Positions 1 through 64,000 of a DNA stretch of 64,000 bases are shown one piece after another. The position numbers and the translations under genes are program-made. The DNA lies in assembly GCA_036491115.1 (NCBI GenBank), contig DASXCQ010000089.1, positions 12,858 through 76,857 on the forward strand. The letters run 5' to 3'. The first letter of the stretch is position 1. The number at the start of each line of letters is the position of its first letter. A model generated the notes under the pieces. That model did not search any database, was not told where the DNA came from, and worked only from the letters and a program-made list of their open reading frames with translations. This DNA comes from Pseudonocardiaceae bacterium (GTDB lineage: Bacteria > Actinomycetota > Actinomycetes > Mycobacteriales > Pseudonocardiaceae).

Positions 1-1627
1 ACGACCCACCACCCCAGAAACCACTGGTGGTGAACGTCCACGCCGACAAGCTGGACCGCCACGAGTCGGCCGTCGCCTCCCAGCTGGCGGCACTGGCCGT
101 ATCACCATTGGTCCTGGCAATCGAACCCGCCGTGATCAAACCGGCGATCTCCGCCGCGATCGACGATGGCGACCTGCCGAACTGCTCCTCCCATCGTTCC
201 GTCGTGTCAGGACCGGTCGACTGAATGTGATTGGCCGTCATCTTGATCTTGGCATACGTGCCGGCATCGGTCAGACCGGTCATCCACGCCAGAATGATCG
301 CGAACGAATCCTGGTCCAACTGCTCACAGCACCCAAGTTCCTGCGGCGTCGCACCACTGACACCGCTGACCGGACTGTAGCGAGGAAACGAACCCGCGAC
401 ATACGTCGTACCGTCACCGGGCGTGGACGTCGTGATGAACTGGCTGTTCCACATGAACTGCGCCATGCGTTTCGCCTGGGCCGTATCACCAGCGGCGATC
501 AGACCGGTCGCCTGTTGATAGAGATCTCGACCCCACACCCGGTGATAACCGTCGTTGAGCGCATCACCGTTGACCACATTGCCCCACGGCGTGGCCAACC
601 CGGCAACGCTGGCACCGGGAAACGTCTTGTCCTCAGCGGCATGCAACGCCATCACGGCCACGTAGTACGTGTCCAGTTCCTTCGCGTTGCCCGAGACACT
701 GGCCGGCGCCGGCTTCAGACCGCCGACATACGTGTGCCAACCGGACTGGAAGGACGTCTGGACAGCGGTGAACCCGGTGGTGAGCGAGCTGTTCGCGGCG
801 GCAAGAGCAGCCGCGGACGTACCGCCGTAGCCGAGCGCGACGGTGAACGTGGTGTCCGCACCAACCGCGATCTGGCCGCACTGCACGGCATTCCCGACAC
901 CGCTCAACGTGTCGTACTGATTCGTCAGCACCTTGTCCGACGACAGGTCCACGTTGCAGTCGCCGGCCGTACCCGCGTAGCCGTCGTCGTGCGCGGTGAA
1001 CCCGCTGGACACCTTCAGCGCCGAGTCGACGGTGAGCGGCGACCCGAACAACGTTTCGGTGTCCGAAGCGTCCAGCGACCCGTTCGTGCCGTCCCACCAG
1101 GCGTTGTCGTTGCCGCCGCCACCCGCCAGGGATGGGTTCGACAGCAGGTAGAGCTGATAGTGGCCGCCGTCCAGCGACTGGAACCGGGTGTTGATCACCA
1201 AGGTGTTCTGGTTCGGGTCGGTCAGATAGGTGTTGGTAATCCGGTACTTGCCGCTCTTGGCGGTGTTGGTGATCGTGTACTCCAGCGACTTCGCATCCGG
1301 CATCGACACCACGTGGGTCGTGGCGTCCCGCTCCAGGTCCACGAACGTCGACCCGTCGGTCACGACGTACTGCATGTCCTGCATGTCGGGCACGTCGGCG
1401 CGCGGGTAGAACACCTCGGACGTGATGCCGTTGGCGACCGTGTACCAGACCTTGCTGGTGGCGGTCGCCGAGGTGCCGACGGCGTCCTTGTCGCCCGTGG
1501 TCCACGCCGATCCGTCACCGCAGCATCCGGGCGCCGTCCCGGCGGCAGCAGCGGTGCCGGCGGCCGGACCGACGAATGCCACGGCCAACGCCACGACGCA
1601 GAACAGAGCCTTACCCCTCGTACCCAT
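1..1627 (-). CDS. Secreted GH15 glucoamylase/glucodextranase-like glycoside hydrolase (3' end beyond left edge; missing from supplied ORF track)
   Basis: Manual minus-strand translation from ATG at 1627 (SD GGGAGG, complement of 1635-1640). It gives a signal peptide MGTRGKALFCVVALAVAFVGPAAG, then WTTGDKDAVGTSATATSKVWYTVANGITSEVFYP, HRVWGRDLYQQATGL and TTERWEEQFG (GH15-type ERWEE). The frame stays open to position 1 and GC3 is high. Confidence 0.8.
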   Translation of the reverse strand, partial: MGTRGKALFCVVALAVAFVGPAAGTAAAAGTAPGCCGDGSAWTTGDKDAVGTSATATSKVWYTVANGITSEVFYPRADVPDMQDMQYVVTDGSTFVDLERDATTHVVSMPDAKSLEYTITNTAKSGKYRITNTYLTDPNQNTLVINTRFQSLDGGHYQLYLLSNPSLAGGGGNDNAWWDGTNGSLDASDTETLFGSPLTVDSALKVSSGFTAHDDGYAGTAGDCNVDLSSDKVLTNQYDTLSGVGNAVQCGQIAVGADTTFTVALGYGGTSAAALAAANSSLTTGFTAVQTSFQSGWHTYVGGLKPAPASVSGNAKELDTYYVAVMALHAAEDKTFPGASVAGLATPWGNVVNGDALNDGYHRVWGRDLYQQATGLIAAGDTAQAKRMAQFMWNSQFITTSTPGDGTTYVAGSFPRYSPVSGVSGATPQELGCCEQLDQDSFAIILAWMTGLTDAGTYAKIKMTANHIQSTGPDTTERWEEQFGRSPSSIAAEIAGLITAGSIARTNGDTASAASWEATADSWRSSLSAWTFTTSGFWGGGS

Positions 1628-1682
1628 TCGGTGACCTCCCGTCGCCGCCATCACGGTAGCGAGACTGGATCGATCCACCAGT

Positions 1683-3485
1683 TTGTTCACATATGATCGT
1701 GGCGTGGGCCTCCGGATCGACCCGCACGACAAGGTCGACGCACTGACCGGTGCCGTCGAGGACCTCGCTGGCCAGTTCACCCTCCAGCCGCTGCTGCGGC
1801 GCATCCTCACGCGCGCCGTCAGCCTGCTGCGCGGCGGCGCCGGCTCGATCTGCATCGTCGACGAGCAGGCCGGGGTGTACCGCAAGGAAGCCGATCTCGG
1901 CGTCGCCTGCCAGGAGGGCAAGGCTTTCCCACTGGACGAAGGTGTCACCGGCGCGGTGGTCGGGAACCGGGCGCCGATGGTCTTCGACAGCTACGCCGAC
2001 GTGCACGGCGGACACGTCGCGCCCGGCGAGCGGGAACGGCTGCACGCCACCGTGGGCGTGCCGATCGAGTGGGCCGGCAGCATCATCGGCGTCTGCGTCG
2101 TCTTCAGCACCGACCCCGAACTGCGGTTCCGCGACGAGGACGTGCACCTGCTGGGCCTGTTCGCCAAGCACGCCGCCATCGCGATCACCAACGCCCGGCT
2201 GCACGCCGACGCCGCCGACCGGGCCCAGCGGCTCGCGGTCAGCACGGAACGCGAACGAGTGGTGCGCGACGTACACGACGCGGTGGCCAGGGCGCTGGGC
2301 TCGATCCTGATGCACATCGACGCCCTGCCCGGCGACCTCCCGCACGACGCGGCCGCGCACCTGGCCGCCGCGCGGAACACCGCGGGCGAGGCGCTGGCCG
2401 AGACGCGCAAGACCGTGCTGGGCCTGGGTCCGGCCCTGCTGGAACCGCACTCGCTGGACGACGCGCTGGCCATGGAACTGGGCTGGGCGCGGTCCACCAC
2501 CGGCATCCGCACCGACCTGGTGGTCACCGGTGACGGCAAGGCACTCGCGCCGGAGATCGGCCAGCAGGCGCTGCGCATCGTGCAGGAGGCGCTGACCAAC
2601 GTGGTCATGCACGCCAAGGCGACCCTGGTCCGGGTCGGCGTGCTGTACGGGACCGACGACGTGACACTGGTGGTGGAGGACGACGGCTGCGGGTTCGACC
2701 CGGCGACGCTGGCCACCGGGCCACGCTCCGGGCTGGGCCTGACCGGCATCGTGGCCCGCGCCCAGCACCTGGGCGCCGATCTCCAGGTCGAGTCGACGCC
2801 CGGTTGGGGCACCAGGGTCCGGGCGCACATCCCGTACGAGCGGACCGATACCGGCGAGGCGCGGCACTCGGACGCCTGGCGGGTGCTGGTGGTGCACCCG
2901 AAGGCGATCGTGCGCGCCGGGCTGGTGCGGCTGCTGGCCAGGGCGGAGCCGGAGATCCAGGTGGTCGGCGAGATCGGTGACGCCAGGGCCGTCGTGGACG
3001 CGGTGCGGGTGCTCTCCCCCGACGTCGTGCTGCTGGAACTCCAGATGCCCGAACTGGACGGCGCCCGGCTGACCTCCTACATCCGCTCGGCGAACCCGGA
3101 CGTGTCGATCCTGCTGCTGGCCGACGACCACGCCGACGACCTGCTGCGCGACGCCGTCACCGCCGGGGCGCGCGGCTGCGTCGGCTCCGACGTCGACGGT
3201 GCCGCGCTGGCCAGGGCGGTGTTGGCGGCGGCGCGCGGTGACGTGTCGCTCACCGAACAGGTGCTGCGCCGGTTCGTCCGCCGGTCCGAGCCGGCCGACG
3301 AGCCGCTCACCGAGCGGGAGCACGAGGTGCGCCAACTGGTCGAAAAAGGACTGCCGGACAAGCGGATCGCCACGATGCTGGGCATCTCGGTGAAGACGGT
3401 GGAGAAACACGTGGGTGCCGTGCTGCGCAAGACCGGTTCGGCGAACCGGACCGCGCTCGCCCACCGGGCGGCGGTCCGCAGGTAG
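1683..3485 (+). CDS. Fused sensor: GAF domain + HisKA_3/HATPase histidine kinase + atypical receiver + LuxR-type HTH
   Basis: H-box ERERVVRDVHDAV. N/G boxes EALTNVVMHA, VEDDGCGFD, GLGLTG. Receiver-like segment RVLVVHPKAIV...VVLLELQMPELDG. C-terminal TEREHEVRQLVEKGLPDKRIATMLGISVKTVEKHV. Confidence 0.85.
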   Translation: MFTYDRGVGLRIDPHDKVDALTGAVEDLAGQFTLQPLLRRILTRAVSLLRGGAGSICIVDEQAGVYRKEADLGVACQEGKAFPLDEGVTGAVVGNRAPMVFDSYADVHGGHVAPGERERLHATVGVPIEWAGSIIGVCVVFSTDPELRFRDEDVHLLGLFAKHAAIAITNARLHADAADRAQRLAVSTERERVVRDVHDAVARALGSILMHIDALPGDLPHDAAAHLAAARNTAGEALAETRKTVLGLGPALLEPHSLDDALAMELGWARSTTGIRTDLVVTGDGKALAPEIGQQALRIVQEALTNVVMHAKATLVRVGVLYGTDDVTLVVEDDGCGFDPATLATGPRSGLGLTGIVARAQHLGADLQVESTPGWGTRVRAHIPYERTDTGEARHSDAWRVLVVHPKAIVRAGLVRLLARAEPEIQVVGEIGDARAVVDAVRVLSPDVVLLELQMPELDGARLTSYIRSANPDVSILLLADDHADDLLRDAVTAGARGCVGSDVDGAALARAVLAAARGDVSLTEQVLRRFVRRSEPADEPLTEREHEVRQLVEKGLPDKRIATMLGISVKTVEKHVGAVLRKTGSANRTALAHRAAVRR

Positions 3486-3494
3486 GGGGATTCC

Positions 3495-3513
3495 TACCAC
3501 CCTATGGGTGGAA
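3495..3513. promoter_or_regulatory. Imperfect palindrome TACCACCC-TAT-GGGTGGAA between the LuxR-fusion gene and the aldolase operon (candidate operator or weak hairpin)
   Basis: Core CCACCC (3497-3502) and GGGTGG (3506-3511) are perfectly complementary. It lies 10 nt after the TAG stop at 3483-3485 and about 42 nt before the GTG at 3555. Confidence 0.3.
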
Positions 3514-3554
3514 CCCTGGCTGACCTGGCACGTTGTGCTGGTTAGCGTGAGGTC

Positions 3555-4415
3555 GTGCCAGTCGTGCCGCTGAGGGAGATCCTGTCCGACGCGTTCGCGC
3601 AGCGCTACGGCGTTCCCGCGATCAACGTGTTCAACGACCTGACGATGGAAGGTGTGCTCGCCGCCGCGGTGGAGAGCCGCTCGCCGCTGATCGTGCAGAC
3701 CTCGGTGAAGACCGTGAAGTCGATCGGCGGTGACGTGCTGTTCGCGATGTGGACCGCCATGACGGCGGGCATCGAGGTGCCGGTGACGTTGCACCTGGAC
3801 CACTGCCCGGAACGGGCGGTGGTCACCGAATGCCTGGACCGGGGCTGGAACTCCGTGCTGTTCGACGCGTCGAACCTGGACGTCGCCGAGAACACCCGGC
3901 AGACCGTCGAGGTCGTCGCCGAGGCCCGCAGGCACGGCGCCGATGTCGAGGGTGAGATCGAGGCGATCACCGGCGTCGAGGACGGCATCGGCTCCGACAC
4001 CGAGGCCCGCAGGCTGGGTCTGCGCCAGTCGCTGGACTTCCTGGAGGCCACCGGGGTCGACGTGTTCGCGCCGTCCATCGGCAACGCGCACGGCAGCTAC
4101 AAGAGCGCACCGGTCCTGGACTTCCAGCGCGTGTCGGACATCGTGGCCGTCCATCCGGTACCGATCGCCCTGCACGGCGGCAGTGGCCTGTCCGACGAGC
4201 AGTTCCACGACCTGATCGCGCGTGGCTGCGCCAAGGTGAACATCTCCACCGCGCTGAAGGAGACGTTCATGAAGTCCAGCCTGGGCTTCCTGCGCGCCAC
4301 GGAGGAGAAGGACAAGTGGGATCCGCCGTCGCTGTTCCGCGCGGTCCGGGCCGACGTCGTGGCGATGTCCAGTTCGCTGATGACGTTGTTCGGCTCCGCG
4401 GGCAAGGCGGCGTGA
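3555..4415 (+). CDS. Class II ketose-bisphosphate aldolase family protein (FbaA/GatY/KbaY-like)
   Basis: Motifs VTLHLDH, GEIEAITG, GNAHG and ALHGGSG. GTG start preceded by GAGG. Confidence 0.85.
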   Translation: MPVVPLREILSDAFAQRYGVPAINVFNDLTMEGVLAAAVESRSPLIVQTSVKTVKSIGGDVLFAMWTAMTAGIEVPVTLHLDHCPERAVVTECLDRGWNSVLFDASNLDVAENTRQTVEVVAEARRHGADVEGEIEAITGVEDGIGSDTEARRLGLRQSLDFLEATGVDVFAPSIGNAHGSYKSAPVLDFQRVSDIVAVHPVPIALHGGSGLSDEQFHDLIARGCAKVNISTALKETFMKSSLGFLRATEEKDKWDPPSLFRAVRADVVAMSSSLMTLFGSAGKAA

Positions 4416-4420
4416 CAGGT

Positions 4421-5203
4421 ATGCCGGCGCTGATCTTCGACTGCGACGGGGTGTTGGCCGACACCGAACGCTACGGCCACCTGCCCGCGTTCAACCAGAC
4501 GTTCCAGGAGTTCGGCCTGCCCGTGCGGTGGAGTGAGGCGGAGTACGGCGAGAAGGTGTTGATCGGCGGCGGCAAGGAACGCATGCGGTCGCTGCTCACG
4601 CCCGAGTTCGTCACCGAGGCCGGCCTGCCCACCGACCCGGCGGCACTGGACGAGCAGGTCGCCCGGTGGCACCGCCGCAAGACCGAGATCTACGTGTCGA
4701 TCATCGCCAGCGGCGCCATCGAGCCGAGACCGGGCATCCGGCGGATCATCGAGGACGCGGCCGCGGCGGGGTGGTCGCTGGCCGTGGCGTCCACGTCGGC
4801 CGAGGAGTCGGTGCGCAGCGTGCTGGCACGGGCTGCCGGTCCGGACCTGTCGCCCCGGTTCTCGGTGTTCGCCGGGGATGTCGTGGCGCACAAGAAGCCC
4901 GCGCCGGACATCTACCAGCTCGCGGTGTCAGGCGTCGGTGTGGCACCGGCGGAGACGATCGTGATCGAGGACAGCAACAACGGCCTGCGCGCGGCCGTCG
5001 CCGCCGGCCTGACGTGCGTGGTCACGGTCAGCAGCTACACCCGGCACGAGGACTTCACCGGCGCCGCGCTCGTCGTGTCGTCCCTGGGCGATCCGGGCGC
5101 GGACATCGAGGTGCTGGCCGACCCGTTCGGTCTGGCGCCCCGGCCGTTCGTGCTGATCGGCGATCTCGACGCCCTGCTCACCTCAGCCACCAGCCCGGCT
5201 TGA
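4421..5203 (+). CDS. HAD-superfamily phosphatase (CbbY-like)
   Basis: MPALIFDCDGVLADTE (DxDG motif I) and VIEDSNNG (motif IV). ATG at 4421 lies 6 nt after the aldolase stop. The longer ORF-track start at 4316 lies inside the aldolase gene. Confidence 0.8.
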   Translation: MPALIFDCDGVLADTERYGHLPAFNQTFQEFGLPVRWSEAEYGEKVLIGGGKERMRSLLTPEFVTEAGLPTDPAALDEQVARWHRRKTEIYVSIIASGAIEPRPGIRRIIEDAAAAGWSLAVASTSAEESVRSVLARAAGPDLSPRFSVFAGDVVAHKKPAPDIYQLAVSGVGVAPAETIVIEDSNNGLRAAVAAGLTCVVTVSSYTRHEDFTGAALVVSSLGDPGADIEVLADPFGLAPRPFVLIGDLDALLTSATSPA

Positions 5204-5214
5204 CAGGAGATCAC

Positions 5215-5859
5215 ATGTCATCGGAGACATTCGCCGATCTGGAGTACGTCGTCCGCACGATCGCCCAGACGTCCGTCGACAACGAGAAGGCGTTCGGCGA
5301 CCTGGACGCCGTGGTGGGCGACGGCGACTTCGGCTACTCGCTGGCCCGCGGCTTCGAGATCGTGCTGGCCGACTGGGACACGTTCGACCGCGCGGACGCC
5401 GGCACGTTCCTGCAGAAGATCGCGTTGGTGATCTCCAAGCGGGTGGGCGGCACGTCCGGTCCACTGTGGGGCACCGCGTTCCTGCGGGCCGCGAGCACGG
5501 TGAAGGGCAAGCAGGAGGTGACCGGCGCGGACGCGGTCGCGATGCTGCGGGCCGCCGTCGAGGGCATCAAGCTGCGCGGCAAGTCCGACGTCGGCGACAA
5601 GACACTGCTGGACGCACTGGTCCCGATGACCGACGCGATCGAACAGCGGCTGGCCAGCGGCAGTGGCACCAGCGGCGCGGAGGTCGCCAAGGTCGCGGCG
5701 GAGACGGCCCGCGCCGCCGCCGACGCCACCTCCACCATGCAGGCCATGCGGGGCCGGGCCAGTTACACCGGTGAGCGCAGCATCGGCTCGCCGGATGCGG
5801 GCGCGGTCGGCGTCGCGGTGATGGCCGAACGGGTCGCGGCCGAGTGGCCGGCCCACTGA
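5215..5859 (+). CDS. dhaL: Dihydroxyacetone-kinase family, ADP-binding L subunit
   Basis: DGDFGYSL, GGTSGPLWG and GDKTLLDAL motifs. 214 aa. SD AGGAG lies upstream of the ATG at 5215. Confidence 0.85.
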   Translation: MSSETFADLEYVVRTIAQTSVDNEKAFGDLDAVVGDGDFGYSLARGFEIVLADWDTFDRADAGTFLQKIALVISKRVGGTSGPLWGTAFLRAASTVKGKQEVTGADAVAMLRAAVEGIKLRGKSDVGDKTLLDALVPMTDAIEQRLASGSGTSGAEVAKVAAETARAAADATSTMQAMRGRASYTGERSIGSPDAGAVGVAVMAERVAAEWPAH

Positions 5860-5911
5860 ACACTGAACTTCCTCTCCAGATCAGCCTCAATGCAGAGCAA
5901 GGAGCCCTCTC

Positions 5912-6907
5912 GTGAAGAAATTCGTCAACGACCCCAAGGACTTCGTCGCGGAGATGCTGGAGGGGCTCGCCCTCGCCAATCCGACGACGCTGAAATACGT
6001 ACCGGACTACAACCTGATCATGCGTACTGACGCACCGAACGAGAACAAGGTCTCGATCGTGCAGGGCTCCGGTTCCGGGCACGAGCCGGCCCACGTGATG
6101 ACGGTCGGCAAGGGCATGCTGGACGCCGCCTGTCCCGGTGACGTGTTCGCCGCGCCGCCGACCGACTACGTGTACGAGACGGTGAAGCTGGTCTCCTCAC
6201 CCAGGGGCGTGCTGCTGCTGGTGAACAACTACACCGGTGACCGCATGGCGTTCGAGATGGCGCAGGAACTGGCCGAGGCCGAGGACATCAAGGTCAAGAC
6301 CCTGTTCATCAACGACGACGTCGCGGTGCAGGACTCCACCTACACCGTCGGTCGCCGTGGTGTGGCGGGCAACTTCTTCGTGATGAAGGCCGTCGGCGCG
6401 GCCGCCGAGCGCGGTGCCGACCTGGACGAGGTGGCCAGGATCGGCGAGAAGGTGAACAGCGTGACCCGCACCATGGGCATGGCGCTCACCGCGTGCACGC
6501 CGCCGGCGAAGGGGTCGCCGCTGTTCGACCTGCCCGACGACGAGATCGAGATGGGCGTCGGCATCCACGGCGAGCCGGGCCGCCGCCGGGAGAAGCTGGC
6601 GCCGGCCAACGCGATCGTCGACGAGCTGCTCACCGCGGTAGCCGACGACCTGCCGTTCCAGTCCGGTGACCGGGTCGCCCTGATGCTCAACGGCCTGGGC
6701 GGCACGCCGATCAGCGAGCTCTACCTGCTCTACGGGCGGGCGCACAAGCAGCTCGCCGAGCGCGGCATCACGGTCGGCCGCAGCTACGTCGGCGAGTACT
6801 GCACGTCGCTGGACATGGCGGGCGCCTCGCTCACCCTGGTCCGGCTGGACGACGAGATCGACAGCCTGCTGGGCGACCCGGCGGAGATCGCGATCCGGGT
6901 GTTCTGA
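5912..6907 (+). CDS. dhaK: Dihydroxyacetone-kinase family, substrate-binding K subunit
   Basis: MKKFVNDPKD, GSGSGHEPAH, NNYTGDRMAF and GVGIHGEPG motifs. Confidence 0.9.
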   Translation: MKKFVNDPKDFVAEMLEGLALANPTTLKYVPDYNLIMRTDAPNENKVSIVQGSGSGHEPAHVMTVGKGMLDAACPGDVFAAPPTDYVYETVKLVSSPRGVLLLVNNYTGDRMAFEMAQELAEAEDIKVKTLFINDDVAVQDSTYTVGRRGVAGNFFVMKAVGAAAERGADLDEVARIGEKVNSVTRTMGMALTACTPPAKGSPLFDLPDDEIEMGVGIHGEPGRRREKLAPANAIVDELLTAVADDLPFQSGDRVALMLNGLGGTPISELYLLYGRAHKQLAERGITVGRSYVGEYCTSLDMAGASLTLVRLDDEIDSLLGDPAEIAIRVF

Positions 6908-6914
6908 CCGCCTC

Positions 6915-6947
6915 GAACGTCCCCGAGGCACAGCCTCGGGGACGTTC
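6915..6947 (+). terminator. Stem-loop terminator after dhaK
   Basis: Perfect 14-bp stem GAACGTCCCCGAGG / CCTCGGGGACGTTC with a 5-nt loop, starting 8 nt after the stop. Confidence 0.6.
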
Positions 6948-7041
6948 TCGGCATCCTCACCATCGCCGCGGAGGCGAAGCGCTGGCCAAGGAGCTGGCGG
7001 CGCTGGTGACCCCGACCGCGGGAACCGCCCCTACAGCCGGA

Positions 7042-7527
7042 TCAGCGCGCGGCCGAGTAGACCTCGGCCAGCCGGGCCAGGACACCGGGCCCGTCCCGCG
7101 ACGGCTCCGGTGCGCCGAGGTGGACGGTCCGGAGTTCGGCCATCAACTCGGCCCACAGCCGCGGTCCGCCCTCGGCCAGCAGTTCGGCCCGGACGCGCAG
7201 CCGGTCGGTGGTCGGGCGGTGGTGCAGGCCCCACTCGCCGAGCCGCGCGAAGACCGGCACCAGCTGGATCGACGCCTCGGTCAGGCTGTAGGCGGCCCGC
7301 CGGCCGGGACCAGCGTTCTCGCGGGTCAGCAGGCCGGCACTCACCAGCCGCTTGAGCCGGTCGGCCAGGATGTTGGAGGCGATCCCCTCCTCTGAGCCGG
7401 CCAGCAGCTCGCGGAAGTAGCGGCGGTTGCCGAACAGCACGTCCCGCAGCACCAGCAGGCTCCAGCTGTCGCCGAACGCCTCGACGGCCGCGTTGATCGG
7501 GCAACCCGAACGCGCCTGCTCCACCAT
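7042..7527 (-). CDS. HxlR-family transcriptional regulator
   Basis: CPINAAVEAFGDSWSLLVLRDVLFG...IASNILADRLKRLVSAGLL. ATG at 7527 with SD GGGAGGTGGGA. The 317-aa ORF-track version has an Arg/Gly-rich N-extension that I reject. Confidence 0.8.
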   Translation of the reverse strand: MVEQARSGCPINAAVEAFGDSWSLLVLRDVLFGNRRYFRELLAGSEEGIASNILADRLKRLVSAGLLTRENAGPGRRAAYSLTEASIQLVPVFARLGEWGLHHRPTTDRLRVRAELLAEGGPRLWAELMAELRTVHLGAPEPSRDGPGVLARLAEVYSAAR

Positions 7528-7608
7528 TCCCACCTCCCACCGGTTGCAATCTACCATCGGTTGGGCCAGGCTACTGCTTGTGAAATGCAACCACCTATGG
7601 AGGCCGTG

Positions 7609-8163
7609 ATGACCGACACCACACCCCAGACCGCGAGCGGCAAGGTGCTCTGGCACTTCGCGATGTCCCTGGACGGCTTCGTCGCCGGACCGCACCACGA
7701 GATGGACTGGATGACCGGGACCACGTTGCGGCCCGGACTGCACCACGAGTACGTCAGCACCACCGGTGCCGTACTGGCCGGCCGGGATGGCTGGGACCAG
7801 GCCGTCGGCGGCAACCGGCCCTATGGCGGCGCCTGGCAAGGGCCGATCTTCGTGCTCACCCACCACCCCGAGGACGCCACACCGGCCGAGGACGTGACGT
7901 TCCTCGACTGCGATCCGGCCGAGGCCGTGCGGATCGGGCTGGCCGCGGCAGGCGGCAAGAACCTTGAGGTGTTCTCCCCCACCATCGGCCGCCAACTACT
8001 CGAGTTGGGCCTGATCGACGAGATCGACCTGCACATCGTCCCGGTCCTGCTCGGCGACGGCATCCGGCTGCTGCACAACCCCGGCGGCGCGCCGATCCGG
8101 CTGCACCGGGACGGCGACCACCCCACGGGTGCGGTGAACGTGCGGTACCGGCCGGTTCGCTGA
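7609..8163 (+). CDS. Dihydrofolate-reductase-like (RibD C-terminal domain) family protein
   Basis: HFAMSLDGFVAGP and IDEIDLHIVPVLLGDG. GGAGG SD before the ATG at 7609. Divergent from the HxlR gene. Confidence 0.8.
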   Translation: MTDTTPQTASGKVLWHFAMSLDGFVAGPHHEMDWMTGTTLRPGLHHEYVSTTGAVLAGRDGWDQAVGGNRPYGGAWQGPIFVLTHHPEDATPAEDVTFLDCDPAEAVRIGLAAAGGKNLEVFSPTIGRQLLELGLIDEIDLHIVPVLLGDGIRLLHNPGGAPIRLHRDGDHPTGAVNVRYRPVR

Positions 8164-8275
8164 GAACTCGCTGATAGGCCCCTGTGGACTTCCGGCACCG
8201 GGCGTAGTTCGGCCCGCGGCACGCGTTGAACGGTGTACAGGCCCATTCCATCCCTGCCGGAAGGAACCGAACGAC

Positions 8276-8779
8276 ATGACTACCGCATTCGCGTCGCAGC
8301 GGCTGCGCTCCGCGTCGCTGCCCACTCCGCCCACGGGCTGGCCGGTCGGCTCGTACGACACGTACGAGAAAGCACAGCGGGCCGTGGACTACTTGGCGGA
8401 CAACAACTTCCCGGTACACGACGTCACCATCGTCGGTATCTCGCCGATGCTGGTGGAGCGGGTGCAGGGCAGGCTCACGTGGGGCAGGGTGCTCGCCGCC
8501 GGTGCCGCCAGCGGTGCCTGGTTCGGCCTGTTCGTCGGCCTGCTGCTGACCATCTTCACGGCGGGCGCGGGCATCGCGCCGCTGCTGCTGGGCCTGGTGA
8601 TCGGTGTCGTGTTCGGACTCGCGTCCGCCGCGATCAGCTACCGCGCCACCGGTGGCCGACGTGACTTCACGTCGCACAGCCAGCTCGTCGCGCAGCGCTA
8701 CGACGTGCTCTGCGAGCCGAGGAACGCGGAACTGGCCAGGCAGTTGCTGGCCGAACTGGCCAACAAGACGGTGATCTGA
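8276..8779 (+). CDS. Conserved actinobacterial membrane protein (general-stress-protein-17M-like N-domain plus 2-3 TM helices)
   Basis: GSYDTYEKAQRAVDYLADNNFPVHDVTIVG followed by Gly/Ala-rich hydrophobic helices. GC3 is coding-like. Confidence 0.65.
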   Translation: MTTAFASQRLRSASLPTPPTGWPVGSYDTYEKAQRAVDYLADNNFPVHDVTIVGISPMLVERVQGRLTWGRVLAAGAASGAWFGLFVGLLLTIFTAGAGIAPLLLGLVIGVVFGLASAAISYRATGGRRDFTSHSQLVAQRYDVLCEPRNAELARQLLAELANKTVI

Positions 8780-8786
8780 CGTCGCG

Positions 8787-10220
8787 TCACCAACTGCCCT
8801 TGTGCTCCGGTACCAGGAACACCAGGGGCAGGCAGAGCAGGAGCAGGGCCGCGAACACGATGAACACGTACGCCTGGGCGGTGCCCGGATCCGCTGACCG
8901 CGCGATGACGGCCGTGGTGACGGACACCGCCGCGATCGACCCGGACTGCCGGAACATGCCGCGTAGTCCGGCGATCGCCGCCACCTGGTCGGGCGCGAGT
9001 TGCAGACTGGCGTTGTTGGACGCCGGAATGGACAGGCCCATGCCGCAGCCGGTGATGCCGGCGGCGATGGCCAGCCACAGGTACGGCGACACCTGCGGGG
9101 TGATGAACATCATCAGCAGCCCTGCCACGACGATGACGAACCCGAGGATCATCGGCAGCCGGTATCCGGTGCGGCGCAACGTCAACACAGCCAGTCCGGC
9201 GATACTGATCATGCCGACCGCGCGGGCGGTGAGCAGGGTGCCCGCACCCAGCGGCGCGATGTGGAACCGGTCCTCCGCGTAGAGCGGGACGAGTGCCGCG
9301 AAGCCGATCGCGCCCGCGCCGGACATCACGTTGATCAGGTTCATCACGCCGAAACCCTTGCCGCGCAACAGCCGGTAGGGCACGAACGGTGCGTCGTCGT
9401 ACTTCGAGTGCCGGACGAACAACACCATCAGCAGCAGCGCGACGAGCTCGCAGCCGATGAACACCGGGCTGTACAGCGGGATCTGACCGCTGCCCAGGTA
9501 GGTGATGCCGAACATGGCGGCCAGGATCAGCCCGCCGAGCAGCGCGATACCGCGCAGGTCGATCCGGCTGCGCACCCGGCGCGAGTTGCCCGGCACGAAC
9601 TTCGCGGCCAGCAGGATCAGCACGATGCCGATCGGCACGTTCACCAGGAAGATGCCGCGCCACGACCAGGTCGCGACGAACACGCCGCCGATGATCGGGC
9701 CGACGATGCCGCCGATCGGGAAGATGCTGGTGAACATGCCCAGCGCGCGGTCGCGGTCGCGGCCGAAGTGGTCGGACACGATGCCGGTGGCCGACGGCAT
9801 GAACGCGCCGCCGCCGATCGCCTGCACCGCGCGCAACGCCACCAGCACGTAGATGTTGGTGGCCAGGCCGCAGGCCAGCGACGCGACGGTGAACACGGCC
9901 GCCGAGATCAGGTACACGTTCTTGCGGCCGTACATGTCGCTGATCTTGCCGGCGAACGGCATGGCCAGGACCTGGCCGAGTGCGTAGATCGTGATCGTCC
10001 AGCCGCTCCAGTTGATGGCGGCGTGCAACTCGCCCTCGATGGCCGGCAGCGCGGTCGCCACAATGGTCTGGTCGACGGAGCTCATGAACAGGCCAAGCGA
10101 CACGATGGCGAAGATCAGCTTGCGGCGGGCCAACGGTTCGGCCGGCGCACTCGCGGGGTTCTCCCTCGGCGCGCCCGGCCTGACTCGCAGCGCACTGGCC
10201 GCGTTCTGGGCTTCGTCCAC
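8787..10220 (-). CDS. MFS transporter, DHA2 (EmrB/QacA-like) drug:H+ antiporter family
   Basis: Multiple TM helices. LAMPFAGKISDMYGRK (motif A-like). GTG start at 10220. The 667-aa version in the track overlaps the MarR gene antisense. Confidence 0.85.
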   Translation of the reverse strand: MDEAQNAASALRVRPGAPRENPASAPAEPLARRKLIFAIVSLGLFMSSVDQTIVATALPAIEGELHAAINWSGWTITIYALGQVLAMPFAGKISDMYGRKNVYLISAAVFTVASLACGLATNIYVLVALRAVQAIGGGAFMPSATGIVSDHFGRDRDRALGMFTSIFPIGGIVGPIIGGVFVATWSWRGIFLVNVPIGIVLILLAAKFVPGNSRRVRSRIDLRGIALLGGLILAAMFGITYLGSGQIPLYSPVFIGCELVALLLMVLFVRHSKYDDAPFVPYRLLRGKGFGVMNLINVMSGAGAIGFAALVPLYAEDRFHIAPLGAGTLLTARAVGMISIAGLAVLTLRRTGYRLPMILGFVIVVAGLLMMFITPQVSPYLWLAIAAGITGCGMGLSIPASNNASLQLAPDQVAAIAGLRGMFRQSGSIAAVSVTTAVIARSADPGTAQAYVFIVFAALLLLCLPLVFLVPEHKGSW

Positions 10221-10236
10221 GTTCTGTAATACTAGA

Positions 10237-10252
10237 TGCTTGCCAGCAAGCA
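10237..10252. promoter_or_regulatory. Perfect 7-2-7 inverted repeat TGCTTGC-CA-GCAAGCA in the MFS/MarR divergent intergenic region (candidate MarR operator)
   Basis: Read directly from the sequence. It sits 17 nt from the MFS start and 21 nt from the MarR ATG. Confidence 0.45.
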
Positions 10253-10272
10253 AGCAACTCGCCGGAGGTGTG

Positions 10273-10734
10273 ATGGACGTCGAACTCGTGGCGCGCCTGC
10301 GGGGTGTGATCAGCAGGCTCGCCCGGCAGCTCAACGCCTCCGCCACCGGCGAGGGCCTGACGCCGACCCAGTACTCGGTGCTCGGTCTGATCCGCTGGCG
10401 CGGCCCGCTCGGGCTGGCCGAACTGACCGAGCTGGAGGGCGTCAACCCCACGATGCTGTCGCGCATCGTGCGCAAACTGGACGAACTGGGCCTGATCCAG
10501 CGCCTGCCCGATCCCAACGACCTGCGGGCGGTCCGGGTGCGCATCACGCCCGCCGGTGACGAACTGCACGGCCGCATCCGCACCCTGCGCTCCGGCGTTC
10601 TCGCCGACTGGATCCAACGCCTCCCCCAGGACACCCAGGACACCCTGCTGGCCGCGGTCCCCGCCATGGAGGCGCTGGCCGACGTGGTCGGCCCGGCCGG
10701 CCGCCCGACCAGGTCGCCGAGCGCTCCCAACTGA
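10273..10734 (+). CDS. MarR-family transcriptional regulator
   Basis: LTPTQYSVLGLIRWRGPLGLAELTELEGVNPTMLSRIVRKLDELGLIQR. GGAGG SD before the ATG at 10273. Confidence 0.85.
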   Translation: MDVELVARLRGVISRLARQLNASATGEGLTPTQYSVLGLIRWRGPLGLAELTELEGVNPTMLSRIVRKLDELGLIQRLPDPNDLRAVRVRITPAGDELHGRIRTLRSGVLADWIQRLPQDTQDTLLAAVPAMEALADVVGPAGRPTRSPSAPN

Positions 10735-10811
10735 TTGCGGACCACCATCGGCCACGCCAGGTTCCTCCGCGCACCGCTTGCAGAGCGCAATCAGTTCGGG
10801 AGCTGCCATGA

Positions 10812-11020
10812 CACGCGCCACGAAGCTCGACCGCCGTCACAGCGGTGTGGCACGAGGGCCGGGTCTATCTCCACACCGGCGAGGGTGAGCAGAAGTACCT
10901 CAACCTGACGACCACCAGCACGTGCTCGTCCTGGTCGGCGACGGCCGGTGGGACGCCGGCATCGACGTCGCCGTGGAAGGCGTACGGCCCCGCCGAGGGT
11001 GACCCGTTCGGACAGACCGG
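10812..11020 (+). pseudogene. Remnant of a pyridoxamine-5'-phosphate-oxidase (PPOX/F420-type) family gene: N-terminally truncated and frameshifted
   Basis: The frame after the stop at 10809-10811 reads TAVTAVWHEGRVYLHTGEGEQKYLNL. The family pattern continues in another frame as HQHVLVLVGDGRWDAGIDVAVEG (stop at 11000-11002). No start codon or N-terminal third is present. Confidence 0.45.
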
Positions 11021-11482
11021 CTACGAGTTCTGGGCGGCCAGGACCGCGCGCACCCGGTCGCAGACCACCTCGACGTCGACCGGGTCCGGCTGCTCGCCCA
11101 GGCGGAACATCGCTGCTTGCAGGTCCGGCCCTCGGGTGCCGAACCGGTCCATGTCCGACCGGGTCACCGGCTGCACCACGAAATGGACATGGCCGGGCCG
11201 CCCCTTGGCATGCGACCACAGGCAGACGTAGACCTGCTCGGGCGTCATCACCTCGGTGACCGCAGCCGACACCCGGCGCAGCAGCGGACCCAGCTCGGCG
11301 GTCTCCCGCTCGTCCAGGTCGGCCACGTGCACCACGTGCCGGAACGGCTTGACGATGAGCGTCCCGGCGCCGAGCGGGCCGACCGTGTGCTCCACCAGCC
11401 AGTGTTCCGTCTCGCCCAGGCGACCGCCGGGCAGCGGGCGGGCGCCGCTGGTCAGGTCACAGGTCATGCACGCGGTCGTCAT
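11021..11482 (-). CDS. HIT-family protein (incomplete histidine triad GHVHFVV)
   Basis: WLVEHTVGPLGAGTLIVKPFRHV...RPGHVHFVVQP. Its ATG overlaps the upstream stop (ATGA at 11479-11482). Confidence 0.75.
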   Translation of the reverse strand: MTTACMTCDLTSGARPLPGGRLGETEHWLVEHTVGPLGAGTLIVKPFRHVVHVADLDERETAELGPLLRRVSAAVTEVMTPEQVYVCLWSHAKGRPGHVHFVVQPVTRSDMDRFGTRGPDLQAAMFRLGEQPDPVDVEVVCDRVRAVLAAQNS

Positions 11483-12315
11483 GCCAGCACCGCCGTTCCG
11501 GTGATGGACGGGCCCAGGCCGGGCACCGCCGCCGTCAGTGACACCTCGTCGCCATCGGCCGTGCCGGTCACCTCGACCGTCTCACCCGCGAACGTGGGCG
11601 CGAGCAGCCGGTAGTCGAAGGACGTGACCGCACGGTCCGGCCGGAATCGACGCGGGATCTCCAGCAACAGCAACGCCAGCAGCGGCCCGTGCACCACCAG
11701 ACCGGGATAGCCCTCGACCTGGGTGACGTACGCCTGGTCGTAGTGGATGCGGTGCGTGTTGTAGGTCAGCGCGCTGAACCGGAACAGGGTCATCTCGTCC
11801 GGGACGACCGAGAACCGCCAGTCGCCATCGGGCGGTTCACCGGTCGGCCGGCGCAGCGCCCTGGTCTGGCCCGGCGCCTGCGACCGGTAGACCACGTCCT
11901 GCTCCTCCACGGCCGCGACCGTCGCGCCCACCCGGAACTCGTGGCGCACCGTGACGAACGCCATTTCCCCGCTGCGACCCCGTTTTACCGTCACTGAGTC
12001 CAGTGTGGACGTTCGAGTGACCGGCTCGCCGATCGGCAGCGGTGCGTGGAGACGCAGCCGGCCGCCGGCGATCATCCTGCGGCGCTGCGGAATCGGCGGC
12101 AGGAACCGGCCATCGGCCGGATGGCCGTCCGGCCCCAGTTCGGACCGACTCGGGTGCTCGAGAAATCCGAGCCAGTGCCACAACGGCGGCAGCCCGGCAC
12201 ACTCCGGCTGGTCCAACAGCGCGGTCAACGCCGACACCGACCACCGGCTGATCCGGTCGGTCACCGTGTCCGGAGCCGGGGACCAGCCGGCGACGGCGTC
12301 GCCGAGACCGGTCAT
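11479..12315 (-). CDS. MaoC/HTD2-like hot-dog-fold (R)-hydratase family protein
   Basis: FSALTYNTHRIHYDQAYVTQVEGYPGLVVHGPLL. 278 aa. ATGA overlap with the upstream methyltransferase at 12312-12315. Confidence 0.8.
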   Translation of the reverse strand: MTGLGDAVAGWSPAPDTVTDRISRWSVSALTALLDQPECAGLPPLWHWLGFLEHPSRSELGPDGHPADGRFLPPIPQRRRMIAGGRLRLHAPLPIGEPVTRTSTLDSVTVKRGRSGEMAFVTVRHEFRVGATVAAVEEQDVVYRSQAPGQTRALRRPTGEPPDGDWRFSVVPDEMTLFRFSALTYNTHRIHYDQAYVTQVEGYPGLVVHGPLLALLLLEIPRRFRPDRAVTSFDYRLLAPTFAGETVEVTGTADGDEVSLTAAVPGLGPSITGTAVLA

Positions 12316-12983
12316 GCGCGCCGGAATTCGGCCCGCCAGCGGAGTGACGCACCGTCGATCTGGACGATCTCGACGGCGGTCAGACCGTCCGTGGCGAACG
12401 CGTCGACCTCCGCCCTGGTCAGCGGCCACGGCGGACCCTGCGGCGGCGGTGCGTCGTCCGGCTGGACGACCGCGATCAGCAGGAGCGTGCCGCCCGGCGC
12501 CACCAGGTCCTGTACGGCACGGGTGACCTGCCCGCGCAGCGTGACCGGCAGCGCCTGAGTGGTGTAGCTCTCCACCACCAGGTCGAACGACCGCTCCCAC
12601 CGGTCCGGCGGGTTCAGCACGTCCGCGACCTGGTAATGGACCGGCGAATCGGGGTAGCGGGACCGGACGACCTCGACCGCCGACTCGGCGATGTCGAACC
12701 CCGTCGTGGCGAAGCCGAGCCGGCCGAGGAACTCCGAGTCCCGGCCCAGACCACACCCCACGACGACCGCACGCCTGCCATCGCCGCGCAGCTGCCGCTG
12801 TGCGGCCCACTCGACGATCAACGTGTTCGCGTCCGTGAAGTCCCACGGCATCGACACGTCGCCCTGCCGGCCCGCCGAGTACAGGCGCTCGAACCAGGCC
12901 GTCGGCTCGCCCTGCGCGATCGCCTCGGCCGCGAACACGTCGGCCCGCCGCTCCCAGTCCGGTGAGTCCCTCACGGCGTTCAC
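12312..12983 (-). CDS. Class I SAM-dependent methyltransferase
   Basis: SAM motif I RAVVVGCGLGRDSEFL and post-I FDIAESAV. GTG at 12983 with SD GGGAGGG. GTGA overlap with the upstream stop. Confidence 0.8.
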   Translation of the reverse strand: MNAVRDSPDWERRADVFAAEAIAQGEPTAWFERLYSAGRQGDVSMPWDFTDANTLIVEWAAQRQLRGDGRRAVVVGCGLGRDSEFLGRLGFATTGFDIAESAVEVVRSRYPDSPVHYQVADVLNPPDRWERSFDLVVESYTTQALPVTLRGQVTRAVQDLVAPGGTLLLIAVVQPDDAPPPQGPPWPLTRAEVDAFATDGLTAVEIVQIDGASLRWRAEFRRA

Positions 12984-14230
12984 GCCCTCCCTCGGGCCAG
13001 GCCCAGGATGCGGTCGAGCACCCGGCCGCCGCTGGCCCGCAGCCCGTTGTGCTCGTACTCGTTGGTCACCCAGTAGCGCATGGTCGGGATCATCCTGGCC
13101 GTGACCAGGCCGAGGGCACAGTCCACATAGGCGTCCTCGGCGTACATCGCGGCGGCGCAGGGAACCTCGCACTCCCGGAGCGCGGTGTCGTCGTACAGGC
13201 GGGGCCACTCGTGCGCGGCGAGCAGTTCGGTGGCCTCGCGCAGCGGTGCGAAACCGCCGCAGTCCTCCAGCATCCACGGGAAGGCGTGCTCACCGGTGAG
13301 CAGCGTCGGGTCGGCGGCGTAGTCGTCCGGCCGGATGCGCTCCGCCGACCAGTTGGTCACGATGCCGTCGGCGTAGCACGCCTCCTGCAGCACGAAGTAG
13401 ATCGGGTTGCGGGTCGGGAACGGCATCGCCGCCTCGGCGTCGTGGGCGAAGGCGTAGGACAGCGGGTCGCGTTCCAGCAGGTGGTGCAGCCGTTCCGCGC
13501 CGTCGCTCATGCCCAGCACGTTGCCGATCTGACGGAACCGGCGCGACGTCAGGCGGTCACCGCCCGGCAGCGTGATCCGGCCGTCGCCGGCCAGTTCGGT
13601 GATCCGCGCCACGCGGTCCCGGTCGCCGGGGTAGCGGAGGTAGTAGCGGCGGTTGCGCTCCAGCATCGTCGGGTAGGTAGCGCGGTAGACGTCGTCGATG
13701 TGCACGCCCACCGGCGGCACTCCCCCGGTGAACAGCGCCTCGCGCAGGCCATCGGGCGCGATGGACAGGTAGGTCGCCACGCAGAACCCGCCGAACGACT
13801 GGCCCAGCACCGACCACCGGTCCACACCCAACTCGCGGCGGATCCACTCGGCGTCGCGCACGATCGAGTCCGCGCGAAAGTGCTTCAGGTAGTCGGCCTG
13901 CTGTTGCGGCGACATCCCCGGCAGTGCTTCGACCGGCGTGGACCGCCCGGTGCCGCGCTGGTCGAGCATCAGCACCCGGAAGTCGGTCAGCGCGCGGCGC
14001 AACCAGCCGGGCCCGAGCGGATCACCGGTCGGCCGGGGCGCCTCGAAACCCGGACCGCCGGTGAGGAACACCAGGTACGGCCGGTCGGTGCCGTCCGGAT
14101 CGGCGACCTCGCGGGCGAACACCGTGATGCGCTCGCCGGCCGGTCGCGCGTGATCCAGCGGCACCGCGAACTCGTGCTCGGTCAGGACAAGGCCGGGAAC
14201 CCGCGTGGTCAGCGACACGCCAGCGATCAT
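12980..14230 (-). CDS. Prolyl aminopeptidase-like alpha/beta hydrolase
   Basis: FLTGGPGFE, MLDQRGTGRS and the nucleophile elbow LGQSFGG. ATG at 14230 (416 aa). The upstream part of the 490-aa ORF is Arg-rich shadow. Confidence 0.85.
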   Translation of the reverse strand: MIAGVSLTTRVPGLVLTEHEFAVPLDHARPAGERITVFAREVADPDGTDRPYLVFLTGGPGFEAPRPTGDPLGPGWLRRALTDFRVLMLDQRGTGRSTPVEALPGMSPQQQADYLKHFRADSIVRDAEWIRRELGVDRWSVLGQSFGGFCVATYLSIAPDGLREALFTGGVPPVGVHIDDVYRATYPTMLERNRRYYLRYPGDRDRVARITELAGDGRITLPGGDRLTSRRFRQIGNVLGMSDGAERLHHLLERDPLSYAFAHDAEAAMPFPTRNPIYFVLQEACYADGIVTNWSAERIRPDDYAADPTLLTGEHAFPWMLEDCGGFAPLREATELLAAHEWPRLYDDTALRECEVPCAAAMYAEDAYVDCALGLVTARMIPTMRYWVTNEYEHNGLRASGGRVLDRILGLARGRA

Positions 14231-14282
14231 GCCACGACCCGGTGCCGACACACGCCCGAAATGCGCCGCCGCCGCCGGGCCG

Positions 14283-14639
14283 TCACCGGCCGGACCACGG
14301 AGCCGAGCCGAGCGGGAACGCCTCGTCCTCGGCCACCCGGAGCGCATCGCCGAGGCGCAGGCCGAACGCCGCGAACACCGTGATGAGCTGGTGCACGCTG
14401 GCCTCCCGGCGAGCCAGTTCCAGCCGGCACACCACGGACGGCGACAGCTCAAGGCGCATCGCGAGGTCGCTCAGGTACCAGCCCCGCTCGACTCTCGCGT
14501 CCCGCGCCTGGCGGCCGATCGAGGCCAACATCGCGGTGATCGTGGGATCGTCCACCGGTCGCTCGAACACATCCACCGTCCGTTCCGATTTCTTCGTCGG
14601 ACACGTCCGGCCGTCCTGGCCGGACGCATCCGCAGTCAT
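14283..14639 (-). CDS. XRE-family HTH transcriptional regulator (start could be the GTG at 14702)
   Basis: ITAMLASIGRQARDARVERGWYLSDLAMRLELSPSVVCRLELARREASVHQLITVFAAFG. Confidence 0.65.
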   Translation of the reverse strand: MTADASGQDGRTCPTKKSERTVDVFERPVDDPTITAMLASIGRQARDARVERGWYLSDLAMRLELSPSVVCRLELARREASVHQLITVFAAFGLRLGDALRVAEDEAFPLGSAPWSGR

Positions 14640-14780
14640 CGCCGCCGTGACACTGTCCGCACAGCCACCAGACGCAGCGCCTGCGGACCTTCGCCACTTC
14701 ACTCATGTCACTACGGTAAATGCGCTGGTCAGGACTACCCCAACGCAGTGTTGGGGCCCGATTCCGCGTATACTTGGCGC

Positions 14781-16015
14781 ATGCGTTTGGACGACGAGGC
14801 GACTGTCGGTGAGCGCATTGCCTACTACCGCAAGCGGCGCGGAATGACCCAGGAAGTGCTGTGCGGTCTCGTCGGTGGCCGGTCGACGGAATGGCTGCGC
14901 CAGATCGAGAACGGTAAGCGCGACGTGGACAAGTTGTCCACCATCGTCGCCGTGGCGAACGCGCTCAAGGTCAGTCCCTTGACGTTGCTGCCAGGACCGT
15001 TCCGGTCGAATCCGCGCCGAGGAACGTCGCTGGGTTCGGCGCCCGATGTCGTGCCGGACAGCGAGGCCGCGATGCTGCGCTACGACGGCATGGCCGGGTT
15101 CATCGGGGTACCGGACCGACCAATGGCGCGGTCCGACGACCTTCGGCGCCGAATGCGACACGCTTTCCTGTGTTCACAGACCGAACGCTGGTCGGAAATG
15201 GCTCCGTTCGTGCCGGACATGATCGCCGACGCAGCCTGGTACACAACGCGAACACCGATTCCGAGCGCCGAGAAGCCTACGACTTGCAGGCGCTCGTGTA
15301 CCGGGTCACCTCCGGGATGCTGGACCGGCTCGGCGAGCCTCATCTGCCGTGGGTGGCGGCAGAACGTTCGACGTTCGCCGCCGAACAGACCGGCGATCCA
15401 CTGCTGATCGGCGGTGGCGCGTGGCGGATGGCCGTCGTGCTCCGGCATGCCGGCCGGCTCACCGAGTCCACCGACGCCCCGATCACCGCCGCCGACGCGT
15501 TGCGTCCGCACCTGAACCGCCCGGAAGCCCATTCGGTGTACGGCTCTCTGATGCTCAAAGGCGCGGTCGGCGCGGCCACTCTCGGTGATCATCGGGCCAC
15601 GTGGGACTACTTCGACGAGGCAGCCCGCTCCGCGGACGCCGTCGGTGACCGCAACGACTACTGGTTCGCGTTCGGTCCGACGAACATCGCCATTCACCGG
15701 GTGTGGCTGGCTCTCGAACTGGGTGATCCGGCACGGGCGATCGACCAGGCCGAGCACGTGGCGGACGACCGGCTGCCACCGGAGTTGGCCGAACGCCGGA
15801 CATCTCACCTGATCGCCCTGGCCTGGGCGCACTACCTGCGACGCCACGACCGGGAAGCCCTCGACACGCTCACCACGGCGCGCGCGTCGGCCCCCGAACA
15901 ACTGATCTTCACCCGTCGGGTGCACTCCATGTCGCTGGGCATGCTCCGGCGGGAACGCCGGTCCATCCGACACGACCTGCGGGAGATGGCGGACTTCGTC
16001 GGCGTCACCGCCTGA
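14781..16015 (+). pseudogene. XRE-family HTH regulator with C-terminal helical (TPR-like) domain, split by a frameshift near 15200-15245
   Basis: Frame 0: MRLDDEATVGERIAYYRKRRGMTQEVLCGLVGGRSTEWLRQIENGKR...PFVPDMIADA. The continuation NANTDSERREAYDLQALVYRVTSGMLDRLGE...DLREMADFVGVTA is in the frame of ORF 15170..16015. Confidence 0.7.
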
Positions 16016-16016
16016 C

Positions 16017-16045
16017 GGCGTCGTGAGCACGAGGCTCACGACGCC
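16017..16045. terminator. Bidirectional stem-loop between convergent genes
   Basis: Perfect 12-bp stem GGCGTCGTGAGC / GCTCACGACGCC with a 5-nt loop. Confidence 0.6.
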
Positions 16046-16058
16046 TCGACGTGACCGG

Positions 16059-16895
16059 TCAGGCCAGTGGGGCCAGTGCTTCGGCGACCGGCGTGAGGAC
16101 GGCGGGGTCCAGGGGTACCGGCAGGATGATGATCGCCAGGTCGAGACCCTTTTCGCCGAGCGCGGCGGCCGTGTCGGCTGCCTTGCTGGGGCCGTCGCCG
16201 TCCAGGCGGACGTGGCTGGACAGGGTGATCTCCGCCGGGTCGCGGCCGATGTCGGCGCAGTGGGCGTGCAGGACGTCGCGCTTGTGGGCGAACTCGTCCG
16301 GTGTGCCGCCCGCGAAGTTCCAGTGCTGGGCGTACTTCGCCGTGGTGCGCAGGGTGCGCTTCTCACCGCCGCCGCCGATGCAGATCGGCGGGTGCGGCGC
16401 CTGCACCGGCTTCGGCTCGCAGCGGGCGTCCTTGAGCTGGTAGTACTTGCCGTCGAACGTGGTGGACTCCTGGGTGAGCAGGCCCACCAGCACCTCGCAC
16501 GCCTCCTCGAACCGGTCGCTGCGTTCGGCGGGCGTGCCCAGTTCCATGCCGTAGGCGCCGGACTCCTGTTCGTTCCAGCCGGCGCCGATGCCGATCTCCA
16601 GGCGGCCGCCGGAGATGATGTCCAGCGTGGCCGCCATGTTGGCCAGCAGCGCGGGATGCCGGTAGTGGATGCCGGACACCAGGTTGCCCAGCCGGACGCG
16701 TCGGGTGGCCTGGGCGAGCGCGGTCAGCGTGACCCACCCTTCCAGGCACGGGCCGTTGGAGTCGCCGCGGATCGGATAGAAGTGGTCGAAGGTCCAGCCG
16801 GACTCGTAGAGCTCGATCTGGTCGGCCTCCCGCCAGACCGCGAGCATGTCCGACCACGTCACGTGTTGGGGTGAAGTCTTGAAGGCGAAGCGCAT
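16059..16895 (-). CDS. LLM-class (luciferase-like) F420-dependent oxidoreductase
   Basis: GWTFDHFYP, GRLEIGIGAGWNEQE and HPPICIGGGGEKRTL. Confidence 0.85.
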   Translation of the reverse strand: MRFAFKTSPQHVTWSDMLAVWREADQIELYESGWTFDHFYPIRGDSNGPCLEGWVTLTALAQATRRVRLGNLVSGIHYRHPALLANMAATLDIISGGRLEIGIGAGWNEQESGAYGMELGTPAERSDRFEEACEVLVGLLTQESTTFDGKYYQLKDARCEPKPVQAPHPPICIGGGGEKRTLRTTAKYAQHWNFAGGTPDEFAHKRDVLHAHCADIGRDPAEITLSSHVRLDGDGPSKAADTAAALGEKGLDLAIIILPVPLDPAVLTPVAEALAPLA

Positions 16896-17151
16896 GCGTT
16901 GATCGTAGAACCGTCGCGGGGTGTGACCAGGGCCGTCACCATCGGCCGACTGCGCCCGTCCTCAGTGAACGCCGCGTAATCGTCCACACTGGACGACGCT
17001 TGACGCGCGGTTGCCCGCTGGTGCCACCGGAGTAACGTGGGTTGGGCGGTTGAGCGCAGAGCCGTTTGGGGACGTGCGCCTTGGGAGGCACGCCCACAGC
17101 CGACAAAACCCCACCTGCACAGCCGATCGGCCTGGCACGGCGGGTGATTGG

Positions 17152-17931
17152 ATGGCCGTGACACAACGCGCCCACGAGTACCAGGAGCTGGCGCCGCTGT
17201 TCCGCCAGCTGGTCGACACCACCGCGTCGGAGACGCAGCGCAGGACGATCCGTGACCGCCTGGTCACCGAGCATCTGCCGGTGGCCGAACACATCGCCCG
17301 CCGGTTCCGCAATCGAGGCCAGCCGACCGAGGACCTGACCCAGGTGGCGACGGTGGGCCTGATCAACGCCGTGGACCGGTTCGACCCGGACCGGGGCACC
17401 GACTTCCTGTCGTTCGCCGTGCCCACCATCACCGGCGAGGTGCGCCGCTACTTCCGCGACGCGACCTGGGCGATCCGGGTGCCTCGGCGGCTGAAGGAAC
17501 TGCACGCGTCGGTCATCGCGGCATCCGCCTCGCTGGGCCAGCGCCTGGGCCGCTCGCCGCGACCCAGTGAACTGGCCGATGAGCTGGACATCCCGGTCAA
17601 CGAGGTGCACGAGGCGTTGCAGGTCGGTTACGCCTACCGGGGCGAGTCACTGGACGACAGTGCCGGCGACGACGGCACCGGCTCGTCGACCGATGCCAGG
17701 ATCGGTGTCACCGACCGTGACCTGACCGCCGTGGAGGACCGGGAGACGCTGGACCCCGCGCTGGCCCAGTTGCCGGAGCGGGAGGCGTCGATCGTGCGCA
17801 TGCGGTTCTTCGGGAACCTGACGCAGACCCAGATCGCCGACCGGATCGGCGTGTCGCAGATGCACGTGTCGCGGTTGCTGGCCGCGAGTATCACCCGTTT
17901 GCGGGCGTCCATTGTGGATGACGAGGTCTGA
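17152..17931 (+). CDS. Group-3 sigma factor, SigB/SigF/SigG-like
   Basis: DLTQVATVGLINAVDRFDPDRG, ITGEVRRYFRD and QTQIADRIGVSQMHVSRLL. ATG at 17152. Confidence 0.85.
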   Translation: MAVTQRAHEYQELAPLFRQLVDTTASETQRRTIRDRLVTEHLPVAEHIARRFRNRGQPTEDLTQVATVGLINAVDRFDPDRGTDFLSFAVPTITGEVRRYFRDATWAIRVPRRLKELHASVIAASASLGQRLGRSPRPSELADELDIPVNEVHEALQVGYAYRGESLDDSAGDDGTGSSTDARIGVTDRDLTAVEDRETLDPALAQLPEREASIVRMRFFGNLTQTQIADRIGVSQMHVSRLLAASITRLRASIVDDEV

Positions 17932-17970
17932 GCGGGTGGCAGGACTGGCGGCAGCGGTCACAATGGGCAG

Positions 17971-19674
17971 GTGAAGGACAGTCCGCTGGTCAGCCGGGTT
18001 CGCGACGCCATCATCGGTGACGACCAGGTGATGTGGGGGCCCTACGGTCCGCGACGAGTCACCTACGCCGACTACACCGCCTCCGGCCGTGCGGTGTCGT
18101 TCATCGAGGATTTCATCCGATCAGAGGTACTCCCCCGGTATGCCAACACCCACAGTGAGTCCTCGGGCACCGGGTTGCAGACCACCGTGCTGCGCGAGGA
18201 CGCCCGCAGGCTGATCCGGGACGCCGTCGGCGGTGACGACGACACCGTGGTGATCTTCTGCGGCTCCGGGTCGACCGGCGCGATCGACAAGCTGGTCGGC
18301 ATCCTGGGCCTGCGGGTGCCGGCCGAACTGGACGACCGCTACCGGCTCACCGACGCGATCCCGCCCGACCAGCGGCCGGTGGTGTTCATCGGGCCGTTCG
18401 AGCACCACTCGAACGAACTGCTGTGGCGCGAGTCGATCGCCGAGGTCGTCACCATCCCGGAGGGCACGGACGGCCACCTGTCGGTGGAGGCGCTGGCCGA
18501 GGCGCTGGACGCCTACGCCGACCGGCCGCTGAAGATCGGCTCGTTCTCGGCCGCGTCCAACGTCACCGGGATCGTCACCGACACGCACACCATCGCCGAT
18601 CTGCTGCACAGCAAGGGCGCGCTGTCCTGCTGGGACTTCGCCGCCGCCGCACCGCACGCCGACATCACCATGGACGACGGCTGCGCGGTGCATCCGGGTG
18701 CCTACAAGGACGCCGTGTTCATCTCGCCGCACAAGTTCGTCGGCGGTCCCGGCACGCCCGGGGTGCTGGTGGTGCGGAAGGAACTGCTGGCCAACCGGGT
18801 GCCGACGGTGCCCGGCGGCGGCACGGTCGACTACGTGAACACGGCAGAACACCACTACATCAGCGATCCGGCGCACCGCGAGGAGGGCGGCACGCCCGCC
18901 ATCGTGGAGTCGATCCGGGCCGGGTTGGTGTTCGGGCTGAAGTCGGCGGTCGGCACCGAGGTCATCCAGGCCAGGGAGAAGGCGTTCCTACGCCGGGCGG
19001 TGGACGCGTGGCGGGTGCGGCCGACGATCAGCATCCTGGGCGACCTGGACGCGGAGCGCCTGTCCATCGTGTCGTTCGTGGTCCGCGACGGCGAGCGCTA
19101 CCTGCACCACAACTTCGTGGTCGCGCTGCTCAACGACCTGTTCGGCATCCAGAGCCGGGGTGGGTGTTCGTGCGCCGGGCCGTACGGGCACCGGCTGCTG
19201 GGCATCGACACGGCCCGGTCGCAGCGGTTCGAGCGGGAAATCCTGGCCGGCTGGGAGGGCATCAAACCGGGCTGGGTGCGGGTGAGCTTCAACTACTCGC
19301 TGTCCGACGCGGTGGTCGACTACATCATCGACGCCGTCGACCACATCGCGACGCACGGCTGGGCACTGCTGCCGCACTACCGGTTCGACCCGAGGACCGG
19401 GTTGTGGCGGCACCGGGACGGCGTGGTGGATCCGCCGTTGCGGCTGGACCAGGTCGGCTACGACGCCGAGGGCCGGATGACGTTCCCGAAACGGCACGAG
19501 CAGGCGCCCGAGTCGGCACTGGCCGGCCACCTGGCCGCGGCCCGCGAGCTGACCGGCGCGCTGGCGCCGTGCCCGCCGGACGGGATCGGCGGCGCGCGGA
19601 TCTCGCCCGCGTTCGAGCGGTTGCGGTGGTTCGCGCTGCCCGACGTGTGCCTGCCGGCCGAGTACCGGGCCTGA
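17971..19674 (+). CDS. Class V aminotransferase / cysteine-desulfurase-like PLP enzyme
   Basis: YANTHSESSGTG, IFCGSGSTGAIDK and ISPHKFVGGPGTPGVLVV (PLP-lysine context). Confidence 0.85.
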   Translation: MKDSPLVSRVRDAIIGDDQVMWGPYGPRRVTYADYTASGRAVSFIEDFIRSEVLPRYANTHSESSGTGLQTTVLREDARRLIRDAVGGDDDTVVIFCGSGSTGAIDKLVGILGLRVPAELDDRYRLTDAIPPDQRPVVFIGPFEHHSNELLWRESIAEVVTIPEGTDGHLSVEALAEALDAYADRPLKIGSFSAASNVTGIVTDTHTIADLLHSKGALSCWDFAAAAPHADITMDDGCAVHPGAYKDAVFISPHKFVGGPGTPGVLVVRKELLANRVPTVPGGGTVDYVNTAEHHYISDPAHREEGGTPAIVESIRAGLVFGLKSAVGTEVIQAREKAFLRRAVDAWRVRPTISILGDLDAERLSIVSFVVRDGERYLHHNFVVALLNDLFGIQSRGGCSCAGPYGHRLLGIDTARSQRFEREILAGWEGIKPGWVRVSFNYSLSDAVVDYIIDAVDHIATHGWALLPHYRFDPRTGLWRHRDGVVDPPLRLDQVGYDAEGRMTFPKRHEQAPESALAGHLAAARELTGALAPCPPDGIGGARISPAFERLRWFALPDVCLPAEYRA

Positions 19675-19682
19675 ACACACGG

Positions 19683-19715
19683 CGAGGCGGGCACGTCCAG
19701 GACGTGCCCGCCTCG
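19683..19715. terminator. Bidirectional stem-loop between convergent genes
   Basis: Perfect 15-bp stem CGAGGCGGGCACGTC / GACGTGCCCGCCTCG with a 3-nt loop. Confidence 0.65.
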
Positions 19716-19727
19716 TGTTCGTTTCCC

Positions 19728-20129
19728 TCAGGCGGCCGACGAGACCACCGGCGTGTGGTGCACCTCCAGCTGGTGCACGACCCGCTCGGTGCTCAACTCG
19801 TGAGCCGTGAGGTCCACCAGGCTGACCAGAGCCACGGCCAGCGCGTCGATGAAGACCACTGTGGTCAACGCCGATCCGGTGAACACCAGTGCCGCGATCA
19901 GCGCCCAGACGCTGACCACCGCGAGTACGCCGTGACCGAACCTGGCACCGGTCCGCTTGGTCAGCACCGCTGCCAGTGCGGCGAGCAGGGCCAGCCCGGT
20001 GAAGACACCGAATCCGACCCAACCGGCCGCCGTGGCCGAGAAGGCCACGGCCGCCACGGCGAGAAAACCGCCAGCGACAACACCGAGAACATCAACGCCG
20101 AAGCGAGTACTCAGCGACATCGAAAACAC
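19728..20129 (-). CDS. Small integral membrane protein (about 4 TM helices), function unknown
   Basis: Hydrophobic helices throughout. Strong SD GGAGGTG lies 6 nt upstream of the ATG at 20129. Confidence 0.55.
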   Translation of the reverse strand: MFSMSLSTRFGVDVLGVVAGGFLAVAAVAFSATAAGWVGFGVFTGLALLAALAAVLTKRTGARFGHGVLAVVSVWALIAALVFTGSALTTVVFIDALAVALVSLVDLTAHELSTERVVHQLEVHHTPVVSSAA

Positions 20130-20329
20130 CTCCGCACCACCGTCACGCGGTGGTATCGCTCACCGTGAGCGAGTCGGGCAGGGTCGCACGGGCCCTGGGC
20201 GGCTCCCCGGTTTCCGATCTTCGGAATCCACAGGCGTCAACCCCGACCTCGCGGCCACACTTCCCGTTCCGGATGTCTCGTACGCCACACCGCCCACCGA
20301 CGGCCGCCCTCAGGACATAATCGATTATA

Positions 20330-20370
20330 TAGGGTAACTTTTACCTTAGGGTCACTTCCTAGGATAAACT
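20330..20370 (+). repeat. Three direct copies of a TAGGGTAACTT-like 11-mer in an AT-rich intergenic stretch
   Basis: TAGGGTAACTT (20330-20340), TAGGGTCACTT (20347-20357) and TAGGATAAACT (20360-20370), read directly from the sequence. Confidence 0.5.
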
Positions 20371-20505
20371 CCTTTGCGGCAGACGAGATGCCTGATACGG
20401 TCGGCATGATCGAATGATCAGTTCTGGAAGCAGGGATTCATTCATTGTCCTTGTCGTGCCCGACAATCGATGAGTCGACCCCTGCCAGCAGGGAGTGGAG
20501 ATTCC

Positions 20506-20895
20506 GTGAGAGGTAATTCAAGATTGCGTTTCCTGACCATGTTGGCCGGATTGTTCGTAGCCTTGCTCGCGGTGGCCGGCATGTCCAGCGTCGCAGGTGC
20601 GACGGTCATGCCACTGAACGCGTCCGGCTGCAACCAACATTCGTGCATCGGCGTCACGGGCTCGGCGTCGGGTTATACCGCGACATCAAGTGCCCCCGGT
20701 ACCGCCTCGCCATACATCTTGTCCATTTCCGGGCCAGGCTGCCCCCTCCGATCCAGCCCCATTGAAACCCTGCCCCTCAAGGGCCTTTCCTGCAACGGAC
20801 ACGGCGCCGGCAAGGTGTGCGCCTCCGTCGAGATCCGCAACTCCAGCACAGGCGCGTTCGAGGCCGCCGGCCAGGCGTGCGAGACGATTTCCTGA
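20506..20895 (+). CDS. Small secreted cysteine-rich protein, function unknown
   Basis: GTG at 20506 after GGAGTGGAG. Signal peptide RGNSRLRFLTMLAGLFVALLAVAGMSSVAGA. About 100-aa mature part with 6 Cys. Codons are atypical for this genome (AAT, TCA, AGA, TTG). Confidence 0.55.
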   Translation: MRGNSRLRFLTMLAGLFVALLAVAGMSSVAGATVMPLNASGCNQHSCIGVTGSASGYTATSSAPGTASPYILSISGPGCPLRSSPIETLPLKGLSCNGHGAGKVCASVEIRNSSTGAFEAAGQACETIS

Positions 20896-21073
20896 GCCGA
20901 CGGTGCTCAGGAGGCGCCACCCCGACCGCCCGCCGGGGTGGCGCCGTCGGCAGTACCAATGGGACCGCATGGCGCTCAACTTCTCCCAGAACCATGTTTC
21001 GAGGCGCATAGTGACGGGTATCACATGTGCGACCCCGCTCGGCCCCGAGCGGCACGACACGGAGCCAGGACCC

Positions 21074-21295
21074 ATGAGCGGACCCCCCGCGACCCGCCTG
21101 AGCGAGGTCGAGAAGCAGTCGTTGCGCTTCGTCCTGGACGCGCTGACCTTCCCCGCCGAACGGTGGGAGATCGTCGCCGCCGCCGACTTCTACGGCGCCG
21201 ACGTGCACACCAGCCGCCGTCTGCGCGGCCTGCCGCCGCGCAACCGGCCCTATCGCGACCTGCAGGACGTGCTGCGGGCCCTGGAATCCGCGTAA
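21074..21295 (+). CDS. DUF2795-like small protein
   Basis: LTFPAERWEIVAAADFYGADVHTSRRLRGLP; 73 aa. Confidence 0.6.
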   Translation: MSGPPATRLSEVEKQSLRFVLDALTFPAERWEIVAAADFYGADVHTSRRLRGLPPRNRPYRDLQDVLRALESA

Positions 21296-21302
21296 CCGCT
21301 GG

Positions 21303-21785
21303 TCAGTGGCCGGCCGCCAACACCGGCCGCAGCCACCGGGGCACCGGGCGGCCCGCCGTGTCGCAGGTGTCCACCATCTCCAGCGTCCAGCTCACGGTGT
21401 GGGCGAGCACCTCGCCCGGCACGTCCGGGTCGGGCGCCGACGCGGCGATCTCCAACTGGGTGTTGGCATCGTCGGGCCGGCCGGCGGCCACCGCCAGCAG
21501 CACCCGGGTCGCGGTGCGCTGGGCGGGTTCCAGGTCGTCGACCGACTGCACGTCGCCGTCCTCGTCGGCCAGCGCGATGACGACGTCGTCCTCCTTATGG
21601 GCGCCGGTCATCTCCAGCAGCATCTCGAAGTTCGCCTCGGCCAGTTCCAGGACCGTGTCCCGCAGCGTCCGCCACGACGAGCCGGCGAGTTTGTCGAACA
21701 TCATGACGGCATCGTCCTCGTCGCCGCGCCGGACCGCGGTGAGCGCTGTCGCGATGGCGGCGCGCAGCCGTTCCCGATCCCTCAT
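21303..21785 (-). CDS. Acidic hypothetical protein
   Basis: Non-shadow composition (Asp/Glu-rich) with coding-like GC3. No family recognised. Confidence 0.5.
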   Translation of the reverse strand: MRDRERLRAAIATALTAVRRGDEDDAVMMFDKLAGSSWRTLRDTVLELAEANFEMLLEMTGAHKEDDVVIALADEDGDVQSVDDLEPAQRTATRVLLAVAAGRPDDANTQLEIAASAPDPDVPGEVLAHTVSWTLEMVDTCDTAGRPVPRWLRPVLAAGH

Positions 21786-21831
21786 GTGAGATGAGTGCCC
21801 CAGGACACGACCGCGAAACGCTCAGGCACCG

Positions 21832-22290
21832 ATGTCAGCCGCGTTTGTGCCCGTTCCGGGCGGGTATGCAGGTCACATGGGTGCGTGGGAAGCCGGGACG
21901 ACGAACCACGACAAGTCCGTCAACGAACTGCTCGTCGATCTGACCGGGCAGTTGCGACGGCTCGCGCGCGCCGAAGCGCAGTTGGCGGTCGTGGAGCTGC
22001 GGCGCAAGGGAAAGCGAGCCGGGCTGGGGGTCGGCTCGGTCGGGGTCGCCGCCATCGCCGGTCTGATCGGCATCCTCGTGCTGGCCGCCGCCGCGGTGCT
22101 GGCATTGGCCATCGTGCTGCCGGCCTGGCTGGCAGCACTGATCGTGGGGGTGGTCGCGCTGGCGTTCGCCGGGATGGCGGCGCTGTTCGGCCGGACCGCG
22201 CTGAAGCGGGCCATGCCGCTGCTGCCGGGCTGGGCCATCACCAGCGTCCAGGACGACGTGCGGACGATCACCAAGGGGGCACGGCGATGA
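21832..22290 (+). CDS. Actinobacterial Holin-X / phage-holin-family membrane protein (start may be the ATG at 21877)
   Basis: SVNELLVDLTGQLRRLARAEAQLAVVELRRKGKRAGLG followed by two TM helices. Confidence 0.7.
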   Translation: MSAAFVPVPGGYAGHMGAWEAGTTNHDKSVNELLVDLTGQLRRLARAEAQLAVVELRRKGKRAGLGVGSVGVAAIAGLIGILVLAAAAVLALAIVLPAWLAALIVGVVALAFAGMAALFGRTALKRAMPLLPGWAITSVQDDVRTITKGARR

Positions 22291-22604
22291 GCAAGCGGGA
22301 ACGCAAGGAGCTGGAACCGTCCTACCTGCCACCGAATCCGAGTGTCGGCGAGCTGGTCACCGAGATCGACCGCGCACGGCACGACGCGGCCCACACGGTG
22401 GCCGCCCTGGCCGATCGCCTCGACCCCAGGCCCGCCGTGCTGGCCAGGTCCCGGCGGATCACCAGCGTGGCCCCGGCGCCGGTCGCCACGGCACTGACCG
22501 GTATCAGCCGCACGACCCAGCGGATACCGCCCCGGGCCCGCATCGCGATGGCCATCGCCCCACTGCTGTTGCTGCTGCTCTGGCTGCGTCGCCGCGGCCA
22601 CTGA
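22287..22604 (+). CDS. DUF3618-like protein with C-terminal TM anchor
   Basis: SVGELVTEIDRARHDAAHTVAALADRLDP. ATGA overlap with the upstream stop at 22287-22290. Confidence 0.7.
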   Translation: MSKRERKELEPSYLPPNPSVGELVTEIDRARHDAAHTVAALADRLDPRPAVLARSRRITSVAPAPVATALTGISRTTQRIPPRARIAMAIAPLLLLLLWLRRRGH

Positions 22605-22614
22605 GCAGCCATTC

Positions 22615-22647
22615 AACCGCGCGGGACGTCCTCCGTCCCGCGCGGTT
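22615..22647. terminator. Bidirectional stem-loop between convergent genes
   Basis: Perfect 14-bp stem AACCGCGCGGGACG / CGTCCCGCGCGGTT with a 5-nt loop. Confidence 0.65.
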
Positions 22648-22668
22648 GCTTCGACCCACGGCTCGTCG

Positions 22669-24540
22669 TCAACCCACCGTGAGCCGGCGCTCGGCGAGGA
22701 TCTCCCCCGCTGCCCTGGCGATCGCGTCCGCGTCGATCCCGGCGGCCGCCCGTAGTTCCTCCGGCGTGCCGGACGTCGGCATCTCCCGGACGGCCAGCGT
22801 GCGCACCACGACCGGGTCGTCGAAACCGGCGAGCGCGGCCAGCACCGCATCGCCCATACCGCCCTCCGGCCAGTGGTCCTCGACGGTGACGATCGCGTGC
22901 GTGTCCTGGGCGGCGGCCCGCAGTGCGGCGGCGTCGATCGGCTTGATCGAGTAGCAGTCCACCACCCGGGCCTCGATGCCCTGGCGGCCCAGCACGTCGG
23001 CGGCGGCCACGGCCTCGTCGACGGTGACACCGCAGGCCACGACGGCGACCTGGTCCTCGGCCGAGGACCGCACCACCCGGCTGCCGCCGATCCGCACGTC
23101 CTCCTCCGGCGGGGTGCGCACCACCGTCGGGCCGCGCAGCGTGCGCAGGTAGGAGATGCCCGGCTGGTCGGCCATGTCGGCGACCAGGCGCGCGGTCTGG
23201 TTGGCGTCGGAGGGATGCAGCACGGTGCTGCCGTGTACCGCGCGCATCGCGGCCATGTCCTCCAACGCCATCTGCGACGGGCCGTCCGCGCCGATCGACA
23301 CGCCCGCGTGCGACCCGCACAGCCGCAGGTTCGCGCGGGAGATCGCGGCCATCCGGACGAAGTCGTACGCGCGGGAGAAGAACGCGGCGAACGTGGACGC
23401 GAACGGTGTCCAGCCGCGTACCTGCACGCCCACCGCGGCGGCCACCAGCTGCTGTTCGGCGATGTACATCTCGAAGTAGCGGTCGGGATGGGCCTTGGCG
23501 AACAGGTCGCTGTGCGTCGAGTTGGACACCTCGCCGTCCATGGCCACCAGGTCCGGACGCAGCGTGCCCAGTGCGGCCAGCGCCTCGCCGTACGCCTGCC
23601 GGGTGGCCACCTCGTCGCCGACCCGCCACCGGGGCAGCGAGCCGCTGGACGCGGTGAACAGGTTCGGGTCGGGGGTCACGTCGGGTGTGGCGACCCGCAC
23701 GGTCAGGTCGGCCCGCCGGCCACCGAGTTCGGCGATCGCGGCCTCCGGGTCGTCCAGCGGCTTGCCGTGCTTGCCCTCCTGGTCGGCCACGGCGGCCACG
23801 CCGTGGCCCTTCACCGTCCTGGCCAGCAGCACCGTGGGCCGGTCGGTGGTGTGCTCGGCCTCGGTCATGGCGGCCTCGATGGCGTCCGGGTCGTGGCCGT
23901 CCAGGATGATCGCGTGCCAGCCGAACGCGCGGGCGCGGGCCGCGTGGGTGTCCAGGTCCCGGCCGACCATCGTCTCGCGGGTCTGGCCGAGCCGGTTCAC
24001 GTCGACGATCGCGGTGAGGTTCGCCAGGTCGTAGTGGGCGGCGTGTTCGAACGCCTCCCAGATCGAGCCCTCGGCCAGTTCGGAGTCACCGCACAGCACC
24101 CACACCCGGTAGGGCAGGCGGTCCAGGTACCTGCCGGCCAGCGCGATGCCGACCCCGATCGGCAGGCCCTGGCCGAGTGATCCGGTGGCCACGTCGGTCG
24201 GCGGGATGCGCGGTGTCGGGTGGCCCTCCAGGCGACTGCCCAGCGTGCGGTAGGTGCGGAACTCGTCCTCGGTGATCGCGCCCACGGCCCGCAGCATCGA
24301 GTAGTACAGCGGGGACGCGTGGCCCTTGGAGAAGATCAGGTGGTCGTTGTGCGGTTCGCCGGGCCGCTGGTAGTCCAGCCGCAGGTGCCCGTCCAGCAAC
24401 GCGGCCATCAGGTCGGCCGAGGACATCGACGATGTCGGGTGACCGGATCCGGCCAGTGAGCTGACGCGCACCGAGTCGATTCGCAACTGCCGGGCCAGTG
24501 CGCGGCGGAAGTCCTGTCGAGTCGTGTCGTCTGCCTTCAC
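22669..24540 (-). CDS. Transketolase (about 620-aa short type)
   Basis: SGHPTSSMSSADLMAAL, GSLGQGLPIGVG, LCGDSELAEGSIWEA and EQQLVAAAVG. GTG at 24540 has no clear SD. The 787-aa ORF-track version includes shadow sequence. Confidence 0.85.
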   Translation of the reverse strand: MKADDTTRQDFRRALARQLRIDSVRVSSLAGSGHPTSSMSSADLMAALLDGHLRLDYQRPGEPHNDHLIFSKGHASPLYYSMLRAVGAITEDEFRTYRTLGSRLEGHPTPRIPPTDVATGSLGQGLPIGVGIALAGRYLDRLPYRVWVLCGDSELAEGSIWEAFEHAAHYDLANLTAIVDVNRLGQTRETMVGRDLDTHAARARAFGWHAIILDGHDPDAIEAAMTEAEHTTDRPTVLLARTVKGHGVAAVADQEGKHGKPLDDPEAAIAELGGRRADLTVRVATPDVTPDPNLFTASSGSLPRWRVGDEVATRQAYGEALAALGTLRPDLVAMDGEVSNSTHSDLFAKAHPDRYFEMYIAEQQLVAAAVGVQVRGWTPFASTFAAFFSRAYDFVRMAAISRANLRLCGSHAGVSIGADGPSQMALEDMAAMRAVHGSTVLHPSDANQTARLVADMADQPGISYLRTLRGPTVVRTPPEEDVRIGGSRVVRSSAEDQVAVVACGVTVDEAVAAADVLGRQGIEARVVDCYSIKPIDAAALRAAAQDTHAIVTVEDHWPEGGMGDAVLAALAGFDDPVVVRTLAVREMPTSGTPEELRAAAGIDADAIARAAGEILAERRLTVG

Positions 24541-24557
24541 ACCAGGAGACGTACCCG

Positions 24558-24797
24558 TCAGGTTGGCTGCGAAACACCGTCCTCGGTGAGGGCGTACACG
24601 CCACTGTGGACATCCGCGCGGCGGCGCCGGGACGCCCTGTGCCGCAGGTGTCCGCAGTGGGCGCAACTCTGGCCTCTGCTCAACACCAGGCCGTGCGGAT
24701 TGACCAGTACCGCCTCGCGCACCGAGTCGGTCGAACACTCCGGACACGTCAGGTCGGCGACATCGGATGCGAACTCGACATGAATGGCGGCGGCCAT
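24558..24797 (-). CDS. 79-aa zinc-ribbon protein with basic tail, immediately upstream of the transketolase
   Basis: ATG at 24797 preceded by AGGAGG. CPEC-x23-CAHC, then RHRASRRRRA. Stop lies 17 nt before the transketolase start. Confidence 0.55.
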   Translation of the reverse strand: MAAAIHVEFASDVADLTCPECSTDSVREAVLVNPHGLVLSRGQSCAHCGHLRHRASRRRRADVHSGVYALTEDGVSQPT

Positions 24798-24892
24798 GGC
24801 GTTCCTCCTCGCCGGTCGTGACTGCCGGTGATGTCCGTTGACTACCCGGTTCGCCGAGCGGCGAAACCGGTCCGGCAATCGGACGCCTCGGG

Positions 24893-25906
24893 GTGCCAGA
24901 CCACCCCACCGAGTGGCAGTCTGATCGGGACACCATGAGCGACGTGCCGGCCACCCCGGCCGGCCGATCCGATCGGAGGTCGTCGTTGCCGTTCGACCTG
25001 CACGACCTGCTGTCCGCGGACGACCCGCCCAACAGCGGTGGCTATGCCCAGGACACCCCCAGATTCGGGTTCTTCACCGACACCAGCGTGTGCATCGGCT
25101 GCAAGGCCTGTGAGGTCGCCTGCAAGGAGTGGAACCACGTCCCGGAGGACGGCCTCGACTTCACCGGGATGTCCTACGACAACACCGGTGGCCTGTCCGC
25201 GAACACGTGGCGGCACGTGGCGTTCATCGAACAGCGCAGGCCGGCGGCCGATCCGGACGCCGGCAGCAACGTCGACGCCGTCGACCTGGGCATGCCGGCG
25301 TTCACCAAACCCGGCGAGAGCGGCGATGGCGAGCGCAGCGAGTTCCGCTGGCTGATGGCCAGCGACGTGTGCAAGCACTGCACCCATTCGGCCTGCCTGG
25401 ACGTGTGCCCGACGGGTGCGCTGTTCCGCACCGAGTTCGGCACCGTCGTCGTGCAGGAGGACATCTGCAACGGCTGCGGCTACTGCATTCCGGCCTGCCC
25501 GTACGGGGTGATCGACCAGCGCGAGGGCGACGGCCGCGCCTGGAAGTGCACGATGTGCTATGACCGGATCGGCTCCGGCATGGAACCGGCGTGCGCGCAG
25601 GCGTGCCCCACCGACTCCATCCAGTTCGGTGAGCTGGACGAACTGCGCAGGCGCGCGGACGACCGGCTGGCCACCCTGCACGAGCGCGGGGTCGCCGAGG
25701 CCCAGCTGTACGGGCGGGAGGAGGATGACGGCGTCGGCGGCACCGGGGCGTTCTTCCTGTTGCTGGACGAGCCCGAGGTCTACGGGCTGCCGCCGGACCC
25801 CGAGGTCACCACGAAGGACCTGCCGGTGATGTGGAAGCACGCGGGCGCGGCCGCCCTGACCATGCTGGCCGGGCTCGCCGTCACGTTCCTGGGGAAGCGC
25901 GGATGA
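24893..25906 (+). CDS. 4Fe-4S ferredoxin-type subunit of a DMSO-reductase-family complex (FdnH/DmsB-like) with C-terminal TM helix
   Basis: Four Cys clusters: CIGCKACEVACKEWN, CKHCTHSACLDVCP, CNGCGYCIPACP and CTMCYDRIGSGMEPACAQACP. An alternative ATG is at 24935. Confidence 0.85.
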   Translation: MPDHPTEWQSDRDTMSDVPATPAGRSDRRSSLPFDLHDLLSADDPPNSGGYAQDTPRFGFFTDTSVCIGCKACEVACKEWNHVPEDGLDFTGMSYDNTGGLSANTWRHVAFIEQRRPAADPDAGSNVDAVDLGMPAFTKPGESGDGERSEFRWLMASDVCKHCTHSACLDVCPTGALFRTEFGTVVVQEDICNGCGYCIPACPYGVIDQREGDGRAWKCTMCYDRIGSGMEPACAQACPTDSIQFGELDELRRRADDRLATLHERGVAEAQLYGREEDDGVGGTGAFFLLLDEPEVYGLPPDPEVTTKDLPVMWKHAGAAALTMLAGLAVTFLGKRG

Positions 25907-26913
25907 CCGGGACACCGACCCCACAACGTCCTCGCCAGCGCCGCCGCAGGCGCGGCGAGGAGATGATGGTCCCGGACGCCGAGTTCCGGTCCTACTACGG
26001 CCGGCCGGTGCTGCGCGAGCCCACCTGGGCGGCGCTGGACATCGCCGGCTACCTGTTCCTGGGCGGTGTGGCGGGCGCATCGTCGGTGCTGGCCGCCGGT
26101 GCCGAGCTGACCAACCGGCCCGCGCTGGCGATGACCGGGAAGATCGGCGCGCTGGTGGCGATCTCCGGGTCGACCGTGGCGCTGGTGCACGACCTGGGCC
26201 GGCCGTCCCGGTTCGTCAACATGCTCCGCGTGTTCAAGCCGTCATCGCCGATGAGCGTCGGATCGTGGATCCTGGCCACCTACGGGCCGCTGGCCGGACT
26301 GGCCGCCGGCACCGCGGTGACCAGCCGGATCGACCGCCTGGGCACACTCGCCACGCTGAGCGGGGGCGTGGGCAAGCTGGCCACGATCGGCGCGGGCGTG
26401 CTCGGACCGGCGGTCGCCGCGTACACCGGTGTGCTGATCGCGGACACCGCTGTGCCGACCTGGCACGCGGGCTTCCGCGAGCTGCCGTTCGTGTTCGTCG
26501 GCTCGGCCGCCGCGGCAGGCGGCGGGCTGGGCCTGATCGGCACGCCGGTTGCCCAGGCCGCGCCGGCCCGCCGGGCCGTGCTGCTCGGTGCGGCGCTGGA
26601 CGTGGTGGCCAGCAAGCGGATGGAACGCGGCATGGGGCTGGCGGCCGAGCCGCTGCACACCGGCAGGGCCGGGAAGCTGCTGCGGGCCGCGGAGATCCTC
26701 ACCGTGGGCGGCGCGCTGGTCGGCGGGCTGCTGGGCAGGCGGTCCAGGGCGGCCGCGGTGCTCGGCGGGGCCGCGACACTGGCCGGTTCGGCGTGCACCC
26801 GGTTCGGCATCTTCCACGCCGGCGTCGAGTCCGCGCGGGACCCGAAGTACACCGTGGTGCCGCAGCGGGAACGGCTGCGGGAGAAGCAGCAACGGGAGTC
26901 CCCGGCGGAATGA
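25903..26913 (+). CDS. NrfD/PsrC-family membrane anchor subunit
   Basis: Polytopic membrane protein. FRSYYGRPVLREPTWAALDIAGYLFLGG. ATGA overlap with the upstream stop. Confidence 0.8.
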   Translation: MTGTPTPQRPRQRRRRRGEEMMVPDAEFRSYYGRPVLREPTWAALDIAGYLFLGGVAGASSVLAAGAELTNRPALAMTGKIGALVAISGSTVALVHDLGRPSRFVNMLRVFKPSSPMSVGSWILATYGPLAGLAAGTAVTSRIDRLGTLATLSGGVGKLATIGAGVLGPAVAAYTGVLIADTAVPTWHAGFRELPFVFVGSAAAAGGGLGLIGTPVAQAAPARRAVLLGAALDVVASKRMERGMGLAAEPLHTGRAGKLLRAAEILTVGGALVGGLLGRRSRAAAVLGGAATLAGSACTRFGIFHAGVESARDPKYTVVPQRERLREKQQRESPAE

Positions 26914-27413
26914 AGCGGCGGGCGAACGGCCCGGACGAGCCGGAGCAGGCGCGGCTGGCCAGGAACATGGGCGAGCTGCTGCAGGAACTGCGCGTCGTGC
27001 AGGCGGGCGTGCAGATCCTGTTCGCGTTCCTGCTGTCGGTGGCGTTCACCGCCCGGTTCGCGCAGGCGTCGCAGTTCGAGCGGGCCACCTTGGTCGTCAC
27101 CGTGGGGCTGACAACGGTGTCGGCCGTGCTGCTGATGGCGCCCGCCGCGTGGCACCGGGTGTACTTCCGGGAGGGCAGGCGCGAGGACATCCTGCGGTGG
27201 GGCAACCGGTTCGCGCTGGTCGGTCTGGCGTTCCTGGCCACGGCGATGAGCGGGGCCGTGCTGCTGGTGGTGCACGTCGTGTTCGGCACCACGGTCGCCG
27301 TCGTGTACGCGTCCTGCGCGGCCGTGTTGTTCTACACGGTCTGGTTCCTGCTGCCGGTGGCCAGGCGCCACCGGGCGCCCAGGGACGATGACGACGAGGG
27401 GCGTGCGCCCTAA
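26910..27413 (+). CDS. DUF6328-like membrane protein
   Basis: RNMGELLQELRVVQAGVQILFAFLL, then TM helices. ATGA overlap with the nrfD-like stop. Confidence 0.65.
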   Translation: MKRRANGPDEPEQARLARNMGELLQELRVVQAGVQILFAFLLSVAFTARFAQASQFERATLVVTVGLTTVSAVLLMAPAAWHRVYFREGRREDILRWGNRFALVGLAFLATAMSGAVLLVVHVVFGTTVAVVYASCAAVLFYTVWFLLPVARRHRAPRDDDDEGRAP

Positions 27414-27853
27414 CCGCTGGTCTTGGTCATCCTGATGTAGACCCGGGAGGGCAGCCCGTCGCCCGGCGCGGTCCAGCTGGCCAGTTCGTCGGTGAGGGCG
27501 ACCAGCACGCGCCAGCCGAAGGTGTCGCGCGCGATCGGCAGGCCGGTGTCCGACCGGACCGACGCCTCCACCCCCACCGAGTGCGGAGCCGTGTGGAACC
27601 GGCAGGTCAGCCGCTCGCCGTCACTGGCCCGCAGCACCAGCGCGGAGCACAGCTCGTCCACCGCGAGCTTGACGTCCTCGACCTCGTCCAGGTCGAAGTC
27701 CTGCCGCAGGGCCAGCGCCGCGGCGAGTGATCGGAGCACGAACATCTGGGACAGCTCCGCGCCGACCCGGACCTCGACACTGCCTCCGGTGGTCAGGCCA
27801 CCGTTCTGCCCGTGTCCTCCGGGAGCCACCCCGTGTCCTCCGTCCAACCGCAT
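27410..27853 (-). CDS. RsbW/UsfX-like anti-sigma factor (HATPase-like fold; N-box not conserved)
   Basis: VEVRVGAELSQMFVLRSLAAAL...VKLAVDELCSALVLRA. ATG at 27853. Confidence 0.7.
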   Translation of the reverse strand: MRLDGGHGVAPGGHGQNGGLTTGGSVEVRVGAELSQMFVLRSLAAALALRQDFDLDEVEDVKLAVDELCSALVLRASDGERLTCRFHTAPHSVGVEASVRSDTGLPIARDTFGWRVLVALTDELASWTAPGDGLPSRVYIRMTKTSG

Positions 27854-27944
27854 CGCCGACGTGCCTGTCGTGGGCTGAATACCCAGCGTCGACTGCCCGA
27901 AACTAAGCTGTGCGGCGTCGCGACACAACGAGGAGGTGCCCACG

Positions 27945-28322
27945 GTGGCGCCAGGAGACACCACGAAGCCCGCCGCGGACGGGCTGCGCGTCGAGCGCAC
28001 CGACAACGGCACCATCGCCGTGTTCGGTGTCAGCGGCGAGGTCGACATTCTCACCGCGCCCCATCTGGACCGGGCGGTCGCCGAGGTCTACGGGACCGGC
28101 GTGACGCACGTGGTGCTGGACCTGACCGGGGTGCCGTTCCTGAGTTCGGCCGGGCTGTCCGTGCTGGTCGACCACCATGCCAGGGGTAAGCGCGACGGTG
28201 TCGGGCTCAGTGTCGTGGCCACCCAGCCGGCCACGCTGCGGGCCATCCAGATGACCGCGCTGGACCGGATGTTCCCGCTGTACACGTCGGCCGAGGAGGC
28301 AGTGGCTGCCGCGGCGGGGTAA
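27945..28322 (+). CDS. STAS-domain anti-sigma-factor antagonist (RsbV/SpoIIAA-like)
   Basis: VFGVSGEVDILTAPHL...VVLDLTGVPFLSSAGLSVL. AGGAGG at 27931-27936, GTG at 27945. Confidence 0.8.
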   Translation: MAPGDTTKPAADGLRVERTDNGTIAVFGVSGEVDILTAPHLDRAVAEVYGTGVTHVVLDLTGVPFLSSAGLSVLVDHHARGKRDGVGLSVVATQPATLRAIQMTALDRMFPLYTSAEEAVAAAAG

Positions 28323-28426
28323 CGACGCTCCACAGTGGACTTGAACTCAGTTCGCGGTCACCCGGCCCGGCAGTCGGTGGTGGGGCGCACACTGTGTGGA
28401 ACGCACGCGGGTCGAGTGGAGGACGG

Positions 28427-29821
28427 ATGACCGGGGTCGGCGATCTGATCGCTGAGCGCTATCGGGTGGTCGCCCAGGTCGGCAGCGGGTCGATGGGTGT
28501 GGTGTGGCGGGCGACGGACGAGCTGCTGCACCGCGACGTCGCCGTCAAGGAGCTGCTGTTACAGCCGGGGATCACCGAGGAACAGGCCGACGAGGCGAGA
28601 CGCCGCACCATGCGCGAGGGCCGGATCACCGCGCGGCTGCAACACCCGAACGCGATCACCGTCTACGACGTGGCCGAACACGACGGCAGGCCCTGCCTGG
28701 TCATGCAGTACGTGCCCTCGCAGAGCCTGGCCGACCGGTTGGCCGAGCGCCGCTGGCTGCCGCCCGCCGACGTGGCGACCATCGGCCGCGCGCTGGCGGG
28801 CGCGCTGGCCGCCGCCCACGCGGCCGGGATCGTGCACCGGGACGTCAAGCCGGGCAACGTGTTGCTCACCGAGGACGGCACCGCGATGCTGACCGACTTC
28901 GGCATCTCGCGGGCCGTGGGCGACGGCACGGTGACCGCGACCGGCGTGCTCGCCGGCACCCCCGCGTACCTGGCGCCCGAGGTGGTGCAGGGGCAGGACG
29001 CCGACTTCCGCAGTGACGTGTTCTCCCTCGGCGCCACCCTGTACGCCGCTGTCGAGGGCGTGCCGCCGTTCGGCCTGTCGGACAACCCGATCGCGCTGCT
29101 GCACAAGATCGCCACCGAGAACATCGCGCCGCCGAAGCAGGCCGGCGACCTGACCAAGGCGCTCACCTGGATGCTCAAGCGCGACCCGGCCGAGCGGCCG
29201 ACGATGGGCCAGACGGTGGCGGCGCTGTCCATCGCGGGCGGCGAGTTCGTACTCCCGCCGCGCCCATCACCCCGGTCCGGGCGGACCGGGGACAAGCGGT
29301 CGCGGGCGATGCGCTCGGGTATCATCGCGCTGATCGTCATCGCGGTGGCCATCCTGCTCACCACACTGCCGCATCGCGGCGGTACGCGGCCGGGCGCCCG
29401 GACGGGGGCGACGACGACTGGTCAGTCGACGACCGTTGAGCAGCCCACGACGACCACTCCTGCTCCCACTCCCACGACCACCGCCACGGCCGCCGCTTCG
29501 CCCTCCGGTCAGCTCGCGACGACGATCGAGGACTACTACAAGCTGGTGCCCGGCGACCTGAACACGGCGTGGAACCGGATGACGGCGGACTACCAGCGCA
29601 ATCACGCCGGCGGCCGGTCCGGCTACCAGTCGTTCTGGTCGGCGGTCGACAGCGTCTCGGTCGCCGACGTGACGGCCCGGCCGCCGGATGCGGTGACCGC
29701 GACCATCAGCTATCACTACGCGGACCACACCGACGTCGAGCGGACCAGTTTCGGACTGGTCCGGCAGGCCGGACAATGGAAGATCGCCAGTTCCGACGTC
29801 TTGAGTCATCATCGAGAGTGA
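28427..29821 (+). CDS. Transmembrane Ser/Thr protein kinase with Thr/Pro-rich linker and extracytoplasmic domain
   Basis: GSGSMGVVW, VAVKEL, HRDVKPGNVLL, DFGISR and GTPAYLAPE. A TM segment IIALIVIAVAILL is present. Confidence 0.9.
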   Translation: MTGVGDLIAERYRVVAQVGSGSMGVVWRATDELLHRDVAVKELLLQPGITEEQADEARRRTMREGRITARLQHPNAITVYDVAEHDGRPCLVMQYVPSQSLADRLAERRWLPPADVATIGRALAGALAAAHAAGIVHRDVKPGNVLLTEDGTAMLTDFGISRAVGDGTVTATGVLAGTPAYLAPEVVQGQDADFRSDVFSLGATLYAAVEGVPPFGLSDNPIALLHKIATENIAPPKQAGDLTKALTWMLKRDPAERPTMGQTVAALSIAGGEFVLPPRPSPRSGRTGDKRSRAMRSGIIALIVIAVAILLTTLPHRGGTRPGARTGATTTGQSTTVEQPTTTTPAPTPTTTATAAASPSGQLATTIEDYYKLVPGDLNTAWNRMTADYQRNHAGGRSGYQSFWSAVDSVSVADVTARPPDAVTATISYHYADHTDVERTSFGLVRQAGQWKIASSDVLSHHRE

Positions 29822-29847
29822 CATCGGCAGCAGGAAACAGGAGCGCC

Positions 29848-31335
29848 ATGACCGCCACCCACGTTGACGTGCTCGTCGTCGGTGCCGGCCTGTCCGGCAT
29901 CGGCGCCGGTTACCGCATGCAGACCCGGACGCCCGGCAAGACATACGCGATCCTCGAGGCACGGCACGCCATCGGCGGCACGTGGGACCTGTTCCGCTAC
30001 CCAGGGGTGCGGTCGGACTCGGACATGTTCACGCTCAGCTACCCGTTCCGGCCGTGGACCAACCCGAAGTCGATCGCGGACGGCCCGGCGATCGTGAACT
30101 ACATCCGGTCGACGGCGGCGAAGTACCGGATCGAGCGGCACATCCGGTTCGGTCACCGGGTGGTGCGGGCGTCGTGGTCGACGCAGGACGCGCGCTGGAC
30201 GGTGGACGCCGAGCACGACGGTTCGACGGTGACGTTCACGTGCTCGTTCCTGTACCTGTGCAGCGGCTACTACAGCTACACCGGCGGGCATGTGGTCGAG
30301 TTCCCTGGTCAGTCGGACTTCGCCGGGCCCGTGGTGCACCCGCAGCAGTGGCCGGCGGATCTGGACTACGCCGGCAAGCGCGTGGTGATCATCGGTAGTG
30401 GCGCGACGGCGGTGACGCTGGTGCCGGCGATGGCCGACGCGGGTGCCGCCCATGTGACGATGTTGCAGCGCTCGCCCAGTTACGTGGTGGCGCGGCCGAC
30501 GGCCGACCCGATGGCCGACCGGTTGCGCTCGCTGCTGCCCGGTCATCTGGCGCATCGGGCGATTCGCGGGCGCAACGTGGTGATGTCGACGTTGTTCTAT
30601 CAGATGTTCCGGCGGTTGCCGGAGCGGTCGGCAACGATGTTGATGGCCGGTGTGGAGAAGGCCGTTGAGGGTGCGATTGCCGTTGATCCGCATTTCAAGC
30701 CGAAGTACAAGCCGTGGGACCAGCGGATGTGCCTGGTGCCTGATGGGGACCTGTTCCGGGTGATCCGGGAGCGCAAGGCCGATGTGGTGACGGATCGGAT
30801 CTCGCGGTTCACCGCGTCGGGTATCGAGTTGGTGTCCGGTGCCACGTTGCCTGCTGATGTCATCGTTACCGCTACCGGGTTGCGGATGGTGGCGTTCGGG
30901 GACATCGAGATGTCCGTGGACGGTGAGGTGGTCAAGGCTCATGACACTACCGTCTACAAGGGAATGATGTTCTCCGGGATTCCCAATTTGGCCTGGTGTG
31001 TTGGTTATGTGAACAACTCGTGGACGTTGCGGGCCGATCTTACTACTCAGTATGTTTGTCGGTTGATCAATCATATGGCTCGGCACGGGTATGACTACTG
31101 CGTGCCTGCCGTGTCGGAGTCCGACGCGGATGATGGTCGGCCGTTGTTGGATCTCACTTCTGGGTATATTCAGCGGGCTGCCGCTGTCATGCCGCATCAG
31201 GGGACTCGGCAGCCTTGGCGGCACCGGCAGAACTATCTGGTTGATCTTGCCACCATGCGGTTGCGGCGGGTCAATGACGGGGCGATGCGGTTTGGCCGTT
31301 CCGGGATTCGGGCCGGGGATCGGACTGCTGCCTGA
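29848..31335 (+). CDS. Flavin-containing / Baeyer-Villiger-type monooxygenase (EthA-like)
   Basis: VLVVGAGLSGIGAGY, FRYPGVRSDSDMF (BVMO-type fingerprint region) and VVIIGSGATAV. Confidence 0.85.
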   Translation: MTATHVDVLVVGAGLSGIGAGYRMQTRTPGKTYAILEARHAIGGTWDLFRYPGVRSDSDMFTLSYPFRPWTNPKSIADGPAIVNYIRSTAAKYRIERHIRFGHRVVRASWSTQDARWTVDAEHDGSTVTFTCSFLYLCSGYYSYTGGHVVEFPGQSDFAGPVVHPQQWPADLDYAGKRVVIIGSGATAVTLVPAMADAGAAHVTMLQRSPSYVVARPTADPMADRLRSLLPGHLAHRAIRGRNVVMSTLFYQMFRRLPERSATMLMAGVEKAVEGAIAVDPHFKPKYKPWDQRMCLVPDGDLFRVIRERKADVVTDRISRFTASGIELVSGATLPADVIVTATGLRMVAFGDIEMSVDGEVVKAHDTTVYKGMMFSGIPNLAWCVGYVNNSWTLRADLTTQYVCRLINHMARHGYDYCVPAVSESDADDGRPLLDLTSGYIQRAAAVMPHQGTRQPWRHRQNYLVDLATMRLRRVNDGAMRFGRSGIRAGDRTAA

Positions 31336-31494
31336 GGTCTCGACCCCAGGGTTCGGGTGGCACTCCGCCACGAGGAGGAACGGATCAGCCACTCAGGACC
31401 TACCACCGAGTGACCGTCCGAACACGACCCGCCATCATCACGGAACGAAATCACCACTGGTCACCGCCAGTGCGGCGATCTACGCTCAGCAACC

Positions 31495-32541
31495 ATGACG
31501 GATTCCGACCGGGTCGAGATGGTCGGTGTCGACGACCTGCTGGAGTCCGGTGAGGACATCGGCACGGTTCGAAGACGCCGGCGCTGGGGGCGCGCCGCGG
31601 TGCAGGTCAGCGTCGGCGTGCTGGCCCTGGTCGTGCTGGGCACCGCCGGTCTCGTCTGGCACGTGACCAACTCGGTGACCGGGTCCGTGCACACCGAGCC
31701 AGTGGCTGGGCTGGCGCCAAGTGGCGACACGAACGGCAAGCCGGTGACCGTCCTGCTGCTCGGCTCCGACCTGCGCCTGGGTCCCGACAAGACGGACGGC
31801 GTCACCGGCCAACGGGCCGACTCGATCATGTTGATCCGCATGACCGCCGACCGCAGCCGGATCGACGTCCTCTCCATCCCGCGCGACTCGTGGGTGCCGA
31901 TTCCCGGCATGGGCACCGCGAAGATCAACGCGTCACTCAACGGCGGGCCATCGCTCGTGGTCAAGACCGTCGAGAAACTGACCGGCATCCCGATCGACCA
32001 CGTGATGGTGATGGACTTCGACGGCGTCCGCGACCTGACCGACGCGCTGGGCGGCGTGATCGTACTCAACGAGCACGCCATCACCGATCCCCGCAACGGC
32101 AACCACTTCCCCGCCGGCACACTGCACCTGTCCGGCAACCAGGCACTGCTCTACGTGCGGATCCGCTACGGGCTGCCGGGCGGCGACTTCGACCGGATCG
32201 ATCACCAGCAGCAGGTGGTGGCCGGGATCAGCGAGAAACTCCGATCCGAGGACGTGCTGGGCAAGCCACTGCTGGCCACCCAGATCGTGCGGATCGTGGC
32301 GGGCAACCTGACCGTCGACTCGGGTCTGACGCCGAACCTGATGACCCAGCTGCTGGTCGACACGCTGTCCACCCCGCAGTCGAACACCCACTTCTACACG
32401 GCGCCCTCGGCCGGGTTCGGGCGCAGCTCGGACGGTCAGTCGTACGTGAAACTGGACAGCGCGAAGCTGGCCGCCGCGTGTGCCGCGATGTCGGCCGGCA
32501 AACCGGTGCCGCTGCCCGGTACCCCGATCAGCCTGCCATGA
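31495..32541 (+). CDS. LCP (LytR-CpsA-Psr) family protein
   Basis: N-terminal TM helix, then VLLLGSD...RADSIMLIRM...SIPRDSWV...KINA. Confidence 0.85.
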   Translation: MTDSDRVEMVGVDDLLESGEDIGTVRRRRRWGRAAVQVSVGVLALVVLGTAGLVWHVTNSVTGSVHTEPVAGLAPSGDTNGKPVTVLLLGSDLRLGPDKTDGVTGQRADSIMLIRMTADRSRIDVLSIPRDSWVPIPGMGTAKINASLNGGPSLVVKTVEKLTGIPIDHVMVMDFDGVRDLTDALGGVIVLNEHAITDPRNGNHFPAGTLHLSGNQALLYVRIRYGLPGGDFDRIDHQQQVVAGISEKLRSEDVLGKPLLATQIVRIVAGNLTVDSGLTPNLMTQLLVDTLSTPQSNTHFYTAPSAGFGRSSDGQSYVKLDSAKLAAACAAMSAGKPVPLPGTPISLP

Positions 32542-32566
32542 CGGGCGCTCGTGGCATGATCGAGTA

Positions 32567-33322
32567 ATGGCGCGGTCCCGCGAGTCGGTGCTGACCAGGG
32601 CCGTTCGGATCTTCGACGCGTTCACGCCGGACGAGCCGGTGCTCCAGGTCTCCGAGATCGCCCGGCGCTCCGGGCTGCACCTGGCCACGGCGTCCCGGCT
32701 GGTGGCCGAACTGGTGGAACACGGCCTGCTGGTCAGGGGCTCCGACCGCAGGGTGCGGGTGGGTGTGCGGATGTGGGAGCTGGCGCTGCGCGCGTCGCCC
32801 GCGCTGACCCTGCGGGACACCGCGATGCCGTTCATGGCGGACGCGCACGCCGTGCTCGGCCAGCACGTCCAACTCGGTCTGCGGGACGGCACCGAGGTGA
32901 TCTTCGTGGAGCGGCTGTCCGCGCCCGGCGCGGTGATCAACTACACCCGGATCGCCGGCCGGCTGCCGTTGCACGCCTCCTCGTCCGGGCAGGTGTTGCT
33001 CGCGTTCGGCCCAACGGACCTGCAGGAAACCGTGCTGCGCGGCAGGCTGGCCCGCTACACCCCGCACACGATCACCTCGCCCGCCGCCCTGCGCACCACG
33101 CTGGCCGAGATCCGCCGGCAGGGCTACGCCTGGTGTCCCGGCCACATCCACGTCGACGCGCTCGGCGTGGCCGTGCCGATCCGGGACGGCAGGGGCACGG
33201 TGGTGGCCGCACTGGCCGCGATCGTGCCGAACAACGAGGACGGCCACACCGTGCCGGGCGTCCTGCTGACGGCCGCCCGCGGCATCAGCCGGGGAATCTC
33301 CGGTTCGCCTCTCACTCAGTGA
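32567..33322 (+). CDS. IclR-family transcriptional regulator
   Basis: SVLTRAVRIFDAF...LQVSEIARRSGLHLATASRLVAELVEHGLL, followed by an effector domain. Confidence 0.85.
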   Translation: MARSRESVLTRAVRIFDAFTPDEPVLQVSEIARRSGLHLATASRLVAELVEHGLLVRGSDRRVRVGVRMWELALRASPALTLRDTAMPFMADAHAVLGQHVQLGLRDGTEVIFVERLSAPGAVINYTRIAGRLPLHASSSGQVLLAFGPTDLQETVLRGRLARYTPHTITSPAALRTTLAEIRRQGYAWCPGHIHVDALGVAVPIRDGRGTVVAALAAIVPNNEDGHTVPGVLLTAARGISRGISGSPLTQ

Positions 33323-33365
33323 GAGGGCTCTCGCGTGGCCACCGACCGCCCGCGATGCTGAGCGG

Positions 33366-34310
33366 ATGACGAGCAGAGCCGCTCTCGTGGTCACCGCGAT
33401 GGAGGACCTGTCCGACGGGGTGGTCGGGGTGACCCTGGCGTATCCGGACGGCGCCCGGCTGCCGGACTGGACGCCCGGCGCCCACATCGACGTCGTGCTC
33501 CCCAACGAGAAGGCCAGGCAGTTCTCCCTGTGCGGCGACCGCTGGGACGCGCACACCTACCGGATCGGCGTGCTCCGCGAACCGAACGGGCGCGGCGGGT
33601 CGGCGTACGTGCACGACATGCTGCGGCCCGGCGACCGGGTCGGGCTCGGCGGACCGCGCAACAACTTCCCGCTCGTGCCGGCAACCCGCTACCTGTTCGT
33701 GGCGGGCGGGATCGGGATCACGCCGCTGCTGCCGATGATCGAGCAGGCCGACGCGCTGGACGCCGACTGGCGACTCCTGTACGGCGGCCGGCGGCACTCG
33801 TCGATGGCGTTCCTGCCGGAACTAGCCCGATACGGCGACAAGGTCGTGGTGGCGCCGGAGGACGAGTGCGGGCTGCTGGACCTGCCCGGCTGGCTCGGCG
33901 TGCCGCAGCCCGGCACCCGGGTCTACTGCTGCGGCCCCGCTCCGCTGCTGGCCGCCGCCGAACAGCTGTGCCAGAACTGGCCGCCGTACTCGCTGCACGT
34001 GGAACGGTTCACTCCCAAGGAGTTCGGCGCGCCGGTACGGCCGGGGCCGTTCGAGGTGGAGCTGCGCCGGTCCGGTCGCACGGTCACCGTGCCGGACGGC
34101 TCGTCGGTGCTGACCGCACTGCGGCTGGCCGGGGTCGGCGTGCTGTCGTCGTGCCAGCAGGGCGTGTGCGGCACCTGCGAGACGACCGTGCTGGACGGCC
34201 TGCCCGACCACCGGGACTCGATCCTCGCCGACCACGAACGCGACGCGGGCGACCGCATGTACGTCTGCGTGTCCGGCTCCCGCACCGACCGCATCGTTCT
34301 CGACCTGTGA
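33366..34310 (+). CDS. PDR/VanB-family oxidoreductase (FMN/NAD-binding domain plus 2Fe-2S ferredoxin domain)
   Basis: RQFSLCG, GGIGITPLL and CQQGVCGTCET. Confidence 0.85.
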   Translation: MTSRAALVVTAMEDLSDGVVGVTLAYPDGARLPDWTPGAHIDVVLPNEKARQFSLCGDRWDAHTYRIGVLREPNGRGGSAYVHDMLRPGDRVGLGGPRNNFPLVPATRYLFVAGGIGITPLLPMIEQADALDADWRLLYGGRRHSSMAFLPELARYGDKVVVAPEDECGLLDLPGWLGVPQPGTRVYCCGPAPLLAAAEQLCQNWPPYSLHVERFTPKEFGAPVRPGPFEVELRRSGRTVTVPDGSSVLTALRLAGVGVLSSCQQGVCGTCETTVLDGLPDHRDSILADHERDAGDRMYVCVSGSRTDRIVLDL

Positions 34311-34318
34311 GGCCAGCC

Positions 34319-35503
34319 ATGATCGACACGCTGCCCGTCAACGACACCGACCCGTTCGGTCACGACGTGCTGGAGAACCCCGATCCGTTCCACGCCGAGT
34401 TGCGCGACGCCGGTCCGGTGGTGCACCTGACCCGGCACGACGTCTACGCCATGGCCCGCTACACCGAGGTGCGGGCCGCGCTGGTGAACTGGCAGGACTA
34501 CCAGTCCGGCGCGGGCGTCGGCCTGTCCGACTTCCGCCGGGAGACACCGTGGCGGCCGCCGAGCCTGGTGCTGGAGGCCGACCCGCCGCACCACGACGCG
34601 CCGCGCCGGGTGCTGGCCGAGGTGCTCAGCCCGCGTGCCCTGCGCGACCTGCGGCAGCACTGGTTCGACGAAGCCGAACGCCTGGTGGACAAGGTTCTGG
34701 TGCGGGACGAACTGGACGCGGTGCCGGAACTGGCCGAGGCGTTTCCGCTGGCCGTGTTCCCGGACGCGGTCGGGCTCGGCCAGGCAGGCCGGGAGAACCT
34801 GCTGCCGTACGGGAACTACGCGTTCAACGCGTTCGGGCCGCGCAACGACCTGGTGATCGCCGGTGCGCCGGACATGCCGGGGTGGTCGGCCTGGGTGAAC
34901 GACCAGTGCGGCCGGGAAGCGTTGTCCGGCAACGGTTTCGGCGCGGCCATCTGGGCAGCGGCCGACCGGGGTGAGCTGACCGAGCAGCAGGCGCCGTTGC
35001 TGGTGCGCTCGCTGCTGTCCGCGGGCGTGGACACGACGGTGCACGGGATCGCCGCCGTGCTGTTCGCCTTCGCCACCCACCCGGACCAGTGGGCCCGCCT
35101 GCGGGCCGAACCGTCGCTGGCCAGGATCGCGTTCGACGAGGCGGTGCGCTGGCAGTCGCCGGTCCAGACGTTCTTCCGCACCACGACAAGGGAAACCGAG
35201 ATCTCCGGTTCGGTGGTGCCGGAGGGCAGGAAGATCCTGATGTTCCTGGGCGCGGCGAACCGCGATCCGCGCCGCTGGACCGACCCGGACCGCTTCGACC
35301 TGGCCCGCGACCCGTCCGGCCAGGTCGGCTTCGGCATGGGCATCCACCAGTGCATCGGCCAGCACGTCGCCCGGTTGGAGGCCGAGGCGGTGCTCACCGC
35401 GCTGGCCGCCAGGGTGACCACGATCGAACTGGCCGCGGCGCCGGTGCGGCAGCACAACAACACGTTGCGGGCGTGGCGGTCGCTGCCGCTGCGGTTCACC
35501 TGA
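34319..35503 (+). CDS. Cytochrome P450
   Basis: AGVDTT (I-helix), EAVRW (ExxR) and the heme loop FGMGIHQCIGQ. 394 aa. Confidence 0.9.
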   Translation: MIDTLPVNDTDPFGHDVLENPDPFHAELRDAGPVVHLTRHDVYAMARYTEVRAALVNWQDYQSGAGVGLSDFRRETPWRPPSLVLEADPPHHDAPRRVLAEVLSPRALRDLRQHWFDEAERLVDKVLVRDELDAVPELAEAFPLAVFPDAVGLGQAGRENLLPYGNYAFNAFGPRNDLVIAGAPDMPGWSAWVNDQCGREALSGNGFGAAIWAAADRGELTEQQAPLLVRSLLSAGVDTTVHGIAAVLFAFATHPDQWARLRAEPSLARIAFDEAVRWQSPVQTFFRTTTRETEISGSVVPEGRKILMFLGAANRDPRRWTDPDRFDLARDPSGQVGFGMGIHQCIGQHVARLEAEAVLTALAARVTTIELAAAPVRQHNNTLRAWRSLPLRFT

Positions 35504-35532
35504 CCCGCACCCTGCGGCCACACGAGTCGGCG

Positions 35533-35945
35533 GTGACCACGGCGGCCGGCCCGACGTTCAACCTGAACCCGGCCAACGCCCGTTCCCTGGAAGGGATCTA
35601 CCGCAAGCACCGGGGCGTGTTCCGCCACACAGCGGTCACACCCATCGGAACAAGCGGACCTCGTCCGGCGAGGGCGACGCCCAGGCCGGTGCGGTCGACC
35701 AGCAGGTGGAGTTCCTGGAGGTGGCGGCGACGAAGGAGTACCCCGGCGGATACTCGCTGCTGAAGGTGTTCACCGGCGGGTATCAGGTCAATTTCTACAA
35801 GACCCGTGACGACCTGGCCCGACAGTGGTCGCAACGCACGCGGGGCGAGTACTTCGGCATCTACCCGCACTACACTCTGGGCACCGTCGGCGACCGCAAC
35901 CACACCGTGGTGCGAGATCTGTCCGGACTGCACCCGGTTCACTGA
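35533..35945 (+). pseudogene. Possible frameshifted small gene of unknown family (only the 3' part, 35706..35945, is an intact ORF)
   Basis: Coding-like composition in two frames: TTAAGPTFNLNPANARSLEGIYRKHRGVFRHTAVTPIG, then SSGEGDAQAGAVDQQVEFLEVAATKEYPGGYSLLKVFTGGYQVNFYKTRDD. There is no SD at 35706. Confidence 0.25.
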
Positions 35946-35959
35946 TCCGTTTTGGGGGC

Positions 35960-37534
35960 ATGGTGACCAAGGGCATCTCGAGACGGACCGCGTTACGTGG
36001 CACGGCCACGGCGATCGGCGCCGCGGTGGCCCTGCCGTCGATCGCGGCGGCCGCGAGTGACAACGGCCTGCCGGCGTTCGTCGACCTGGAGACGGCGACC
36101 GTGGCACAGTTGCGCGGCCTGCTGGACACCCGGCGGATCAGCTGTGAGGACCTGGTGCGCGCCTACATCGCGCGGATCGACGCACTGAGCGTCGGTGGCC
36201 CGTCGCTGAACGCCGTGCGGGCCGTCAACCCGGACGCGGTCGCCGAGGCGCAGGCGGCGGACGCCGCGCTGCGGCGGCCGGGTCCGCGCGGTGCGCTGCT
36301 GGGCATTCCGGTGCTGCTCAAGGACAACATCGACGTGCGGGGCATGACGACCACGGCCGGTTCGGTCGCGCTGGTCGACTCGTTCCCGGCCGCTGACGCA
36401 CCGCTGGTGACCGCGTTGCGGCGGGCGGGCGCGGTGATCCTGGGCAAGGCGAAGCTGACCGAGTTCGCCAACTTCCTCACCGGGAACATGCCGCCCGGCT
36501 ACAGCTCGGCGGGCGGCCAGGTGCTCAATCCCTATGACGCGTCGCTGACGCCCAGCGGCTCCAGTTCCGGACCGGCGGTCGCCGCCGCCACCGGGCTCGC
36601 ACCGCTGACCGTCGGCACGGAGACGTCCGGTTCGATCCTCAGCCCGTCGGCCGCGAACTCCGACGTGGGCGTCAAGCCGACGGTCGGGCTGATCAGCCGG
36701 ACCGGCATCGTGCCGATCTCGGCCAGCCAGGACACGGCCGGCCCCATCGTGAAGACCGTCGCCGACGCGGCCGTCCTGCTCACCGCCCTGGCCGGCGTCG
36801 ACCCGCTCGACCCGGCGACAGCCGGGAATCCATTGGTGGGCCACGACTTCAACCAGGACCTGACGCTGGACGCGTTGAGTGGCGCGCGGATCGGCGTGGT
36901 GGCCAACCAGGTGCCGCAGGCCGGCTCGGACAATCGCGCGTTGTGGGACGCGGCAACCGGCGTGCTGACCGATCTGGGTGCGGCGCTGGTGCCGGTGGCA
37001 CTGAACTCGGGCAGCAGCATCCCCGGCGGTTCCACGGTGCTGACCTACGAGTTCAAGCGCGATCTCAACACGTACTTCGGCCGGCTGCCGGCGTCGGCGC
37101 CGATCCACACACTGGCCGACGTGATCGCGTTCAACGAGGCCCACGCCGCCGTCGCCCTGAAGTTCGGGCAGACGCAGGCGATCGCGTCCCAGGCGATCGA
37201 CCTGGACCCGGCCGGCGCGGACACCGCGAAGTACCTGGCCGACCGGGCACAGGACCTGGTGGACAGCAAGGACCGGATCGACGCGCTGATGGCCGCGAAC
37301 GACCTGACCGCGCTGCTGTGGGCGAACAGCGGCAGCGCCGGCATCGGCGCCAAGGCCGGCTACCCGTCGATCACCCTGCCCGCCGGCTACCAGGCCAACA
37401 CCCGGCGCCCGTTCAACATCGCGTTCCTCGGGCAGGCGTTCACCGAGCCGACCCTGATCGGCTACGCGTTCGCCTACGAGCAGGCGTCGCTGCTGCGCCG
37501 GCCGGCGTCCGCGGTCAACCCGACGCTGTTCTAG
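35960..37534 (+). CDS. Secreted amidase-signature (AS) family amidase with Tat-type signal
   Basis: SRRTALRGTATAIGAAVALP, then GIPVLLKDNID and GGSSSGPAVAAA-like GSSSGPAV with TETSGSI. Confidence 0.9.
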   Translation: MVTKGISRRTALRGTATAIGAAVALPSIAAAASDNGLPAFVDLETATVAQLRGLLDTRRISCEDLVRAYIARIDALSVGGPSLNAVRAVNPDAVAEAQAADAALRRPGPRGALLGIPVLLKDNIDVRGMTTTAGSVALVDSFPAADAPLVTALRRAGAVILGKAKLTEFANFLTGNMPPGYSSAGGQVLNPYDASLTPSGSSSGPAVAAATGLAPLTVGTETSGSILSPSAANSDVGVKPTVGLISRTGIVPISASQDTAGPIVKTVADAAVLLTALAGVDPLDPATAGNPLVGHDFNQDLTLDALSGARIGVVANQVPQAGSDNRALWDAATGVLTDLGAALVPVALNSGSSIPGGSTVLTYEFKRDLNTYFGRLPASAPIHTLADVIAFNEAHAAVALKFGQTQAIASQAIDLDPAGADTAKYLADRAQDLVDSKDRIDALMAANDLTALLWANSGSAGIGAKAGYPSITLPAGYQANTRRPFNIAFLGQAFTEPTLIGYAFAYEQASLLRRPASAVNPTLF

Positions 37535-38135
37535 CGTCCCGGTACAGGTCGCGCAGCAGGGCGATCTCGGCGCCGTGGTGCAGGAGCTCCTGGTTCATCC
37601 ACCACGCCGTCTGGACGAACGGGTCCTCCGGGTCGCTGCCGTACGGGTAGGTGGACACGCCGACGGCGTCCAACTCGTCGTCGGCCATCCCGACCAGCAC
37701 CTGCCGCCACGCCACCGCGCCGTCGGAGAACGCGGCGATGCCGCCTTTGGCGTCGCCGTGGTGGTGGTAGGTGTCGAGTGTCGACGAGTGGGTGCCGGTC
37801 CGGTGGTCGGCCCGCATGGACAGCATCTCGGCGAGATGCGCCAGCCGCCAGGCGATCGTGGTGACCGGCGGCCGGGCGGGCGGCGGACCGCCGTCGCGCC
37901 GCCACTCCCCCGCGCCGGCCAGCACCGTGGCGCCCGGTCCGGGTTGCTCGGTGCGCCGCCGGATCGACCAGCAGCCGGCGACCGGTTCCCACAGGTACTC
38001 GTCGTCGGCCATCGGCGCCACCGGGATGCGGACGCCGTTGCCGCTGTCCAGGTCCGGCCCGGACATGCGGTCGACCAGCCGCGCCACGGTGAAGTCGAAC
38101 TGCTCGACCAGCGGCACCAGCCGCTGCGCCGTCAT
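37515..38135 (-). CDS. DinB-family protein
   Basis: TIAWRLAHLAEML...NQELLHHGAEIALLRDLY. Its 3' end overlaps the amidase 3' end by 20 nt (convergent). Confidence 0.7.
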   Translation of the reverse strand: MTAQRLVPLVEQFDFTVARLVDRMSGPDLDSGNGVRIPVAPMADDEYLWEPVAGCWSIRRRTEQPGPGATVLAGAGEWRRDGGPPPARPPVTTIAWRLAHLAEMLSMRADHRTGTHSSTLDTYHHHGDAKGGIAAFSDGAVAWRQVLVGMADDELDAVGVSTYPYGSDPEDPFVQTAWWMNQELLHHGAEIALLRDLYRDARTASG

Positions 38136-39382
38136 CAGCGGCCCACCGCCGGGGTGTCCACCAGTGCCTGGTAGGCGAGCTGGCGCAGCTGGGAGCGCAG
38201 CGGGTGGGTGCTGGAGGGCAGGAGCTGGGTGAAGAACTGCACGGTCATGTCCTCCAGCGGGTCGACCCAGAACGCCGTGCTGGCCGCGCCGCCCCAGGCG
38301 AACTCGCCGCGCGAGGACAGTGACTCGGCCTTGGCGGGGTTCTGCAACACGGAGAAGCCGAGCCCGAAGCCGACGCCGTCGAACGGGGCCTCGGCGAAGA
38401 GCGGACGGCCGAACTCCTCCAGGTCGACGCCACCGGGCAGGTGGTTGCGGGTCATGTGGGCGATCGTGCGGGAGCCGAGCAGGCGGACGCCGTCGAGTTC
38501 ACCGCCGCGCAGCAGCAGCTGGGTGAAGCGGTGGTAGTCGCCCGCGGTGGAGATCAGGCCGCCGCCACCGGACAGGAACGCCGGCCGGGCGGTGGCGGCG
38601 CGGCCCAGCGCGTCCTGCCGGACGGCCTTGCGGGTGCCGCGCTGCGGCGTATAGAGGGCGGCGAGCTGGTCGGCCACGGACTCGTCGACCCAGAACCCGG
38701 TGTCGGCCATGCCGAGCGGACCCAGGATGTGCTCGGCGAAGAACTCGTCCAGCGACTGTCCGGACACCACCTCGACCAGACGGCCCAGCACGTCGGTGGC
38801 CATCGAGTAGTTCCACTCGGTGCCCGGCTGGAACACCAGCGGCAGCCCGGCGATGATCTCGCAGCCGCGGGCCAGGTCGACGCCGGCCGGCTGACCCCAC
38901 TCGAAGCCCGCCGCCCGGTACATCTCGTCGACCGCGTGCGCGTGGTGAAAGCCGTAGGTGAGGCCGGAGGTGTGGGTCATCAGGTGCCACACCCGGATCG
39001 GCACGGCGGGATCGGTGGCGGGGGCCTGGGACGTGCCGCGACGGTAGACGCGCATGTCGGCGAACTCCGGCAGCCAGCGGCTGATCGGGTCGGTGAGCTC
39101 GAGCTCGCCCGCCTCGTACAGCATCATCGCGGCGACCGTGGTGATCGGCTTGGTCATGGAGAAGATCCGCCACCGGGTGTCCAGCTCGACGGGTAGGCCG
39201 GCCTCCATGTCCCGCTGGCCGTAGGTGGACAGGTGGGCGATCCGGCCGTGCCGGGTGACCATGACCAGCCAGCCGGGCAGCAGCCCGTCGTCCACGTACC
39301 GACTCATCCTGCGGTCGATGCGGGCCAGCCGGTCGGCGTCGAATCCGAGTTCCGCGGGATCGGTGTCCACCACGAGTTTCAC
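38135..39382 (-). CDS. Serine hydrolase, class C beta-lactamase/esterase family
   Basis: FSMTK (SxxK), YSMATD and GGGGLIST. Confidence 0.85.
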   Translation of the reverse strand: MKLVVDTDPAELGFDADRLARIDRRMSRYVDDGLLPGWLVMVTRHGRIAHLSTYGQRDMEAGLPVELDTRWRIFSMTKPITTVAAMMLYEAGELELTDPISRWLPEFADMRVYRRGTSQAPATDPAVPIRVWHLMTHTSGLTYGFHHAHAVDEMYRAAGFEWGQPAGVDLARGCEIIAGLPLVFQPGTEWNYSMATDVLGRLVEVVSGQSLDEFFAEHILGPLGMADTGFWVDESVADQLAALYTPQRGTRKAVRQDALGRAATARPAFLSGGGGLISTAGDYHRFTQLLLRGGELDGVRLLGSRTIAHMTRNHLPGGVDLEEFGRPLFAEAPFDGVGFGLGFSVLQNPAKAESLSSRGEFAWGGAASTAFWVDPLEDMTVQFFTQLLPSSTHPLRSQLRQLAYQALVDTPAVGR

Positions 39383-39448
39383 CGCTCATGCCTCCTTCGA
39401 CTCTTTGCTGGAGACGATAGGCGAACGGCGGGTGATGTGGCGGTGCGA

Positions 39449-39940
39449 TCAGGCGGCTTCGCCGATTGCGGACTCGAGATGTGCCTTCACCTTGGTGAGG
39501 GTGTGTTCGATGGACGTGGTGTTGAAACCGGGGCGGTCGGCGCGGCCGGTGACGCGCGGACCGAGGAAGCGGCGCACGATCACGTTGCCCACCCGGAACC
39601 AGTGCTCGGTGAGGCGGGTTCCGGTCGCGGTGGGCGTGATCTCGTAGGACCAGCGCGACACGCGCACGCCGAACGGGGTGCGCACGTCGAACGTGAACCG
39701 GCGGCCCGGCTCGCACGCGACCACCCGGACCCTGGTCCACCACTGCTTGGCGCCGTTGCGGTTGGTCCCCCGGAACCGCGCCCCCAGGGCCGGGCCGGTC
39801 GCCGGCGGCAGCCAGCGGCCGCCGATGTTCTCCGGGCTGAACCGGTCCATCCCCGGCAGGTCGGTCACGATCGACCACACGGCGCGCGGGTCGGCTACGA
39901 CCTCCACGCTGCGGGAGATTGTTGGCTGCACGATGGTCAC
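39449..39940 (-). CDS. SRPBCC-family (polyketide cyclase/dehydrase-like) protein
   Basis: ISRSVEVVADPRAVWSIVTDLPGMDRFSPE. GTG at 39940 after GGGAGCAGG. Confidence 0.75.
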   Translation of the reverse strand: MTIVQPTISRSVEVVADPRAVWSIVTDLPGMDRFSPENIGGRWLPPATGPALGARFRGTNRNGAKQWWTRVRVVACEPGRRFTFDVRTPFGVRVSRWSYEITPTATGTRLTEHWFRVGNVIVRRFLGPRVTGRADRPGFNTTSIEHTLTKVKAHLESAIGEAA

Positions 39941-40025
39941 GGTGGCACCTGCTCCCAGCCGGGGCAACGGTGTCGGTCCGGTGCGGCATGGTCCGAGTCG
40001 GATGCCGCACGGACGAGGAGGTCGG

Positions 40026-41177
40026 GTGCTCACGACGCTCGCGGTGGCGAACTACCGGTCGCTGCGCGACCTGGCGCTGCCGCTGCGCCGGTTGACCCTG
40101 GTCACCGGGGCCAACGGCAGCGGCAAGTCCAGCCTGTACCGGTCGCTGCGGCTGTTGGCCGACGCCTCGCGCAACGGCGCGGTGGCGGCGCTGGCCAGGG
40201 AGGGTGGCCTGCCCTCGACGTTGTGGGCCGGTCCGGAGCGGCCGGTGCGGGACGGCAGGCGGGCGCAGGGCACGGTGCGGAAGACGCCGGTGGCGCTGCG
40301 GCTGGGGTTCGCCGGGGACGAGTTCGGCTACGCGGTGGACTTCGGCCTGCCGGTGCCGAGTGGTTCGTTGTTCAACCTGGATCCGGAGATCAAGCGCGAG
40401 TGCCTGTGGGCGGGCCCGGTGCTGCGGCCGGTCACCCTGCTGGTCGACCGGGCGGCCGGGATCGTGCGGCTACAGGGGTCGGAGGGCCATCACTCGATCG
40501 GGTTGACCGACAGCGTGCTGAGTGAAATGGCCGATCCGGGTGCGGCGCCGGAGCTGATGCTGGTGCGGGAACGGATTCGATCGTGGCGGTTTTATGATCA
40601 GTTTCGGACCGATGCCGGGGCGCCTGCTCGGCGGCGGCAGGTGGGGACGCGGACGCCGGTGTTGGGCCACGACGGCGGTGACCTGGCGGCCGCGATCCAG
40701 ACGATCGTCGAGATCGGCGACTCGGAGGTGTTGGACGAGGCCGTGGGCAACGCCTTTCCCGGCTGCGGGGTGAGGGTGGTGTCGCGTGACGGGTGGTTGG
40801 AGTTGTTGTTCCGGCAGCACGGGTTGCTGCGGCCGCTCGGGGTGGCGGAGTTGTCGGACGGGACCTTGCGGTACCTGTTGCTGGTGGCGGCGTTGCTGAC
40901 ACCTCGGCCGCCGGAGTTGTTGGTGTTGAACGAGCCGGAGACCAGTCTGCATCCGGATCTGTTGGTGCCGTTGGCGTCGTTGGTCGCGACGGCGGCGACG
41001 CGGGCTCAGCTGGTGGTGGTGTCGCACGCGGTGCCGTTGGTCAGGGCGATGGCCGCGGTGGCCGAGGAGTTGGGGGTGGAGGTGAGCACGGTGGAACTGG
41101 TCAAGGAAGGTGGAGCCACCTACATCGCCGGCCAGAAACTCCTCGACGCACCATCCTGGCACTGGCCGAAACGCTGA
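40026..41177 (+). CDS. ABC/SMC-type AAA ATPase (AAA_21-like, stand-alone)
   Basis: Walker A GANGSGKSSL, signature-like LSDGTLRYL, Walker B LLVLNEPETSLH and VVVSH. GTG at 40026 after GAGGAGG. Confidence 0.8.
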   Translation: MLTTLAVANYRSLRDLALPLRRLTLVTGANGSGKSSLYRSLRLLADASRNGAVAALAREGGLPSTLWAGPERPVRDGRRAQGTVRKTPVALRLGFAGDEFGYAVDFGLPVPSGSLFNLDPEIKRECLWAGPVLRPVTLLVDRAAGIVRLQGSEGHHSIGLTDSVLSEMADPGAAPELMLVRERIRSWRFYDQFRTDAGAPARRRQVGTRTPVLGHDGGDLAAAIQTIVEIGDSEVLDEAVGNAFPGCGVRVVSRDGWLELLFRQHGLLRPLGVAELSDGTLRYLLLVAALLTPRPPELLVLNEPETSLHPDLLVPLASLVATAATRAQLVVVSHAVPLVRAMAAVAEELGVEVSTVELVKEGGATYIAGQKLLDAPSWHWPKR

Positions 41178-41195
41178 CGCCCCATGGACTCCCGA

Positions 41196-41930
41196 TTACG
41201 GCATCGCCGACGGGCGAACGACCTCAATACACGTGCCGCCCGCGATCCCGACCTCGTGCAGCGCACGTGTGTCGCTGTTCCCGCTCCTGTTGTTCAGGGC
41301 CCAGTTAGTGCCGATGTCGACGAGCAATCGGCCAGATCCCTTGATCTTGATGAGCCATGACAGGCCATAGGTGTAAGGCGGCACGTGACCTGAGATCGAG
41401 GCGTAGATCGCGTCGAGGAGCTCCGACACGGTACTGGAGTCGCTGACGATGAACTGCATGGTCGATCCGGCACCCAGGAAATGCGACAGGTCAACCGATG
41501 CCACCGATAGCGCCACGCCCTCTTGGGCCTTGTCCTTGGCCTGCTGCACCACCTTCTCGGCCGCGTCGACGGTGAGGTGTAGATCGCTCACCGCTTCGGC
41601 CGCCGACGCGGCCGCCGCGGTCTGCGCCACTTCGACGCCACGACGTACGTTCTGGCGCATCGCCCTGACGAACACGTCCACATCCACGTTGTCGGAGAAG
41701 TCCTTGGGCGCATACCAGACGTAGGGCTTCTTCCAGAGGACAAGGAAGAACACGGCCAGGACGACGCAGGGAAATATTACCGAGAATATCGCGAACATCG
41801 TCTGGATCCAGGTAGTTGATTTGACCGTGACCACACCGGTCGTCGCCTCACTGACGCTGATGAACAGCGAGACGACCCATAGCGGATTCGTGGTACGCAA
41901 ACTCGCCTTCGGCTCGTCGGTGTGGGCCAT
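41196..41930 (-). CDS. 2TM membrane protein with Ala-rich helical linker and about 90-aa C-terminal soluble domain; unknown family
   Basis: TM1 PLWVVSLFISVSEATTGVVTV and TM2 WIQTMFAIFSVIFPCVVLAVFFLVLW, then KKPY. C-terminus MQFIVSDSSTVSELLDAIYASISGHVPPYTYGLSWLIKIKG...GGTCIEVVRP. TAA stop. Low local GC. Confidence 0.6.
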   Translation of the reverse strand: MAHTDEPKASLRTTNPLWVVSLFISVSEATTGVVTVKSTTWIQTMFAIFSVIFPCVVLAVFFLVLWKKPYVWYAPKDFSDNVDVDVFVRAMRQNVRRGVEVAQTAAAASAAEAVSDLHLTVDAAEKVVQQAKDKAQEGVALSVASVDLSHFLGAGSTMQFIVSDSSTVSELLDAIYASISGHVPPYTYGLSWLIKIKGSGRLLVDIGTNWALNNRSGNSDTRALHEVGIAGGTCIEVVRPSAMP

Positions 41931-42056
41931 CGTCGAGATCTCTCCGAACGGATGTGTGCGGCTGTGTGTGACATCGGCTACCTCTATGCCAGGTTACGCA
42001 CGCAATAGAGCCTGTTGCCGGACAGTTGGTGGACAACCCTGGCACCCGAAACGTCG

Positions 42057-42656
42057 TCACGACGGGTAGAGAGCCGCCGCCGCACTTCGGACGCAGAGCC
42101 CGTGTATGCACACCAGGAACGGATCGGCGTCCGGGATCAGGATCAAGGCATCGTGATGGGTCAGAGCGGTGGAGAGCTTCCCGGTCTCGACCCAGTCGAG
42201 CCGCATATAGCTGGCGTTGCTCGTCGGAATCAGCTCCGCACCGGTCGTCAACCGAACCCGTAACGTGATCATCCTGGTGAGTTCGCTGATCTGGGTGCCG
42301 AGCGGATCATCGACCACGTCGGTGACGTCGCTGACCAGGCTGACCTGACCACGAAACATGCCTTGCTCCAGAAACTGCCCGATGCCCAGCTTCCTGGCCA
42401 TGACAGCCTCCGCCATGAGCGACGGCAACATCATGCCCGCTCGCTGGACACCGAAGTGAAAGTTGGACCGGCCGTGAGCGACCAACGTGTCGGCGAGGAC
42501 GAGTGGCGCTCGTTGGGTGATCGTACTGAGCACGCCGGGATGCCTGGGGTTGTGTCTGGGCGTCCGGACCCCCATCAACAAGCGGCCCGGCATGTCGGAT
42601 CGCTCGATCAACAAGGAGACCACGAAGGTTGGCGAGCGGCCACTTGGTTCCTCCAT
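42057..42656 (-). CDS. Degenerate Nudix-fold-like protein (paralogue of the C-terminal half of the upstream ORF)
   Basis: FVVSLLIERSDMPGRLLMGVRTPRHNPRHPGVLSTITQRA ... AEAVMARKLGIGQF. ATG at 42656 with AGGAGGA SD. One-nt overlap (TGATG) with the upstream stop. Confidence 0.55.
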   Translation of the reverse strand: MEEPSGRSPTFVVSLLIERSDMPGRLLMGVRTPRHNPRHPGVLSTITQRAPLVLADTLVAHGRSNFHFGVQRAGMMLPSLMAEAVMARKLGIGQFLEQGMFRGQVSLVSDVTDVVDDPLGTQISELTRMITLRVRLTTGAELIPTSNASYMRLDWVETGKLSTALTHHDALILIPDADPFLVCIHGLCVRSAAAALYPS

Positions 42657-43915
42657 CAGCTGTGTCCTCCTGTGTCATCGACCGGACGATTGAACACATG
42701 CTCTGTCAGCCAGGTGGATCGAGCGCGCAGCAGACGATTGAGTGGGAGCGGTTCCGGGGTGGTGGCATAGAGTCTGTCTCGGTCGACGCGCACCATTCCG
42801 GTCGGATTCCACGACTCCAGGTCACGTAGTTCGTCCTGGTCCCCTGACCGGCGAAGCGAGCAGTCGAAGATCGCGAAGCACAGTTGCTCGTTGGCCGTCT
42901 CATGGTCCAGCACCTGGAACCCACGGAAGGCGAGGCGATCCGGGCCGATGTGCAGACCGCACGACGAATAAAGCTCCCGCTGTGCCGCGTTGCGGAATGC
43001 ATCCAACGGGACTGTGAACGGATTCGGCTTGCCGGCCATGATCCATGTCTTCTCGAAGGCGTCGTCATCGTTCTGCTTGTCACCGAGGTCGAGGTTGAGT
43101 GCGACGGCGAGGTCCTCCTCCAGGACACGGGCACTGAGAAGGGACAGGACGCCGAAATCGTTGTGATCGGTCAGCAGCGTCCGTTGCTTCAGATAGGCGA
43201 TCGGCCCTCGCGGCGTGGTGGCACGGATGGCCACGATCGCCACCGGCATCAGGAAGTTGTCGTCATGGGACGAGATTCCGTAGGGCAGGAACCTGGTTAT
43301 TCGCGGGCCTGGCCAGCTCGTGGTCCCGTCCGACGGCACGGCCAGAACCGCACTCTGGTCAAGCATCGCGCAGTGGATCTCCCGGATGAGCAGCGGCTTG
43401 CGATCCTGGAGCATCGCGTCGAAGGTGGCCAACAGTGTCGACGGCGGAGTCGGGACCTGCCACATGACCGTCTGCTCCCGGCCGAGCGGCCCTGGCAGGA
43501 CGGTGAGACCGACCATGTGGACGCCACCGTCGTTGCTGGTCAGCCGAACGAGGCAGTCGAGAAACAACTCCGATATCGCGAAGGACGCATAGGGTCCGGC
43601 CGATGGCCCGTCCGGAGAGCCCGACAATATGTTGCGGAGGGCGATCAGCGAGGCGTTCCAGCGCCGGATCAACTTGCCGTGTAGGGCGTCGGGCGCGTGC
43701 GCCAGGACGATCTGGGACCTCGGAGTCGAGTACGTGATCGGCGCGAGAACCGCGGCGGTGTCGTTGGTCGCACCCGACGTGACCCGTCGAATCGCATCGA
43801 TCAGCGGTTGTGGTGCGATCCCCAGCACGTCGATCCGGGTCGAATTGAGCAGAAGGTAGGCCAGCTCTGATTGGATGTCCGCGGCGTCACATAAGATTGG
43901 ATGGTTGTCGTCCAA
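42656..43915 (-). CDS. 419-aa protein: unknown N-terminal domain plus C-terminal degenerate Nudix-fold-like domain
   Basis: TTG start at 43915 after GAGGA. VAIVAIRATTPRGPIAYLKQRTLLTDHNDFGVLSLLSARV ... DAFRNAAQRELYSSCGLHI (Nudix-box-like, with the EE pair replaced by SS). Confidence 0.55.
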   Translation of the reverse strand: MDDNHPILCDAADIQSELAYLLLNSTRIDVLGIAPQPLIDAIRRVTSGATNDTAAVLAPITYSTPRSQIVLAHAPDALHGKLIRRWNASLIALRNILSGSPDGPSAGPYASFAISELFLDCLVRLTSNDGGVHMVGLTVLPGPLGREQTVMWQVPTPPSTLLATFDAMLQDRKPLLIREIHCAMLDQSAVLAVPSDGTTSWPGPRITRFLPYGISSHDDNFLMPVAIVAIRATTPRGPIAYLKQRTLLTDHNDFGVLSLLSARVLEEDLAVALNLDLGDKQNDDDAFEKTWIMAGKPNPFTVPLDAFRNAAQRELYSSCGLHIGPDRLAFRGFQVLDHETANEQLCFAIFDCSLRRSGDQDELRDLESWNPTGMVRVDRDRLYATTPEPLPLNRLLRARSTWLTEHVFNRPVDDTGGHS

Positions 43916-43959
43916 CGTGTCCTCGCACAGGGTCGCAGAGCACCGAGCCTCGCCCGACC

Positions 43960-44646
43960 TCAGCCGGACTTCTGGGGGCGGAGCACCCCGAGTCTCGCTG
44001 CGTCACACACCACCTGTGAGGCGAAGTCGGCGAGTTCAGGGCAGTACTCACGGACCCCATCGATGCGCCGCTGTACCTGGTCCGCCCGAACGTGGTGCGC
44101 CCGCCACGACGAGAACTCCAGGTTGGAGTAGTTGAGAAAGACCGGAAGCAACACGTCGAGGGCCATGACGAACCGACCCTCCGGAGACAGCAGTTCTTCG
44201 TATTCTTTCCATTTGTCGAATATGTCCTTGACTTCGACACTGTTACGATGGTTGGCAACCATCTGGCGCATGGCGGTGACTTCGTTCTTGTGCCTGGAGT
44301 TGATCTGTGGCGAATAGACGAACGTGTCACCGACGAAAACCTCGGGTATGTCGTGCACCGCCGCGAGGGTGACTGCCGCGTTGACGTCGAGCGTCTCGCT
44401 GGCGAACCGCGCGAAGATGAGGACAGCGACGGAGAGGTGCCAGGAGTGTTCCGCGGTCGTCTCGGCCCTCGGTCCCGTCGCGATGGGGTTCTGGCGGTTC
44501 ACCTGTTTGAGGCGGTCGATCTCCAGGAGGAAGGAGTGCAACTCGGAAAGGTCGGCATCCTGCGGCCGAACTCGTTGGCTCCCGGCGTCCTCGACAGTGT
44601 GTCCCGCAAGCATATAGATACCGTCCTTGCGTCGGTTTGGCATCAT
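43960..44646 (-). CDS. HD-domain phosphohydrolase, YfbR-like 5'-nucleotidase family (HD_3)
   Basis: AETTAEHSWHLSVAVL, AAVHDIPEVFVGD and FVMALDVLL (H...HD...D metal ligands). Confidence 0.8.
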   Translation of the reverse strand: MMPNRRKDGIYMLAGHTVEDAGSQRVRPQDADLSELHSFLLEIDRLKQVNRQNPIATGPRAETTAEHSWHLSVAVLIFARFASETLDVNAAVTLAAVHDIPEVFVGDTFVYSPQINSRHKNEVTAMRQMVANHRNSVEVKDIFDKWKEYEELLSPEGRFVMALDVLLPVFLNYSNLEFSSWRAHHVRADQVQRRIDGVREYCPELADFASQVVCDAARLGVLRPQKSG

Positions 44647-45318
44647 CTGACACCGTTGACCGTGGTTCCGTGTTGGGCAATGATCGTTGGGTGGCGGTCA
44701 GAGTAGCTGCCGCCATCGTCCCCGAATACATCGGCGAGCACGAGCCGGAACCGAGACCTTGTCCTACATTTGTCCATGAATTGTCCACCGGATGTCCAGC
44801 GCGGTTCAGGCGTTGCCGATGACGCAAGCGAGCACATTCGCTGGGCGATGCCGGACCCGGCGCGGACGTTCATGTATTGAGGATCCCCGGTGTGCGTTGG
44901 CCGTGGACCGGCCAAACGGGTGAATACCCTTTCGAAGCCACCGTGACCGCGCGCAACGTAGCGGGCGTCGCAATGCGTTGTACACAATGCGCTACGAGGC
45001 CGTCGAAGGTTCGAGATTCCGGCGCCACGATGTGGTGAGTCTTTGAGGCGCGGGACCGGTCTCTGCGAGCACATTCGGCACACCTGCGGAATTGGATGCG
45101 CTAATCCTGTGCAATGCCCGACGTGTCACTCGCCCAGCGACCGACTCCCACGCACATCCAGCCAACATCACCAGGCGTGATGTCCATACGATGGCTCACC
45201 CAACCCACCGTGCCCGGCAACAAGCCACCCCACGACCAGTTCCACTGCACACCCACCACATCCAACCCAACACCACCGGGCGTGTCATTCGTCCAGCGGG
45301 CGACTCAAGGCAAACCGG

Positions 45319-45353
45319 GCGGACGGCGCAACCGAAGTGGCCGCGCCGTCCGC
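45319..45353 (-). terminator. Stem-loop just downstream of the CMD-family gene
   Basis: Perfect 11-bp stem GCGGACGGCGC / GCGCCGTCCGC with a 13-nt loop, 8 nt beyond the stop codon at 45362-45364. Confidence 0.5.
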
Positions 45354-45361
45354 GGACCCGG

Positions 45362-45823
45362 TCAGAACCACGCCCCGGCCGGCTGCCGGATCGCCGTGTT
45401 CACCCGGTTGAACAGGTTCGTCGTGGCGATCCAGAGGATCAGCGTCGCGACGGCCTTCTCGTCGAAGTGCTTGTTGACCTCGGCCCACAGCTCGTCCGGG
45501 ACGGCGTCCTCGCGCTGCCGGTCGGGCAGCCGGGTCATCACCTCGGCGAGGGCCAGCGCGGCGCGCTCGGCGTCGGTGAAGTACGGCGCCTCGCGCCACG
45601 CGGCCACCGACCACAGCCGCTCGTCGGTCTCCCCCTCCTTCTTGGCGCCGCGCACGCCCATGTCCACGCACAAGCTGCACCCGTTGATCTGGCTGGCCCG
45701 CAGGTGCACCAGGCCCAGGATCGTCCCCGGCACCGAGTCGTTCTGTGCGGCCTTCACCAGTTGCTGAATGGCGGCCGCCGCGTCCGGCAGCAGCTTCCCG
45801 GGGTTGGTCATCCGTGCTTCCAT
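45362..45823 (-). CDS. Carboxymuconolactone-decarboxylase (AhpD-like) family protein
   Basis: HLRASQINGCSLCVDMG (CxxC) and YFTDAERAALALAE. Tandem ATGs at 45826 and 45823 after AGGAGG. Confidence 0.8.
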   Translation of the reverse strand: MEARMTNPGKLLPDAAAAIQQLVKAAQNDSVPGTILGLVHLRASQINGCSLCVDMGVRGAKKEGETDERLWSVAAWREAPYFTDAERAALALAEVMTRLPDRQREDAVPDELWAEVNKHFDEKAVATLILWIATTNLFNRVNTAIRQPAGAWF

Positions 45824-45890
45824 CATTGCCTCCTGTGTCGTTCCGTCACCTCCCTGACGGAACGGGCGGCGCGGATGTGACAGGCGGCCG

Positions 45891-46835
45891 TCACACGATC
45901 CGGTGAGCGATCGCACCGCCGGACAGGGCGCTCACCACGTTCGCCCAGGCCAGCGACACGATCCTGGGCCACGCGTCCGGGCTCAACCCGGCCTGATGCG
46001 GCGTGACCAGCACGTTCGGCATGGCCAGCAACGGGTTGTCCGGTGACGGCGGTTCCACGGCGAGCACGTCCAGGCCGGCACCGGCGATCGCACCCGAGGC
46101 CAGCGCCGCCGCCAGCGCCCGCTCGTCCACCACCGCGCCCCGGCTCACGTTCACCAGCACGGCGGACGGCCGCATCACCGCCAACTCCGCCGCCGCGATC
46201 AACCCCGTCGTCTCCGGCGTCACCGGCACCGCGAGGCACACCACGTCGCTGGACGCCAGCAACTCCGCCAGCGCCACCCGTGTCACGCCAGGAACCTCGG
46301 ACACCACACGGCGGGACGTGTAGACAACCGTGGTGTCGAAGGCCAACGCGCGCCGGGCGATCTCCCGACCGATGCCGCCGAGACCGACGATGCCCACCGT
46401 CCTGCCGCGTAGCTCCCTCGCCGGTGGCGCCGGCCGCCACCCGCCGCTGCGCACCAGGTCGACCTGCGCCGGCAACTGGCGCAGCAGAGCCAGGATCAGC
46501 GCCATCGCGTGTTCGGCGACCGTGCTGGCGTTGGCGGTGCCAATGTTCGCCACCGGGATGCCGGCCGCGGCCAACGCCGGCACGTCCACCGATTCGTAGC
46601 CGGCGCTGAGCAACTGCACCAGTTTCAGTCCGGCGCCGAAGTCGTCCGCGGCGAACGGCCAGCCGGTCACCCATGCGCCGAGCAGCACGTGGACGTCGGC
46701 CAGGGCCGACCGCGCCGCTGCCGGGGTGGCGTCGTTCGCCAGCCAGCGCAACGTGATCCCGTCCGGACAACCGGCGGCGACCAGTTCGTTGACGTCCGGG
46801 AACGGGAACCGCCGGCACAGCACGACATCAGGCAT
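45891..46835 (-). CDS. D-isomer-specific 2-hydroxyacid dehydrogenase family protein
   Basis: GIVGLGGIGREIARR (NAD-binding), VNVSRG and TPHQAG. ATG at 46835. Confidence 0.85.
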   Translation of the reverse strand: MPDVVLCRRFPFPDVNELVAAGCPDGITLRWLANDATPAAARSALADVHVLLGAWVTGWPFAADDFGAGLKLVQLLSAGYESVDVPALAAAGIPVANIGTANASTVAEHAMALILALLRQLPAQVDLVRSGGWRPAPPARELRGRTVGIVGLGGIGREIARRALAFDTTVVYTSRRVVSEVPGVTRVALAELLASSDVVCLAVPVTPETTGLIAAAELAVMRPSAVLVNVSRGAVVDERALAAALASGAIAGAGLDVLAVEPPSPDNPLLAMPNVLVTPHQAGLSPDAWPRIVSLAWANVVSALSGGAIAHRIV

Positions 46836-47532
46836 CCGGCGACTCCGCATGGCCCAGGGCGTCCTCGGCCCAGCCGATGCGGCGCGGGTGCAAGTGGTAT
46901 TCCTTGGCCAGCCGCACCGCGTCGCGCAGCAACGTGATCGCCTCGTCCCGGTGGCCGAACTCCAGGTGGGCCTCACCGAGCGCGACGATGCCGGACGGGA
47001 TCCAGCGCGGATCACCGTGCCTGTCGCGCAGTTGCCGGGAGATCGTCAACTGGGCGATCGCCTGCTCCGGCTGGGCGTCGCGGACCAGGTAGTAGAAGCC
47101 GACGTGCCGGTGGACCTCGGACCGGGTCAGGTCGTCGGCGTGCGGGTCGGCGAGTTCCAGTGCCTCCCACAGGAACGGCATCGCCGTGTCCCAGTCGCCG
47201 CGCAACACGTGGTGCGCCACCGCGATCCCGAACAATGCGCCGGCCGCACCGCCCTGGTCGCCGGTCTCCCGCCGGATCGCCAGCGCACGCCGGAACAGAT
47301 CCAGCTCCTCTTCGACGTGCGTGGCGTCGACTCCCCTGTCCAGCGCCTGGAAATGGGACAGCCAACCGAGCCGATCCAGTACGTCGGCCTCGGTCGCACT
47401 GTCGTCACCCACCTGCTCCAGGGCTCGCCGCAGCAGGGTTTCCGCCTCGGCGTAGTCGCTGGTGCGGAACGCGGCCTCCATCAGCGCCTCATTGCCGGCC
47501 GCCAGTAGGTCACGAGTGGGATGATCAGTCAT
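46828..47532 (-). CDS. Tetratricopeptide-repeat protein
   Basis: Repeated A-x-x-x-L-x-x-A-L helical pairs (LLRRALEQ, LFRRALAIRRETGDQGG, FLWEALELA, LLRDAVRLAKE). The stop overlaps the downstream start by 8 nt. Confidence 0.7.
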   Translation of the reverse strand: MTDHPTRDLLAAGNEALMEAAFRTSDYAEAETLLRRALEQVGDDSATEADVLDRLGWLSHFQALDRGVDATHVEEELDLFRRALAIRRETGDQGGAAGALFGIAVAHHVLRGDWDTAMPFLWEALELADPHADDLTRSEVHRHVGFYYLVRDAQPEQAIAQLTISRQLRDRHGDPRWIPSGIVALGEAHLEFGHRDEAITLLRDAVRLAKEYHLHPRRIGWAEDALGHAESPDA

Positions 47533-47543
47533 AGGATCACCGT

Positions 47544-47780
47544 ATGGCAGGGCGTTGGCGTGTGGCGATGGCGGCCGGCGGGGCGTTCGTCGCGGTGGCC
47601 GGGATGGGCATCGGACTGGCAGCGGCGCACGGCGGTTCCGGCGCGGCCACACCGGGATCGGCCACACCGGGATCGGCCACGCCGATGGTCGCTTACGGTG
47701 GCCCGCTGGTGTACCGGCTGACCAGTCCGCCGAAGATCGTCCACGTGGACCCCGGCCCCAAGGTCCTGCCCACCACGTAG
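47544..47780 (+). CDS. Possible 78-aa secreted or membrane-anchored protein containing a (A)TPGS tandem repeat
   Basis: AGGA lies 9 nt before the ATG. Signal-like AAGGAFVAVAGMGIGLAAA. High GC3. No family recognised. Confidence 0.4.
   Translation: MAGRWRVAMAAGGAFVAVAGMGIGLAAAHGGSGAATPGSATPGSATPMVAYGGPLVYRLTSPPKIVHVDPGPKVLPTT
47645..47686 (+). repeat. 15-bp tandem repeat GGCCACACCGGGATC, about 2.8 copies
   Basis: Copies at 47645-47659 and 47660-47674 are identical. 47675-47686 is a diverged partial copy. Confidence 0.85.
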
Positions 47781-47785
47781 TCGGG

Positions 47786-48439
47786 TCAGCAGAGTCCGGC
47801 GTCGTGCACCATGAGCGCGATCTGGGTGCGATTGTCCAGGCCGAGTTTGGCCAGGATGCGGGTGATGTGCGCCTTCACGGTGGCCACGGCGAGGAACAGC
47901 TCACCGGCAATCTCCGCGTTCGACCGGCCCCGACCCACCGCGACGGCCACATCGTGCTCGCGCGGGTTGAGCGCGACCAGCGCGGTGCTGGCCCGTTCGT
48001 GCGCGCCCGCATCGGTGGCGGCACGGTCCATCAGGCGCCGGGTGATCGTCGGCGACAGGATCGGGTCGCCCACCGCGACCCTGCGGATGGCGTCGGCGAT
48101 CTGTGCGGGCGGGCAGTCCTTGAGCAGGAACCCGCTGGCACCGGCACGCAGGGCGCGCAGCACGTTCTCGTCGGTGTCGAACGTGGTCAGCACGATCACC
48201 TCGGGCGGCTGCGACCGGGCCCGCACCCGCCGGGTCGCGACGATGCCGTTGACCTTCGGCATCCGGATGTCCATCAGCACCACGTCGGCGGTGTGCGCGT
48301 CCAGCGCGGCGGGCACGTGCTCGCCGTCGCTGGCCTCGCCGACCACGGCGAGGCCGGCCGCGCCGTCCAGCATCATGGTCAGCCCGGCCCGCACCAGCGC
48401 GTCGTCGTCCACGACGAGTACCCGGATGGTGTCGGTCAC
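47786..48439 (-). CDS. NarL/LuxR-family response regulator (canonical receiver)
   Basis: RVLVVDDDALV, VVLMDIRMPKVNG, VIVLTTFD and GFLLKD. LuxR HTH SNAEIAGELFLAVATVKAHI. GTGA overlap with the kinase stop. Confidence 0.9.
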   Translation of the reverse strand: MTDTIRVLVVDDDALVRAGLTMMLDGAAGLAVVGEASDGEHVPAALDAHTADVVLMDIRMPKVNGIVATRRVRARSQPPEVIVLTTFDTDENVLRALRAGASGFLLKDCPPAQIADAIRRVAVGDPILSPTITRRLMDRAATDAGAHERASTALVALNPREHDVAVAVGRGRSNAEIAGELFLAVATVKAHITRILAKLGLDNRTQIALMVHDAGLC

Positions 48440-49623
48440 GCCGGCCACGGTAGCCAGGCACGGAGGTGGAACTCGTCCGAGGTGGCCCGGTGGTCCAGTT
48501 GCCCGCCGGCCAGCCGGACCCGCTCGGTCAGCCCGACCAGGCCGGCACCGGAACCGGGGATCGCCGAGTCGGTGCCCAGCGCGTTGCGCACGTCGATCAC
48601 CAGCCGGGCGCCGGGCTCGCCGTCCAGGGCGATGCGGACCGGCTGGCCGGGTGCGTGCTTGCGGGCGTTGGTCAGCGCCTCCTGGACCACGCGGTAGGCG
48701 GTGCGGCCGGTCACGCCGGGCAACGCCGCCGGGTCGGCCAGACCGTCCCGCACCTCGACCGGTGTCCCGACCGCCCGCGACTCCTCGACCAGCACCGGGA
48801 GGTCGGCCAGGGCGGGCACCGGCGGGGCGGTCCCGTCGGCGCTCTCCGAGCCGTCGCGGAGTACGGAGATCACGTCCCGCAGCTCATCGAGTGCCTGGTG
48901 GACGGTCGTCCGGATCACCCCGGCCGCCATGGACAGCCGCTCCGGCGCCATGTCCGGCCGGTACTCCAGGGCACCCGCGTAGGTGGCGAGCAGGGACAGC
49001 CGGTGGGCCAGCACGTCGTGCATCTCGCGGGCGATCCGCGCGCGTTCCGCGAGCCGCGCCTCGGCCACCCGCCTGCCCTGCTCGGCCTCGGCCCGCTCGG
49101 CCCGTTCGCGCAGCGACTCGATCAGTGCCGCCCGCGCCTGGGCCAGCGCGCCCCACCCGATCAGGGCCGCGTGCCCGAACGCCACCAGCACCAGCCACCA
49201 CACGTAGGACAGCCCGGTCACCGGCCACCACAGGCCCCGGATCGCGTGCGCCGCGATCCCGGCCACGCCGACCCCCACGGCTACCCGGAACGGCCGCCGC
49301 GTGGACACCGCCAGCAGGCCGATGCTCACCGCGGGCGTCGCCGTGCCGGCCACCGCGGCCAGCACGATCACCGCCAGCGTGACCGGTACCGGCCGGGTCA
49401 GGACCATCGACATCAGGCCGCACGCGACCACCCCGACCACCAGTTCGAGCAGCACCAGGCTGTGGGCGGTGCCGGAGAAGTAGTCTCCGGCCAGCGTGCC
49501 CACCGCGCCGGCCGCCGCCGCGCTGACGACGGTGACGCTCCACCGGCCACCACACCACATCCACCGCACGAAAACCGAGCGTACGGGCCGGTCAGCGGTC
49601 CGCACAGCGACCAAAGTCGACAT
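48436..49623 (-). CDS. Membrane sensor histidine kinase (HisKA_3 type)
   Basis: TM-rich N-terminus, H-box ERARIAREMHDVLAHRLS, then EALTNARKHA and GSGAGLVGL. Confidence 0.85.
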   Translation of the reverse strand: MSTLVAVRTADRPVRSVFVRWMWCGGRWSVTVVSAAAAGAVGTLAGDYFSGTAHSLVLLELVVGVVACGLMSMVLTRPVPVTLAVIVLAAVAGTATPAVSIGLLAVSTRRPFRVAVGVGVAGIAAHAIRGLWWPVTGLSYVWWLVLVAFGHAALIGWGALAQARAALIESLRERAERAEAEQGRRVAEARLAERARIAREMHDVLAHRLSLLATYAGALEYRPDMAPERLSMAAGVIRTTVHQALDELRDVISVLRDGSESADGTAPPVPALADLPVLVEESRAVGTPVEVRDGLADPAALPGVTGRTAYRVVQEALTNARKHAPGQPVRIALDGEPGARLVIDVRNALGTDSAIPGSGAGLVGLTERVRLAGGQLDHRATSDEFHLRAWLPWPA

Positions 49624-49700
49624 CGGGGGCACCGGGAGTCGACCCGGCAGGCGACCCGCGATCGATGTGCCGGTGGCACTCGGCGGCCACGCTGACCGGC

Positions 49701-50237
49701 ATGAGCGAAACAGTGATGACGACCGGTTCGGTGACCGTTCCGCGGGCCGGCGACTACCGCATCGACCCGCGCCACTCGAGCGTCACGTTCACCACCCGGC
49801 ACCTGTTCGGCCTGGGCGGGGTGCGCGGTGGCTTCGCCCTCCGGGAGGGGCACGTCCACGTGGCCGCGGACGTGACCCGGTCGACCGTGCACACGGTGAT
49901 CTCGGCCGCCAGCGTGGACACCGGTAACCCGGCTCGGGACACGGCGGTCCGGTCCACCGGCTTCCTGCACACCGAGCGGCACCCGGACATCGCGTTCGTG
50001 TGCGACCACGTGGAGCGGGTGGACGGCGGGTGGGTGCTGCGCGGATCGCTGAAGGTGTGCGGCCACGCCCAGCCGCTGGACGTCCGGGTCGAGTCGGCGC
50101 GGACCGAGGGCGGCCGGCTGGTGGTGAACGCGACCTGCCGGGTGGACCGGTTCGCGTTCGGCGTGACCGCCGCCAGGCTGATGGCCGCCCGCCACCTCAC
50201 CGTCAACCTGGCGATCGTCGCGGTACCGGCCGCCTGA
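49701..50237 (+). CDS. YceI-family protein
   Basis: YRIDPRHSSVTFTTRHLFGLGGVRG...SVDTGNPARD...LKVCG. Confidence 0.8.
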   Translation: MSETVMTTGSVTVPRAGDYRIDPRHSSVTFTTRHLFGLGGVRGGFALREGHVHVAADVTRSTVHTVISAASVDTGNPARDTAVRSTGFLHTERHPDIAFVCDHVERVDGGWVLRGSLKVCGHAQPLDVRVESARTEGGRLVVNATCRVDRFAFGVTAARLMAARHLTVNLAIVAVPAA

Positions 50238-50240
50238 CTG

Positions 50241-51233
50241 TCACGGGCGCAGCACGGCGGCGCCGGACACCTGCCCGGCGGCCAGGTCGGCCAGGGCGCG
50301 GTCGGCCTGCTCCAGCGGGTAGGGCGTGGTGGTCACGGCCAGGTGGTGGTGGCCGGCGAACTCGAGGAACGCGGTGGCGTCGGCCCTCGTGTTGGCCGTG
50401 ACACTGCGCAATGTCCGCTCCTGGAACAGGTGGCGCTGGTAGTTCAGCGTCGGGATGTCGGACAGGTGGATGCCCGCGATGGCCAGCGTGCCACCCCGGT
50501 CCAGCGCGGCCAGTGCCGGCAGCACCAGGTCGCCGACCGGTGCGAACAGGATCGCCGCGTCCAGCGGTTCCGGCGGCGGATCGTCGGCGCCACCGGCCGA
50601 GGCCGCGCCCAGGTCGAGCGCCAGTTTCCTGGCCCGGGCGCTGCGGGTCAGCACGTGCACGGTGGCGCCCTTGGCCAGCGCCACCTGGGCGGCCAGGTGC
50701 GCGCTGGCACCGAACCCGTAGACGCCCAACCGGCCGCCTGCCGGCAGTTCGGCCAGCACCAGTGCCCGGTAGCCGATGATTCCGGCGCACAGCAGTGGCG
50801 CCAGTTCGTCCGGCGTGTAGCCGGAGGGCAGGCGGTGTGCGTAGTCGGAGGGGACGACGGTGTACTCGGCGTACCCGCCGTCCTCGTCCCACCCGGTGTA
50901 GCGGGACTCGGGGCACAGGTTCTCGCTGCCCCGCAGGCAGTAGCGGCACCGGCCGCAGGTGTACCGCAGCCACGCGACTCCCACCAGGTCACCGGCGCGG
51001 AATCCGCTACAACCCCCGTCGACCACCTCGCCGACCACCTCGTGGCCGGGCACGACACCCGCGCGATGGGTGGGCAGGTCGCCCTCGGTCACGTGCAGGT
51101 CGGTCCGGCACACGCCGCAGGCCACCACCCGCACCAGCAGTTCACCCGGCGCCGGTTCGGGCATCGGCAGCGTCCTGGAGCGCAGCGGACGCGTGTCGAC
51201 CGGACCGGGCCGCTCCACCCGCCACCCGCGCAT
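50241..51233 (-). CDS. Zinc-dependent alcohol dehydrogenase (alternative start ATG at 51293)
   Basis: [39 protein letters not shown] and [11 protein letters not shown]. Confidence 0.85.
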
Positions 51234-51425
51234 CGTCCCCGGTTGCCGGCCGACCACCGGGCCCGCGGCCGCGTGCGCGGCCACGTCAGTCATGTGTTGA
51301 GCCGTGTCCGGGGCCGCTGGGGAGCCGGCCGCCGCGGTTCGCGTGCATGGGACCTCCATCCGTTCGTCCCGGCGGCCTGTGGTCGGGCCGTCACCCCGAT
51401 TGTGACGCCCACGGACGGATTCGGC

Positions 51426-52787
51426 TCAGCAACGGGCGAGCTGAATTCCGGTGGCCGCGTGCGGATCGAGGGCGGCGGCGACGGCCACGGTCTCGACCTC
51501 GCGGACGAACGCCTCGGTGTCGTCCGGCGACAGCAGGTGTGAGTCGACGGGTACCCAGATCTCGGTGGTGTCCGGTACGTCGTTGACGTGGCAGAAGAAC
51601 CGTTCCCCGGTCCGTTCGGTCTGCTGCCGCCAGTGCAGCGAGCTGAGCGGCAGCGCGTCGCGGATGTCGTGCGCGGTGGGCGGCGGATCAGTGACGTCGC
51701 GGCGGGCGCCGGTTCTGCGGTCGTTGAAGATGCAGCCGATGTCGATGTCCTCGCCCTGGGCCCGGCCCAGGTCGGCGAGCAACTCGTCGTGCCGGATCGG
51801 GTCGTAGTAGGCGTTCCTGTAGGCGCCCAGCGCGCTCTGCCACGCCCGGACGGCCGCCTCCTCGAAGGTGATGTCCGCGACGTCGATCACCTACAGTCCA
51901 TTCTGGACGACCGTGCTGACCACGTCGGCGAGCACCGGCCGGAACCGGTTGCCCACGGCGAGTTGGGTGACGACCGGGTTCTGCCCGGTGACCCTGGCCA
52001 GCGCCACCGCGTAGGCGGCGAGCAGCACGGCCGACGTGTCCAGCGCGGTGCGGGCCGCGATCGCCTGCACGGCCAGGTAGGTGGCGCGTGAGGTGAACCG
52101 GGCCTCCCGGTAGCGCGGTGTCCTGCGGTCGGCGGCCGGGGCGAAGCGGCGGGCCGGGATGTCGCGCAGCAGTCCGGCCCAGTGGCGCAGGGTCCGGTCG
52201 GTGTGCCGGCGGCCGGCCGGGCCGCGCTGCCAGTCGGTCAGCTCCAGCGGCTGGGCGGCGGTGACCGGGTCGCCGGTGACCATGTTGACCAGGTCGGCGA
52301 TCAGCGCGTCGGCGCCGCCGCCGTCCAGGGCGAGGTGGCAGTACAGCGCCACCACATGGGTGAGCGCGCCCCGGTGCCGGACCACGGCCATCCGCACCGG
52401 CCACTCGTTGGCGTAGTCGAACTCGGTGTCGTGGTAGCGGGTACGCAGGTCGGCGGCGACGGCGGCCGGATCGTCGTCGTCGGCCGCGTCGACGACCTCC
52501 AGCGGCACCTCGCCCTCGCCGGCCACCGCCTGGCGGGTGTGGCCGTCGTCGTCGAACACCAGGCGGGTGCGCAGTGACTGGTGGCGGCCCATGACGAACC
52601 GCAGCCCGTCCGCGACGCCGGCCACCGTCGCGCCGGGCGGCAGCGGCAGCGGGCCGCCCACCCCCATCGAACAGCGCTGTTGGCGGATCGCCCGCCAGAT
52701 CCCGAGTTGGCCCCAGGTCAGTTCGCCGACACCGGAACCGCGTCCCTCGAACGGGACCAGCACCCGCTCCACCATGGCTGTCTCCAC
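51426..52787 (-). pseudogene. Stand-alone condensation-domain (NRPS C / PapA-like) gene interrupted by one in-frame TAG at 51891-51893
   Basis: ORFs 51891..52787 and 51426..51890 are in the same frame (1362 nt in total). The junction reads ...VVQNGL-TAG-VIDVADITFEE. Active-site-like YCHLALDGGG (HHxxxDG variant). Confidence 0.7.
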
Positions 52788-53058
52788 ACAGTTTCCGCAT
52801 ACCGAAACCAGCTCGGGGATCGTAGGTTCGGTGTCCCGGACCCGGCCACGCTGACCTGAATCGATGTCAGCTTCGGCGGATCACCCCTGGAAGCCCTGCC
52901 GGCGGCCGGTCGGGCGGCATGTAACGTTCACTCCTCCGGGTGGTGGCACCGGCCACACCGGCGGAACCGGTGGGACACACGGCACGTCTCCCGGAATGGC
53001 GGTGTGAGACGTCCCGTTACGCTCGCCGCCGAACTTCACGGCGAGATGAGGATGATCA

Positions 53059-53952
53059 GTGCGTGCTGTGGTGAACCGGCGGATCGGGATCCTGGTCACG
53101 CTCGGTCTCGTGCTGGCCGGTTGCGGCCCGATCACGCAGTTGCAGGGCTCGCCCAGCCCGGCGGTCCGGCTGACGCCGACGACCCGTCCGCCGGCACCGA
53201 CCACCACGACGACCACACCACCGCCGACCACGACCCCGACGCCCACCATCAACTTCACCCCGGCGGTGGCCGAGGCGGTGAAGTCGGTGTCCGACGGTGA
53301 GCTCTCGCTGGCCGTCTACGACCGCTCCACCCACCACATGGTCGTCTCGTACCACGACGAGCAGCCCTACTACACCGAGTCGGTGGTCAAGCTGCTGGTC
53401 GGGCTGGACAGCCTGGACAAGGGCGGCAGCACCAGCAAGGTGACCGAGATGCTGGAGCGCAGCGACGACAACACCGCCACCAGCCTGTGGGACGCCGACG
53501 GCGGCAAGGCGATCGTGACCAGGATGGCGGCCAAGATCGGCCTGCACCACACCACGCCGCCCAAGTCCCTGCTGTGGGGCGACACCCGGACCACGGCCGG
53601 CGACCTGGTGGACCTGTACCTGTACATCCTGGACGACGCGCCGGCCAGTGAGCGGGACGCGGTGGTGAACGCACTGCGCCACGCCACGAACATCGCCGCC
53701 GACCACACCGACCAGTACTTCGGCATCCCCTACGCGGTGGGCCACCGGGCGCCGTGGGCGGTCAAACAGGGCTGGGCGTGCTGCGAACCCGGTTGGGTGC
53801 TCAACACCACCGGCCTGGTCGGCGACGACAACAAGTACATCGTCATCGCGCTGACCTCGCACGACAACGGCGGCGGTTCCTCGGTCCGCGCCATCGACAG
53901 CGACCAACTGACCAAGGCCATCGAGGCGCTCCTGCCCGACCTGGTCGCGTAA
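53059..53952 (+). CDS. Lipoprotein, class A beta-lactamase-like serine hydrolase
   Basis: Lipobox LVLAGCG. Thr/Pro-rich linker. YYTESVVKL (SxxK) and RSDDNTAT (SDN-like). Confidence 0.75.
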   Translation: MRAVVNRRIGILVTLGLVLAGCGPITQLQGSPSPAVRLTPTTRPPAPTTTTTTPPPTTTPTPTINFTPAVAEAVKSVSDGELSLAVYDRSTHHMVVSYHDEQPYYTESVVKLLVGLDSLDKGGSTSKVTEMLERSDDNTATSLWDADGGKAIVTRMAAKIGLHHTTPPKSLLWGDTRTTAGDLVDLYLYILDDAPASERDAVVNALRHATNIAADHTDQYFGIPYAVGHRAPWAVKQGWACCEPGWVLNTTGLVGDDNKYIVIALTSHDNGGGSSVRAIDSDQLTKAIEALLPDLVA

Positions 53953-53962
53953 CCTGCGCCGG

Positions 53963-55132
53963 GTGTCCTTGCTCGCCGAGTTGGCCGGTCTGGCGTGGGA
54001 CGGCCGGTTCACCACCGCCGATCACGCGCTGGCCGAGGTGGCCGACGACTTCGGGCACATCGTGCGCCGGCGGCCGATCGGCGTGCTGCGTCCCGGTTCC
54101 GTGGACGACGTCGACACGCTGCTGCGGGCCGCCGAGGACGTTCCGGTGGTCGCGCGCGGACGCGGACACAGCACCTACGGGCAGGCGCAGACCGACGGGA
54201 TCGTGCTGGACATGGGCGGTCTGGCCGGCGTCGGTCCGGTGGCCGGCGACCGGATCACCGTGCAGGCGGGCGCGGACTGGCGGTCGGTGCTCACCGCGAC
54301 CCTGCGCCACGGCCTCACCCCGCCGGTCCTGACCGACTACCTGGGCCTGTCCGTCGGCGGGACCTTGTCGGTGGGTGGCATCGGCGGCACGTCACACCGC
54401 TACGGCGCCCAGACCGACCAGGTCACCCACCTCGACGTCGCCACGCCGGAGGGCCACCACCGCTGCACGCCGGACGACGACCTGTTCCACGCCGTTCTGG
54501 CCGGCCAGGGCCGGCACGGCGTCATCACCGCGGCCACCGTCCGGCTGATCCCGGCGCCGGCCACCGTGCGCCGCCACCAGCTGCACTACTCCGGCCTGGA
54601 CGCCCTGCTCGCCGGCCAGCACGCGCTCCTGGACCGCGTCGACTTCCTGCAGGCCGACGTGCTGCCCGGGGAGACCGGCTGGCAGTACGTCCTGGACGTC
54701 GTCGCCGAGCGGCTGCCCGCCACCCACCACACGTCCGACGACGCGGAAACGCTGCCGTACCTGGACTTCGCCGACCGCCTCGCCGACGGCGAGGCCTACC
54801 TGCGGGCCACCGGCGAGTGGTTGCACCCGCACCCGTGGTGGACGGCGTTCCTGCCGGCCGCCACCGCGAACGCCTTCCTCGACCGGCTCGTCGCCGAACT
54901 CACCCCGGCGGACATCGGCCCCAGCGGCCTGATGCTCACCTACCCCATCCCCACCGCCGTACTGACCACCCGCCAACTGGAGGTCCCGGCAGGCGACCTG
55001 GCGGTACACGTCAGCGTCCTGCGGACCAACACGCCCGACACGGTCCCGGCGGCCCTGGCCACCAATCAGACCTGGCACGATCGGGCGGTCGCCGAGGGCG
55101 GCACGATCTATCCGATCGGGACCACCGGCTGA
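53963..55132 (+). CDS. FAD-binding oxidoreductase, cytokinin-dehydrogenase-like (FAD_binding_4)
   Basis: VVARGRGHSTYGQAQ and LSVGGTLSVGGIGGTSHRYG. Confidence 0.8.
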   Translation: MSLLAELAGLAWDGRFTTADHALAEVADDFGHIVRRRPIGVLRPGSVDDVDTLLRAAEDVPVVARGRGHSTYGQAQTDGIVLDMGGLAGVGPVAGDRITVQAGADWRSVLTATLRHGLTPPVLTDYLGLSVGGTLSVGGIGGTSHRYGAQTDQVTHLDVATPEGHHRCTPDDDLFHAVLAGQGRHGVITAATVRLIPAPATVRRHQLHYSGLDALLAGQHALLDRVDFLQADVLPGETGWQYVLDVVAERLPATHHTSDDAETLPYLDFADRLADGEAYLRATGEWLHPHPWWTAFLPAATANAFLDRLVAELTPADIGPSGLMLTYPIPTAVLTTRQLEVPAGDLAVHVSVLRTNTPDTVPAALATNQTWHDRAVAEGGTIYPIGTTG

Positions 55133-55217
55133 TGGTCATCGTCGACGATCCTGATCGGTGAGCAATCCGGGAGCCTTCCGGTGCCGAACCTGCTTCGACC
55201 CGGGATGGAAGGGCCTG

Positions 55218-55807
55218 ATGAACCACTCGGCGTGGCCTGCGCCCCGGGGCACCGGGCCGAGCGACGACCGGACCCCGGAACAGCTGCTCGAACAGGTGGC
55301 CAGGGGCAGTGAGGCCGCGTTCGAGCGGCTCTACGCCGTGGTGTCCGGACCGGTGTTCGGCATGGTCCGGCAAGGTGGTGCGGGACGTGGCGCAGTCGGA
55401 GGAGGTCACTCAGGAGGTTCTGGTGGAGCTGTGGCGGACCGCCGCCCGCTACGACCCGGCCAAGGGCAGCGCCATGACCTGGACGCTGGCGCACCGCAGG
55501 GCGGTGGACCGGTCCGGTCGGCCCAGGCCCGCGCCGACCGCGAGCAGCGGGTCAGCGCCGCGTCCATGCAGCGCGACTACGACCAGGTCACCGAGGCCGT
55601 CACGGCGAAGCTGGAGCGGGCGCAGATCCTGCGCTGCCTGTCGTCGCTGACCGAACTGCAGCGCGAGTCGGTGCTGCTGGCCCCTACTACGGCGGCCGGA
55701 CCTACCCCGAGGTCGCCCAGTTCCTGCGCACGCCGCTGGGCACCATCAAGACCCGGCTGCGGGACGGGCTGATCCGGCTGCGCGACTGCCTGGGGGTGAC
55801 CCGGTGA
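55218..55807 (+). pseudogene. SigK-like ECF sigma factor disrupted by three frameshifts
   Basis: The family sequence is spread over three frames. It reads EQLLEQVARGSEAAFERLYAVVSGPVFGMVR, then [47 protein letters not shown], then [12 protein letters not shown]...[12 protein letters not shown], then [37 protein letters not shown]. Shifts lie near 55365-55375, 55505-55520 and 55678-55690. Confidence 0.75.
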
Positions 55808-56299
55808 GCTCTGACGTGCACACGCTGCCTGACCGCGGCGACCGCGGCGGTGGCGCTCGCGGCCGCGGTGGCGTTCGGCTCGATCGCCGTCCACACCGGA
55901 CACCAGCTCGATGCGGCACAGCGCGAACTGAACAGCGCCTGCGCCGCCTACACGCCGGTCGCCCAGGTCCTCGCCGAGCCGGACGCCCAGGTGGGCACGG
56001 CGACCAGCGGCAGCGGCGGGCGGGGCCTGCTGATCAGCTCGCGGTCGCTCGACCGGGCCGTGCTGGTGGTGGCCGGCATGCCGGCCGCGCCGAACGGGCG
56101 GGTCTACCAGGCATGGCTGCTGGGCAACGGGAATCCGCGCTCTGTCGGCCTGCTGACCGCGGGGCCGAACGCGGCCGTCCCACCGTTGGCGATGCCCGCC
56201 CTGACTGCCGGGACAGAGGTCGGCGTGACGGTGGAACCGGCCGGTGGCTCGGCACAGCCCACCAGCAGCCCGATCATGCTGGTCGGCCTGCCGGCCTGA
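55804..56299 (+). pseudogene. RskA-like anti-sigma-K factor remnant: start codon and C-terminal domain retained, N-terminal anti-sigma/zinc-finger region lost
   Basis: GTGA overlap with the sigma stop. It reads VSSDVHTL, then goes out of frame. ORF 55850..56299 carries the TM helix ALAAAVAFGSIAV and RVYQAWLLGNGNPRSVGLL...VGVTVEPAGGS. Confidence 0.6.
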
Positions 56300-56303
56300 C
56301 CGG

Positions 56304-56782
56304 TCAGCGCGGTTTGACCAGGCCGAACTGCCACGTGGTCAGGTAGTTGCCGCGGAAACCGGCCTCGGAGTACGCCAGGTAGGCCAGCACCCGCCGGGCG
56401 TGCCGGGTGGAACCGGGTCACCTCGGCGAGCATGCGGACGTGGGCCGGCCGGACAGATTGCCCCGCTGGGCAGCCCGGCCGGCCCACGCGCACCCGCGTA
56501 CTCCAATCCACACCCCTCGCAGCGCACGCTCATCGACATCTCGGGGTCCTGGGCCGGCGCACCGAGATCGCCGAACAAGCGCAGCAGATTGGGATACGTG
56601 TGTGCGTTGTGGACGATGAACCCGCTGTCCACGCCGATGGTCCGGCCGTCCGCGATGCGCACGTCGTGCGTGTGCGCATGGCCGCCGAGCCGGTCGTCGG
56701 CTTCGAACAGGACCACCTCGTGCCGTCTGGCCAGCAGGTATCCGGCGGTGAGCCCGGCAACGCCGGCCCCGACCACCGCCAC
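56304..56782 (-). pseudogene. 5' remnant (about 160 codons, two frameshifts) of a COG2907-type NAD/FAD-binding oxidoreductase
   Basis: VAVVGAGVAGLTAGYLLARRHEVVLFEADDRLGGHAHTH...GFIVHNAHTYPNLLRLF. It continues as SVRPAHVRMLAEVTRFH and then HARRVLAYLAYSEAGFRGNYL in other frames. It ends about 260 codons short of normal length for the family. Confidence 0.6.
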
Positions 56783-56892
56783 TCGTTCCCGCCATATCTG
56801 AGCGACCGGCGTGACGCTGTCGCTTCCAGTCCGAACCGGACAGTTCCGGTTCGGTGCTGGACACCGGACTGTGGCGGTACACCCGCATCCCC

Positions 56893-57371
56893 ACTCTCGC
56901 CACGGCGCTGGAGAACCAGGCCATCGGCGCCTATACGGCGGCACTACAGGCCGCGACGGCGGGCAAGTTGGGCGCGGTCCCGCCCGCTGTGGGCACGTTC
57001 GCCAAGACCGCGATGAGCCAGCACGCCGACCGTGCCAAGGCGTGGAACGCGGTCCTGGCGTCGGCGGGCAAGAAGCCGATCACCGAGGTGCCGCTGTCCG
57101 GTCAGCCGGCGGTGATGCGGGCCCTCGGTGGGGTCACGTCGGTCGGCGGCGTGGCGAAACTGGCACTCCAGTTGGAGAACCAGGCCGCGCAGACCTACCT
57201 GTCGCCGAGTTCAACGTCACCGGTTCGGGTGGTATCTCGACGGCGGCCAGCATCGCGCCCGTCGAGGCGATGCATGCCACGATCCTGCGGTTCGTGCTCG
57301 GCGAATACCCCGCGCCGGACAACTTCCTGGCCACCACCATGGCGGCGAATACCAGCCAGCTCACGGTCTGA
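56893..57371 (+). pseudogene. Ferritin-like-domain protein remnant: N-terminus missing, frameshift near 57200
   Basis: TLATALENQAIGAYTAALQ...MSQHADRAKAWNAVL...LALQLENQAAQTYL, then VAEFNVTGSGGISTAASIAPVEAMHATILRFVLGEYPAPDNF in another frame. Confidence 0.55.
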
Positions 57372-57459
57372 GTCGTACGCTGCGAACCAGGTCCGGGTGG
57401 GGTCGGTGGCTCCCCCTTGTCCCGGCTCCGCCCGGACCATCCACTTGGGAGAGACGACC

Positions 57460-57597
57460 ATGCGCCGACCGATCGGCCTGCTCGCCGGCCTGCTGTGCCT
57501 GGCGACTGTCGCGGTGGCCTGCGGCTCGCCGGCACCGAGCACGCCGGCACCCGCCACCAACGCACCGAACACCGTGACCATCAAGAATTTCATGTTC
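57460..57597 (+). pseudogene. 5' fragment (46 codons) of a cupredoxin-type lipoprotein gene
   Basis: GGGAGAG SD, then MRRPIGLLAGLLCLATVAVACGSPAPSTPAPATNAPNTVTIKNFMF. The sequence then becomes the antisense of the hypF fragment. Confidence 0.45.
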
Positions 57598-57599
57598 AT

Positions 57600-57950
57600 C
57601 TGGTCGAGCAGCTCCCGCAGGCAGTCGGCGCAGGTGGCGTTGTCCGCCGACACCAGCACCCGCCGGGCGCCGCCCGGCGCGCCGGCCGCGATGGTGAATC
57701 CGGCGGTGCCGGTCGGCGCGTGCTCGGTGACGGTGACCCGTTCGATGTCGGCCAGCGGCGGCGCGTCCCGCCGCAACGCGACGAGAAACTCGGCCACCGC
57801 GTCGGCACCGCCCTCGACCTGGACGAACACCCCGGCCACGTCGTTGCCGGCCAGCCCGAGCCGGGTCGCCAGGTCGTGCACGAACGGCCGGAAGCCGACC
57901 CCCTGCACGATGCCGTCGACGTGGATCTCGCGGCGCACCAGTCCGCCCAT
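57600..57950 (-). pseudogene. hypF: 5' fragment (about 117 codons) of carbamoyltransferase HypF: acylphosphatase domain plus first CxxC
   Basis: VRREIHVDGIVQGVGFRPFVHDLATRLGL...VFVQVEGGADAVAEFLVAL...SADNATCADCLRELLD. Full-length HypF is about 750 aa; the remainder is absent. Confidence 0.7.
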
Positions 57951-58049
57951 GTCCCGACTCTGCCACGGAACCCGGTCGTCGGCGCGAGGTACAGGTCGAC
58001 GCGGGCCCGGGTCATGGGCCGTCGGCTCGTCCCGGTCGGCTGGCAGTGG

Positions 58050-58817
58050 TCAGCTCAGTCGAGCCTGGGCGTAGGCGGCCATGGCGTCGCGCACGTACTC
58101 GGCCAGGCGCGGATGCTGCGCATCCAGGTGCGTCCTCAGCTCGGGGGTGTCGACGAAGGCTTGACCGAGTTGGGCGTAGGTGTCGCGGTTGGGGGTCCAG
58201 AACCGGCTCTGCCCGGCGAAGTCGTCATCGAGGACGGCGAAGACTCGTGGGTCGTCAGCGGCGGCATCGTCCTGCATGAGTGCCAGCAACCGTCGTTCCA
58301 CGTCGGTTGCTTCCTGTTGTGCGGCCTGGTAGTTCTGCGTGCTCCAGTTCTGGGTGCGTCGCTTGATTTCGTCGAAGTACGGCCTGGCGTCGTCTCCCGC
58401 GCGTTCGACGGCGATGACTTCCAGGCGGGTCAGAGTTTCCTTGTCGAAAGTGAATCCGTCGAACAGTTCTTCGGCGGGCATGGTGGTTCCTCCTTCGAGT
58501 TGGGCAATGGTGCGGGCCACGGTGTGCACCAGTCTGTCCACTCGGTCCCGTTCGTCGAGCAGCCACCGATGATGGCGGTGGAGTGCGTCGAGTTGGTCGT
58601 GCTGGCCGTCGAGGATCTGCGCGATCGTGCCGAGAGCGACGCCGAGCTCACGCAACAGCAGGATGTGTTGGAGGCGCAGTAGTTGCTCCCGCTCGTAGTA
58701 GCGGTAGCCGTTCATGCCGATCCGAGCCGGCGGCAACAGTCCGATTTCGTCGTAGTGACGCAGGGTGCGTGAGGTGACGTGCGCCATGCGAGCCACTTCC
58801 GCGATCGACCAGCTCAT
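58050..58817 (-). CDS. MerR-family regulator with TipAS-like antibiotic-recognition domain
   Basis: MSWSIAEVARMAHVTSRTLRHYDEIGLLPP...GYRYYEREQLLRLQHILLLRELG. C-terminus DFAGQSRFWTPNRDTYAQLG. GC3 is reduced. Confidence 0.85.
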   Translation of the reverse strand: MSWSIAEVARMAHVTSRTLRHYDEIGLLPPARIGMNGYRYYEREQLLRLQHILLLRELGVALGTIAQILDGQHDQLDALHRHHRWLLDERDRVDRLVHTVARTIAQLEGGTTMPAEELFDGFTFDKETLTRLEVIAVERAGDDARPYFDEIKRRTQNWSTQNYQAAQQEATDVERRLLALMQDDAAADDPRVFAVLDDDFAGQSRFWTPNRDTYAQLGQAFVDTPELRTHLDAQHPRLAEYVRDAMAAYAQARLS

Positions 58818-58917
58818 CGTGGGTCGTGCTCCGGTTCTCCGGGATCCTGGACCAGGGATCCGGCCCACGTGTCACGGTAGAAGTTGCCGCAACGACAAGG
58901 TCAAGTCAGTGACGTGG

Positions 58918-59658
58918 TCAGCCTCGCCCGAGCAACGGCATCCCGTTGGCCATCACCGTCACGAACGGGACGTTGACGTCGGCGGGCAGGTTCGCGATGT
59001 GCAGCACCGTCGCCGCGACCGCCGCCACGTCCATCACCGGTTCCGCCGCGATCGACCCGTCGGCCTGGGGCATGCCCCTGGGCATGGGGTCGGTCATCGC
59101 GGTGGCGGCGTTGCCGATGTCGATCTGGCCGCAGGTGATGCCGACGGACCTGCCCTCCAGCGACAGGGCCTTGGTCAGACCGGTCATGGCGTGCTTCGTG
59201 GCCGTGTAGGCGACCGCGTACGGACGCGGCACGTGCGCGGATACCGACCCGTTGTTGATGATCCGGCCGCCCCGCGGCCTCTGCCGGCGCATCATCGCGA
59301 ACGCCGCCCTGGCACACCGGAACGCGCCGGAGAGATTCGTGGCGACGACGTCGTCCCAGTCCTCGTCGGACACCTCGTCCACCGGGCCACCCCGGCCGAA
59401 CACCCCCGCGTTGTTGAACAGCAGGTCCAGCCGACCGAAATCGGCCTCGACCCGGCCGAACAACGCGGCCACCGACGCCGGGTCGCGCACGTCGGCCGCG
59501 AGCGCGGTGGCGCCGTCGCCAGCGACGTCGGCCAGCTTCGCCCTGTCGCGTCCGGCCAGCACGACCCGCCAGCCATCGGCGAGCAGGGCCAGCGCGCTCG
59601 CCCTGCCGATGCCCGTACCCGCGCCGGTGACCACCGCGATCCGACCGGACCCACTCAC
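58918..59658 (-). CDS. SDR-family oxidoreductase
   Basis: VVTGAGTGIGRA, NNAGV and YTATKHA (YxxxK). Confidence 0.85.
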   Translation of the reverse strand: MSGSGRIAVVTGAGTGIGRASALALLADGWRVVLAGRDRAKLADVAGDGATALAADVRDPASVAALFGRVEADFGRLDLLFNNAGVFGRGGPVDEVSDEDWDDVVATNLSGAFRCARAAFAMMRRQRPRGGRIINNGSVSAHVPRPYAVAYTATKHAMTGLTKALSLEGRSVGITCGQIDIGNAATAMTDPMPRGMPQADGSIAAEPVMDVAAVAATVLHIANLPADVNVPFVTVMANGMPLLGRG

Positions 59659-60014
59659 GCAGGCCGGGCCGCTTCGTGCAGTTCGATGGAGTTGCCGGAC
59701 GGATCGGCCAGGAACGCCTGCCGGGCGGCGCCGATCGGCACCGCGTCACTCACCGGCACACCGGCCGCACGCAGTTCGGCTGTGGTGTGGTCCAGGTCGT
59801 CGACGAGCACGGCGAAGTGCTGGCCGAGCGCCTGCGGGGTGGTCGAGACGATCAGATGCAGTTGCTGGCCGCCGACGTCCAGCCACGCACCGTCACCGAG
59901 CGTAACGGGCCGGTCCTGGCGCTGGGTCATGCCCAGCACCCTGGTGTAGAAGTTCAGGGCGGCGTCCAGGTCGGTCACCGCGATCGAGACGTGGTGGACG
60001 GCAAGGGGTTTCAT
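59655..60014 (-). CDS. VOC-family (glyoxalase/bleomycin-resistance) protein
   Basis: HHVSIAVTDLDAALNFYTRVLG...DPSGNSIELHE. GTGA overlap with the downstream SDR start. Confidence 0.8.
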   Translation of the reverse strand: MKPLAVHHVSIAVTDLDAALNFYTRVLGMTQRQDRPVTLGDGAWLDVGGQQLHLIVSTTPQALGQHFAVLVDDLDHTTAELRAAGVPVSDAVPIGAARQAFLADPSGNSIELHEAARPA

Positions 60015-60191
60015 CGGTCACCTCCGCTCAGAGGCCAGCCCACCACGAACAGTGGCGGGGCACAAGGCAGGACGTCGCGGTGTCGTAGCGGGCGTGGCCA
60101 TCCGAGGTCGGGTGGTGGCGCGTCGCCGATGAGCGATTGCCGGTGGCGCAGGCCGCTGACGGTCACTCCGGCGCGGTCAGCGCGACATATC

Positions 60192-61376
60192 ATGTGGCCG
60201 GGGGGACCAGCGATGATCTCAGGCTCGGGGCTTGTCGGCTCGGCCGGATGGGATGGACCGGTCCCTGCCGGACCCGACCAGCTCACTCCGGCGATGCTCA
60301 CCGCTGCGCTGCGGCCGGTGCTGATGCCGGCTGGCGCGCGGGTCACCTCCGTTTCCTGGGAACGGATCGGCCAGGACTTCGGGTTCACCGGTGTGACCAC
60401 GCGGTTGCGCGTGGACTACGAACCCGGGCTGGCCGGCCCGGCGACTGTGGTGGCGAAGTTCCCGCTCGGCGGTGGCGAGGACTCCGCCTACCGCCGGACG
60501 CAGCGGGAGTCACCGGAGACCGCCCGAATCGTCGCGGAACGAGCCGTGCGGGAGGCGTGGTTCTACCGTGTGCTCGCACCGCGGTTGCCGACCCCGGCGC
60601 CACGCTGCTGGGCCAGTGGCACGGACGTCGAGCGATCACGGTTGGTGTTGCTGCTGGAGGACATCGCCGGCGCCCGCGGTGGTGACGCACTCGGTGGCTG
60701 CCCGCCCGAGGATGTCCAGGCGGTGCTCGCGGCGATCGCTCCCGTGCACGCCGGCTGGTGGGCACGACCGGATCAGCTCGCCGCCCTGCCCAACTGGACA
60801 GGTGACCGGGCGGCGGGTGAACGCAGACAGAGGCGGTATCGGGAGCGGTGGGCGGTCCTGGCTGAGCAGCACGGCCTGCGCCTGGATGCGCGGCTGCGTC
60901 GCATGGCGGCTCGGCTGGGCGACAGTTTGGCTGATGTGTTGGATCGTCTGGGCGCCGCACCGCAGGCCGTGGTGCACGCGGATCTGCATCTGGACAACGT
61001 GCTGTTCACTCCCGACCAGCACCGGGCGGTGGTGGTGCTGGACTGGCAGACCGTGTGTCGGGGTCCGGCTGCGGTGGACCTCGCCCGCGCCATCGTCACA
61101 TCCCTGCAACCGGACGATCGGCGTGAGCATGAGGACCGACTGGTGGCCGGCTATCACCGTGCGATGCGGACGCTGGGCGTCGGCGAACGGGACCCGGCCG
61201 AGGCCCACGGCGAGTACGTGCTGGCGCTGATCGTGTACTTCGCCGGTGTCGTCGGTTGGACCGCCCGCGGCGACACGTCCATGACCGGTCGGGAAGCGGC
61301 GTTGCGTGACGCTGCACTGGGCGACGGGCGGCTCGTGTCCGCGTTGCTTGATCACGACGCGGACGCCGAGGTCTGA
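60192..61376 (+). CDS. Phosphotransferase (APH/EcKL-like kinase) family protein (alternative ATG at 60213)
   Basis: VVHADLHLDNVLF (catalytic HxDxxxxN) and VVLDWQTV (DxD-type Mg site). Confidence 0.8.
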   Translation: MWPGGPAMISGSGLVGSAGWDGPVPAGPDQLTPAMLTAALRPVLMPAGARVTSVSWERIGQDFGFTGVTTRLRVDYEPGLAGPATVVAKFPLGGGEDSAYRRTQRESPETARIVAERAVREAWFYRVLAPRLPTPAPRCWASGTDVERSRLVLLLEDIAGARGGDALGGCPPEDVQAVLAAIAPVHAGWWARPDQLAALPNWTGDRAAGERRQRRYRERWAVLAEQHGLRLDARLRRMAARLGDSLADVLDRLGAAPQAVVHADLHLDNVLFTPDQHRAVVVLDWQTVCRGPAAVDLARAIVTSLQPDDRREHEDRLVAGYHRAMRTLGVGERDPAEAHGEYVLALIVYFAGVVGWTARGDTSMTGREAALRDAALGDGRLVSALLDHDADAEV

Positions 61377-61644
61377 GTGCGGTCTCGTGGCTGTTGTTGT
61401 GGTTGTGGCTGTTGGGTTGTCGTGTCAGTCGATGAGGAGGATGTTGTGCAGCATGGCGAGGCCGCCCTCGCCGCGGTGGATGAGGATCACCGGCTCGCCC
61501 GAGGCAGGGCCCGACGTCACGCAGGCGATCTCGACGCCGTCTCCGGTGATCGTCACCGCCTTTGCCCTGTCCGTCACCATTACCGGTCCGCTGGCGTGGT
61601 CGTGCCCACGATGCGCCGGGTACGCGCGTTGATCGACTCCCAGC

Positions 61645-61884
61645 GCTCGGCAGGAGAAGCTCGCTGGTGTCGTCGATGCTGTCTTGCGCGGAGTCGACAT
61701 AGGGACGCTGGCGGGTCTCGTAGCGCTGGACGGCGACGGTGTGGTCGCCGCCCGCCCGGTCGAGTTCCTCGGCGAGGAACCAGGCGCCGGTGAGTGCGAG
61801 CGAGGTCCCGCGACCGGACAGCAGCGTGGCGCAGGACGCGGCGTCGCCGACGAGGGCGACCCGGCCGCGGTGCCAGCGGGACAT
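61645..61884 (-). pseudogene. C-terminal fragment of an FAD-dependent aromatic-ring-type monooxygenase
   Basis: MSRWHRGRVALVGDAASCATLLSGRGTSLALTGAWFLAEELDRAGGDHTVAVQRYETRQRPYV. No N-terminal FAD domain is present upstream. Confidence 0.55.
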
Positions 61885-61886
61885 GC

Positions 61887-62285
61887 GCGGTTGGCGCCGT
61901 TGTTCGGCGCGCCCGGTGCGCCGTAGGTGTAGGTGACGTCGTTGCCGGTGAACGTCGGGTAGCGGATGTCGGCGATGCGGTTGAAGTCGCAGTCGTACTG
62001 GATCGACTTGCTCTCGGCGTGCAGCGTGGCCGTGATCTTGGCCACGACGTCGCTGGCCAGGTCGTAGTCGGTTTCGGTGCGGCCGCTGTCCGGGCTGTCC
62101 ACGACGGTGCGGCGGCCCAGGTTGTCGTAGGCGGATGTCGTCGTGTTGCCGTGGTCGTCGACCACGGACGTCAACTGGCCCAGCGCGTCGTAGCCGTAGC
62201 TGGTCCAGATCACCGACTGGTTGGCGGCCGGGTCGAACTCCTGGACCGACGTGGTCAGCCTGCGGACGTCGGCAAAGGTGTTGCG
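61887..62285 (-). pseudogene. Internal fragment (about 130 codons) of an Rhs/YD-repeat protein
   Basis: WTSYGYDALGQLTSVVDDHGNTTTSAYDNLGRRTVVDSPDSGRTETDYD...VTYTYGAPGAPNNGANR. It abuts the monooxygenase fragment. Confidence 0.65.
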
Positions 62286-62792
62286 GTGCCGGAGTGATGA
62301 ACCGAAACGCGGACCGGGTGACCATGGCCTGCCCCTCCCTCGTCGGATGGCTGGCCATGCCATCGAGCCACTCAGGCGACGCGTTAGCCGGCTTGATGCC
62401 TCATCACCCGTATGCGACGGCGTTCCCGTCAATTGACGCCGGACGGCCGACGATCAACCAACAAATCGCTGCAGCGAATGGTCGGACTTGGTGGCATGGA
62501 ACCAGTTCGATCCGCGCGCAGCATCATGCCTTCGCGTGACCAGAAACTGGATGTGACCACATATAGGTTAGCCCGGGCCGGGGAATGACCCTCCGTGCGA
62601 GAACGGCCCCGTCCGGCGATCATCTCCGCCGGCTCGGTGTCCGTGTGTTGTTCCCGGCATAGGCCGAGAATCCCATCGTTGTGCAGCGCGTTGGGCACCA
62701 GAAAGGTGGAAAATAACGCGCGCGTGCCGTATCTGGTGCGCAGACGTGCAGAATACAATGGCCCCATCGGGCGGCGGAGTGGTGATCCTGGT

Positions 62793-63524
62793 TCAGTGAG
62801 CCCTGAATCTCGCCGCCCAGTCGGCGTTGACGTGATCGGCCTGTCGACGGTGCCCGATCACCAGTTGCCGGCCCGGCGGAACGTGCAGGCCGAGATAGTC
62901 GAGCACTGTGTGTGCAGTGCGTAGCGGGTCTGCCGCCAACTCCTCATAGACAACCTGATAGGGCACGATGCTGTGGGCAGCGAACCAGAGGGCCCAGTCC
63001 GCCTCGAATTTCTCGATTGCGGCGACCAGCCGGCCAATCAGTTCTTCGTCATAGTGAGGATGTTGGCCTCCGGGTTGGACGGCCTCACCCGGATGCCAAT
63101 AGTGGGTTTGCAGCGCCTTCGCCCACGACACGGCCTGGGCCACGACATCATGTCGTCGCAGGTGAACGAATCTGAGCCGACCCAACTGGGCGCTCAACAG
63201 CTCCACATCGGTCACCGCTGATCCAGAATCGGCGGCAAGGTCACCGATCAGTTCCGGCAGCGTCTCGGCCATGATCCTGCCGCCGAAGACACCATTCGAT
63301 GTCGTGCCGGCGGCCAGCGCCGCTCGAACGTACGTTTCGTCGATCCGTCCGTCACGAGATCGGGCTATCCGCCAAGCGTCGGCATAGTCATGCAGACCCC
63401 GACGGTTGAAGTAGGAGGCTGGGCGGCCAGCGATTCCGGAGGACTCCAGCAGACCGCACAGCAGGGTACTTCCAGAGCGTGGCGTCGCGCAGAGCAGGTA
63501 CGAATCGGAGCCTGGATGGGTCAC
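62793..63524 (-). CDS. Stf0-family sulfotransferase (trehalose 2-sulfotransferase-like)
   Basis: SYLLCATPRSGSTLLCGLLESSG (PAPS-binding loop), VHLRRHDVVAQAVSWAKALQT and VVYEELAADP. GTG at 63524. GC3 is reduced. Confidence 0.75.
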   Translation of the reverse strand: MTHPGSDSYLLCATPRSGSTLLCGLLESSGIAGRPASYFNRRGLHDYADAWRIARSRDGRIDETYVRAALAAGTTSNGVFGGRIMAETLPELIGDLAADSGSAVTDVELLSAQLGRLRFVHLRRHDVVAQAVSWAKALQTHYWHPGEAVQPGGQHPHYDEELIGRLVAAIEKFEADWALWFAAHSIVPYQVVYEELAADPLRTAHTVLDYLGLHVPPGRQLVIGHRRQADHVNADWAARFRAH

Positions 63525-63749
63525 AGCGGCCGACGGTAACCAAGCGCCGAGCCGTGCCCCAACCGAATTTCCGCAGGACGATCCGCAACGCGACCAAACC
63601 GTGCCTGCGCGGGCCGACTGGACCCAGCGCACCCCGCAAGGGCTGGTAGCGACTCTCCGCCGGGAAGGGTCGCGAGGCCAGAACACCGTCGCGCCGCGAG
63701 CCTTGTACACGAGTTGACCGGAGGCACGGAAACGGTGCCAGGTCCTCGA

Positions 63750-63827
63750 TCAGCGACCGCGGCGGCGGGTGACCCGCCGTGCTGTGCGACGGGACGTGCG
63801 CCGTGCCATCCGTCGTGACCCGAACAT
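63750..63827 (-). CDS. Candidate 25-aa arginine-rich micro-ORF (too short for the ORF track)
   Basis: GGAGGTAACG-ATG, translating to MFGSRRMARRTSRRTARRVTRRRGR-TGA. It starts 21 nt downstream of the stop of the preceding partial gene. Confidence 0.25.
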   Translation of the reverse strand: MFGSRRMARRTSRRTARRVTRRRGR

Positions 63828-63848
63828 CGTTACCTCCATGGGCTTTCG

Positions 63849-64000
63849 TCAGTGACTGACGGCGTCCGCCGTCTCCAGGGCGTGCAGTTCCGCCGCCTCG
63901 GCCGCCGAGACCAGACCGATCCCGACGAGGTCCAACGGGCTGACGAAGCCGTCGCTGATCCGGAAGCCGCCTGCCGACGCGATCGCGTCGCGCAACGGTA
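63849..64000 (-). CDS. 3' end of an unidentified gene (5' end beyond the right edge)
   Basis: The frame is open from the window edge to the TGA at 63849-63851: ...PLRDAIASAGGFRISDGFVSPLDLVGIGLVSAAEAAELHALETADAVSH. High GC3. Confidence 0.4.
   Translation of the reverse strand, partial: PLRDAIASAGGFRISDGFVSPLDLVGIGLVSAAEAAELHALETADAVSH

What the first reader, a model, noticed from the sequence alone, without database searches (positions are those of the whole stretch)
41196..44646. Low-GC four-gene cassette (HD hydrolase, two degenerate Nudix-fold proteins, 2TM protein): candidate unnamed nucleotide-centred conflict/defence system
Four co-directional minus-strand ORFs lie between the ABC-type ATPase (stop at 41177) and a 0.7-kb gene-free stretch. 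Their DNA composition differs from the rest of the window. By my count 41761-41820 is 28/60 = 47% G+C, against 44/60 = 73% for 40021-40080. There is a TAA stop at 41196-41198, a TTA Leu codon at 43892-43894, and a TTG start with GAGGA SD at 43915. The gene order, 5' to 3', is as follows. (i) A 228-aa YfbR-like HD phosphohydrolase (EHSWH...VHDIPE...ALDVLL). (ii) A 419-aa protein with an unrecognisable N-domain of about 200 aa and a Nudix-like C-domain. (iii) A 199-aa Nudix-like paralogue translationally coupled to (ii), with a TGATG overlap at 42654-42658 and an AGGAGGA SD inside the upstream ORF. (iv) A 244-aa protein with two N-terminal TM helices and a soluble C-domain. I recognise no integrase, cyclase or nuclease. 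A nucleotide hydrolase, probably non-catalytic nucleotide-binding modules and a small membrane protein together resemble nucleotide-signalling or abortive-infection defence loci. I do not recognise this combination as any named system.
Basis: partly seen in the sequence, partly recalled or inferred. Interest (0 to 1): 0.85.

Follow-up and report, generated by a model that had tools for sequence, protein, structure and literature searches.

The report
Candidate nucleotide-sensing defence cassette, Actinobacteria
A rare four-gene block in a soil actinobacterium combines two Nudix-type proteins that have lost the usual catalytic residues, a nucleotide phosphatase and a small membrane protein; relatives of its largest protein are fused to classic immune "killer" domains, so it is probably an undescribed anti-virus system, but nobody has tested this.

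Summary
Four co-directional minus-strand genes (41196-44646) form the lowest-GC stretch of the window: 62% against 70%, with GC3 0.79-0.81 against about 0.9.

- **Gene 1** is a genuine HD_3 (YfbR/HDDC2-type) phosphohydrolase with intact metal ligands.
- **Gene 3** (199 aa) models confidently as a Nudix fold but lacks the catalytic glutamates.
- **Gene 2** (419 aa) has an unassigned N-domain and a Nudix-derived C-domain. Its box reads RELYSSCGL instead of REUxEExGU.
- **Gene 4** is a membrane-anchored protein.

None of genes 2-4 matches Pfam, NCBIfam or PADLOC.

The 419/199 pair is adjacent in 27 independent loci. All eight genome hits are Actinomycetota, out of 185,579 species searched. A small membrane protein is nearly always present, and the HD gene in about two thirds of loci.

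The new result concerns the 419-aa module. In other proteins it is fused to TIR, caspase, trypsin, HD-CE, EAD7 and TCAD9-kinase domains, and one such fusion sits on an integrase-bearing element.

My best reading (about 0.5) is an unnamed conflict system. A Nudix-derived pair that probably no longer hydrolyses would sense a nucleotide-type ligand and control an HD nucleotidase and a membrane effector. The main rival is a non-canonical NDP-sugar or nucleotide metabolic module. No function has been shown.

The parts
43960..44646 (-). HD_3-family (YfbR/HDDC2-like) metal-dependent phosphohydrolase, 228 aa, first gene of the cassette. It is a predicted active 5'-(deoxy)nucleotidase-type enzyme.
   Evidence: Pfam HD_3 8.1e-28 (97.8 bits against a cut-off of 22.5) and YfbR-like 6.9e-8. 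PDB matches: 3kh1 1e-24, HDDC2 2.5e-10, YGL101W 4e-6, OxsA-like 1xx7 2.5e-5, YfbR 6e-4. The H67, H98-D99, E102 and D164 motif residues are present and conserved in cassette homologues. It is not a YfbR orthologue: NCBIfam 22.4 bits against a cut-off of 122.
42656..43915 (-). 'F419', a 419-aa two-domain protein. The N-domain (about 1-200) has no assigned fold. The C-domain (about 205-419) is Nudix-derived, with the degenerate box R313-E-L-Y-S-S-C-G-L321. Proposed sensor or regulatory module.
   Evidence: No Pfam, PADLOC, NCBIfam or PHROG hit. 97 clusters found in 1.84e9 representatives. The C-domain profile's only PDB hits are Nudix proteins, best 2b06 at E 0.005, aligned on the box. Distant full-length relatives keep the canonical REUxEE box and score weakly on Pfam NUDIX. 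The AF2 model is poor (pLDDT 50.6). Non-significant Foldseek hits split between Nudix-fold and PLD-fold proteins.
42057..42656 (-). 'F199', a 199-aa Nudix-fold protein without the catalytic glutamates (R88-K89-L-G in place of REUxEE). It has conserved R31, R38-H39, S44-T45, D117, C183 and C188. It is translationally coupled to F419 through an ATGA overlap.
   Evidence: AF2 pLDDT 91.8, pTM 0.89. The listed Foldseek PDB matches are Nudix-fold proteins: GDPMH 1rya 4e-6, NudI, MutT1, and IPP isomerase 3hyq with TM 0.67. The named BFVD hits are nearly all Nudix proteins. Invariant columns are listed. The overlap was verified. It lies directly downstream of an F419 gene in 27 distinct loci.
41196..41930 (-). 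'F2TM', a 244-aa membrane-anchored protein. It has a hydrophobic N-terminus (weak segment about 16-37, strong segment about 39-71), an Ala-rich helical linker, and a conserved C-terminal globular domain of about 100 aa with unknown fold. Proposed membrane effector or anchor.
   Evidence: Hydropathy analysis. Six clusters only in 5.8e9 proteins. It is linked to the cassette in L009 (same order) and L001 (divergent, upstream). Residues 14-147 match phrog_26238 at 2e-10. No Pfam or PDB hit. In the sister branch this position is taken by a non-homologous 1-TM protein of about 128 aa.
44647..45361 (.). Low-GC (about 0.61) non-coding stretch upstream of the HD gene. It is the presumed promoter and regulatory region and the right edge of the compositional island.
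   Evidence: No ORF with a coding signature. No tRNA and no Rfam family. No sigma-70-like site on the minus strand. Composition.
41931..42056 (.). 126-nt spacer between F199 and F2TM, the only sizeable intergenic gap inside the cassette.
   Evidence: Coordinates. No terminator-like site was found there.

Best explanation
The cassette is an unnamed biological-conflict system, most likely anti-phage or abortive-infection, acquired horizontally by a Pseudonocardiaceae genome.

Its core is a pair of Nudix-derived proteins that have lost the pyrophosphatase glutamates: F419, with an extra N-domain, and its translationally coupled partner F199. I infer that the pair forms a hetero-oligomer that binds a nucleotide-type ligand of the NDP-X or nucleotide-derivative kind without hydrolysing it. 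The ligand would either appear or disappear on infection.

I further infer that ligand binding switches on the associated effectors. One is the membrane-anchored protein, which would damage the membrane or act as a scaffold. The other is the HD_3 phosphohydrolase, which would either deplete (d)NMP pools or clear the ligand as an off-switch.

In other lineages the same F419 module is wired directly to other effectors by gene fusion: TIR, caspase, trypsin-like protease, HD-CE and a kinase-like TCAD9 domain.

**Shown:** the gene content, the folds of two proteins, the loss of canonical catalytic residues, the synteny, the rarity and taxonomic range, the fusion partners and the compositional anomaly.

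**Inferred:** complex formation, ligand binding, the identity of the ligand, the effector roles and the defence phenotype.
For: 1. **Effector swapping on a conserved module.** Full-length F419 modules carry several N-terminal domains. These are TIR_2 (P0058), Peptidase_C14 caspase (P0055), TCAD9/APH-like kinase (P0056, P0069, P0083, P0098, P0106), EAD7 (P0111), Trypsin_2 (P0112, P0118) and HD-CE (P0120). The P0058 TIR matches PADLOC TIR-SAVED and pAgo-TIR effector models. Kaur et al. [quoted passage not shown] TCAD9 and EAD7 are the Pfam family names.
2. **Mobile-element context.** L019 reads integrase, 126-aa ORF, multi-TM protein, caspase::F419, F199, HTH_17. L011 has an integrase upstream and a CHAT-domain protein downstream. 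L021 places a TCAD9::F419 fusion beside an AAA+ protein, an ATP-grasp protein and an nSTAND1 NTPase.
3. **A tight conserved core.** F419 and F199 are adjacent in 27 distinct loci, often with a 4-nt overlap. A small membrane protein is present in 18 loci: F2TM in 3, a non-homologous 1-TM protein in 14, and another TM protein in 1. HD_3 is present in 13.
4. **Loss of catalytic residues, with many conserved basic residues.** 55 of 61 full-length F419 modules lack the two box glutamates. Only the distant fusion clade keeps REUxEE. F199 has RK in place of RE and no EE.
5. **Patchy, rare distribution and foreign composition.** Relatives were found in 8 of 185,579 GTDB species, all Actinomycetota. 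The cassette is the lowest-GC segment of the window.
6. **Precedents.** The human TRPM2 NUDT9H domain has a modified Nudix box and binds ADPR without significant hydrolysis; removing it abolishes channel activity (PMC7555694). The membrane-localised CARF-HAD nucleotide phosphatase Chp is an immune effector (PMC12715507).
Against: - There is no experimental phenotype.
- The cassette has no recognisable signal-generating enzyme, nuclease or NTPase.
- Flanking genes in the window and in most related loci are metabolic or housekeeping, not known defence genes. The only defence-like neighbour is an orphan AAA_21 ATPase with host-like composition.
- No relatives were found in phage, IMG/VR or plasmid collections.
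- No flanking repeats, tRNA or integrase are present in this window.
- 'Non-catalytic' is not proven. F199 has invariant His and Cys residues, and its best structural matches include Nudix-fold enzymes that, from my own knowledge, use non-canonical chemistry.
- F419-F199 paralogy and heteromerisation are unsupported statistically (hhalign E 0.03-0.2).
- The F419 model is too poor to show a pocket.
Confidence: 0.5

Rival explanations
1. It is a small-molecule metabolic module. F199 and F419 would be Nudix-fold enzymes with non-canonical chemistry, for example attack at sugar C1 as in GDP-mannose mannosyl hydrolase, or Cys/His-based catalysis as in IPP isomerase. They would act on an NDP-sugar or a modified nucleotide. 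The HD_3 enzyme would dephosphorylate the resulting NMP, and the membrane protein would anchor or export. The purpose would be nucleotide-pool sanitation, cell-envelope precursor turnover or nucleoside-analogue metabolism.
For: - The best Foldseek matches of F199 are GDPMH (1rya, 4e-6), and IPP isomerase has the highest TM score (3hyq, 0.67).
- F199 has invariant H39, C183 and C188.
- The HD gene is a bona fide HD_3 enzyme related to HDDC2, YfbR and an OxsA-like protein.
- Recurrent accessory neighbours in the sister branch are nucleotide or NDP-sugar enzymes. They include canonical NUDIX (L005, L006, L010), NTP_transferase (L005, L017), NDK (L007), GT2 (L007) and a UDPGP-like gene (L015).
- Flanks are metabolic genes.
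Against: - A metabolic enzyme would not be expected to be fused again and again to TIR, caspase, trypsin, EAD7 and TCAD9 modules.
- The distribution is extremely patchy and the composition foreign.
- The accessory enzymes are not conserved across loci, whereas the membrane protein is.
- The membrane partner is replaced by non-homologous proteins, which is typical of effector turnover rather than of a pathway.
Confidence: 0.25
2. It is a conflict system with the roles reversed. F419/F199 would be the effector, a decoy or trap that binds an invader molecule or modified DNA, in the way the Nudix-like C-domain of MutY reads 8-oxoG. This would fit the 'inactive modules acquired from cellular subsystems' theme. 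The HD and membrane proteins would be regulators.
For: - EAD7::F419 and TCAD9::F419 architectures place F419 where effectors are normally tethered through adaptor domains. The abstract of PMC7159879 describes diverse protein modules acquired in inactive form as effectors.
- The weak Foldseek hits of the F419 model include PLD-fold nucleases or DNA binders (NucT, Nuc, TrmBL2) and MUTYH.
Against: - TIR, caspase and trypsin fused N-terminally to F419 look like effector plus sensor, not effector plus effector.
- The Foldseek matches are not significant and rest on a model with pLDDT 50.6.
- The N-domain shows no HxK(x)4D motif and no invariant catalytic residue.
Confidence: 0.13
3. It is an ordinary cluster of unrelated hypothetical genes, or of decaying horizontally acquired genes, with no joint function. 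The grouping would be coincidental.
For: There are no database annotations for three of the four proteins. One related locus, L003, carries a broken F419 and no F199.
Against: The same genes recur together in over 25 independent contigs from different actinobacterial families, down to 23-40% identity, with conserved order and start/stop overlap. The ORFs here are intact and have a coding-type codon-position composition.
Confidence: 0.03

Closest known systems
Nudix hydrolase superfamily (Pfam PF00293), including non-hydrolytic or non-canonical members such as the TRPM2 NUDT9H domain, GDP-mannose mannosyl hydrolase and IPP isomerase
   Same: F199 has the Nudix fold. The F419 C-domain aligns on the Nudix box with PDB Nudix proteins, and its distant relatives keep the canonical REUxEExGU box. 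One clade keeps the canonical box while the rest carry a modified one, as with nvTRPM2 and hTRPM2 (PMC7555694).
   Different: Neither window protein reaches any Pfam or NCBIfam threshold. Both box glutamates are replaced: SS in F419, and RK..IG in F199. F419 carries an extra N-domain of about 200 aa with unknown fold. The two proteins always occur as an adjacent pair with a membrane protein.
YfbR / HDDC2 / YGK1 5'-(deoxy)nucleotidases (Pfam HD_3, PF13023)
   Same: The HD gene is a clear member of the Pfam family with the H...HD...E...D motif residues.
   Different: It is not an orthologue of E. coli YfbR: NCBIfam 22.4 bits against a cut-off of 122. Its closest solved relative is an uncharacterised structural-genomics protein, 3kh1. 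Here it is operon-linked to the F419/F199 pair in 13 loci, a context not described for the housekeeping nucleotidases.
Nucleotide second-messenger defence systems with membrane or nucleotide-depleting effectors (CBASS, Pycsar, Thoeris, type III CRISPR ancillary effectors such as the CARF-HAD phosphatase Chp)
   Same: The proposed logic is the same. A ligand-binding sensor domain is coupled, by fusion or operon, to interchangeable effectors such as TIR, protease, TM protein or nucleotide phosphatase. Chp is a direct precedent for a membrane-localised, sensor-controlled nucleotide phosphatase (PMC12715507). The P0058 TIR resembles TIR-SAVED effectors.
   Different: The cassette has no cyclase, CD-NTase, TIR or Cas10 signal generator, and no SAVED, CARF, STING, SLOG or Macro sensor. 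The sensor candidate is Nudix-derived, and I found no description of such a sensor for these systems.
NTP-dependent 'ternary' and related conflict systems of multicellular bacteria (Kaur, Burroughs, Iyer & Aravind 2020, PMC7159879)
   Same: Relatives of F419 carry the Pfam domains EAD7 and TCAD9 and sit beside AAA+ and STAND NTPases. The paper introduces the EAD term. The actinobacterial bias and the use of enzyme modules with lost catalytic residues match that paper's themes.
   Different: The window cassette has no MoxR, vWA, VMAP, GTPase or STAND component. That paper mentions Nudix only once, as a possible ADPr/NAD-processing effector domain, and does not describe this family or cassette.
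Nucleotide-depletion defences based on HD enzymes (dGTPase/SAMHD1-like)
   Same: An HD-superfamily phosphohydrolase acting on nucleotides serves as a possible effector.
   Different: It belongs to a different HD family (HD_3 monophosphatase type, not a triphosphohydrolase). The PHROG 'dATP triphosphohydrolase' hit is weak (1e-6, residues 45-111 only), and there is no PADLOC dGTPase hit.

Membership tests
Nudix hydrolase superfamily | Nudix alpha/beta/alpha fold | tested here: met
   F199: AF2 pLDDT 91.8. The listed Foldseek PDB matches are Nudix-fold proteins, 104 with E<=1e-3; named BFVD hits are nearly all Nudix. F419 C-domain: profile evidence only. The only PDB hits are six Nudix proteins, best E 0.005, and the model is too poor to judge.
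Nudix hydrolase superfamily | Nudix box GX5EX7REUXEEXGU with the metal-binding glutamates | tested here: not met
   F419 reads R-E-L-Y-S-S-C-G-L, with both EE positions replaced. 55 of 61 family modules are degenerate and 6 distant fusions are canonical. F199 reads A-R-K-L-G-I-G at the equivalent helix.
Nudix hydrolase superfamily | Pfam PF00293 gathering score | tested here: not met
   Neither window protein hits at E<=1. Only distant relatives score, at 17.6-21.6 bits against a cut-off of 21.1.
HD_3 / YfbR-HDDC2 5'-nucleotidases | Pfam PF13023 gathering score | tested here: met
   97.8 bits against a cut-off of 22.5, profile positions 1-152 of 165.
HD_3 / YfbR-HDDC2 5'-nucleotidases | H...HD...D metal ligands and a catalytic Glu after the HD | tested here: met
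   H67, H98-D99, E102 and D164 are present, align with 3kh1 and HDDC2, and are conserved in cassette homologues.
HD_3 / YfbR-HDDC2 5'-nucleotidases | Orthology to E. coli YfbR (NCBIfam equivalog NF003009) | tested here: not met
   22.4 bits against a cut-off of 122.
HD_3 / YfbR-HDDC2 5'-nucleotidases | 5'-(d)NMP phosphatase activity | not testable with these tools
   Needs an enzyme assay.
Cyclic-(oligo)nucleotide signalling defence (CBASS / Pycsar / Thoeris / type III CRISPR ancillary) | Signal-generating enzyme (CD-NTase, cyclase, TIR or Cas10) in the operon | tested here: not met
   No such Pfam or PADLOC hit in any of the four proteins or the flanks.
Cyclic-(oligo)nucleotide signalling defence (CBASS / Pycsar / Thoeris / type III CRISPR ancillary) | Known sensor domain (SAVED, CARF, STING, SLOG, Macro) on the effector | tested here: not met
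   No hit. The only candidate ligand-binding domains are the Nudix-derived ones.
vWA-MoxR / GTPase 'ternary' conflict systems (Kaur et al. 2020) | Core NTPase chaperone pair (MoxR + vWA) plus VMAP or iSTAND, or the GTPase core | tested here: not met
   Absent from the cassette and its flanks. Only relatives of F419 carry EAD7 or TCAD9 or sit near AAA+ and STAND genes.
Any system in PADLOC-DB v2.0.0 | HMM match of cassette proteins to a known or candidate defence protein | tested here: not met
   Nothing at E<=1 for F419, F199 and F2TM. The HD protein gives only a spurious ZorA hit at 0.052. DefenseFinder was not available.
Defence-island resident (guilt by association) | Recurrent location next to known defence genes or mobile elements | tested here: inconclusive
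   Supporting: AAA_21/HEC-01A-like ATPase (window); integrase and CHAT (L011); HipA (L014); integrase and HTH_17 (L019). Most other flanks are metabolic. No statistical enrichment test was possible.

The most novel reading that the evidence does not exclude
A Nudix-derived heteromeric module that has lost the hydrolase glutamates (F419 plus its obligate partner F199) is a previously unrecognised class of nucleotide-ligand immune sensor. It would be comparable in role to SAVED, CARF or STING. Evolution would have plugged it into TIR, caspase, trypsin-like, HD and membrane effectors. The window would carry the 'split' version, in which the effectors are separate HD-nucleotidase and membrane proteins.
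Probability: 0.35. Interest if true: 0.8.

Novelty: new variant of a known kind. Interest (0 to 1): 0.66.

Why it matters
If the reading is right, it adds a new sensor fold to the small set of ligand sensors known in prokaryotic immunity: a Nudix domain that has lost the hydrolase residues and works as a pair. It would be a bacterial parallel to the ADPR-binding NUDT9H domain of the animal TRPM2 channel.

It also defines three protein families that currently have no Pfam, NCBIfam or PADLOC model, so they are invisible to defence-annotation pipelines.

It offers a tractable test set. The same module is naturally wired to TIR, caspase, protease, phosphohydrolase and membrane outputs, so the ligand can be sought with whichever read-out is easiest.

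Actinobacterial defence repertoires matter in practice for Streptomyces strain engineering and for actinophage biology.

If the metabolic rival is right instead, the cassette would still reveal a new non-canonical Nudix chemistry.

Tried and rejected
- **Sequence-profile searches of PDB.** Profiles of F419 (8- and 40-sequence), F199, F2TM and the F419 N-domain found nothing meaningful. Only the isolated C-domain profile reached Nudix proteins.
- **F419 against F199 by profile-profile comparison.** The same 'LLxxR...GVLSxxSxR' segment aligned each time but never significantly (E 0.19, 0.033, 0.099). Paralogy stays a hypothesis.
- **Structure of F419.** The model has pLDDT 50.6, and its Foldseek hits, a mix of PLD-fold and Nudix proteins, all have E>=0.04. 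I treat the PLD-like N-domain as a weak lead only.
- **Homology of the two membrane-protein types (F2TM and the 128-aa 1-TM protein).** Rejected (hhalign E 0.43).
- **Mobile-element signatures in the window.** There is no tRNA, no convincing flanking direct or inverted repeats, no integrase, and no Rfam family.
- **Phage or plasmid origin.** No relatives in IMG/VR, in 50,697 phage records (F2TM) or in 72,556 plasmids (F199).
- **Genome scan with F419 patterns.** It found nothing, and alignments A5 and A1 were too divergent for the tool. The F199 scan succeeded.
- **Literature.** No description of this family or cassette turned up in the Aravind-group conflict-system papers or elsewhere in the searchable library. 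Source databases call the relatives 'hypothetical protein' or 'TIR domain-containing protein'.
- **Is the AAA_21 ATPase part of the cassette?** Rejected. It is on the opposite strand, has host-like GC3 (0.89), and is absent from all related loci.

Full report
**1. Observation**

They are HD (43960-44646, 228 aa), 'F419' (42656-43915, 419 aa, TTG start), 'F199' (42057-42656, 199 aa) and 'F2TM' (41196-41930, 244 aa).

All quoted details are correct. These are the TAA stop, the TTA codon, the GAGGA before the TTG start, the TGATG overlap with AGGAGGA upstream, and the two 60-nt GC counts.

The 47% figure is local. The cassette as a whole is 62.2% G+C against 70.3% elsewhere. It is nevertheless the lowest 3.45-kb segment of the window, about 3 sd below the mean. 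Third-position GC is 0.79-0.81 for all four genes, against 0.88-0.95 for the flanking genes. The four genes therefore share a composition foreign to this genome.

The source is a Pseudonocardiaceae metagenome-assembled genome, with locus tags VGG05_23165-23175. The window has no tRNA, no Rfam family, no integrase and no convincing flanking repeats.

**2. The four proteins**

*HD.* It matches Pfam HD_3 at 8e-28. Its solved relatives are 3kh1 (1e-24), human HDDC2, yeast YGL101W, an OxsA-like protein and YfbR. The H67 / H98-D99 / E102 / D164 motif residues are intact and conserved in cassette homologues. It is a member of the family but not a YfbR orthologue.

*F199.* It has no hit in Pfam, NCBIfam, PADLOC or PHROGs. 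With 21 homologues, AlphaFold gives pLDDT 91.8. Foldseek returns Nudix-fold proteins throughout the listed PDB matches, including GDP-mannose mannosyl hydrolase at 4e-6, NudI, MutT1 and IPP isomerase; the named BFVD hits are nearly all Nudix too. The helix that should carry REUxEE reads A-R-K-L-G-I-G. The invariant residues are instead R31, R38-H39, S44-T45-T47, R88-K89, D117, W155, C183 and C188.

*F419.* It has no family hit either. The five-sequence model is poor (pLDDT 50.6), so I used profiles.
- A profile search of 1.84 billion representatives found 97 clusters.
- With a 40-sequence HMM, 61 of them contain the full two-domain module.
- In the C-domain alignment, the window protein reads R-E-L-Y-S-S-C-G-L.
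- Six distant members read R-E-[ILV]-x-E-E-[LI]-G-[LI], the canonical Nudix box.
- Five distant relatives score weakly on Pfam NUDIX.
- The C-domain profile's only PDB hits are six Nudix proteins, aligned on the box (best E 0.005).

The C-domain is therefore Nudix-derived and has lost both box glutamates in 55 of 61 modules. The N-domain (about 1-200) remains unassigned. The only lead is a set of non-significant PLD-fold matches to the poor model.

*F2TM.* It has one strong and one weak N-terminal hydrophobic segment, an Ala-rich linker and a conserved C-terminal domain. Only six clusters exist in 5.8 billion proteins. It matches an uncharacterised PHROG at 2e-10 but has no tblastn hit in phage genomes.

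**3. Conservation of the gene set**

I used contig look-ups, a GTDB scan and a metagenome scan. I annotated the resulting loci with local HMMs.

- F199 lies immediately downstream of F419 in 27 distinct loci, often with a 4-nt overlap.
- Three loci have F199 without F419 upstream.
- A small membrane protein accompanies the pair in 18 loci. It is F2TM in the window, L001 and L009. In 14 loci of a sister branch it is a non-homologous 1-TM protein of about 128 aa placed between HD and F419. In L019 it is another multi-TM protein.
- HD_3 is present in 13 loci and absent from 7 that have enough upstream sequence.
- Sporadic accessories in the sister branch are canonical NUDIX (L005, L006, L010), NTP_transferase (L005, L017), NDK and GT2 (L007), and a second F199 paralogue (L006).
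- All eight genomes found among 185,579 GTDB species are Actinomycetota, from at least five families.
- No relatives occur in IMG/VR, phage or plasmid collections.
- Wider flanks differ from locus to locus and are mostly metabolic.
- Occasional mobile or defence-like neighbours appear: an integrase and a CHAT protein in L011, HipA in L014, and an orphan AAA_21/HEC-01A-like ATPase in the window.

**4. The decisive new evidence: fusions**

About 23 of the 97 F419 clusters carry N-terminal extensions of 120 aa or more. Pfam identifies the following:

| N-terminal domain | Proteins |
|---|---|
| TIR_2 | P0058 |
| Caspase (Peptidase_C14) | P0055 |
| TCAD9 / APH-like kinase | P0056, P0069, P0083, P0098, P0106 |
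| EAD7 | P0111 |
| Trypsin_2 | P0112, P0118 |
| HD-CE | P0120 |

- The P0058 TIR resembles CBASS TIR-SAVED and pAgo-TIR effectors.
- The TIR and caspase fusions are continuous ORFs in DNA I hold.
- L019 reads integrase, small ORF, multi-TM protein, caspase::F419, F199, HTH_17.
- L021 embeds a TCAD9::F419 protein among an AAA+ protein, an ATP-grasp protein and an nSTAND1 NTPase.

Repeated displacement of effector domains on a conserved module is one of the criteria Kaur et al. use for genuine conflict systems, and that paper introduces the EAD term (PMC7159879). That paper does not describe this family. I found no paper that does.

**5. Mechanism**

*Best-supported model, confidence about 0.5.* F419 and F199 form a Nudix-derived ligand sensor that has lost the hydrolase glutamates. 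The sensor controls a membrane effector and an HD nucleotidase. In other lineages the same sensor is fused directly to TIR, caspase, protease, HD-CE or kinase outputs.

The steps that are shown are:
- the folds of two proteins;
- the loss of the canonical catalytic residues;
- the synteny and translational coupling;
- the fusion partners;
- the rarity, the restriction to Actinomycetota, and the foreign composition.

The steps that are inferred are:
- heteromer formation;
- ligand binding;
- ligand identity;
- which protein is the effector;
- the phenotype.

On ligand identity, an NDP-X-type molecule is suggested by the Nudix ancestry and by the accessory NTP_transferase, NUDIX and NDK genes.

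Two precedents make the logic plausible. The hTRPM2 NUDT9H domain has a modified Nudix box and binds ADPR without significant hydrolysis, and removing it abolishes channel activity. The sea-anemone version keeps the canonical box (PMC7555694). This is the same canonical/degenerate split seen here. Chp is a membrane-localised, sensor-controlled nucleotide phosphatase that gives immunity (PMC12715507).

*Main rival, about 0.25.* F199 and F419 are enzymes with non-canonical Nudix chemistry acting in NDP-sugar or nucleotide metabolism. The supporting points are:
- the top structural hits are GDPMH and IPP isomerase;
- F199 has invariant His and Cys residues;
- nucleotide enzymes recur as accessories;
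- the flanks are metabolic.

The fusions, the turnover of membrane partners and the patchy distribution argue against it.

*Third option, about 0.13.* The system is a conflict system, but F419/F199 is the effector or decoy rather than the sensor.

*Chance clustering.* Excluded by the synteny.

**6. Comparison and novelty**

- The HD gene is an ordinary member of HD_3.
- F199 and the F419 C-domain belong to the Nudix fold but fail the family's defining catalytic motif and its Pfam threshold.
- The cassette lacks the defining parts of CBASS, Pycsar, Thoeris and type III signalling: there is no signal synthase and no known sensor domain.
- It also lacks the defining parts of the vWA-MoxR or GTPase ternary systems.
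- It matches nothing in PADLOC v2.

It works like a sensor-plus-swappable-effector immune module, but it is not a member of any named system. I therefore rate it a new variant of a known kind. Three protein families are unannotated, and the candidate sensor fold has not been reported in bacterial defence.

**7. Verdict**

It is strengthened by the fusion evidence and the synteny. It is limited by the lack of any functional test, by the mostly non-defence neighbourhoods, and by the unproven claim that the Nudix modules are non-catalytic. Interest 0.66.

Noticed in passing
window 40002-41177 (+): An orphan ABC-type AAA_21 ATPase sits convergent with the cassette, 18 nt from its end. PADLOC hits: HEC-01A 1.6e-40, AriA 1.4e-23, and also AbiLi, MADS3 and GajA-like. 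Its GC3 is host-like (0.89). No partner nuclease is nearby, and it is absent from all related cassette loci. It may be a separate, incomplete defence gene. The listed 499-aa ORF over-extends upstream; I infer the real start near 40002 from where the Pfam match begins.
   Followed up: partly
L019 1-6202 (ENA NODE_4148): The locus reads integrase, 126-aa ORF, multi-TM protein (239 aa), caspase::F419 fusion (646 aa), F199 homologue (229 aa), HTH_17 excisionase-like gene. The same sensor pair is carried as cargo of an integrative element, with a fused protease.
   Followed up: partly
L021 1-14423 (ENA KERN20-1 scaffold_729): A 1121-aa TCAD9-kinase::F419 protein sits inside a co-directional locus of at least seven genes. 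The locus includes a Sigma54_activat AAA+ protein, an ATP-grasp_3 protein and an nSTAND1-pentapeptide NTPase. No F199 partner was detected. It looks like a much larger conflict system that uses the same module.
   Followed up: no
L003 313-1815: A close F419 homologue (P0006, 500 aa) matches only to about residue 309 and then runs into unrelated sequence. No F199 follows, and the next gene is an aldo-keto reductase. This is a decayed or rearranged copy of the cassette.
   Followed up: partly
L006 10621-11247 (-); also L005, L006, L010, L017, L007: The sister branch carries extra nucleotide-related genes next to the pair: a second divergent F199 paralogue (L006), canonical NUDIX hydrolases (L005, L006, L010), NTP_transferase-like genes (L005, L017), and NDK and a GT2 glycosyltransferase (L007). 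They might generate or degrade the ligand.
   Followed up: partly
window 42656-43915 (-), residues ~1-200 of F419: The poor AF2 model of F419 gives non-significant Foldseek matches of the N-terminal half to PLD-fold proteins: NucT (prob 0.82), Nuc, TrmBL2 and BJ-TSA-9. No HKD motif is conserved. A PLD-like domain without the HKD motif is possible but unproven.
   Followed up: partly
window 41196-41930 (-), residues 14-147: The membrane protein matches PHROG family phrog_26238 (unknown function) at 2e-10. Yet tblastn finds nothing in 50,697 phage genomes. The match may be driven by TM and Ala-rich composition.
   Followed up: partly
window 29569-31335 (+): A 588-aa ORF with lowered GC3 (0.77) matches Baeyer-Villiger/flavin monooxygenases, but only over residues about 90-345. 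It is possibly a decayed or fused gene in another lower-GC patch (30-32 kb, GC about 0.65).
   Followed up: partly
window 19728-20895: A lower-GC patch (GC 0.625 for 20-21 kb) holds a small multi-TM ORF (19728-20129, -) and a small ORF that looks like it has a signal peptide (20470-20895, +). It appears unrelated to the cassette.
   Followed up: no
L015 1552-2424; L033 1741-3015; L037 1900-2508: Three F199 homologues have 1.5-1.9 kb of upstream sequence without any F419 gene, so the pair is not absolutely obligatory. In L033 the F199 match lies in an unusually long ORF. These were not examined further.
   Followed up: no
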